Source of the DNA: a virus
Lineage: Duplodnaviria > Heunggongvirae > Uroviricota > Caudoviricetes
IMG/VR virus record: IMGVR_UViG_2563366806_000008
Span: 1-34,125 of that record
DNA length: 34,125 nucleotides
Direction: 5' to 3' (one strand)
The notes under the pieces are model-generated. The model had not been told where the DNA came from, made no database searches, and saw only the letters and a program-made list of their open reading frames with translations. Each line of letters begins with the position of its first letter. Position 1 is the first letter of the stretch. Below, piece by piece: positions 1 through 34,125 of this stretch. The translations under genes and the position numbers were made by a program.

Positions 1-1362
1 ATGTTTAAACCGGAACTCCTTTCCCCGGCGGGAACGCTGAAAAATATGCGTTACGCTTTCGCTTATGGCGCAGATGCTGTTTATGCGGGCCAGCCGCGTT
101 ACTCCCTGCGTGTGCGCAACAACGAATTCAACCACGAAAATCTTCAGCTCGGCATCAATGAAGCCCACGCGCTGGGGAAAAAGTTTTATGTCGTGGTCAA
201 CATTGCACCGCACAACGCCAAGCTGAAAACCTTTATCCGTGACCTGAAACCGGTGGTGGAAATGGGGCCGGATGCGCTGATTATGTCCGATCCAGGGCTG
301 ATTATGCTGGTGCGTGAGCACTTCCCTGAAATGCCGATCCACCTCTCGGTGCAGGCTAACGCCGTAAACTGGGCGACGGTGAAATTCTGGCAGCAAATGG
401 GCCTGACCCGCGTGATCCTCTCTCGCGAGCTGTCGCTGGAAGAGATTGAAGAGATCCGCAATCAGGTGCCGGATATGGAGATCGAGATCTTCGTTCACGG
501 CGCACTGTGCATGGCCTACTCCGGTCGCTGCCTGCTCTCTGGCTATATCAACAAGCGCGATCCGAACCAGGGTACCTGCACCAACGCCTGCCGCTGGGAG
601 TACAACGTCCAGGAAGGGAAAGAAGATGACGTTGGCAACATCGTACACAAGTACGAGCCGATTCCGGTGCAAAATGTTGAGCCGACGCTGGGTATCGGCG
701 CGCCAACCGACAAAGTGTTTATGATCGAAGAAGCCCAGCGTCCGGGCGAGTATATGACCGCGTTTGAAGATGAGCACGGCACTTACATCATGAACTCGAA
801 AGATCTGCGCGCCATCGCCCATGTAGAACGCCTGACCAAAATGGGCGTGCATTCGCTGAAAATCGAAGGCCGTACTAAATCTTTCTACTATTGCGCACGC
901 ACCGCACAGGTTTACCGTAAAGCTATCGATGACGCCGCTGCGGGCAAACCGTTCGATACCAGCCTGCTGGAAACTCTGGAAGGTCTGGCGCATCGTGGCT
1001 ATACCGAAGGTTTCCTGCGTCGTCATACTCACGACGATTATCAGAACTACGAATACGGTTATTCAGTTTCTGACCGCCAGCAGTTTGTTGGTGAGTTTAC
1101 CGGTGAGCGCAAGGGGGACCTCGCGGCGGTAGCGGTGAAAAATAAATTCTCCGTTGGCGACAGCCTTGAGCTGATGACGCCGCAAGGCAACATTAACTTT
1201 ACCCTTGAGCACATGGAAAACGCCAAAGGTGAAGCGATGCCGGTCGCACCAGGCGATGGTTATACTGTGTGGCTCCCGGTCCCGCAGGATCTTGAGCTCA
1301 ATTACGCTCTGCTGATGCGTAATTTCTCCGGGGAAACCACGCGTAACCCACACGGTAAGTGA
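1..1362 (+). CDS. yegQ: U32-family peptidase-like protein YegQ, complete 453-aa ORF (host chromosome)
   Basis: Full-length ORF in six-frame track; translation MFKPELLSPAGTL... recognised as E. coli YegQ (peptidase U32 family); lies outside the prophage direct repeat. Confidence 0.85.
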   Translation: MFKPELLSPAGTLKNMRYAFAYGADAVYAGQPRYSLRVRNNEFNHENLQLGINEAHALGKKFYVVVNIAPHNAKLKTFIRDLKPVVEMGPDALIMSDPGLIMLVREHFPEMPIHLSVQANAVNWATVKFWQQMGLTRVILSRELSLEEIEEIRNQVPDMEIEIFVHGALCMAYSGRCLLSGYINKRDPNQGTCTNACRWEYNVQEGKEDDVGNIVHKYEPIPVQNVEPTLGIGAPTDKVFMIEEAQRPGEYMTAFEDEHGTYIMNSKDLRAIAHVERLTKMGVHSLKIEGRTKSFYYCARTAQVYRKAIDDAAAGKPFDTSLLETLEGLAHRGYTEGFLRRHTHDDYQNYEYGYSVSDRQQFVGEFTGERKGDLAAVAVKNKFSVGDSLELMTPQGNINFTLEHMENAKGEAMPVAPGDGYTVWLPVPQDLELNYALLMRNFSGETTRNPHGK

Positions 1363-1396
1363 TTAATTTCGATTATTTTTCCCGGATGGAAAATTC

Positions 1397-1439
1397 TTAG
1401 AAACCGATCACATACAGCTGCATTTATTAAGGTTATCAT
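1397..1439 (+). promoter_or_regulatory. Putative cyaR promoter: CRP-like site (ttaga-N6-TCACA, 1397-1412) and -10 TATCAT (1434-1439)
   Basis: TCACA at 1408-1412 with a weak left half-site; site centre about 42 bp upstream of the inferred CyaR 5' end; CyaR is known to be CRP-activated. Confidence 0.4.
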
Positions 1440-1446
1440 CCGTTTC

Positions 1447-1533
1447 GCTGAAAAACATAACCCATAAAATGCTAGCTGTACCAGGAACCACCTCCTTAGC
1501 CTGTGTAATCTCCCTTACACGGGCTTATTTTTT
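1447..1533 (+). ncRNA. cyaR: CyaR (RyeE) Hfq-binding small RNA, about 87 nt, ending in an intrinsic terminator
   Basis: Sequence gctgaaaaacataacccataaaatgctagctgtaccaggaaccacctccttagcctgtgtaatctcccttacacgggcttatttttt matches my recollection of E. coli CyaR; stem cctgtgtaa/ttacacggg followed by T-run. Confidence 0.8.
1507..1533. repeat. Prophage attachment core, left copy (ogr-proximal junction): aatctcccttacacgggcttatttttt
   Basis: Exact 27-bp direct repeat of 33612-33638; coincides with the last 27 nt of cyaR; phage genes start immediately to the right. Confidence 0.8.
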
Positions 1534-1597
1534 ACGTACAACAAATTGAAATAAAAGGATTTATTTCTGGTTAAGTCCACACATTGACCACATCGAC

Positions 1598-1631
1598 AAA
1601 AAAAGCCCCTCGACTGAGGGGCTTTCTGTTT
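1598..1631 (-). terminator. Intrinsic terminator downstream of ogr (possibly bidirectional)
   Basis: Stem gcccctc (1605-1611) / gaggggc (1616-1622), loop gact, flanked by an A-run on + (T-run on minus) and tttctgttt on +. Confidence 0.55.
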
Positions 1632-1635
1632 GTAA

Positions 1636-1854
1636 TTACATCCACATAATTTGCTGCCCTGACGGCAACGGGTGCGGCCTCACGGCGTGGACTTCTCCCG
1701 GCTTCACGATGTATCTCTGTACCGACTCATAAGTGATGAACGTGGCGCTGCAATTCACGTTCTGGCACTGGTGATAACGCTCTTTTGTCGTGTCAGTGAT
1801 ATAGCGACTTGTACGCGCATGTGCGGCATGCTGGCATAAAGGACAATGAAACAT
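1636..1854 (-). CDS. ogr: Ogr, zinc-finger late-gene transcription activator (72 aa)
   Basis: Trimmed to internal Met giving MFHCPLCQHAAHARTSRYITDTTKERYHQCQNVNCSATF... with C-x2-C ... C-x4-C zinc finger; 72 aa as in P2 Ogr; the longer ORF (to 1917) is probably an artefact. Confidence 0.8.
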   Translation of the reverse strand: MFHCPLCQHAAHARTSRYITDTTKERYHQCQNVNCSATFITYESVQRYIVKPGEVHAVRPHPLPSGQQIMWM

Positions 1855-1935
1855 CGCGAGCACCTCTTCCGGTTTTGTTGATGGTGCCATTTTAGTTAAT
1901 TTATCCTTATAAAACAAACAGATAAAATAAAAACA

Positions 1936-3099
1936 TCACTCATCATCTTCTGTTTCGTACTCCACATCAGAAAGCCTGACCTCAAGCTCCAAGGACGTCG
2001 TGAAGCCGCTATTATTCAGAAAATGTGTCACCTTAGTGATTGTCCAGTCCTGCTCGTCTATGACGCGCTTAAAGCCTGACACTCTGACCGGTGTTTCCGT
2101 GTAAATATCTGCACGACCGGTAGCCAGGATGATGGAGAACTCCGCAACGCCCCGTTGCAGTTTGTCCCACTTCGCCTGAGCAGCACGCATGGCCTGTGCT
2201 TTCGTGGCATATACCGTAGTCAGGGCAAAAACGTTGTCAGCCTCACCGGCCATGTATTCACCTTCGCGCGCTTCCGGTACTTTTGGCGCTTTCTTCTGCG
2301 TGACCAGTTTTGCTTTCGGGTGCTCCAGTGCGCGCAGGTGTTTTTCTTTCTTTTTGCGTTTCAGTTTTACCTTCTGCTTTTGTGGTTTCGGGTCTTTGGT
2401 GTGTAACCACTTTGCCGTTACGCCGGTATAGGCTCCACGGTCAGCAATCGCAAAATGATGGCGGTCGCCGTCGCTGCGGGTTATGGTGACCTGCGGGATT
2501 TTTTTACCGCTGGCCGTCACCCCCTGCCCCGCTTTGAGAAACAACAGTTTTCCCATTTTTACCGACACCTCACCGCCGTTGCGTTCTGCAAGACGGGTCA
2601 GGAATTTCGCATCAGACTCCTGCGACTGGTCGATGTGCGGGATTTTAATTCCGGCCAGTGACGGAGCGACACTGGCTTCCAGCCTGTTACGGGAGGCTAT
2701 CGCCTCAACAATTGCACCGAGCGTTGTGTCATGCCAGGAGCCTTCCCGGCGGGAATTAAGCGTCCCGCGGAAATCTGCACTCCGGGCACGGATGGTAACC
2801 ACATCCGGCGCGCCCCGGTGTTCAACCTCATCAACGGTAAATTTCCCTTTGCATACCAGGGCAAAGCCTTTCCAGCCGATATACACCGTCAGGACAGCGC
2901 CACGAACCGGCAGCCCGACCTGCCCGTCAGCATCGTTCAGTTCAATATCAAGCTGGTCAGCTTCAAAGCCCCTGTTATCCGTCAGGGTCATACTCATCAG
3001 ACGGTCGCTGATATTGCCGGTAATATCCCTGCTGTCGAGCATCAGCATGTAATCCGGCGTCAGCGTACTGCCTGCATCAAATGTCAGCGCATCCAGCAT
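1936..3099 (-). CDS. D: Tail protein D (387 aa)
   Basis: Position between ogr and U; 387 aa, same length as P2 gpD; the K-12 remnant yegZ derives from this gene. Confidence 0.8.
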   Translation of the reverse strand: MLDALTFDAGSTLTPDYMLMLDSRDITGNISDRLMSMTLTDNRGFEADQLDIELNDADGQVGLPVRGAVLTVYIGWKGFALVCKGKFTVDEVEHRGAPDVVTIRARSADFRGTLNSRREGSWHDTTLGAIVEAIASRNRLEASVAPSLAGIKIPHIDQSQESDAKFLTRLAERNGGEVSVKMGKLLFLKAGQGVTASGKKIPQVTITRSDGDRHHFAIADRGAYTGVTAKWLHTKDPKPQKQKVKLKRKKKEKHLRALEHPKAKLVTQKKAPKVPEAREGEYMAGEADNVFALTTVYATKAQAMRAAQAKWDKLQRGVAEFSIILATGRADIYTETPVRVSGFKRVIDEQDWTITKVTHFLNNSGFTTSLELEVRLSDVEYETEDDE

Positions 3100-3578
3100 T
3101 ATCCCGCCCCCGTCATCCCCGTGAATCTGGTCGCCATACTGCCAACCTTACCGATGAGCGACTCCGCCTGTTTACCGATATCGCCATAAAGCGCGGCCAG
3201 TGATTCATCAACGCGGGTGAGCGACAGCGTAAAATCAATTTTCCGGGGTGTGCCGTCTGAAAAGAAAATACTCCCTGTTTCACTCACCCTGCTGATGACA
3301 TACATGCCGTAAATCATGCCGGTGCCATCCAGCAACGGCCACGCCCGACCTTCCTCTGCCATCAGCCTGAGCGTGGTCATCGTCAGCTTTCCGCCTGTCA
3401 GTTCGGGATAAAGCACACCGGCAAGCGTAATGTTTTCCTCACCCACACCGAGAAACTGGTAGGCATCCCGTTTACCGATACGGGAATTTGACGGCCAGCG
3501 ATAATCTGATTCACGCTGCATGGTCTGGTGTGGCAGCGTCTGGCGCATAAAAACAAACATACCTAACGCGAGCATCAT
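3099..3578 (-). CDS. U: Tail protein U (159 aa)
   Basis: Synteny T-U-D and 159-aa length as in P2 gpU. Confidence 0.75.
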   Translation of the reverse strand: MMLALGMFVFMRQTLPHQTMQRESDYRWPSNSRIGKRDAYQFLGVGEENITLAGVLYPELTGGKLTMTTLRLMAEEGRAWPLLDGTGMIYGMYVISRVSETGSIFFSDGTPRKIDFTLSLTRVDESLAALYGDIGKQAESLIGKVGSMATRFTGMTGAG

Positions 3579-3592
3579 TTTTCGTCACCTCC

Positions 3593-6040
3593 TTAACCGT
3601 CATGCATCATGCTGGCACGGGCGCGCGCACGTTTATCCCGCTCGTATTTTTCGAGTGCATCCTGTAACTGGCGGTCGAGCTGTGTCCCCTGCGCAGTACC
3701 GCCCGTCAGGTTGATGTGATATTCGTTTTTACTCTGGTCCACATAAGAGCGGCCAGCCGGTGCCGTGACCGGCTGGTAAGCCTGATAGCCTGCATAAGAG
3801 CTGGTCGCCGGAATATAACCACCGGTGCCATACGTGGCGGCATTAGTCCTTGCGGCGGTCTGGTCAAGTGTGTCTGACTCTTTGTTGATAACACCGAGTT
3901 TTTCCAGCACCCAGTCAATACCACTGCGCAGTTTGTTGAACGCATTAAGCGGCAGCATCAGTGCGTCAGCCAGTGCCTGCCCGAACATGACGCCCGTGTC
4001 ACGGCAACGGTTCAGGGTGTCCTGGGTGGCTTTAACCGGGGCAATCAGGTTTTTAAACCACTGCCACGCGGCCTGTAACTTTTCGCCCAGCCAGTCAAAC
4101 ACCGGCTTCAGTGGCGTGAACAGTTCTCCCACCGGCGCAAATGCCGCTTTCAGCCCTTCCACCACACCGCCAAAGAATGCGCTGACAGGCTCCCAGTATT
4201 TACGGATAAGCAACGCCCCGGCGACAATTGCAGCCACCACGGCCACAACCGGCCAGCTAATCGCCCCGATGGCCGTCATAACGGCACTACCAACCGTCGT
4301 GAAGATTGCACCCATTGCGCCTGCTGCCGCGATGATGGCATTGATGCCGGTGATAACCGGCCAGGCTGCAAGACCAATTGCACCGATGATGCCAATAAGC
4401 GCCAGCGCGCCACCGGCAATGAGGCCGATGGTTGACGCCAGTGATTTGTTTTTCTGGATCCAGCCGTCGAGTTTTAACACATACTTTGTGGCCGTCTGAG
4501 TGAGCTTACGCAGTGTGCCTTCCTGCTGGTCAAACAGGTCAGTCCCCACCGCCTCATAAGCGGACTGAAACTCCTTAAAGTCACCACCGAGGTTATCCTG
4601 CATGATTTTAACCAGCTCTTCCGTTTTACCGTCCGATGCTTTCAGCGTGGCGGTCAGCTTATCCAGTTTTCCGCTTGCTGCCGCTGCCAGTAAAACGTTC
4701 GCTGATTTCAGGGCTTCCTCACCAAAAATGGTTTTAAGGTATTCCCCCTTCTGAGACGTTCCCAGCTTGTGTTTATCAAAGCTGACCTGAATCTCTTTCA
4801 GAATGGTGAACAACGGACGCATATTTCCCTTTTTGTCCGAGGTTTTAACGCCAAGCTCTTTTAGTGCTTCCCATGCTTTCCCTGTCGGAGCCTGTAATCG
4901 GGTGACAACGGCACTACTACCCGTACCCGCCATTGACCCCCTGATGTTATTGTCATGCAGCACACCTGTCATGGCTGCAGCCTGTTCAAGACTTACACCT
5001 GCCGTCCTCGCAACCGGACCGAGGTAAGTCAGTGCATCACTGAGTCCCTGAAAATCAGCCGCCGACTTATTCATCGTTGCCGACAACACGTCGCCCACAT
5101 GGCTGACATCATCATTTGACAGTTGAAAGGATGCCTTAGTCCCCAGCAACAGTTGCGCGTTTTCTTCCATCGACCGCTGATTCGCCAGTGCCATATTCAG
5201 CGTTACCGGCGTTGCCGCCTGAATAGCCGCAGCATCCCCGCCGGCTTTCGCAATGATAATCTGTGCACCGGCTGCATCATCCGCCGAGGCTGCGGTATTG
5301 TCGCCGAGCTGGCGCGCCTGCTTGCGGAGTGCGGTCATTTCGGCGGAGTCTTTTGCCACACCCAGCACGGCCTGCAATTCTGAGTTTTTCTGCGCAAACT
5401 CATAACCGGGCATCAGCAGCTTAACTCCGGCCATCGTTCCCGCCGCCGCAATCCCCACACCGGCAGCGCCTACCGAGGCCATATTTCCAGCCAGTTCCTT
5501 TCCGGCCTGATAACGCTGTTTTACTGCATTAAGTTTTGCCTGTTGCGCACTGACACGCGCCAGCGCGTCGCGCTGACGGTTAAGCTGTGCGGTGGTTTCA
5601 CTGATACGGTTTTTCAGCCCTCGTTCATCATGCGCCAGATTACGGGTATTAATACCCGCCTGACTCAATTCCTGACGCTGGCGCTGTACCGACAATCTCA
5701 GGCTGTTATATTTCGCCTGTAACTCAGACGCATTTTTACGCGCGGCTTCCATTGCCTTTGCCTGTGCATTTGTCGGTCGTTCAGTATTTTTAAACTGGAC
5801 AGCCAGAGCTGCGGCTTCCTGTCTGGCTTTTTTCAGTTCCTGACCAGTCACGGCGAGCTGTGCACTGGTCTTGCGAAATCCCTCAATACGGGATGCCTGA
5901 CCGTTCAGCTCGCGCAGTGATTTTTGTGTTTCCCGGATATCCCCCGACAGCGATTTGCTCGCTGTGCGGATGGATTTAAACGGGCGGGATGCCTGGTCAA
6001 CAGCCCTGAGCAATACCTGTAATTTTACATTGTTACTCAT
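3593..6040 (-). CDS. T: Tail tape-measure protein T (815 aa)
   Basis: 815 aa; Ala/Gly-rich hydrophobic central region and coiled-coil N-terminus typical of tape-measure proteins; follows E/E'. Confidence 0.85.
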   Translation of the reverse strand: MSNNVKLQVLLRAVDQASRPFKSIRTASKSLSGDIRETQKSLRELNGQASRIEGFRKTSAQLAVTGQELKKARQEAAALAVQFKNTERPTNAQAKAMEAARKNASELQAKYNSLRLSVQRQRQELSQAGINTRNLAHDERGLKNRISETTAQLNRQRDALARVSAQQAKLNAVKQRYQAGKELAGNMASVGAAGVGIAAAGTMAGVKLLMPGYEFAQKNSELQAVLGVAKDSAEMTALRKQARQLGDNTAASADDAAGAQIIIAKAGGDAAAIQAATPVTLNMALANQRSMEENAQLLLGTKASFQLSNDDVSHVGDVLSATMNKSAADFQGLSDALTYLGPVARTAGVSLEQAAAMTGVLHDNNIRGSMAGTGSSAVVTRLQAPTGKAWEALKELGVKTSDKKGNMRPLFTILKEIQVSFDKHKLGTSQKGEYLKTIFGEEALKSANVLLAAAASGKLDKLTATLKASDGKTEELVKIMQDNLGGDFKEFQSAYEAVGTDLFDQQEGTLRKLTQTATKYVLKLDGWIQKNKSLASTIGLIAGGALALIGIIGAIGLAAWPVITGINAIIAAAGAMGAIFTTVGSAVMTAIGAISWPVVAVVAAIVAGALLIRKYWEPVSAFFGGVVEGLKAAFAPVGELFTPLKPVFDWLGEKLQAAWQWFKNLIAPVKATQDTLNRCRDTGVMFGQALADALMLPLNAFNKLRSGIDWVLEKLGVINKESDTLDQTAARTNAATYGTGGYIPATSSYAGYQAYQPVTAPAGRSYVDQSKNEYHINLTGGTAQGTQLDRQLQDALEKYERDKRARARASMMHDG

Positions 6041-6460
6041 TCGTGTTTCCGCTTCGCCGGAGCGCCTTTTCGCGCCATGTGATGAGTTCGGTCAGACTCA
6101 TGGGATACAGTTCTGATGGCGGCCAGTGAAATATCACTGCCACATCCGCCATCAGGTCATCGACCGACAGATTTTTAGGAAACGTTACTGCACCGAGTTC
6201 GGCGACAAAAAACCGACCACCTTACCGGCCAGCGCCACAAGGTCAGGCAGTTCCAACGCGGCAACTTCCTGCTCGGTCAGCATCGGTGCCGTCATGCGCG
6301 GCAGCACTTTAATCAGTGCATCGACTTCGGAGTTTGCGACCGCAGCCAGACTGACACCGCGCAGCGTCCCGGCACTGGGTTTCATCAGCGTGACCTGTTC
6401 GATAACCTGCTCACCACGTTTGACCGGATTTTCCAGGGTAATGACATTTTCTTTGTCCAT
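6033..6460 (-). CDS. E+E': Tail assembly chaperone E+E' produced by -1 programmed frameshift at TTTTTTG (mRNA positions 6212 to 6206); predicted 142 aa
   Basis: Hand translation of the -1 frame after the slip gives VAELGAVTFPKNLSVDDLMADVAVIFHWPPSELYPMSLTELITWREKALRRSGNTNE then TAA at 6035-6033; total 142 aa equals the P2 E+E' length. Confidence 0.6.
6185..6460 (-). CDS. E: Tail assembly chaperone E (91 aa, zero-frame product)
   Basis: 91 aa between FII and T; ends ...VVGFLSPNSVQ; contains the slippery TTTTTTG near its 3' end. Confidence 0.8.
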   Translation of the reverse strand: MDKENVITLENPVKRGEQVIEQVTLMKPSAGTLRGVSLAAVANSEVDALIKVLPRMTAPMLTEQEVAALELPDLVALAGKVVGFLSPNSVQ

Positions 6461-6516
6461 GGTTTTCTCACTTCTGAATCAGGGTTAACCGGTCAGCCTG
6501 GCTGACCGTATGAAAA

Positions 6517-7035
6517 TCACAGGCCGATATTACGGCGGTGTTGCTCCAGCCGGTCGACGCCGTTCACCTTCTCAATCATGTTGATGGTGTCGATTTCGAC
6601 CAGCTCCTTACCGTCCATCGTCAGCCGGAAATAGGTGCAGACCACGGAGATTTTCGACTCGGTGTCTTCTCCCTGTTTACCCTCTCCGGTGTCGATTTCT
6701 TTCTGACGTCCACGCATGACCACTTCGACGGCCACCGTTTCGCCGGTATCGTCGCGCTGGTAAGAGCCAGCAAAACGAATCGGCACGGCATCCACACCGG
6801 TTGCGGCGTAAAGCTCCCAGATAACCGAATCCGGGAAGCCCCCGAGCGACCACTCCATTGACAGCGCATCGTCATCAAGGCCGAGGTCTACCGGTGCGCT
6901 GCCGTTCATCCCCGCACCGCGATAGTTTTCGAGCTTACGGGTCAGTTTTGGCAGCGTGACGGACTTTGCGACGCCCTGATAGCTGTAGCCGTTCAGAAAG
7001 ACGTTCATTAACTTGAGTTTGCGCGGCATTGCCAT
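6517..7035 (-). CDS. FII: Tail tube protein FII (172 aa)
   Basis: Synteny FI-FII-E; 172 aa as in P2. Confidence 0.8.
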   Translation of the reverse strand: MAMPRKLKLMNVFLNGYSYQGVAKSVTLPKLTRKLENYRGAGMNGSAPVDLGLDDDALSMEWSLGGFPDSVIWELYAATGVDAVPIRFAGSYQRDDTGETVAVEVVMRGRQKEIDTGEGKQGEDTESKISVVCTYFRLTMDGKELVEIDTINMIEKVNGVDRLEQHRRNIGL

Positions 7036-7047
7036 CGGTCAGGCTCC

Positions 7048-8238
7048 TTAATTGCTGTTAACCGAGGTGACCAGATTTGCCAGGTATTTATCGGTAATAC
7101 GCTGGCGCAGGGTCAGGTTTTCGAGAGGAGGCACCGGTGTATAGTCGTAGTCGATATACAGTTTTCCGGCCTTGAGGGTTTCCGCATCGTTGGATTCTTC
7201 GCTGAACCAGCAGGTCGCATCCACGATATAGCCGTTTGTTTTCAGCTCACGGAATTTGGCATTGATGCCGTCAACGATGTCGCGAATCAGCGTTGCGGTG
7301 ATGGGCTTATCCACCGCCCACATGTGCGCCTCAGCCATCGTGTCGGCCAACACCTGCGCGGTGCGGGTGTAGTTTTCAAAGAGGAACAGCGGGTCATCAG
7401 AGCAGGTACAGTTACCCCAGAAGCGGAAACCGTCGCGGCGAATCAGCGTAGTGACACCTGACTCGTTAAGCAGGTCAGCATCAGTACCGGACTCCTGCAA
7501 ATCCCAGAATACAGATGCGCTGATGCCGGTAACACCGTTCACCCCGACGTTGGACAGCGTTTTATGCCAGCCCTGCTCCTGGTCGATTTTAGCGCGCAGA
7601 CCCAGCGCACGGGCGGTGGCATACGCGGTGGCGGTGGTACTGGCGACCGTATCCCATGCGAGGAAATCCGGCCAGATGACCATCAGCTCACGCTGGCTGA
7701 AATTCTGGCGGTAAGCTTTCACCTCGGAAATGGTTTTACAGCCCCATGCGCTGATATACCCGAAAGCGCGCAGCTTCTGACAGACTGATGCCAGTGCAAC
7801 AGCCACCTCTTTGGTATCCAGCCCCGGCACACCGAGAATACGCGGTTTAACACCGGTTACCGACTCCGCCGCCAGCAGGGCTTTCAGTCCGGTGTACTGA
7901 CCGTTTTCGTCGGTAGTGCCGATGATATTGGAAACGGTCTGCGCGAGTTTCGTTTCCTCGTCGTCGCCGGTGCCGTCTTCCACACGTACGACAACGGTGA
8001 CCGGTTTTGACTGGTCAGCGATGGCCTGTAACGACGCCGCCAGCGTGCCTTTTTTACCGGCCTTTGCAATTGCGCTCTGCACATTGGTAATCAGCACCGG
8101 TTTATTGAGTGGGAAGATTTCCGCATCCGCATCGCTGGCCGTGCAGACCATGCCAACAATGGCGGTGGATACGGTGGAAATGACGCGGGTGCCGTCGTTA
8201 ATCTCCAGCACCTGCACGCCGTGATGATAGTCACTCAT
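7048..8238 (-). CDS. FI: Contractile tail sheath protein FI (396 aa)
   Basis: 396 aa; first gene of the FI-FII-E-T-U-D operon; length as in P2. Confidence 0.85.
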   Translation of the reverse strand: MSDYHHGVQVLEINDGTRVISTVSTAIVGMVCTASDADAEIFPLNKPVLITNVQSAIAKAGKKGTLAASLQAIADQSKPVTVVVRVEDGTGDDEETKLAQTVSNIIGTTDENGQYTGLKALLAAESVTGVKPRILGVPGLDTKEVAVALASVCQKLRAFGYISAWGCKTISEVKAYRQNFSQRELMVIWPDFLAWDTVASTTATAYATARALGLRAKIDQEQGWHKTLSNVGVNGVTGISASVFWDLQESGTDADLLNESGVTTLIRRDGFRFWGNCTCSDDPLFLFENYTRTAQVLADTMAEAHMWAVDKPITATLIRDIVDGINAKFRELKTNGYIVDATCWFSEESNDAETLKAGKLYIDYDYTPVPPLENLTLRQRITDKYLANLVTSVNSN

Positions 8239-8332
8239 CCGTTTAACTCCGTGGTTAATGGGTGCAACTATTTTCTGTTGGGCAGTGCATAAGACGCTAT
8301 TTGACCTGACTGGTCAGTGGATGAAACAACAG

Positions 8333-8362
8333 ATTAAAGAAAAGGCGGGCAACTCGCCCGCC
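8333..8362 (-). terminator. Intrinsic terminator after the cargo gene, upstream of FI
   Basis: Stem ggcgggc (8344-8350) / gcccgcc (8356-8362); on the minus strand followed by ttttctttaat. Confidence 0.5.
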
Positions 8363-8524
8363 CGTCCTGATTTGTACTCACTCATTTTTCAACTGACAAT
8401 TTACATAGCCCAAAAGCTATCAAATCAGACAGTCTGCTTTGAGCCAAAAGCAGACGTTATGGTATGTCAATCAAACAAGAGGAAGTGACCTGCTCCCCGT
8501 TGTGGGTGTGAACCTCATGGGCAT

Positions 8525-9751
8525 TCAACCTTTCAATGCTTCAATCGTATTATTAAGTCGACGCAACAGGTCGTCGTACGTCAATATGTCTATCATGTTG
8601 GCGTACTTACGTTTGATTATCTCAAAATCAAGCAACTGACCGTCGGTCATGTTACCGTTCGCTATCTGATCGCGTCCGACAATGATGATGGCTTTTGGGT
8701 TAGATATACGAATACACATTCCCGCTGGCAGAGAATTCTTGTAGGCATTCGTAAGCTCTTTTTCACCCTTAACACCCCATTTAGATAAATGAAAAATATA
8801 CTTTTCAGCCTGCATAATACCGCCGCTAAGTTCTGATGTAGGAATATAGTTATCGCGATAGGGCGTCTTGCGAAGGATCTTATCATCAAACGGCTTTTTG
8901 ACTTCGATGATATCAAGGTTGCCGTTTGCATCCACCAGTGCAATGTCTATAAACCGATTTGTTTTAGCCGAAGGATTAGAGTAATAGTCGAAAATTTTAA
9001 CCTTCTCGAGGACCTTGATATATTTTGGAAAAAGTAATGTGATGAAGGGTATCATCAGGCTCTGCCAGTCATCTTCAGACAAGTTAGTTTTGTTATTCAA
9101 CGCATCCTGGATAATGTCTCTTATGAGTGTATATTTCTCAATTTCGAGCTTATTTAAAACTTCTAAATCCAGTTTGTCGGTTTTTCTGATCACTGTTTTT
9201 CTGTTTAGGTAATGTTCATACCGTTCGCGAGCATCTTTCATACCATCAAGATAACCTGCGAGAATAGCGTGAACCCTTGCATTAGCATAGCGATCCAGTT
9301 CCCCTGTGTTGGGGAATTTACTTTGCAACTCCTGGAATACGCTTTTTGGTATAGCTTCCGGCTTATCTCCTCCGATGATGATGGGATTAGTGTGATCGAG
9401 TAGTTTTGAAAGCCGACCAAAAATGGAGACGTTGCGTTCTGACGCAAATACTTTCCTTTCAAGCTTGATGGACTTATGTATAAGGACATCTCGATTAATG
9501 CTTAGAATCCGTCCCGGAACTGTTATGTATTCATTATTAAGCGTGCCAAAATTAAAGGAATATTCGTAATCATTAAAATCCTGAACGGTTGACGGTGGGT
9601 TTCTCAAGTCCTGGAGTTGAAAGTTAAAAATTCGTGAAATGCATACTGTTTGAAATTTATTTAAACTCTCCCAAACCCAAATTATTTGTTCTCCGCTGTC
9701 ACCGTCGTAAGTCATAACAACGTCATTTGATACAAAGCTGAACTGTAACAT
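8525..9751 (-). CDS. Cargo protein (408 aa): N-terminal domain of unknown function plus C-terminal PD-(D/E)xK / RecB-like nuclease domain; candidate anti-phage effector, possibly Shedu (DUF4263)-like
   Basis: AT-rich ORF in the G/FI slot with good RBS (agagga) before ATG at 9751; motifs FIDIALVD (D269/D274), IIEVKK (E283-x-K285) and QAEKY (Q314-xxx-Y318) match nuclease motifs I, II, III. Confidence 0.6.
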   Translation of the reverse strand: MLQFSFVSNDVVMTYDGDSGEQIIWVWESLNKFQTVCISRIFNFQLQDLRNPPSTVQDFNDYEYSFNFGTLNNEYITVPGRILSINRDVLIHKSIKLERKVFASERNVSIFGRLSKLLDHTNPIIIGGDKPEAIPKSVFQELQSKFPNTGELDRYANARVHAILAGYLDGMKDARERYEHYLNRKTVIRKTDKLDLEVLNKLEIEKYTLIRDIIQDALNNKTNLSEDDWQSLMIPFITLLFPKYIKVLEKVKIFDYYSNPSAKTNRFIDIALVDANGNLDIIEVKKPFDDKILRKTPYRDNYIPTSELSGGIMQAEKYIFHLSKWGVKGEKELTNAYKNSLPAGMCIRISNPKAIIIVGRDQIANGNMTDGQLLDFEIIKRKYANMIDILTYDDLLRRLNNTIEALKG

Positions 9752-10041
9752 ATTTCCTCTGATTGATAAAACGTCCCATATTTTCCTGATAATTGCATTA
9801 GAGATCCGGCATGAACTGATGCCCGCCTATAATGACTAACTCTGCAATCACTGTCTCGATATTATGTTCATCCCTCATTTTATCCAAGTTATAAAATAGC
9901 AATCACGTAGATAATGACCTGCTCCCAGCAAACTAACATAGCACGATGTAAGCAAGTTCCGCTTTTGGTACAGAGCAGACTGTCAGATTAAGTTTTACTC
10001 TGTGCCATAGATACGTTAGCTCACTCCAGATATCATACAAC

Positions 10042-10569
10042 TTATTGCGGTATTTCCGGCCATTCAGGATTTGCAGGATCCACACGGCTGACCAGAACGC
10101 TGTAGCGTTCCCATGACTCCAGTCGTGCGCGCTCCTCATCCGTCGCCATATTCAGCCTGACGGTGCGTTCCAGCGGCTGGATAACGCTTTCCGCTTCGGA
10201 AAGTAACGCGGCCTTTTGTGATTCGGCCTGTTGTTGCTGTTCGTCTGCCGTATAAATCCGCTTAATCACGGCACCATCCTTAAACATCCATTTACCTGAG
10301 TCATCAGCACGTCGGTTGGCGGTAATATCAGGAACCTCGACAACGCTAAAACCTTCAGGGTTAAGCGTTGAAGCATCTCTGGTGATGCCGACAATTATAT
10401 TATTCTCGTCGTAAACAATCTTTATCGTGTCCTCCTGAAAATTACTTACTTCCTCATACCAGTTTTTTCCCTCTTCGGACCATAACCAGATAACATCAAA
10501 ATTTTTTGTCAGTTGATATTGGGCAACAGTTTTTGGATTACCCGCAATAATATTTTTTAAATGCTGCAT
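10042..10569 (-). CDS. G: Tail fibre assembly chaperone G (175 aa)
   Basis: Immediately downstream of H; 175 aa as in P2 gpG. Confidence 0.8.
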
Positions 10570-10572
10570 AAA

Positions 10573-12501
10573 TTACACCTGTGCGACGTTATACCATGTT
10601 CCATTGATGTATTTTTGTATTGGTCTGAATACTGCGGGGTCATCACCATCGACTTCACCGACAATACCAAGCCCGGTAATTACGTGCCCTGCTTTCTCAT
10701 ACATCACACCTTTTTGCATAGTCTGAACAACACGTGTGCCCAGGCGAATATCTCGTACATAGCGAGAATCCGATTCATCTTTGGTATATGCACCAACATC
10801 TCCCGCAGAGGGTTTGCGGGTTGTGGTGTAAAACTCTGACCAGTCAGCCTCAAATCCATAACCATCACGCGCTGAACGATAATAAATACCGCCGTTCTTA
10901 TAATTCACACGGAACTGTACGGCAGGGCAACTCCCCTCGCTCATATTGAAATGGAGGATTAATGTCGATGCGCCACCAATATTTGCTTGATAGACCCCGC
11001 TATTCCAGTTCCAGCCAACAGCTTTATCATTTCCGACAGTGCTTCCTGTTTTCCCTAAAGCAAATGCAGGCTGCTGGTTTTTCGTGTTGTAGTCTCGTCG
11101 CCAGCCAGGAGCATAAGCATCACCATGATTAATATAAGTGAATTGAGCGTTAGTGGTGCCGCCTCCGGTGGAAGTGCTTGGTGTTGTTACACGGATGGTC
11201 ATGGCACCTTTATTACCCATAACCTCAATAACGCAACCTGCAAGATGAATAGTTCCACAGCCAGTATCGGTAATAATTTTATTATTGCCGTATGACCATG
11301 AACATTTGCACATCCAGTACGGATGATTAAATGCACCACGGGAATCCAGCCATTCAATAAACTGAGCGGTTGTCCAGTTTCCGGCTTCAGTGCTCAAAGC
11401 GCCGCTATAAGCACGACAGGCACCGATATTTTTCGTGAAGGTATCCTTTCCCGGAATATCCGCACCGTTCTGATCTTTCTGAAGACGTTTTTCAGCATTG
11501 TCATAGGCAGACTTCACTGCTTTTGGTGTTGCGGCCAGCGTTTCAGAATCACTGTTGGTGGCGCTACTGAGCTGGACAAGGCCTTTTCGCGCCGTGGTGG
11601 CATCCTGCGCAGTGTATTTCCCGTTAGCAAGGTCATACGCTGTCTTAACCGCCTTTGGCGTTGCTGCAAGCGTTTCAGAATCGCTGTTGGTGGCGCTACT
11701 GAGCTGGACAAGACCTTTTCGCGCTGTGGTGGCGTCCTGTGCAGTGTATTTCCCGTTAGCAAGGTCATATGCTGCCTTTACCGCTTTTGGTGTTGCGGCG
11801 AGCGTTTCAGACGTGCTGTTGGTGGCGCTACTGAGCTGGACAAGGCCTTTTCGCGCTGTGGTGGCATCCTGCGCAGTGTATTTCCCGTTAGCAAGATCAT
11901 ACGCGGCCTTTACCGCTTTCGGCGTTGCGGCCAGTGTTTCAGACGTGCTGTTGATCGCACTGCTTAACTGAGTAAAACCTTTTGCGGTCAGCGAGGCGTC
12001 CGGGTGACGTCGTGACTGTTCATGCTCTGCAATTTTGTCATCAACGTAATCCTGCGTCGCCATCACCGTTGTGGTGTCAATGGTCAGCGCCACTGAGGCC
12101 ACACTGCTGACGATGATGACCATGCGACAGGTCTGCGAACGCCCTGAGCCTTCGGCAAGAGCTGGCTTATAACTTTCGGCCATGTTCGCCACGGCAATTA
12201 ATGTTCCCGCATCATCGTACAGGCCAAGCTCACGCATCCAGAAACCGCCCACCTCCGGCGGAATAACCAGCTCTGCGATAATATAATTACTGTTTCGTTT
12301 GTCCTGGCTGATTTTGTTCAGCGCATGTCGCCAGACTTCATGGATAAGCCCGGTCTGTCCGGCATCCGGGACAGGCAATTTACCACCGCCATCCCCGACG
12401 GCCATCGTGGTAATGTTGACCTTCCGCCCTCCAGGCGCGGTTGCCGCTGCCAGCTTTGCTGCACCGGCAGTGGTGATAACGGTTCTGAATTTTGTGCTCA
12501 T
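10573..12501 (-). CDS. H: Tail fibre protein H (642 aa)
   Basis: N-terminus MSTKFRTVITTAGAAKLAAA... typical of P2-type fibres; internal SETLAATPKAVK fibre repeats; variable C-terminal part. Confidence 0.85.
   Translation of the reverse strand: MSTKFRTVITTAGAAKLAAATAPGGRKVNITTMAVGDGGGKLPVPDAGQTGLIHEVWRHALNKISQDKRNSNYIIAELVIPPEVGGFWMRELGLYDDAGTLIAVANMAESYKPALAEGSGRSQTCRMVIIVSSVASVALTIDTTTVMATQDYVDDKIAEHEQSRRHPDASLTAKGFTQLSSAINSTSETLAATPKAVKAAYDLANGKYTAQDATTARKGLVQLSSATNSTSETLAATPKAVKAAYDLANGKYTAQDATTARKGLVQLSSATNSDSETLAATPKAVKTAYDLANGKYTAQDATTARKGLVQLSSATNSDSETLAATPKAVKSAYDNAEKRLQKDQNGADIPGKDTFTKNIGACRAYSGALSTEAGNWTTAQFIEWLDSRGAFNHPYWMCKCSWSYGNNKIITDTGCGTIHLAGCVIEVMGNKGAMTIRVTTPSTSTGGGTTNAQFTYINHGDAYAPGWRRDYNTKNQQPAFALGKTGSTVGNDKAVGWNWNSGVYQANIGGASTLILHFNMSEGSCPAVQFRVNYKNGGIYYRSARDGYGFEADWSEFYTTTRKPSAGDVGAYTKDESDSRYVRDIRLGTRVVQTMQKGVMYEKAGHVITGLGIVGEVDGDDPAVFRPIQKYINGTWYNVAQV
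11497..11982 (-). repeat. In-frame tandem repeats within H: about 3.7 copies of a 132-bp (44-aa) unit KGLVQLSSATNS(T/D)SETLAATPKAVKAAYDLANGKYTAQDATTAR
   Basis: Read directly from the H translation (residues about 174-335) and the near-identical DNA units starting near 11521, 11653, 11785, 11917. Confidence 0.8.
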
Positions 12502-12511
12502 TATTCCTCAC

Positions 12512-13042
12512 TTATCCGGGGTAAACCGTAATTACATCGCCGTCGTAAGCCACACCACCGGCGAACAGGTAGCCGGGAATGTCCCGGGTAATGTTCAGGC
12601 CAATAAGGTGACGGCTTGCAGGTTTGGCATCAGCAATCAGCCGTTCCATTTCCTGATACATTGCCTCTGTGATGCCACTTTCCAGTACACCAATATCAAG
12701 CCGGAAGGTGCCCGGCGGGTCACTGGTTTCCCACCACTCCGTCACGTTGATGAGATAGCCCAGCGGCTCCACCACACGCCGGATTGCACCTATCGTGCCC
12801 TTATGACAGTGGATGAAATAGGCATCGCGGATAACGGCGCGTTTTGTCGCTTCCGGCCACTTTTCATCCCACCTGTCGACCGAAAACGCCCACGCCAGCC
12901 ACGGCAGCAGATTTGCCGGACAGGTGTCCGGGTTCCACAGTTCACGAATACTGACCGGCGTTTTTTCAATTTCCGCACAGGCTTTTGCGGCGGCGACTTC
13001 AAGCGGTGATGAGCCGGTCGGCAGCAGGCGCGAATCACTCAT
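12512..13042 (-). CDS. I: Baseplate assembly protein I (176 aa)
   Basis: Synteny J-I-H; 176 aa as in P2. Confidence 0.8.
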   Translation of the reverse strand: MSDSRLLPTGSSPLEVAAAKACAEIEKTPVSIRELWNPDTCPANLLPWLAWAFSVDRWDEKWPEATKRAVIRDAYFIHCHKGTIGAIRRVVEPLGYLINVTEWWETSDPPGTFRLDIGVLESGITEAMYQEMERLIADAKPASRHLIGLNITRDIPGYLFAGGVAYDGDVITVYPG

Positions 13043-13943
13043 CCGAGCCTCCGGTCACGACGCGGTATTCGGTGCAGAAAGACGCCTGCGTACTGTTGAG
13101 CACAATGTCGGCCAGTGGTGCAGCCAGCTCGACACGCTGCACGCCTTCCACATGCAAAGCGGCATAAATAGCAGACAGACGGATGTCGCGCCCCAGCCGG
13201 TGCTGTGCCGTGATGTACGCTTCCAGTTTTTTCACGGCAGCAGCGCGGATGGGTTCGCTTTCGGGACCAGGGTAAAGGTAAAGCGTGGCGTTTATCTGGT
13301 ATTCAACGATGGCGGCAGACTGCACGGTCACGCGGTCGGCCACCGGCCTGACGTCCTCACCATTCAGGGCGTTGCGCACCACCGCCAGCAGGTCTTCGGA
13401 TGCGACACCGTTATTTTCGCGAGACAGCACGGAGATAGTGACGCAGGCCGGAGACGGACTGGTGACAGAGATATCCGCGACACGCCCGTCGGCACTGCGA
13501 CCATGATACTGATAGGCTCCCACCGACCCGGCGACGCTTAAGCCCTCAAACGCCTGCTGAATACGCAGACGATAATCGGTGTCAGACTCCATCACTGCCG
13601 GTGTCGGCGGGATGGTCGAATCATCTGCCGGGGTGATAGTCAGGCGCGTGGTGTTGTAATTGGCACCAATCACATCAAGGTCATTACCGGCGGCACAGGC
13701 CAGCATCACCGCCCGCGCAGCCTCATTCACACGCTGACGCCAGATAAGCTCACGATAAGCATTTTCCTCCAGCAGTTTGACGAGAGGCTCAGATTCCAGC
13801 GTCAGGGTACGGGCGACCGCCTCCTGCTGGTCTTCCGGGTAAAGGGAAATCAGTGTCGCCTTGCGTTCAGCGAGAATGATTTCAAAGTCCAGCTCCTCGA
13901 CCACATCCGGTGCGGGTAGCTGGTTCAGGTCGATAATCGGCAT
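13035..13943 (-). CDS. J: Baseplate protein J (302 aa)
   Basis: Synteny W-J-I; 302 aa as in P2. Confidence 0.8.
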   Translation of the reverse strand: MPIIDLNQLPAPDVVEELDFEIILAERKATLISLYPEDQQEAVARTLTLESEPLVKLLEENAYRELIWRQRVNEAARAVMLACAAGNDLDVIGANYNTTRLTITPADDSTIPPTPAVMESDTDYRLRIQQAFEGLSVAGSVGAYQYHGRSADGRVADISVTSPSPACVTISVLSRENNGVASEDLLAVVRNALNGEDVRPVADRVTVQSAAIVEYQINATLYLYPGPESEPIRAAAVKKLEAYITAQHRLGRDIRLSAIYAALHVEGVQRVELAAPLADIVLNSTQASFCTEYRVVTGGSDE

Positions 13944-13947
13944 GGTT

Positions 13948-14295
13948 TCAACTCACAGGGATGGTTAACGAAAGTGGCTGGCCGGTATCGTTGTGCTGGC
14001 CGGTTAACGTGACCGTCATTCGCCCGTCAAAGCTGCGCGCCGTGGTGACGGATGACAGGGTGACGCGGGGTTCCCATTTCAGCACCGCCATGTAACAGGC
14101 GACCTTAATCTGCAACTCAAGCGCCGGGGTCTGCGGCTGGTCAATCATTGATGCCAGCAACGAGCCGTAATCACGACGCATCACCCGTGAGCCGACCGGT
14201 GTACGCAGGATATCGCCGATACTCTGGCTGATATGCTCAAGGTCAGTGACAGTCAGGCCATCACTGCGATTCATTCCGAGATAACGCGCTGTCAT
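13948..14295 (-). CDS. W: Baseplate wedge protein W (115 aa)
   Basis: Synteny V-W-J; 115 aa as in P2. Confidence 0.8.
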   Translation of the reverse strand: MTARYLGMNRSDGLTVTDLEHISQSIGDILRTPVGSRVMRRDYGSLLASMIDQPQTPALELQIKVACYMAVLKWEPRVTLSSVTTARSFDGRMTVTLTGQHNDTGQPLSLTIPVS

Positions 14296-14927
14296 AAAGG
14301 ACTCCCGGTTGTGCCGCCGCTGTCGCCGGGGTGTTTATGGGTATGCAGTACCTTACCGTTTGATGAGAGTTCACCGCCGGTATGTTCAATGTTGCCGCGC
14401 ATCGTCCCGCCCTTCTGCACTTCCAGCGTGCCGGTAATCAGCCTGTTGGTGCAGACCACCTCCGGTGTGTCCAGGGTGACGCGGGTTGATGCTTTCACCA
14501 TGACCACCGGCACCGTGGCAGTAACAGAATCAGAGGCCGTCACGCTGGCCGTTTTAATTCCGCTTACCGTAAGTGCACTGGTTTCGGGTTCATATTCAAT
14601 CACCGCCCCGTCAGGGAAACGGATATGCAGGGCATCCGCCGACGCAGACGGCGCGGGGTTATCGCCGGAATAAATCCCCGGCAGAACGAACGCCGTGTCG
14701 AGTTCACCGCCCACGGCCAGAATCAGCACCTGTTCCCCCACGGAAGGTGCCCACCATGTGCGCGAACGCCCGGCGCGATGGGTCAGCCACTGAAGCCAGT
14801 CGGTGCACATGCCGCCGGTCTGCACACGGCAGCGACCGGCGTTAAGGTCGGTTTCGACGACAATGCCGGTGCGTATCATGTTGCGCAGTGCGCGCGCGAG
14901 TTCCTGAATATTTGATAATGTGCTCAT
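14292..14927 (-). CDS. V: Baseplate spike/hub protein V (211 aa)
   Basis: Trimmed to Met giving MSTLSNIQELARALRNMIRTG...; 211 aa as in P2 gpV; the longer ORF (to 14996) would run into the divergent promoter region. Confidence 0.8.
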   Translation of the reverse strand: MSTLSNIQELARALRNMIRTGIVVETDLNAGRCRVQTGGMCTDWLQWLTHRAGRSRTWWAPSVGEQVLILAVGGELDTAFVLPGIYSGDNPAPSASADALHIRFPDGAVIEYEPETSALTVSGIKTASVTASDSVTATVPVVMVKASTRVTLDTPEVVCTNRLITGTLEVQKGGTMRGNIEHTGGELSSNGKVLHTHKHPGDSGGTTGSPL

Positions 14928-14973
14928 ACGGCAATAATGAGAGATATATACTCGATAAACCATTACAACCCGT

Positions 14974-14991
14974 TGTATCATTTTTGGCACA
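14974..14991. promoter_or_regulatory. Perfect TGT-N12-ACA dyad (Ogr-type late promoter box) upstream of V
   Basis: tgtatcatttttggcaca; palindromic dyad centred about 55 bp upstream of the V ATG; P2 late promoters carry this dyad near -55. Confidence 0.35.
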
Positions 14992-15010
14992 ATCAAGAAG
15001 GAACTGAAGT

Positions 15011-15754
15011 ATGGATAAATATCAAATCTGGGAAAATCAAAAAGACACCATCGCCCACCAAGAGTATTTAAAAATCTCCGACACCAATTTACTTGGACAT
15101 ATGCATATTGCCAATTACGAAGTTGTCCAACATGAATTAAGCAAATTCAACTCCCCTGACATTGTTTCCCGTCATTCATTTAACAGAGACAAATTTAAAA
15201 AAGAACATTTAAACATATCAAGACACCTTTTCAATTATATATCTTCAGCATTATCATTTAGAGATTCAACGCGCAACCTACTTAAAACAAAAGCATTAAA
15301 TATTGCCGACATTAAAATCAAATCAGAGGCATTCATCAATCATGAATTCCGAAATAATCCAGTAATAAAATTAATGGAGGATTTAAGAAACATCCTGACG
15401 CATCAAAACATGATCGCCCCATCAATATCATCATTCATGCACCTCCAAAGAAATATAAACATGCACGGCTTTTCATTTAAGATTGAAAGAATCTTAAACA
15501 ATGACAGAACCACCAAACAAACAAAAGAATATTTAATCTCACTAAAGCAAAAAAACTTATTCATTTTACCGATAATAGAAGAATACCAATACACGACTCT
15601 TAAGTATCAACACTGGCTTTTAGCAAGTATCTACACTGTTCATCAAGATACTTACCAAGAATACTGGAATGCGAGAAAAAACATCATGAACGAATGGGGA
15701 GGAGACACTCAGCTAATACCTAAAGAGAGTGAGCTCACTTATTTAACCAGATAA
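15011..15754 (+). CDS. Cargo ORF of unknown function (247 aa), opposite strand to the late operons; candidate accessory/defence gene
   Basis: Strongly AT-rich ORF with RBS aagaagga before the ATG; Asn/Lys/Ile-rich; occupies the S/V junction (P2 orf30 position) on the opposite strand; contains R126-x4-H131 (RNILTH). Confidence 0.6.
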   Translation: MDKYQIWENQKDTIAHQEYLKISDTNLLGHMHIANYEVVQHELSKFNSPDIVSRHSFNRDKFKKEHLNISRHLFNYISSALSFRDSTRNLLKTKALNIADIKIKSEAFINHEFRNNPVIKLMEDLRNILTHQNMIAPSISSFMHLQRNINMHGFSFKIERILNNDRTTKQTKEYLISLKQKNLFILPIIEEYQYTTLKYQHWLLASIYTVHQDTYQEYWNARKNIMNEWGGDTQLIPKESELTYLTR

Positions 15755-15775
15755 CAACCTGGTCAGTTCGCAAAC

Positions 15776-15808
15776 GGAAAAAACTGGCCGCGACATTTTA
15801 TCGCGGCC
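15776..15808 (-). terminator. Intrinsic terminator of the head/lysis late transcript (after S); the same hairpin may also end the plus-strand cargo ORF
   Basis: Stem ggccgcg (15786-15792) / cgcggcc (15802-15808); on the minus strand followed by agttttttcc. Confidence 0.55.
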
Positions 15809-15958
15809 TTAAACATTCAAACGATCACCATTGATGAATCCTTATGCCCCAATCGACTGTATATTTTCAAGTGGCAATTAAAACTTATCCGACGAAAATA
15901 CAAAGAGTGTTATACAACAATCAACAACTCAGCAATAAAGCGTAAAAAAATTGCACAA

Positions 15959-16411
15959 CTAACGATCGAGGTGAGCCAGGATAATCTCTTCAATCATCTG
16001 CACATCCTTACCGGTAAAGCCGAGCAAAGGACGCGCCGGATAATCAATTTTCTTACCGTCTTTCCGGGTTTCTTCCGACAGACCAAACTGATGCACGCTG
16101 GCGATTTTCGGTGACTTCCCGCCGTAAAATTCCATTGATGCCTGTTCCGGGCTGGCGCGGATATGCAAAAAACGACTGGTGATAAGTTTCGCAAACATTT
16201 TTCGCTTAACGCGACCGGTCTTTTTTCTGGCGCTCTGCTGCTGGCGTGGCGCGTAGGGTGTGCCGTCCGGGGCTTTCTGTGCCATCACCCGACGCTGCTG
16301 ACTCTGCCGCAGACGTTTCGCCAGTTCGGCACTCAGTCGCCGACGCCCTGACGGTGACAGCGATTCAATAAGTCCGGCCAGCCGGTCTTCAAAACGCTTA
16401 AACTCATTCAT
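15959..16411 (-). CDS. S: Tail completion protein S (150 aa)
   Basis: Synteny R-S; 150 aa as in P2. Confidence 0.8.
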   Translation of the reverse strand: MNEFKRFEDRLAGLIESLSPSGRRRLSAELAKRLRQSQQRRVMAQKAPDGTPYAPRQQQSARKKTGRVKRKMFAKLITSRFLHIRASPEQASMEFYGGKSPKIASVHQFGLSEETRKDGKKIDYPARPLLGFTGKDVQMIEEIILAHLDR

Positions 16412-16871
16412 CCCACTTGCTCACCAGTTCGCCATTGATATAAAGCTCCATCGGGCGGGTGACCGGCTCCGGCGGCGGGGGTTCCGGGATATTCTTCACA
16501 TGCAGCGCGCCGTCCACCTCACTGACCAGCGTGCGCTCGGTCAGCATCAGGCTGATGCTGATATCAAAGCTGCTGTCATTGTTGATGTCCGCATAAAACG
16601 TGAAGCCCTTTTTCTGGCCTTCGTCGGTGGTCATGATGTCGGGCTGATTTTCCCGCAGCCACGCCAGCACCGGCACGATGAGCAGGTCAAAATCACCGGT
16701 AAAGTCGGTCAAAATGACATTGAGCGTGTAACGCTTTTCGAACGACAGCGACGTCGCCAGTGTGGAGGCAATACTCCCGTTATCCACGAATATCCGCAGC
16801 ATATCGGGGTTAGTTTTCAGCACCGTGACGGCATCAGTCAGCGCCCTGCGCAGGCTGTCGGGTTTGAGCAT
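16404..16871 (-). CDS. R: Tail completion protein R (155 aa)
   Basis: Synteny lysB-R-S; 155 aa as in P2. Confidence 0.8.
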   Translation of the reverse strand: MLKPDSLRRALTDAVTVLKTNPDMLRIFVDNGSIASTLATSLSFEKRYTLNVILTDFTGDFDLLIVPVLAWLRENQPDIMTTDEGQKKGFTFYADINNDSSFDISISLMLTERTLVSEVDGALHVKNIPEPPPPEPVTRPMELYINGELVSKWDE

Positions 16872-17124
16872 CGTTTTCGTCCTGACAGTGTTTAATCATT
16901 TTTACCTGGCTGGCACAGCGTGCCAGCGCGTTCTCAAGCTGCCGGATATCGGCACTTAAATCGCCGTTCTTCTGCGGGTCACTGCCCGGCATCGGGCAAA
17001 GGCTCACTTTCGGGCAGGCGTTGGCGACAATCACTGGCGTCAGTGCAGGCCGGACGCTGGTGCAACCGGCGCACAGCATCAGGCAGGTCAGCGCCATACC
17101 AGCGGCGGAAATCCTCGTTTTCAT
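16834..17124 (-). CDS. lysC: LysC, Rz1-like outer-membrane spanin lipoprotein (96 aa from internal Met)
   Basis: Alternative frame overlapping the 3' part of lysB; MKTRISAAGMALTCLMLCAGC has a signal peptide and lipobox (LCAGC); Pro-rich mature part. Confidence 0.5.
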   Translation of the reverse strand: MKTRISAAGMALTCLMLCAGCTSVRPALTPVIVANACPKVSLCPMPGSDPQKNGDLSADIRQLENALARCASQVKMIKHCQDENDAQTRQPAQGAD

Positions 17125-17404
17125 TAAGTAACCTCGTGATGGTTTTCTCGCGCAGTGCTTCACGCTTCGCGGCGTTCTCCAGTTCCTGACGCAGTGCCAC
17201 CTGCGCCAGCTCGTTTTTGTCTGCCCTGGTGAGTGCAACATGAAGCTGATTTTTCAGCATGGTGATGGTCGTCTGCTGCCCGCTGGCGACGCTGTTCGCC
17301 CTGTCCAGTGAGGTGCGCAGGCTGGCATTTTCATGCTTCACCAGAAACAGCCCCGGCACCGCCAGTGATAACAACACAACCAGCACAATCATCAGCTTTG
17401 ACAT
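16979..17404 (-). CDS. lysB: LysB, Rz-like inner-membrane spanin (141 aa)
   Basis: N-terminal transmembrane segment followed by a coiled-coil-like region; 141 aa, position after lysA as in P2. Confidence 0.75.
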   Translation of the reverse strand: MSKLMIVLVVLLSLAVPGLFLVKHENASLRTSLDRANSVASGQQTTITMLKNQLHVALTRADKNELAQVALRQELENAAKREALREKTITRLLNENEDFRRWYGADLPDAVRRLHQRPACTDASDCRQRLPESEPLPDAGQ

Positions 17405-17817
17405 GGTTCCCGCCCCTCAAAACGCTGACGGCAGGCCGTACGTATCAGCCGGAAGAACACCGACGCCACAAGATAAATCAGCGCGGTAAAAATCCACCCG
17501 GCAGCGACCAGCGCGATAAACGTCGCCACCATCACCACCAGAGCCGCCGCCCGTCTGCGCCACGGCACCGGCTGCAAAAACAGCGACGTGACAATCTTCA
17601 CGGCCAGCGATTCCGGCGGCAGCTCCCGCCCGTAGCGTTCCAGCACATACTCAGTGGCATACACCCCGACACCACCGGCAACCACACAGATAACCGTCGC
17701 CAGAATCGCCCAGGCGGCGACAAAATTGACGGCCACGCTCTGCGGGTAAATCAGGGACAGTGCCAGCATCAGCGCCAGCGACACGTTCAGCATTTGTGAA
17801 AGGGATAATTTCTTCAT
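17392..17817 (-). CDS. lysA: LysA, membrane protein modulating lysis timing (141 aa)
   Basis: Multiple hydrophobic segments; 141 aa between K and lysB as in P2. Confidence 0.7.
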   Translation of the reverse strand: MKKLSLSQMLNVSLALMLALSLIYPQSVAVNFVAAWAILATVICVVAGGVGVYATEYVLERYGRELPPESLAVKIVTSLFLQPVPWRRRAAALVVMVATFIALVAAGWIFTALIYLVASVFFRLIRTACRQRFEGREPCQS

Positions 17818-17831
17818 GGTGTTTACTCCGT

Positions 17832-18329
17832 TTAAGCCGGTACGCCGCCAGCGGTACGCCAGACGGTGACCAGTTTTTCCAGTGAATGCTCACGCTGACC
17901 GTAACCGGCACCCGGCAGGGACGCCCAGATATTGCGACAGCGTGAAATGGCGCGCTCAATACGTCCCGCCCGGATGTCATCCAGCGCACCGCGTTCGCGG
18001 ATCAACTGAATGGCGAGTCTGTCCTGTGACAACGGACTGAAATCCGGCAGGGCAAGCTGTTTGCGGTAATGCGGCCAGAACAGGTAAAGCTGCTGATAGC
18101 GACCGGAGGCCGTGGATTTTTCACCGCGACGGTTAAACACCTTCGCCGGTCGGCCATGTGCGAACGGGTGGTCACTGTAGTCGGTGAAAATTTCCGGCTT
18201 TCCGTCCAGTCCGGTGACTATCACGTCATAGCCCCGGTTTTTCGTCAGCGGATGGTTCGCCGTCCCTTCGGACACGGCCAGCATGTCGAGAAAGGCGGCG
18301 ATATTCTGATGCGTGTTAATAACCGGCAT
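17832..18329 (-). CDS. K: Endolysin K (lysozyme-type, 165 aa)
   Basis: Synteny Y-K-lysA; 165 aa as in P2 gpK. Confidence 0.8.
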   Translation of the reverse strand: MPVINTHQNIAAFLDMLAVSEGTANHPLTKNRGYDVIVTGLDGKPEIFTDYSDHPFAHGRPAKVFNRRGEKSTASGRYQQLYLFWPHYRKQLALPDFSPLSQDRLAIQLIRERGALDDIRAGRIERAISRCRNIWASLPGAGYGQREHSLEKLVTVWRTAGGVPA

Positions 18330-18610
18330 TACGGTTTCCCCCTGCCCTTAAAGCGGCGCTGAATGGCAATCTCAATCACCTGATAACCGGCGATACCCAG
18401 CATGGAGCCGATGCCGCACACCGCAGGCAATGACAGGTCAGGAAACTGCACCAGAACAACACCGGCAACCATCGAGACAAAACCACCGAGCAACATGCGC
18501 CCGATAAACAGACGCGGGGTGATGGGTTCACCACCGGCAAGCACCTTGCCGACAACAATCAGCACCCCAATCATGAAAAGCGACAGGACGCTTTTTTCTT
18601 CTGCTGTCAT
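18329..18610 (-). CDS. Y: Holin Y (93 aa)
   Basis: Small protein with hydrophobic transmembrane segments immediately upstream of the endolysin; 93 aa as in P2. Confidence 0.8.
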   Translation of the reverse strand: MTAEEKSVLSLFMIGVLIVVGKVLAGGEPITPRLFIGRMLLGGFVSMVAGVVLVQFPDLSLPAVCGIGSMLGIAGYQVIEIAIQRRFKGRGKP

Positions 18611-18613
18611 GCG

Positions 18614-18817
18614 TTACTCCCACAGATTGACAGTTTCAGCCACGGGCGCGGTCTGAACGTCGGGCAGTTCGACGGCGGTGCCGTGCGGCAGCACCGCGCC
18701 CAGTTCAGCCAGTCCCGGATTTGCGGCGAGCACGGTCTCAACCACGCCCTCAGTGCGCCCGTAATACCGGACACAAATGGCGTCGAGCGTGTCGCCCTGT
18801 AGCGCAAAGGTCTTCAT
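18614..18817 (-). CDS. X: Tail protein X (67 aa)
   Basis: Trimmed to Met giving MKTFALQGDTLDAICVRYYG...; 67 aa as in P2 gpX. Confidence 0.7.
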   Translation of the reverse strand: MKTFALQGDTLDAICVRYYGRTEGVVETVLAANPGLAELGAVLPHGTAVELPDVQTAPVAETVNLWE

Positions 18818-19326
18818 CAGATTTGACTCACGATGCAGCGCGGCTTGTCCTGGATGCGCGCCACCGCCCAGCGCATATCCCGCCACAGCTCATCAATGGT
18901 GCTGTCAATGCTGTCAGCCTTCTTGTCGCCTTTCGCACTGGCATCCACGCCGCGATAACGCTCATACAGCGACGCGGTCGCCATCGCACACACGGCGCGC
19001 TCGTAGTAAAAAACCCTGATGCTTTCACCGTCGATGTCGTCCGCCGGGACGTCCGCCAGACGCGTAAAACCGGCGGCAATTTTCTGTTCGCGGTACTCGT
19101 ACAGCTCCGCATTTGTTTCCGCCATGCCTGACTTGATGGCCTCACGCAGACGGGCGGGGGCGACAGTCTGCTCAAGGCGCATACGTTCCCGGACGCGCTT
19201 CGGGTCGATATCGGGAAAAAAGAACGTGTTTTTAATCACCGGCTCGTCGCCTGCCGGTTGCGGGATGACCACCGTACCCTCACCGGACACGGGAGCCTCC
19301 TTTCGCGGAATAATCAGCGTCATCAT
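18817..19326 (-). CDS. L: Head completion protein L (169 aa)
   Basis: Trimmed to MMTLIIPRKEAP...; 169 aa as in P2 gpL; synteny M-L-X. Confidence 0.75.
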   Translation of the reverse strand: MMTLIIPRKEAPVSGEGTVVIPQPAGDEPVIKNTFFFPDIDPKRVRERMRLEQTVAPARLREAIKSGMAETNAELYEYREQKIAAGFTRLADVPADDIDGESIRVFYYERAVCAMATASLYERYRGVDASAKGDKKADSIDSTIDELWRDMRWAVARIQDKPRCIVSQI

Positions 19327-19425
19327 GACTACCTCTGAAAAGTCGGGCGGTGGACGCCGGTGCAGTGTCAGATGATTCACCCTCACTGACCGGCGTGCCG
19401 CCCTGGCGCGGGGCGCATTCGGTTG

Positions 19426-20169
19426 TTAACTGGCTTTCTTTTTCGGGCGTCCACGTTTTGCCGGTGTCACGCTCCGGGTCTTACGCGGGGTACGGGTGGC
19501 CGCTTTTGGCTGCGGCTCCGGCTTCGGTTTCAGCTCCCGCTCCAGTCGTTCAATCTCTTTTTTGACGCCTGCCTGACAGTCGAGCTGTGTCGCACGTTGC
19601 AGGTGCGCCAGCGCACCGGCGGCATCACCACCGTCACGCAGAAACAGACCGGTGATTTTGTGCAGCTTTGCGCGCACTTCATCAGGCATGTCAGCAGCGG
19701 CAGTCAGTTCAAGGGTCTCCGTCAGCAGGCGGGTATCCACAGACTCACCGGCAGCGTGGGCACGCATGGCCGCAAGCGCGACCTCCTCGGTGAACATGTA
19801 CGGCGGGGTGCGGCGGTGTTTACCCGGCATGGTCAGACCGTACTTCAGGGCATAACGGGCAATCTCCAGCGCACCGGCAATATCGCCGGTATCCAGACGC
19901 CACAGCATGACCGTCATCAGAATGTCATCCTGTGCACCTTTGCCCTGCTCCAGCACGCCGTTCACCCACGGCAACCAGAACGGCAGCAGTTCGCGTTTTT
20001 TCGCGGCCTTCAGCTCTTTTGAATAAATCGCTTTCAGTGTGCGCTGGTCTGCGGCGAGCTTAACCAGCATCTGCTCATAGACAGTTGCATGTCGCAGCGG
20101 GGCGGCTTCCCGCTGCGCGGTCATCGCTGCCGAGACCCGCATCATGTGGCGCTGTGCGGGACTCGTCAT
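19426..20169 (-). CDS. M: Terminase endonuclease (small) subunit M (247 aa)
   Basis: Synteny N-M-L; 247 aa as in P2; basic C-terminal tail. Confidence 0.8.
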   Translation of the reverse strand: MTSPAQRHMMRVSAAMTAQREAAPLRHATVYEQMLVKLAADQRTLKAIYSKELKAAKKRELLPFWLPWVNGVLEQGKGAQDDILMTVMLWRLDTGDIAGALEIARYALKYGLTMPGKHRRTPPYMFTEEVALAAMRAHAAGESVDTRLLTETLELTAAADMPDEVRAKLHKITGLFLRDGGDAAGALAHLQRATQLDCQAGVKKEIERLERELKPKPEPQPKAATRTPRKTRSVTPAKRGRPKKKAS

Positions 20170-20172
20170 CGG

Positions 20173-21246
20173 TTACGCTCCCGGCTCTGCGGTCGCTTTA
20201 GCCGGTGTGGAGAAGTCACCGACCTTGATTTTTTCCACCAGACAACCGGCGGCGTAGTCTTCCACCACGTAATCAATGTTCATTGACTCGTAGTTCTCCA
20301 CGCGGTCGAGTTTCGGGTTTTCCACAATCACGCGGCGATGGCTGTCATCCATGTAGTAGATGGACAGGTTTTCCAGCTTCGTGATGAGCATCGCATCCGC
20401 CGGGAAGTACGGGACGCGTACCGCCGGCAGGTTACCGATGCGTTTCTGGCTGATGATGACGTCAGCGGCCAGCATCTCGCTGTTGTCCTGCTCCTTGTTG
20501 ACGATGGGGAAATACTTGTCCGCCAGTAGCTGACGCCCCACAATCACCACAAGGTCAGGGTCTTCCTGATACCACGGCTCAATCAGGTTGTTGGTCGCAT
20601 CCATCACCAGTGCATCGAGGCTGGCATAATCACCGCCCTTACCCACGCGGATGACCTCAGAGGTCGTGTGACCTTCCTCGTCAGTAACCTTGCTCATCAC
20701 GCGCGCCGGGGCTTCATTGCGGTATTTCTGCAGCCAGCCGACCGCCACATCCTGCAGCATCTGGTTACTGCTGCGGTCAGAGGTTTCGGCACGCCTCACG
20801 CCGTTAAAACCGGCCATGATTAAATCAAGGGACTGGCGTTTGATAATGGCGTTACGGACACGGAGCTGGAAATCCTGATAACGCGCCCACAGGTCAAGCG
20901 TTTTGTAGCGGATATAAAAATCGAAGTTAATCTGGTCGCATTCGTACTTGTTTGACGCCAGCTTCGAGAAGTCCTTCGGCTGACGCTCGGTGCCACCGGC
21001 GGTGTCTGTGGTGCTGGCGATGGAGCCGGTGACACCAATACCAATTTTTTCCCCTTTCATTTCGCTGACCGGCACAATGTTGATGCGGGTCAGAAAGTCA
21101 GAGGACTCCTGCATGGTGTTCATCAGGGTCTGGGTGACCGACGGTTCAACGGTGAATTTTTTCGACACATCACCGGCGTCGATGCCGTTCAGTTCGGCAA
21201 CACGGGACAGGTAGGCATTAAATTTAAAGCGGGTTTCCTGGCGCAT
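20173..21246 (-). CDS. N: Major capsid protein N (357 aa)
   Basis: Synteny O-N-M; 357 aa as in P2 gpN. Confidence 0.85.
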   Translation of the reverse strand: MRQETRFKFNAYLSRVAELNGIDAGDVSKKFTVEPSVTQTLMNTMQESSDFLTRINIVPVSEMKGEKIGIGVTGSIASTTDTAGGTERQPKDFSKLASNKYECDQINFDFYIRYKTLDLWARYQDFQLRVRNAIIKRQSLDLIMAGFNGVRRAETSDRSSNQMLQDVAVGWLQKYRNEAPARVMSKVTDEEGHTTSEVIRVGKGGDYASLDALVMDATNNLIEPWYQEDPDLVVIVGRQLLADKYFPIVNKEQDNSEMLAADVIISQKRIGNLPAVRVPYFPADAMLITKLENLSIYYMDDSHRRVIVENPKLDRVENYESMNIDYVVEDYAAGCLVEKIKVGDFSTPAKATAEPGA

Positions 21247-21304
21247 AGTTTTTCCTGAAATTAAGGGTTAATCGTGAAGGTTTTCCCGGACTGGCTGACG
21301 CCGG

Positions 21305-22159
21305 TCAGCAGTTCGTCATCAGGGCGTCACCGCCACCGCCGGTGGCCTTGCTGCGGCGCTGCTGGGTCAGACTTTCGGTGTGGTCGAGACTGTTTTTCAG
21401 GCGGCTGAATGCCTGGCTGGTTTCATCCGCCCTGTCAGTCACCTCCTGCTTAAGTGCGGAAAAGGCGGTTTCCATCTCAGCGAGTCGCTGCTCAGTGGCG
21501 CTCAGCTTTTCCTGCACATGTTCAGCAACAGCGGTCACCGCTTCATGCACGTCATTCAGACGGGCGTCATCGCTGGCCTGTTTGCGGCCAAAAATGGATT
21601 TCACCTTTTCGGTCAGGGCGGTGAACACGGTTTCAGGCAGGTCTTCAAATTCCAGCTCAACAGGCGTTGCCACTGAAATCAGGTTTTCAGGGCTTAATTT
21701 GAAGCGGTTCAGGGGGTTGTGTTTTGCCGTGCGGCAGAATTCCAGGTATTCCGTGCCGAGGCTTGCCGGGTCATCGGTGACGGCCAGACCCACCAGATAA
21801 CATTTGCCGGTGTTGGCAAAGTTCGGCTGAATTTCCATTGAGGTGTAGACCTTCTGCGCGGCCTTGTTCATCGCGATAAGGTCATCGGTCGGGGTGATTT
21901 TCGCAAACAGCGCCCATTTGCCTTTCAGCGCCGAATCGTCATCAATCTTTTCGGCCTTCAGTTCGGCCACATCGCCATAACGTTTAAAAATACCGTCAGG
22001 CAGGATGCCGCGCAGATGTTCCAGGTTAATGCGGCAACCGTAGACACGCGGGTCAAAGGTTTCGGCCATTTCCTGAATATCCTGCGCACTGATGACACGC
22101 CCGTCACAGGTGTCACCCTCAACGCCGATACGAAAGAATTTTGAGACTTTTTTTGCCAT
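21305..22159 (-). CDS. O: Capsid scaffolding protein O (284 aa)
   Basis: Trimmed to MAKKVSKFFRIGVEGDT...; 284 aa as in P2 gpO; divergent from P. Confidence 0.8.
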   Translation of the reverse strand: MAKKVSKFFRIGVEGDTCDGRVISAQDIQEMAETFDPRVYGCRINLEHLRGILPDGIFKRYGDVAELKAEKIDDDSALKGKWALFAKITPTDDLIAMNKAAQKVYTSMEIQPNFANTGKCYLVGLAVTDDPASLGTEYLEFCRTAKHNPLNRFKLSPENLISVATPVELEFEDLPETVFTALTEKVKSIFGRKQASDDARLNDVHEAVTAVAEHVQEKLSATEQRLAEMETAFSALKQEVTDRADETSQAFSRLKNSLDHTESLTQQRRSKATGGGGDALMTNC

Positions 22160-22332
22160 TGTCAGGAGTCCTGAATAGTGATTAGAGGAGTCACATGTCG
22201 GCATCAGTTTCCCGACGATGCGCATCCTCCGCCATCAGTCCCGGATGGCTTATCACTGACACAACAGCACCTTAGCGAATCGCGGGGCGCGACTCAGTAG
22301 CCTTGCCGTGTATTCATCACGGCGAGGTATTC

Positions 22333-24105
22333 ATGACCATCACCACAGACACCACTCTTTTACACGACCCGCGTCGTCAGGCGGCGCTGCTGTACTGGCA
22401 GGGGTTTTCCGTGCCGCAGATTGCCGCCATGTTGCAGATGAAACGCCCGACGGTGCAGAGCTGGAAACAGCGCGACGGCTGGGACAGCGTTGCCCCCATC
22501 AGCCGTGTCGAAATGAGTCTGGAAGCGCGGCTGACCCAGCTCATCATCAAACCGCAGAAAACCGGCGGTGACTTCAAGGAAATTGACCTGCTCGGACGCC
22601 AGATTGAACGACTGGCACGGGTAAACCGCTACAGCCAGACCGGCAACGAGGCAGACCTTAATCCGAACATCGCTAACCGCAACAAAGGCGGGCGGCGCAA
22701 ACCGAAAAAGAATTTTTTCAGTGACGAGGCTATCGAAAAGCTGGAGCAGATTTTCTTTGAGCAGTCTTTCGAATATCAGTTGCACTGGTATCGCGCCGGG
22801 CTTGAGCACCGCATCCGCGATATCCTGAAATCCCGCCAGATTGGCGCGACGTTTTATTTTTCCCGCGAGGCGCTGCTGCGCGCCCTGAAAACCGGTCATA
22901 ACCAGATTTTTCTGTCGGCCAGTAAAACGCAGGCGTATGTGTTCCGCGAATACATCATCGCCTTTGCCCGGCTGGTTGACGTTGACCTGACCGGTGACCC
23001 GATTGTCCTGGGCAATAACGGCGCAAAACTGATTTTTCTCGGCACCAACTCCAACACCGCGCAGAGCCATAACGGCGACCTGTACGTCGACGAGATTTTC
23101 TGGATACCGAATTTTCAGGTACTGCGTAAGGTGGCATCAGGTATGGCCTCACAGAGTCACCTGCGCTCGACCTATTTCTCCACCCCGTCCACGCTGGCGC
23201 ACGACGCCTACCCGTTCTGGTCGGGTGAACTGTTCAACCGGGGACGCGCCAGCGCCGCCGAACGCGTGGAAATCGACGTCAGTCATAACGCTCTTGCCGG
23301 TGGGCTTCTCTGTGCGGACGGTCAGTGGCGGCAGATTGTCACCATTGAGGACGCCCTGAAAGGTGGCTGCACGCTGTTCGACATTGAGCAGCTTAAACGC
23401 GAAAACAGCGCCGACGATTTTAAAAACCTGTTCATGTGTGAATTTGTTGACGACAAGGCGTCGGTGTTCCCGTTCGAGGAGCTGCAACGCTGCATGGTCG
23501 ACACGCTGGAAGAATGGGAAGACTATGCGCCGTTTGCCGCGAATCCGTTCGGCTCCCGCCCGGTCTGGATTGGTTACGACCCGTCACACCGTGGCGACAG
23601 TGCCGGATGCGTGGTGCTGGCACCGCCGGTGGTGGCCGGTGGCAAATTCAGAATACTTGAGCGTCACCAGTGGAAAGGCATGGACTTTGCCACCCAGGCT
23701 GAATCCATCCGCAAACTCACCGAAAAATACAACGTCGAATACATCGGTATTGATGCCACCGGCCTCGGTGTCGGCGTGTTCCAGCTCGTTCGCTCGTTCT
23801 ATCCCGCCGCACGCGATATCCGCTACACGCCGGAAATGAAAACCGCAATGGTGCTCAAGGCAAAAGACGTTATTCGCCGTGGCTGTCTGGAATATGACGT
23901 CAGCGCCACCGACATCACCAGCTCGTTTATGGCTATCCGCAAGACCATGACCAGCAGCGGACGCAGCGCCACCTATGAGGCCAGCCGCAGCGAGGAAGCC
24001 AGCCACGCCGACCTCGCCTGGGCGACCATGCACGCCCTGTTAAATGAGCCACTCACCGCCGGTATCAGCACCCCGCTGACATCCACCATTCTGGAGTTTT
24101 ACTGA
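22333..24105 (+). CDS. P: Terminase ATPase (large) subunit P (590 aa)
   Basis: Trimmed to MTITTDTTLLHD...; 590 aa as in P2 gpP; followed directly by portal gene Q. Confidence 0.85.
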   Translation: MTITTDTTLLHDPRRQAALLYWQGFSVPQIAAMLQMKRPTVQSWKQRDGWDSVAPISRVEMSLEARLTQLIIKPQKTGGDFKEIDLLGRQIERLARVNRYSQTGNEADLNPNIANRNKGGRRKPKKNFFSDEAIEKLEQIFFEQSFEYQLHWYRAGLEHRIRDILKSRQIGATFYFSREALLRALKTGHNQIFLSASKTQAYVFREYIIAFARLVDVDLTGDPIVLGNNGAKLIFLGTNSNTAQSHNGDLYVDEIFWIPNFQVLRKVASGMASQSHLRSTYFSTPSTLAHDAYPFWSGELFNRGRASAAERVEIDVSHNALAGGLLCADGQWRQIVTIEDALKGGCTLFDIEQLKRENSADDFKNLFMCEFVDDKASVFPFEELQRCMVDTLEEWEDYAPFAANPFGSRPVWIGYDPSHRGDSAGCVVLAPPVVAGGKFRILERHQWKGMDFATQAESIRKLTEKYNVEYIGIDATGLGVGVFQLVRSFYPAARDIRYTPEMKTAMVLKAKDVIRRGCLEYDVSATDITSSFMAIRKTMTSSGRSATYEASRSEEASHADLAWATMHALLNEPLTAGISTPLTSTILEFY

Positions 24106-25139
24106 TGAGCAAGAAAAAAGGGAAAACACCGCAACCTGCGGCAAAAAAAATGACCGCCAGCGCCCCGAAAATGGAGGCATTCACCTTTGGTGAACCGGTG
24201 CCGGTACTCGACCGCCGTGACATTCTGGATTACGTCGAGTGCATCAGTAACGGCAGATGGTATGAGCCACCGGTCAGCTTTACCGGTCTGGCAAAAAGCC
24301 TGCGTGCTGCCGTACATCACAGCTCACCGATTTACGTCAAACGTAATATTCTGGCTTCAACGTTTATTCCGCACCCGTGGCTTTCCCAGCAGGATTTCAG
24401 CCGCTTTGTGCTGGATTTTCTGGTGTTCGGTAATGCGTTTCTGGAAAAGCGTTACAGCACCACCGGTAAGGTCATCAGACTGGAAACCTCACCGGCAAAA
24501 TATACCCGCCGTGGCGTGGAGGAGGATGTTTACTGGTGGGTGCCGTCCTTCAACGAGCCGACAGCCTTCGCGCCCGGCTCCGTGTTTCACCTGCTGGAGC
24601 CGGATATTAATCAGGAGCTGTACGGCCTGCCGGAATATCTCAGCGCCCTTAATTCTGCCTGGCTGAATGAGTCGGCCACGCTGTTCCGCCGCAAGTATTA
24701 CGAAAACGGCGCTCATGCCGGATATATCATGTACGTCACCGATGCCGTGCAGGATCGCAACGATATCGAAATGCTTCGCGAAAACATGGTCAAGTCGAAA
24801 GGCCGCAACAACTTTAAAAATCTGTTTCTCTATGCCCCGCAGGGGAAAGCCGACGGCATTAAAATTATCCCGCTCAGTGAAGTGGCAACGAAGGACGATT
24901 TTTTTAATATCAAAAAAGCCAGCGCCGCTGACCTGCTGGACGCGCACCGCATCCCCTTTCAGTTGATGGGCGGCAAGCCGGAGAACGTCGGGTCGCTGGG
25001 TGATATTGAGAAAGTGGCAAAGGTCTTTGTCCGCAATGAGCTTATCCCGCTACAGGACAGGATCCGCGAGATAAACGGCTGGCTCGGTCAGGAGGTCATC
25101 CGCTTTAAAAACTACTCACTGGACACTGACAACGGCTGA
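24105..25139 (+). CDS. Q: Portal protein Q (344 aa)
   Basis: 344 aa as in P2 gpQ; last gene before cos. Confidence 0.85.
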   Translation: MSKKKGKTPQPAAKKMTASAPKMEAFTFGEPVPVLDRRDILDYVECISNGRWYEPPVSFTGLAKSLRAAVHHSSPIYVKRNILASTFIPHPWLSQQDFSRFVLDFLVFGNAFLEKRYSTTGKVIRLETSPAKYTRRGVEEDVYWWVPSFNEPTAFAPGSVFHLLEPDINQELYGLPEYLSALNSAWLNESATLFRRKYYENGAHAGYIMYVTDAVQDRNDIEMLRENMVKSKGRNNFKNLFLYAPQGKADGIKIIPLSEVATKDDFFNIKKASAADLLDAHRIPFQLMGGKPENVGSLGDIEKVAKVFVRNELIPLQDRIREINGWLGQEVIRFKNYSLDTDNG

Positions 25140-25308
25140 ACATCGCCGCCTGCGGGCGGCTTTTTTACACCCCGTCATCACGCCCTCACACGCTCACCAC
25201 CGCACAAAACACCCCGCAGACACACCAACGCCCCGGCGCACAATCCAAACGCCGTCACGACGCGCTGAGACGCTGAAAAAATAAAATCAGCACCACCGCC
25301 AGCGCGCA

Positions 25309-25327
25309 GTGCTATCCCCGCCTCGCC
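25309..25327 (-). other. Candidate cos cohesive-end sequence (19 nt)
   Basis: Minus-strand GGCGAGGCGGGGATAGCAC differs at one position from the P2 cos overhang as I recall it (GGCGAGGCGGGGAAAGCAC); lies between Q and the replication side as expected. Confidence 0.55.
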
Positions 25328-25542
25328 TGCCCGCTTTATGGGTCGGTTTTAATGCAGGTGCACGAATACACCGGAGGCGCGCCGGCACTGGTGGCGCTCA
25401 GACGCAACAGGGGAGGAAAACGCATGCAATTGAATGCATTTCTAGGCACACCTAAAAATGAAAAAATGTTATGACAATTAATCATTTTAAACACACTGAT
25501 TAAGGGTAGAATTCTCCTAGTAAAATCATAGAAAAACCGCTA

Positions 25543-26472
25543 TCAAACCAGGCTTTTGCCTTGCTTCATTTTTTTAGATGAGTCTAAAAATTTGAAATTA
25601 TCATTAGATGAAAATATTCTTTCTGCGGTATGCCGAATGACTGAAGTATTGAAGACCGCAGCCTGCTCCTCATTACAACTGAATACACCCTCATGACCAT
25701 CAAACTCGCCCGCCAAAAGAAGGTTTTTTGATACTGGGAACAAAACTAAAGTGTCTTTTACACCAAACCCGGGGGAATAAGGGCCTCGTGCTAATTCAGG
25801 ATTAGTCCACATTAAGCAAACTGGGTTATCTGAAGTTATAAATGACCCTTGCCCATCAGATATGGTCATAAGTGACCAGTTGCGTTGATGCAACAACTTG
25901 GTGATAACAGGTACACATTTCATTTCCATATCTATCATGAACTCTCTGATTACATTGATTTCGAAATTATCCCCATCCACAAAATTTTTAATTTTTTCGT
26001 AAGCGAGATCATATGGCAAAGACTCACCCATTTCTTTCTCATAAGCTAATTTGCAATCGTCCCAACGCTCAGCCGAACTAACTGAGGATTTCATGATAAA
26101 CTTTGCTATTTGTTTCAATGGAGATGATAAATGTTCTCGCTGAGCAGGCGTACGTATTGCCAATAAGGAAATAAACTCCAGAATAACATCTTTGGTTTCG
26201 CCTGAAAACTCGCCCCCCTCCTCAAGTTTTCTTAAATGAGTAGCGACACTGCCTTCAAACTCTGCAAGAGAACTCTCGAGATAGTTTGGGTCAACTCCAT
26301 CCAATTCTAATCGGTTGAAATCTCTAACCCCCCCGACATTGCGAGTATTACTCTCAAAGGTTTTGCGCTCCTTTAAATCTATTACAGTTAATTTTGATTT
26401 TTTCCCCCCATTACTTGTAAACCCTTTCAAATAACATTGGGATAAAAAATGATGATGCCTTGCAACACTCAT
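25543..26472 (-). CDS. DUF4238-type cargo protein (309 aa from Met at 26472); candidate single-gene anti-phage protein
   Basis: AT-rich ORF in the tin/old slot; N-terminal HHFLSQCYLKGF resembles the DUF4238 signature (HH-x-x-P/S-Q-x-YL-x-x-F); RBS ggag before ATG at 26472; ORF extends upstream to 26514. Confidence 0.65.
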   Translation of the reverse strand: MSVARHHHFLSQCYLKGFTSNGGKKSKLTVIDLKERKTFESNTRNVGGVRDFNRLELDGVDPNYLESSLAEFEGSVATHLRKLEEGGEFSGETKDVILEFISLLAIRTPAQREHLSSPLKQIAKFIMKSSVSSAERWDDCKLAYEKEMGESLPYDLAYEKIKNFVDGDNFEINVIREFMIDMEMKCVPVITKLLHQRNWSLMTISDGQGSFITSDNPVCLMWTNPELARGPYSPGFGVKDTLVLFPVSKNLLLAGEFDGHEGVFSCNEEQAAVFNTSVIRHTAERIFSSNDNFKFLDSSKKMKQGKSLV

Positions 26473-26575
26473 ACTCAGCTCCGTTATGGCTATAATCGCA
26501 TAAATAATAAGCACTTATATTGCAATCATCTAGTTAAATACACAATATTTATGACTCCGAAATTTCATTAAATCA

Positions 26576-28789
26576 CTATTGATAGGTTTTACCAATTAGT
26601 GCCAGCTCGAAATGGATGCGTGGAATCTGCGAACGTTCAGCCTTTTTCATCCGCCCTGATGGCGCTATCTGGTACGGTTTTAATGGTTCGCAGTTTCTTT
26701 GTTGCCAATTCGGTCTCGGTGCACCATGTTTTAATGCACTCCTGAGCACCGTCACAACTTCCGGGTCATCCCATCCGATAACACCACTATCAACCAGATT
26801 TAACACCGCTGCGGCATGCTCAGACGGTGTAGGGTGCATAACCGGAACGTCACCGCCGGTGAACTTTCCACAGTTATTGACAGGACTCCGAGGCGCGGCG
26901 ATGCCGCTTTTTAAAGTCAAAGGCTCAACGACCGGCACTTTCGGCACAATGCGCCAGTCCGTCGTTCTGGTGATATGAATATGACGCGCGCCGAGATGCG
27001 GCGCGTAAATGCCGACCACTCTCTCGACTTCTTCCTCGTACTCGTTAACTTCATCCGACGGACTACGGGCGACCCTGACAGTCTGACAATCGCGCGGGAC
27101 ATTTGCCCCGCCCTGCGCGCTGATATACAACGCAAAATCACCACTGTCTGCGGCGGCGCGTGCAACCTCGACGCGTTCGTCAAACTCATCAGCAATGCTG
27201 ACGCCGCGAGGCAATTTGCGTAGTTCACGGTAAGCCCCCATTGTCGGCAGGCCAACCGTTTTAAATTGCGGGATGCGCCACGTTGACGCCCATGCGGTAA
27301 CAGCCGCCGCTGTGTCTTTCAGCGGCCTGCCGGTATCGTTATCGAGCTGACCATCCAGTGCATAGCCGTCGATGTTTTTTGAAATGTATTTCGCGATATA
27401 TCCCGCAGCACCGCCCCGGTTAAGGTGTTTTGCCTGAAAACGGTTTCGCGCAGCTCCTCTTTCGTCTCCATCCTCTTTGAGCGCGTAGCGACGCATGATT
27501 TCGATAATCTGGTTACGCTGGCGTGGATTACAAAAAAGCATCATATGCCAGTGCGGCGTTCCGTCGTGGTGTGGCTCGACGACACGCAAACCGTAGACCT
27601 GTAAATCATTATCCTTGAATGCCGTGCGCATCAGGCTCCAGATGCGGCAGAGATAACGCTGCGCATCCTTTGGATTAAATGCCTCATCGTTCCAGCCGTG
27701 ATTAAGCTGAACGGTTTTACTTTCGCCTTTTCTGACCTGACGTGTCGGGTGATACTTTGACGGCGCGGTCAGCGTGATAAACATCCCCACATCACCCTCT
27801 GCGGCGGCGTAACGCTCAATACCGGCAATGGTGTTCATCAGCTCCATCCGGCGAATTTCAGGATTAGAAATACTGCCCATCACCTTACTGATAAGGTCGA
27901 TGCGCTCGCCGGTTTCCCTGTTTTCAAGGTCACACGATTTAAGAAATTCCAGATTTGCCTGGCGGCGTGCACGCACATCACGAATGGCATGTTTACTGGC
28001 ATAAGGAGAACGGTCTTTATTGACCTCCCCGACAGCAATCAGTAACGCCTCATGCCAGCGCATACGCTGGCCTTTAAGCTGATGAGTCCACCACTCATCG
28101 TTAAACAGACGGGCAATGGCAGAATATGCCTGCCTCGTGGTCATCTGCCCTTTACGGTATTTTTTCCAGTAGAGCGGGGAAATATTGAAAGCACGTGCAG
28201 CGCCAGCAACATGACCATAGAGGTGAGCCTGCGCCTCATCCGTAAACAGCGATTCTTTTTCGCCATGCGCATCCACCCAGGCATCGCTGAGTTCCTCATA
28301 CATCATGAAAAGCTGCGATGAGATACGGGCAGCAAACTTTTTTAGCTCCTTATCATTCATTCCCGGCAGGCGCGCATAGTGGTCACGCTCTGCCAGAAAC
28401 AGTAACGACGCGTCGGTGTTCATTTCATGGCGCTGATTCACACGCTCAATGCGCGGCCATAAACGACGCTGAAAAGTGGATGTGAGGAAATAAAACCCGT
28501 GCACCGGGCTTTTATTGCGCCGGATGTAGTCATAGCGTGAAGTAAACAGCGAGCGCAAAAAGTAAGGCAGGCGGTTAATCGTGGATAAAACACCTTGCAC
28601 CTGACGCATCTCGTCACGTGTAAGGGGTCTTTCGCGCCCGACGGCCTCGCGTGGCGCGTTCCATGCATAAGCACCGGTAAACGCCTTACCGGTGCCTGCG
28701 GCAAATGCTGGCGGAGGGACAAAACGCCCGGAGGCTTTAACGGCCATATGAGCCAAAAGCCTCTGAACAACGCTTGCTGAGTTGCTCAA
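26576..28789 (-). CDS. A: Replication initiation protein A (rolling-circle nickase, 737 aa)
   Basis: Large last gene of the early operon; N-terminus MSNSASVVQRLLAHMAVKAS...; somewhat shorter than P2 gpA as recalled (761 aa). Confidence 0.8.
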   Translation of the reverse strand: MSNSASVVQRLLAHMAVKASGRFVPPPAFAAGTGKAFTGAYAWNAPREAVGRERPLTRDEMRQVQGVLSTINRLPYFLRSLFTSRYDYIRRNKSPVHGFYFLTSTFQRRLWPRIERVNQRHEMNTDASLLFLAERDHYARLPGMNDKELKKFAARISSQLFMMYEELSDAWVDAHGEKESLFTDEAQAHLYGHVAGAARAFNISPLYWKKYRKGQMTTRQAYSAIARLFNDEWWTHQLKGQRMRWHEALLIAVGEVNKDRSPYASKHAIRDVRARRQANLEFLKSCDLENRETGERIDLISKVMGSISNPEIRRMELMNTIAGIERYAAAEGDVGMFITLTAPSKYHPTRQVRKGESKTVQLNHGWNDEAFNPKDAQRYLCRIWSLMRTAFKDNDLQVYGLRVVEPHHDGTPHWHMMLFCNPRQRNQIIEIMRRYALKEDGDERGAARNRFQAKHLNRGGAAGYIAKYISKNIDGYALDGQLDNDTGRPLKDTAAAVTAWASTWRIPQFKTVGLPTMGAYRELRKLPRGVSIADEFDERVEVARAAADSGDFALYISAQGGANVPRDCQTVRVARSPSDEVNEYEEEVERVVGIYAPHLGARHIHITRTTDWRIVPKVPVVEPLTLKSGIAAPRSPVNNCGKFTGGDVPVMHPTPSEHAAAVLNLVDSGVIGWDDPEVVTVLRSALKHGAPRPNWQQRNCEPLKPYQIAPSGRMKKAERSQIPRIHFELALIGKTYQ

Positions 28790-29012
28790 CCTGCGCGTTT
28801 AAATCAGCAAAAGACTTTGCGCTTCCGGTCAGAATATCGTGATGCATCAGGCCGGAAACGAGCTGGCTTAATTTCGGGTAATAACCAACCACCGACAGCC
28901 ATTCCTGACCGGCGTTTTTACCGCTTTCCGCTCTCTTTTTCTCGTGGAGAATAAACTGAAAGCTGTCACTGGTAACGACATAACGTTCGCCAATTTCAAT
29001 ACGAATACTCAT
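28737..29012 (-). CDS. Early-operon small protein (orf83-like), hypothetical
   Basis: 91-aa ORF immediately upstream of A, in operon orientation. Confidence 0.45.
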   Translation of the reverse strand: MSIRIEIGERYVVTSDSFQFILHEKKRAESGKNAGQEWLSVVGYYPKLSQLVSGLMHHDILTGSAKSFADLNAQVEQLSKRCSEAFGSYGR

Positions 29013-29233
29013 GCCGTTCTCCGGTAATGTTTGTTTTTTGCTTCAAAGACTGACTGACAGGAAACACAACGCGTGGCTGACGGATAAGCCGCACGACGGG
29101 CAGCAGGTATTGGCGCATCACACTCTTCGCAAACCAGCGAAGAAACACCGCAATGTTTTACCCTTGCCGCGTTAATCTGGCGCTCCAGTAATTCAGCCTG
29201 TTGTTCCTGAATAAAATCTACGTTGTCCGGCAT
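29009..29233 (-). CDS. TraR/DksA-family C4 zinc-finger protein (orf82-like, 74 aa)
   Basis: CEECDAPIPAARRAAYPSATRCVSCQ: C-x2-C-x17-C-x2-C zinc finger typical of TraR/DksA-like phage proteins. Confidence 0.65.
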   Translation of the reverse strand: MPDNVDFIQEQQAELLERQINAARVKHCGVSSLVCEECDAPIPAARRAAYPSATRCVSCQSVFEAKNKHYRRTA

Positions 29234-29538
29234 TACCAGTTCCTTTTGTCGTTCAGTTTTTTAAATTCATCAGCGCAATAGCTGGCGATTTCTGTCGTTA
29301 ATTTCGTCAGTTCATCCACGGAGGAGATTTGCTTGTGAAACACAGCGCGTTTAACAAGTAAATTGACCACATCAGACAGGAGGTTTAATTCGTTCTGATA
29401 AATCGCGATAACAGACTCAGTTATTTCGCGTTTTTCTTTATCAAGACCAAGTTGAATAAGAGACAAATCGCCATTTTTCATAACGGCGATTTTTAAGGCG
29501 TTATTCAGTAATACAACTGAACGAGAACAGGACATCAA
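29233..29538 (-). CDS. Early-operon small protein (orf81-like), hypothetical
   Basis: 101-aa ORF translationally coupled to neighbours. Confidence 0.45.
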
Positions 29539-29759
29539 AGCACCTCCCCGCGAGACAATCCGATATTGTGAAATTTTTCCGACTCCTGACTGAGCAGCTC
29601 GACTATCTCCACGCGGGATAACTCCGCCTTTGTGATGTGGCGAATCATGGCATCAAGATGAGAAGAAAAGCGCGTCGCAGCGTCGGCCTGTGCTTCGGTT
29701 CTGGCCTGTTGCAGCAGTAATGCGTATTTACCGCACTGATTTTCAGAAACTGTATGCAT
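29535..29759 (-). CDS. Early-operon small protein (orf80-like), hypothetical
   Basis: 74-aa ORF between B and orf81-like. Confidence 0.45.
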
Positions 29760-29822
29760 AACTTTCTCCAGGCAAAAAGAAGCCCCGCACGATTAAGTGC
29801 GTTAAAAACTCTGGTTAATTAC

Positions 29823-30323
29823 TTAATGCAGATATTGCTCTGGTTTTACCGACGTCAGAATTGTCGGTGCATACTCAAACAGGCTGAATAATTCACGTAA
29901 TGCACGGAATAAAGCATCACGCCAGTAACATGACTCTTCATTAATTCGCCAGTATGGCTGGTTGAATTCTTTTTCAGTCAATCCGGCATGCATAAATAAA
30001 GTACGACGCTGACTGACTGTTAAAAAACTAATATATGCATACTCACTTGCGCCAACCTGACGGCGTTTTGAGAATGCCCCACGCAATTCATCAATTGCAC
30101 ATACCAGTCGTTCACGTTCGACATCATTCATTTCTTCAAAACGCATCGTTGCGTGACGCTGTTTTAACTGCGCATGGAAGCAAACCGTTAGCCGTTCACG
30201 TTCCATCATCTGATTATAATAATCGCATGTCTCCTGCCAGCGAGGGACGGCCAGATGCTTACCAATTATCCGGCGCATAGCTGCTGGCTGTTTTTCAACA
30301 AGATTGAGCGTCATCACTGTCAT
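29823..30323 (-). CDS. B: Replication protein B (166 aa)
   Basis: 166 aa as in P2 gpB; RBS ggaggg before the ATG; position between cox side and A. Confidence 0.8.
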   Translation of the reverse strand: MTVMTLNLVEKQPAAMRRIIGKHLAVPRWQETCDYYNQMMERERLTVCFHAQLKQRHATMRFEEMNDVERERLVCAIDELRGAFSKRRQVGASEYAYISFLTVSQRRTLFMHAGLTEKEFNQPYWRINEESCYWRDALFRALRELFSLFEYAPTILTSVKPEQYLH

Positions 30324-30355
30324 TTCCAGACCCTCCGACTTTTCAGAAAGGTCAG

Positions 30356-31576
30356 TGTAGATTCAATCTGTCAATGCAACACCCCTTTCAATTATCTCTT
30401 TCGGTGTTTTGAACTTCAGTGTCTTTCTCGGTCTGTTGTTTAGCTGAGCAGCAACCAGATCTAGTTCATGTTGAGTATATTGGGCAAGACATGTCTTTTT
30501 AGGAAAGTACTGCCGAATTAGCCCATTTGTGTTCTCATTTGTTCCCCGCTGCCAAGGACTCTGAGGATCGCAGAAGTAAACTTTAACGCCGGTGCTGACA
30601 GTAAATTCTAGATGTCTGGCCAGTTCCATTCCTCTGTCCCATGTCAGTGATTTTCTGAGTTCTGACGGTAAACTCAGGAATTTGTCGGTAAGAGCCTGAT
30701 TTACTGAGACAGAATCTTTGCCCCTGAGTCTAAGGATGATCGTATAACGTGATTTTCGGTCTACAAGTGTGGCTATATGAGAGTTTTTTGTACCTGAGAC
30801 TAAATCGCCCTCCCAATGCCCCAGAGAGCGTCTGTTATCGATATTTCGGGAACGTTCGTGAATTGGTGTTCCGTTCACTATGTTAATCGTACCTCTTTCG
30901 CCTTTGCGGGTATGACGCCTGCCATGGCGAAGGCTATGCGACCGTCGCAGATGCTGTATATTCAGGTGGTGTAGCGCTTCACGGCTACGAAAGTACAGCG
31001 TTTTATAAATTGTCTCAGGTGATATTCGCAGCGTTTTTTGACGTGGTTTTGTTCGCCTTAACCATCCTGATATTTGCTCTGGAGACCATTTCATCTCCAG
31101 CTTTTCCAGAACAAGCTTTCGCAATGGTAAATTTTGATCCAGTAAGCACGGTTTTGGCCTTTTCGCCATTCTGTTGGCTCGGTTATTAGCATCAACAGCT
31201 TTGTAATAGCGTCTGCCCCGATTACGCTGAACTTCACGTGAGATCGTCGAAGGACTGCGATTCAGCGCAGTAGCTATCGCACGAATGCTCATTTTGGCTG
31301 ACAAACCAGCTCGTATCTCCTCGCGCTCAGACAGTGTCAGGTGAGCTACAGCCCGCTTACGCTCATGGGGTTTTATGCCGCCAGTATCCCTTAACATAGT
31401 GAAGATCGTTCCGGGTTTTGAACCCAGGATATTCGCTATTTCACTGAAGCCTGTTCCGTTCTTCCATAGTTCAAAAACAGAGGCTTTTTCCTCTGCTGTA
31501 AATGTTCGTCTCATTCAAAAAACCTCCGCAACCCCATGTTTTCACATAACTGTTGCGTTGACCAATTGAATCTACA
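30356..31576 (-). mobile_element. IS30 insertion sequence, 1221 bp, with imperfect 26-bp terminal inverted repeats and 2-bp AG target-site duplication
   Basis: Ends tgtagattcaatctgtcaatgcaaca (30356-30381) and tgtagattcaattggtcaacgcaaca (reverse complement of 31551-31576); flanking AG at 30354-30355 and 31577-31578. Confidence 0.9.
30363..31514 (-). CDS. insI: IS30-family transposase (383 aa)
   Basis: Translation MRRTFTAEEKASVFELWKNGTGFSEIANILG... with HTH N-terminus and DDE catalytic region; 383 aa as for IS30 transposase. Confidence 0.9.
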   Translation of the reverse strand: MRRTFTAEEKASVFELWKNGTGFSEIANILGSKPGTIFTMLRDTGGIKPHERKRAVAHLTLSEREEIRAGLSAKMSIRAIATALNRSPSTISREVQRNRGRRYYKAVDANNRANRMAKRPKPCLLDQNLPLRKLVLEKLEMKWSPEQISGWLRRTKPRQKTLRISPETIYKTLYFRSREALHHLNIQHLRRSHSLRHGRRHTRKGERGTINIVNGTPIHERSRNIDNRRSLGHWEGDLVSGTKNSHIATLVDRKSRYTIILRLRGKDSVSVNQALTDKFLSLPSELRKSLTWDRGMELARHLEFTVSTGVKVYFCDPQSPWQRGTNENTNGLIRQYFPKKTCLAQYTQHELDLVAAQLNNRPRKTLKFKTPKEIIERGVALTD

Positions 31577-31737
31577 AGAGCCTTCTTTAACGGACTCTGT
31601 TTTTTGGTGCGGATAATGATTCCCTTGCGTCCCTTACCGTGGGTAATGGTGAAGTCAATCGCCCTGGGGCTTTCGTTACGCAGTAACTGAGCAATACAAC
31701 GAGGCTCATTCATACGGTTCTCCTTAACGTGGTTCAC
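31577..31737 (-). pseudogene. Small early-operon ORF (orf78-like) truncated at its 3' end by IS30
   Basis: The track ORF 31471-31737 is a chimera: about 53 phage codons then read-through into the IS30 end; re-joining the flanks by hand restores about 12 codons ending at the B start. Confidence 0.4.
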
Positions 31738-31999
31738 CGAGACCTAACCACATCAACCAGCCGTCACGAATCTCTTTAGGGCGGCTTTCATAAGCCAGTT
31801 TTAGTCCGTTATTCCATGCCGGAAGGTATACCCAATATTCACCTGCACGACCTGAAGCTGATTGTGGATCGGTCATATCAATTACAGGCAGCTTTCCTTT
31901 ATCGATCATCCGACGAACCGCTCCTGTCGATTTTCCTATTAGTTTTGCGAACTCCTGATAAGGAATCGCATCAGTCATGAGTGTTACTTGCTTGCTCAT
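31724..31999 (-). CDS. cox: Cox, excisionase and repressor of Pc (91 aa)
   Basis: MSKQVTLMTDAIPYQEFAKLIGKSTGAVRRMIDKGKLPVIDM... with HTH; 91 aa, first gene of the early operon, divergent from C. Confidence 0.85.
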   Translation of the reverse strand: MSKQVTLMTDAIPYQEFAKLIGKSTGAVRRMIDKGKLPVIDMTDPQSASGRAGEYWVYLPAWNNGLKLAYESRPKEIRDGWLMWLGLGEPR

Positions 32000-32036
32000 G
32001 TCGTCCTCCAGCCCTCATGAATTGCGTTTAATGCCT

Positions 32037-32120
32037 TATAATGCCTTTTAGTGCCCACATCCAAGCACTAAACAATCTACATCTAAACTAAATACTATTG
32101 AGATCTAAACACTATGTCAA
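32037..32120. promoter_or_regulatory. Immunity switch: Pc -10 TATAAT (32037-32042, +); Pe -35 TTGACA (32115-32120, minus) and -10 TAGTAT (32092-32097, minus) flanked by two ATCTAAAC direct repeats (32081-32088, 32103-32110) 22 bp apart
   Basis: Motifs read directly; face-to-face promoters with direct-repeat operators flanking the Pe -10 match the known P2 C-repressor operator architecture. Confidence 0.5.
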
Positions 32121-32413
32121 ACACGATAAGCGAGAAGATAGTCTTAATGCGAAAATCTGAGTATTTGAGCAGACAACAACTTGCTGATTTAACAGGGGTT
32201 CCGTATGGCACGCTGAGTTACTATGAAAGTGGTCGTTCAACACCTCCAACAGATGTCATGATGAACATCCTGCAGACCCCACAATTCACCAAATACACTT
32301 TATGGTTCATGACAAATCAGATCGCTCCTGAGTCCGGGCAAATTGCGCCCGCTCTCGCACACTTTGGGCAAAACGAAACAACGTCGCCCCACTCCGGTCA
32401 AAAGACTGGTTAA
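32114..32413 (+). CDS. C: Immunity repressor C (99 aa)
   Basis: 99 aa as in P2 C; N-terminal HTH (LSRQQLADLTGVPYGTLSYYESG); upstream of int. Confidence 0.85.
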   Translation: MSNTISEKIVLMRKSEYLSRQQLADLTGVPYGTLSYYESGRSTPPTDVMMNILQTPQFTKYTLWFMTNQIAPESGQIAPALAHFGQNETTSPHSGQKTG

Positions 32414-32528
32414 CAATTCATCGTGAATATATTCATCACAAGTGCCTACTATTGGTGGCTAAATTTCAGCCACCACGAAAAAAACGATTAGTAGTCGCAA
32501 AAAAACACACCACTCGGAGGGTTTTCTG

Positions 32529-33542
32529 ATGGCAATCAAAAAACTCGATGATGGTCGATATGAAGTGGACATCCGCCCTACTGGACGTAATGGAAAACGC
32601 ATCCGTAGGAAGTTTGATAAGAAAAGCGAAGCTGTCGCTTTCGAGAAATACACGTTGTACAACCACCACAATAAAGAATGGCTATCAAAACCAACAGACA
32701 AGCGACGTCTGTCGGAGCTGACACAGATCTGGTGGGATTTAAAGGGTAAACACGAAGAGCATGGGAAATCTAATCTTGGAAAAATTGAAATCTTCACAAA
32801 AATAACGAATGACCCATGCGCATTTCAAATTACGAAATCGCTTATCAGCCAATACTGCGCCACCCGAAGAAGTCAGGGTATTAAACCTTCGAGTATCAAT
32901 CGTGATTTAACATGTATTAGCGGCATGTTTACAGCCCTGATTGAAGCGGAGTTATACTTTGGTGAGCACCCTATCAGAGGGACAAAAAGGCTTAAGGAGG
33001 AAAAACCAGACACAGGCTATCTCACGCAGGAAGAAATTGCCTTACTGCTCGCAGCTCTTGACGGCGACAACAAAAAGATTGCGATTCTTTGCCTGAGTAC
33101 TGGAGCACGTTGGGGAGAAGCAGCTCGTTTGAAAGCAGAAAATATCATTCATAACCGCGTCACGTTTGTTAAAACGAAAACAAACAAACCACGCACCGTC
33201 CCGATCTCAGAGGCTGTTGCCAAAATGATCGCGGATAACAAACGAGGTTTTTTATTCCCTGATGCTGATTACCCTCGCTTCAGACGAACAATGAAAGCAA
33301 TAAAACCGGATTTGCCAATGGGGCAAGCCACACATGCACTAAGGCACAGCTTTGCCACTCATTTCATGATTAATGGAGGAAGTATTATCACGCTACAACG
33401 GATACTAGGTCACACGCGGATTGAGCAAACTATGGTTTACGCTCATTTTGCTCCAGAGTACCTTCAGGACGCCATTTCTCTTAATCCGCTGAGAGGTGGT
33501 ACTGAGGCCGAGAGTGTCCACACAGTGTCCACAGTAGAGTAA
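32529..33542 (+). CDS. int: Tyrosine integrase (337 aa)
   Basis: 337 aa as in P2 Int; C-terminal catalytic motifs (ARWGE, HALRHSFATH, LGHTRIEQTMVYAH with the Tyr); ends about 70 bp before the att core. Confidence 0.9.
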   Translation: MAIKKLDDGRYEVDIRPTGRNGKRIRRKFDKKSEAVAFEKYTLYNHHNKEWLSKPTDKRRLSELTQIWWDLKGKHEEHGKSNLGKIEIFTKITNDPCAFQITKSLISQYCATRRSQGIKPSSINRDLTCISGMFTALIEAELYFGEHPIRGTKRLKEEKPDTGYLTQEEIALLLAALDGDNKKIAILCLSTGARWGEAARLKAENIIHNRVTFVKTKTNKPRTVPISEAVAKMIADNKRGFLFPDADYPRFRRTMKAIKPDLPMGQATHALRHSFATHFMINGGSIITLQRILGHTRIEQTMVYAHFAPEYLQDAISLNPLRGGTEAESVHTVSTVE

Positions 33543-33611
33543 CGTTTAAGGGCTTTCAGTGGTCATTTATGCCGCTCAAACCCGCATTGTACCGTTGAAA
33601 GCCCCTACTGA

Positions 33612-33638
33612 TGACACCCTAAATCTCCCTTACACGGG
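33612..33638. repeat. Prophage attachment core, right copy (int-proximal junction)
   Basis: Exact 27-bp copy of 1507-1533; here followed by one extra T and the inverted repeat gggcttat / ataagccc. Confidence 0.8.
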
Positions 33639-33807
33639 CTTATTTTTTTATGCATAAGCCCTATCTCTGGTAACCGTCTTCCATTGACCACATCGATAGA
33701 ATCCTCCTTCATAGCACGATGCCTTTCACTTATCGGCATCGTGCTCCCACAGGTTCCGGCTACGCACAGCCAGAACGCGCATATTTGACGCTTACCAAAA
33801 AATATTC

Positions 33808-34125
33808 TCACTCTCCACATTTGAATGTCAGACGAGCGACACCATGTAATCCTACACCTTCTGTCTTCAGCTCAACTATTTGCATTTTTTTGCCCTGAGT
33901 AACACAGAAATGAGTTGCATCATTTTTTACTATATTTTCTGCACCAGATATTCTACCCCTGGCTAAAGAAGCTTCGGCTTCGGTGTAGTATTGGTTATCG
34001 AGTTTACGCTGAATATTACTTTTATATGCAAGACCAAATTTACCGATACTTGTCTCATCATTATGCACAGCACAACCAGACATAATAAAAATACTAATTA
34101 ATGATATAGCAGCTATCTTTTTCAT
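33808..34125 (-). CDS. yegR: Small lipoprotein (105 aa), probably host gene yegR
   Basis: MKKIAAISLISIFIMSGC: signal peptide plus lipobox; position just outside the prophage as for yegR next to the K-12 ogrK/yegZ remnant; identity from memory only. Confidence 0.5.
   Translation of the reverse strand: MKKIAAISLISIFIMSGCAVHNDETSIGKFGLAYKSNIQRKLDNQYYTEAEASLARGRISGAENIVKNDATHFCVTQGKKMQIVELKTEGVGLHGVARLTFKCGE

Follow-up and report, generated by a model that had tools for sequence, protein, structure and literature searches.

A probable relic of a P2-family attachment-site arm beside the cyaR terminator of Escherichia coli

The cyaR-yegR locus and its resident prophage

The window, by which we mean the whole stretch of 34,125 nt that was analysed, holds a P2-like prophage lying between yegQ/trhP and cyaR at one end and yegR at the other. 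The att core, 27 bp long, is the cyaR terminator itself and occurs in exactly two copies, one at each junction; two exact copies of the terminator place the integration of this P2-like prophage in the 3' end of cyaR. The ogr end of the prophage adjoins cyaR and its int end adjoins yegR. The features referred to below are as follows.

1-1362: yegQ/trhP, in the 5' part of the window
1445-1533, plus strand: cyaR, the CyaR/RyeE small-RNA gene (Rfam RF00112, 100.7 bits against a gathering score of 47)
1507-1533, plus strand: left 27-bp core copy (attL), aatctcccttacacgggcttatttttt, an exact duplicate of 33622-33648
1534-1596, plus strand: P' arm of the resident P2-like prophage, assigned from its sequence
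Within 1534-1596, between the core and the arm repeats: P' block TGAAATAAAAGGATTTATTT
1574-1581, plus strand: P'1 arm repeat, aGTCCACA
1585-1592, plus strand: P'2 arm repeat, TGACCACA
3' of the P' arm, minus strand: ogr and D
32529-33542: int
33515-33522 and 33526-33533, plus strand: two P-arm Int arm repeats, TGTCCACA, in the 3' end of int (consensus from PMC3448106)
33622-33648, plus strand: right 27-bp core copy (attR)
33649-33696, plus strand: host-side flank, a probable decayed P2-family P' arm
33713-33745, strand unassigned: hairpin B, a perfect 11-bp inverted repeat with an 11-nt loop
33753-33776, minus strand: hairpin A, 9 bp
33808-34125, minus strand: yegR, an open reading frame for a 105-aa lipoprotein, 36% G+C, candidate cargo of a cyaR-yegS islet

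The P' arm of the resident prophage, directly 3' of which stands the ogr terminator hairpin, is of a kind widespread among its relatives. In P2-like phages the core has on either side two or more direct arm repeats to which Int binds; their consensus is tgTGGaCa (PMC3448106), which reads TGTCCACA on the plus strand. The 15-mer CATTGACCACATCGA, common to the P' arm and the host flank, contains one such P2-type repeat, TGACCACA. Scanning viral contigs for this 15-mer yielded 37 P'-arm modules, all 37 of them built in the same order: TGAAATAAAAGGATTTATTT, about 8 variable bases, GTCCACA, the 15-mer, then a GC hairpin with a T-run, found about 1-10 nt past the 15-mer in every P2-like arm examined. 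Eighteen of the modules adjoin a cyaR-type core and 19 adjoin others, and the module is seen in P2-like phages with at least five unrelated cores. Because it stands beside so many different cores, the 15-mer is a conserved working part of the P2-family attachment site and, judged by where it recurs, is not peculiar to the cyaR locus. Within the conserved P' block, at 1552-1571, gaaataaa and tttatttc form a perfect inverted repeat of 8 bp around a 4-nt spacer; this repeat is kept across P2-like arms having different cores.

Similarity of the host flank to the P' arm

Just outside the right core the DNA had been predicted, from the window alone, to match imperfectly the phage arm at the other junction, and it does so: two ungapped 31-mers, one from the flank and one from the P' arm, are identical at 23 of 31 positions, among them an exact 15-mer (cattgaccacatcga; 1582-1596 and 33682-33696) of which these are the only two copies in the window. 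The two strings on which the original prediction relied are both present but were misplaced, those outside the right core by 10-20 nt: tctctggtaaccgtcttccattgaccacatcga lies at 33664-33696 rather than at 33654-33680, and its partner tctggttaagtccacacattgaccacatcga at 1566-1596 rather than at 1567-1597. Local alignment of the 170 nt past each core, the pairwise check that had been proposed, gives a score of 34, far above that of dinucleotide shuffles (15.8 +/- 2.2, with 0 of 2000 reaching 34); the reverse-complement control scores 13. Among real-sequence control windows 1 of 780 exceeded 34, a P'-arm-like stretch in the tail-tube gene with a score of 38. The similarity is collinear with the core, being on the same side and in the same orientation as 1534-1596 at the left core, and an exact 15-mer is expected about 0.01 times per whole E. 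coli genome.

As an arm, the flank is incomplete. Its P'2 repeat, TGACCACA, is intact (33685-33692, inside the 15-mer), and the P'1 position is degenerate, reading CGTCTTCC, which leaves one of the two repeats that characterize a P' arm; the upstream block TGAAATAAAAGGATTTATTT, another such character, is deleted in the window's allele. Homology ends at 33696: within the few bases past the flank 15-mer there is no GC hairpin with T-run, and the bases beyond 33696 resemble none of the phage terminators.

The likeness is closer between the prevalent forms of the two sequences than between the window's own pair, the commonest flank allele being CCCTGGTCACCGTCTTC followed by the 15-mer and the commonest P' arm TTCTGGTCAC-GTCCACA followed by the 15-mer. 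Two rarer E. coli flank alleles are 12 nt longer (4 and 145 of 5426 complete genomes) and align over the entire 63-nt P' arm, from the core through the 15-mer, with identities of 47/64 and 45/64. When the 15-mer is left out, their upstream part is matched by 0 and 2 of 5000 shuffles respectively, and the first 33 nt alone by 15 and 4 of 5000; the TGAAATAAAAGGATTTATTT block is kept in them in the decayed form TGTAAATACGGATTGATCC. Since the long alleles align with the whole arm, the window's allele would be a further-deleted version of a complete, diverged P' arm, in which a 12-nt internal deletion took most of the upstream block. Compared with attP, the spacing between 15-mer and core is off by 15 nt in the window's allele and by 16 nt in the short one that is common. 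Where core and flank meet (33636-33661), an inverted repeat of 8 bp, gggcttat / ataagccc, straddles the boundary; as it is present only in the short allele, it is probably a by-product of the 12-nt deletion.

Could the likeness be a chance match of two short AT-rich flanks? The window's own pair reaches only 23 of 31 and one unrelated control window scored higher, but no shuffle of 2000 attains the observed score, the match has the side of the core and the orientation to be expected of an arm, it strengthens with the commoner alleles and extends to 63 nt in the long ones, and the exact 15-mer is far too rare to be looked for by accident; coincidence is scarcely credible as an explanation.

A 36-nt stretch resembling the P' arm, GATTTCTTTCTGACGTCCACGCATGACCACTTCGAC, lies at 6694-6729 within the minus-strand coding sequence of the tail-tube gene FII (6517-7035). 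It resembles both arm-type repeats too, and its score of 38 against the prophage P' arm is higher than the 34 of the host flank. Other P2-like contigs show the same similarity at a distance of about 5.1 kb from the arm, with scores of up to 43. Going by these alignments, it may have arisen by chance in a constrained coding sequence, serve Int as an internal site or hint at where the arm came from.

Variation within the flank is uneven. In a set of 22 flank alleles whose sampling took no account of the 15-mer, 21% of ungapped columns vary, and the longest invariant block (22-24 alleles) consists of 27 columns around the 15-mer, with variable columns as its neighbours (P about 0.03 for the 15-mer). 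Simple neutral decay would not lead one to expect such a pattern, and the block may owe its constancy to occasional exchange between arm and relic or to residual constraint. In four viral contigs the right junction starts with the P'-type ACGCGTAA, the first 8 nt of the P' arm, where ATGCATAA is usual, and then continues into host flank; such junctions suggest past exchange between prophage arms and the putative relic. It might be supposed from the invariant block and the exchanged junctions that the stretch is now kept by selection or gene conversion, whether as a site for Int, as part of the yegR 3' UTR or through homogenisation with prophage P' arms, and a Shine-Dalgarno-like AAGGAGG that precedes a minus-strand ORF of 10 codons could be added in support. 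A P of 0.03 is weak, however, and partly post hoc; the distance to the core is off that of attP by the 15-16 nt noted above, and the second repeat has been lost. As for the mini-ORF, it has 10 codons in some alleles and 22 in others, with a Shine-Dalgarno-like sequence that also varies, and was rejected as a gene. We therefore regard maintenance of the stretch as unlikely.

Distribution of the flank and its probable origin

A synthetic empty site, in which cyaR is joined directly to the flank and yegR, was searched for in 5426 complete E. coli genomes. Matches were present in 5424, unbroken in many, and in 4563 genomes a single place covered at least 80% of the query. Empty-site strains have the order cyaR, core, then a flank identical to the window's; K-12-type genomes have cyaR, core, a modern P' arm, ogrK, a D fragment, half a core and then the same flank. 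Comparison with empty sites and with K-12, which the original prediction had put forward as a check, thus recovers the window's flank in both. A flank found in empty-site strains, in K-12 and in nearly all E. coli points to an ancestral, fixed relic and not to a recent occupant. The proposal of a relic arm from an earlier P2-like occupant is accordingly upheld as regards the arm, and given up as regards an occupant of this strain, the flank being species-wide. The contrary expectation, that empty-site strains would show the same flank with no relation to any P2 arm, is borne out in its first half and fails in its second, where the alignment statistics are solid.

K-12 shows that partial P2 remnants do form at the cyaR site, and one might on that account trace the flank to a P2-like prophage that recently occupied this very strain. 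But the identical flank follows cyaR directly in strains with an empty site, lies behind the remnant in K-12 and is carried by essentially all of the 5426 genomes, so that this origin is highly improbable. The K-12 P2 remnant, ogrK-yegZ at locI, was reportedly described by Barreiro and Haggard-Ljungquist (J Bacteriol 1992). It resembles the flank relic in site, orientation and phage family, and is what deletion has left of a prophage, its cyaR-proximal end. It differs in being young, about 630 bp long, confined to K-12-type strains and in possession of an intact arm and ogr, whereas the flank relic is much older, common to all E. coli, made up of 48-60 bp of arm and situated outside the K-12 remnant.

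A second scan of viral contigs, anchored on the int side of the core and so blind to the flank, returned 103 right junctions, 100 of which carry the E. coli flank with an intact 15-mer. The flank was also considered as something borne by phages and this was rejected: its matches in the phage database were limited to 'Phage TP', a record of the K-12 remnant region, and to one 'partial genome', both of which include host DNA. Given that all phage records with the flank take in host DNA and that the flank is present throughout the species, it is to be seen as the normal bacterial arm of the att site. The 'partial genome' is ON470606.1 (Escherichia phage vB_EcoM-720R8), which runs past attR into yegR, yegS and the galactitol-operon repressor gene; the two 'hypothetical proteins' it annotates, which extend over the att core and relic arm into the flank downstream, are a boundary error capable of misleading annotators. 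Among the papers available to a full-text search, none was found that ties cyaR or yegR to a relic arm.

The remaining 3 of the 103 right junctions come from hosts whose yegS is 87% identical to that of E. coli (sister Escherichia), and in these three the yegS promoter region stands directly past the core, with no flank. Species-representative genomes (GTDB scan) were searched with the E. coli-type 3' half of cyaR, several GTDB 'species' that proved to be indel-ridden assemblies of E. coli or Shigella being set aside; this half was found only in E. coli/Shigella, E. ruysiae, Kluyvera and two records labelled Enterobacter. In two Kluyvera genomes yegS begins 73-74 nt past cyaR, and neither yegR nor arm-like sequence is present. 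The distance from cyaR to yegS lies within 73-77 nt in the two Kluyvera and the three sister Escherichia hosts together. From the lack of both flank and yegR in Kluyvera and sister Escherichia, the insertion would be specific to the E. coli lineage; its age is bracketed only.

These outgroups bear on the direction of transfer. Phage att regions do carry fragments of host genes, and the core itself is the 3' end of cyaR, so a native E. coli flank might have been acquired by a P2 ancestor through imprecise excision. Against this, P2-like phages carry the module beside no fewer than five unrelated cores, it holds the Int arm repeats of the whole family, the degenerate version is the host's, and Kluyvera and sister Escherichia share the cyaR core but not the flank. 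We consider acquisition from the host very unlikely; by the same comparison the donor of the arm sequence was evidently the phage.

We accordingly take the 48 bp at 33649-33696 to be, with a probability of roughly 0.8, a decayed P2-family attP P' arm left when a P2-type element integrated at the cyaR terminator of an E. coli ancestor. Such an integration would have regenerated the cyaR terminator at the left junction, where selection on cyaR would keep the core intact, while the adjacent arm would have been free to drift, with one Int arm repeat scrambled, 12 nt lost in most strains, the window's included, and the one arm repeat within the 15-mer remaining perfect. The regenerated core being intact, it would still be the preferred P2 attachment site (locI). 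A newly inserting P2 would bring a fresh P' arm to the left junction, and the old relic arm would thereby come to lie beyond the right junction, the arrangement met with in the window. The relic arm would now be functionally neutral. Like the P' arm of a functional P2 attP, it has its particular position relative to the core, the 15-mer with TGACCACA and, in its long alleles, the upstream block, though decayed; it is unlike it in having one arm repeat instead of two, an altered spacing and no terminator, and in lying on the bacterial side of the junction.

The flank is thus of a known kind, an integration scar at a small-RNA gene, and reveals no new mechanism. On this reading the textbook 'bacterial' attachment site would itself be the product of an earlier integration, with the present prophage nested against its predecessor's scar. 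The similarity past the core is no part of the resident prophage, and programs that call prophage boundaries by extending the att repeat, or that take the flank for phage DNA, would be misled by it. If the arm-type site in the flank still binds Int, every locI lysogen would have an attR of partly attP-like character, and integration or excision there could be biased as a result.

The hairpins, a second core and the yegR islet

Beyond the flank, the inverted repeat agcacgatgcc / ggcatcgtgct is a perfect one of 11 bp, as had been predicted, although its arms are at 33713-33723 and 33735-33745 and not at 33693-33703 and 33715-33725. The hairpin that it forms, hairpin B, folds with -21 kcal/mol (z = -4.8) and is situated outside the recognisable arm homology. 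The absence of a U-tract on either strand was also rightly foreseen, and hairpin A has none either. With a loop of 11 nt, no T-run or A-run on either side and 0 sites in a terminator scan, hairpin B is not an intrinsic terminator. Hairpin A pairs fully only as minus-strand RNA, with one U-G wobble pair. An Rfam search of the hairpin region gave three matches with E = 5-6, far below thresholds and none of them on a hairpin, and a published Term-seq table (PMC7815308) has an entry for the 3' end of cyaR but none for that of yegR. Across 11 alleles neither hairpin has a compensatory change, and 8 of 40 stem columns vary as against 11 of 46 unpaired ones. The changes nevertheless favour one strand: 97.3% of alignment cells are paired on the yegR-sense strand versus 88.6% on the other, the observed transitions mostly leaving G-U pairs on the former.

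The position of hairpin B, for which the original prediction had offered a yegR 3' stabiliser or a degraded terminator, invites comparison with the ogr terminator. In P2-like arms the GC hairpin and T-run come within about 1-10 nt of the 15-mer, and here a hairpin comes after 16 nt, as it might if it were the decayed factor-independent terminator of the old element, the counterpart of that of ogr. Yet it has no sequence similarity to the terminator of any P2-like arm, its loop is long, runs of T or A are missing from both its sides, and a second hairpin follows which, like the first, pairs better as yegR-sense RNA; descent from a terminator seems rather unlikely. Hairpin B, together with hairpin A, is most likely a structural hairpin of the yegR 3' UTR, an assignment that we make with low confidence.

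If an element did insert at cyaR, its far end should be sought near yegS, and E. coli has there, beyond the right end of the window, what appears to be a decayed second core. This is a 27-mer, AATCCTCCATACTTGAACTGACTTTTT, that agrees with the core at 18 of 27 positions, or at 19 of 27 in another strain, and ends 85-87 nt upstream of the yegS start codon; in E. coli NZ_CP091700 it is at 2313-2339 of the examined locus, with 18/27 identity and 87 nt from the start codon. It occupies the exact position of the true core in Kluyvera and sister Escherichia, beside a shared block, CTTTCATCCTGTTCT. The probability of such a match in shuffles of the spacer is 0.009, and one other 27-mer with at least 18/27 was found in 68 kb of control sequence. 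Comparison of the body of cyaR with the DNA to the left of the decayed core gave no homology, so that only the core would have been duplicated.

The accepted signature of an integrated element is a target end that is intact at one boundary and has a displaced copy in decay at the other (PMC4383910). At this locus the 3' end of the target is repeated at both boundaries, and the segment between them is absent from relatives in which the flanking genes are adjacent. From left to right the islet is made up of the relic P' arm, the two hairpins, in some strains a remnant of a lipoprotein gene, yegR, an AT-rich spacer and the decayed core. The G+C content of yegR and its upstream spacer is 36-38%, that of the neighbours 50-54%. 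Homologues of YegR are nearly confined to E. coli and Shigella; yegR homologues of 77-83% identity lie in another neighbourhood, beside a gene for a 110-aa lipoprotein, and the nearest homologues from outside E. coli are located elsewhere in the chromosome. Against phage genomes YegR matched only the same two records that bear host DNA, and it has no model in the local copy of Pfam. The interval from yegR to the decayed core was searched for a P arm, int or any prophage gene and has none, its alignment score equalling the shuffle mean and blastn and tblastx returning only noise; the P2-like nature of the islet as a whole is consequently argued from its left end.

In E. coli NZ_CP148323 the yegR stop codon is separated from the hairpins by an additional AT-rich segment of 170 bases (756-925 of the examined locus). 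This segment is found in many E. coli strains and is absent from the window, between 33805 and 33808. Part of it is a 5' remnant of the gene for the 110-aa lipoprotein (tblastn, 47% over 36 residues, E = 5e-7), which in other enterobacteria follows yegR; since the segment holds a remnant of this partner gene, the window and K-12 would carry a deletion, the non-ancestral state.

Altogether the cyaR-yegS interval of about 0.8 kb, with its relic arm, hairpins and yegR, looks like the remnant of one old integrated element, and the relic arm, the two hairpins, yegR and the decayed core would be leftovers of that same element. Two successive events, the arrival of a yegR-bearing element and then that of a P2 later deleted, fit equally well. 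More tentatively, and with the balance somewhat against the whole of it, locI may be the regenerated end of a species-specific islet of about 0.8 kb derived from an earlier P2-type integration, yegR being domesticated phage cargo and the Int site of the flank perhaps able to bind Int. The islet is comparable to the Islander-type islands at tRNA and tmRNA genes (PMC4383910), in which, too, the 3' end of the target is whole at one boundary and a displaced copy of it decays at the other; it shares with them a low-G+C cargo between the ends and absence from sister taxa. It differs in that its target is the gene of an Hfq-binding sRNA, that no integrase is left and that it measures only about 0.8 kb. 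Short allele, long allele and no islet together make a simple marker for dating the yegR islet within Escherichia, and the cyaR terminator looks like a recurrent point of insertion and exchange.

The two records labelled Enterobacter, CP170191 and CP169086 (both titled Enterobacter hormaechei), combine a YegQ 99% identical to that of E. coli and an E. coli-type cyaR with a yegS of only 73% identity. Between cyaR and yegS they have other DNA, 2.0 kb in CP170191 and 0.6 kb in CP169086, and in CP170191 a second copy of the core, identical at 23 of 27 positions, lies just upstream of yegS.
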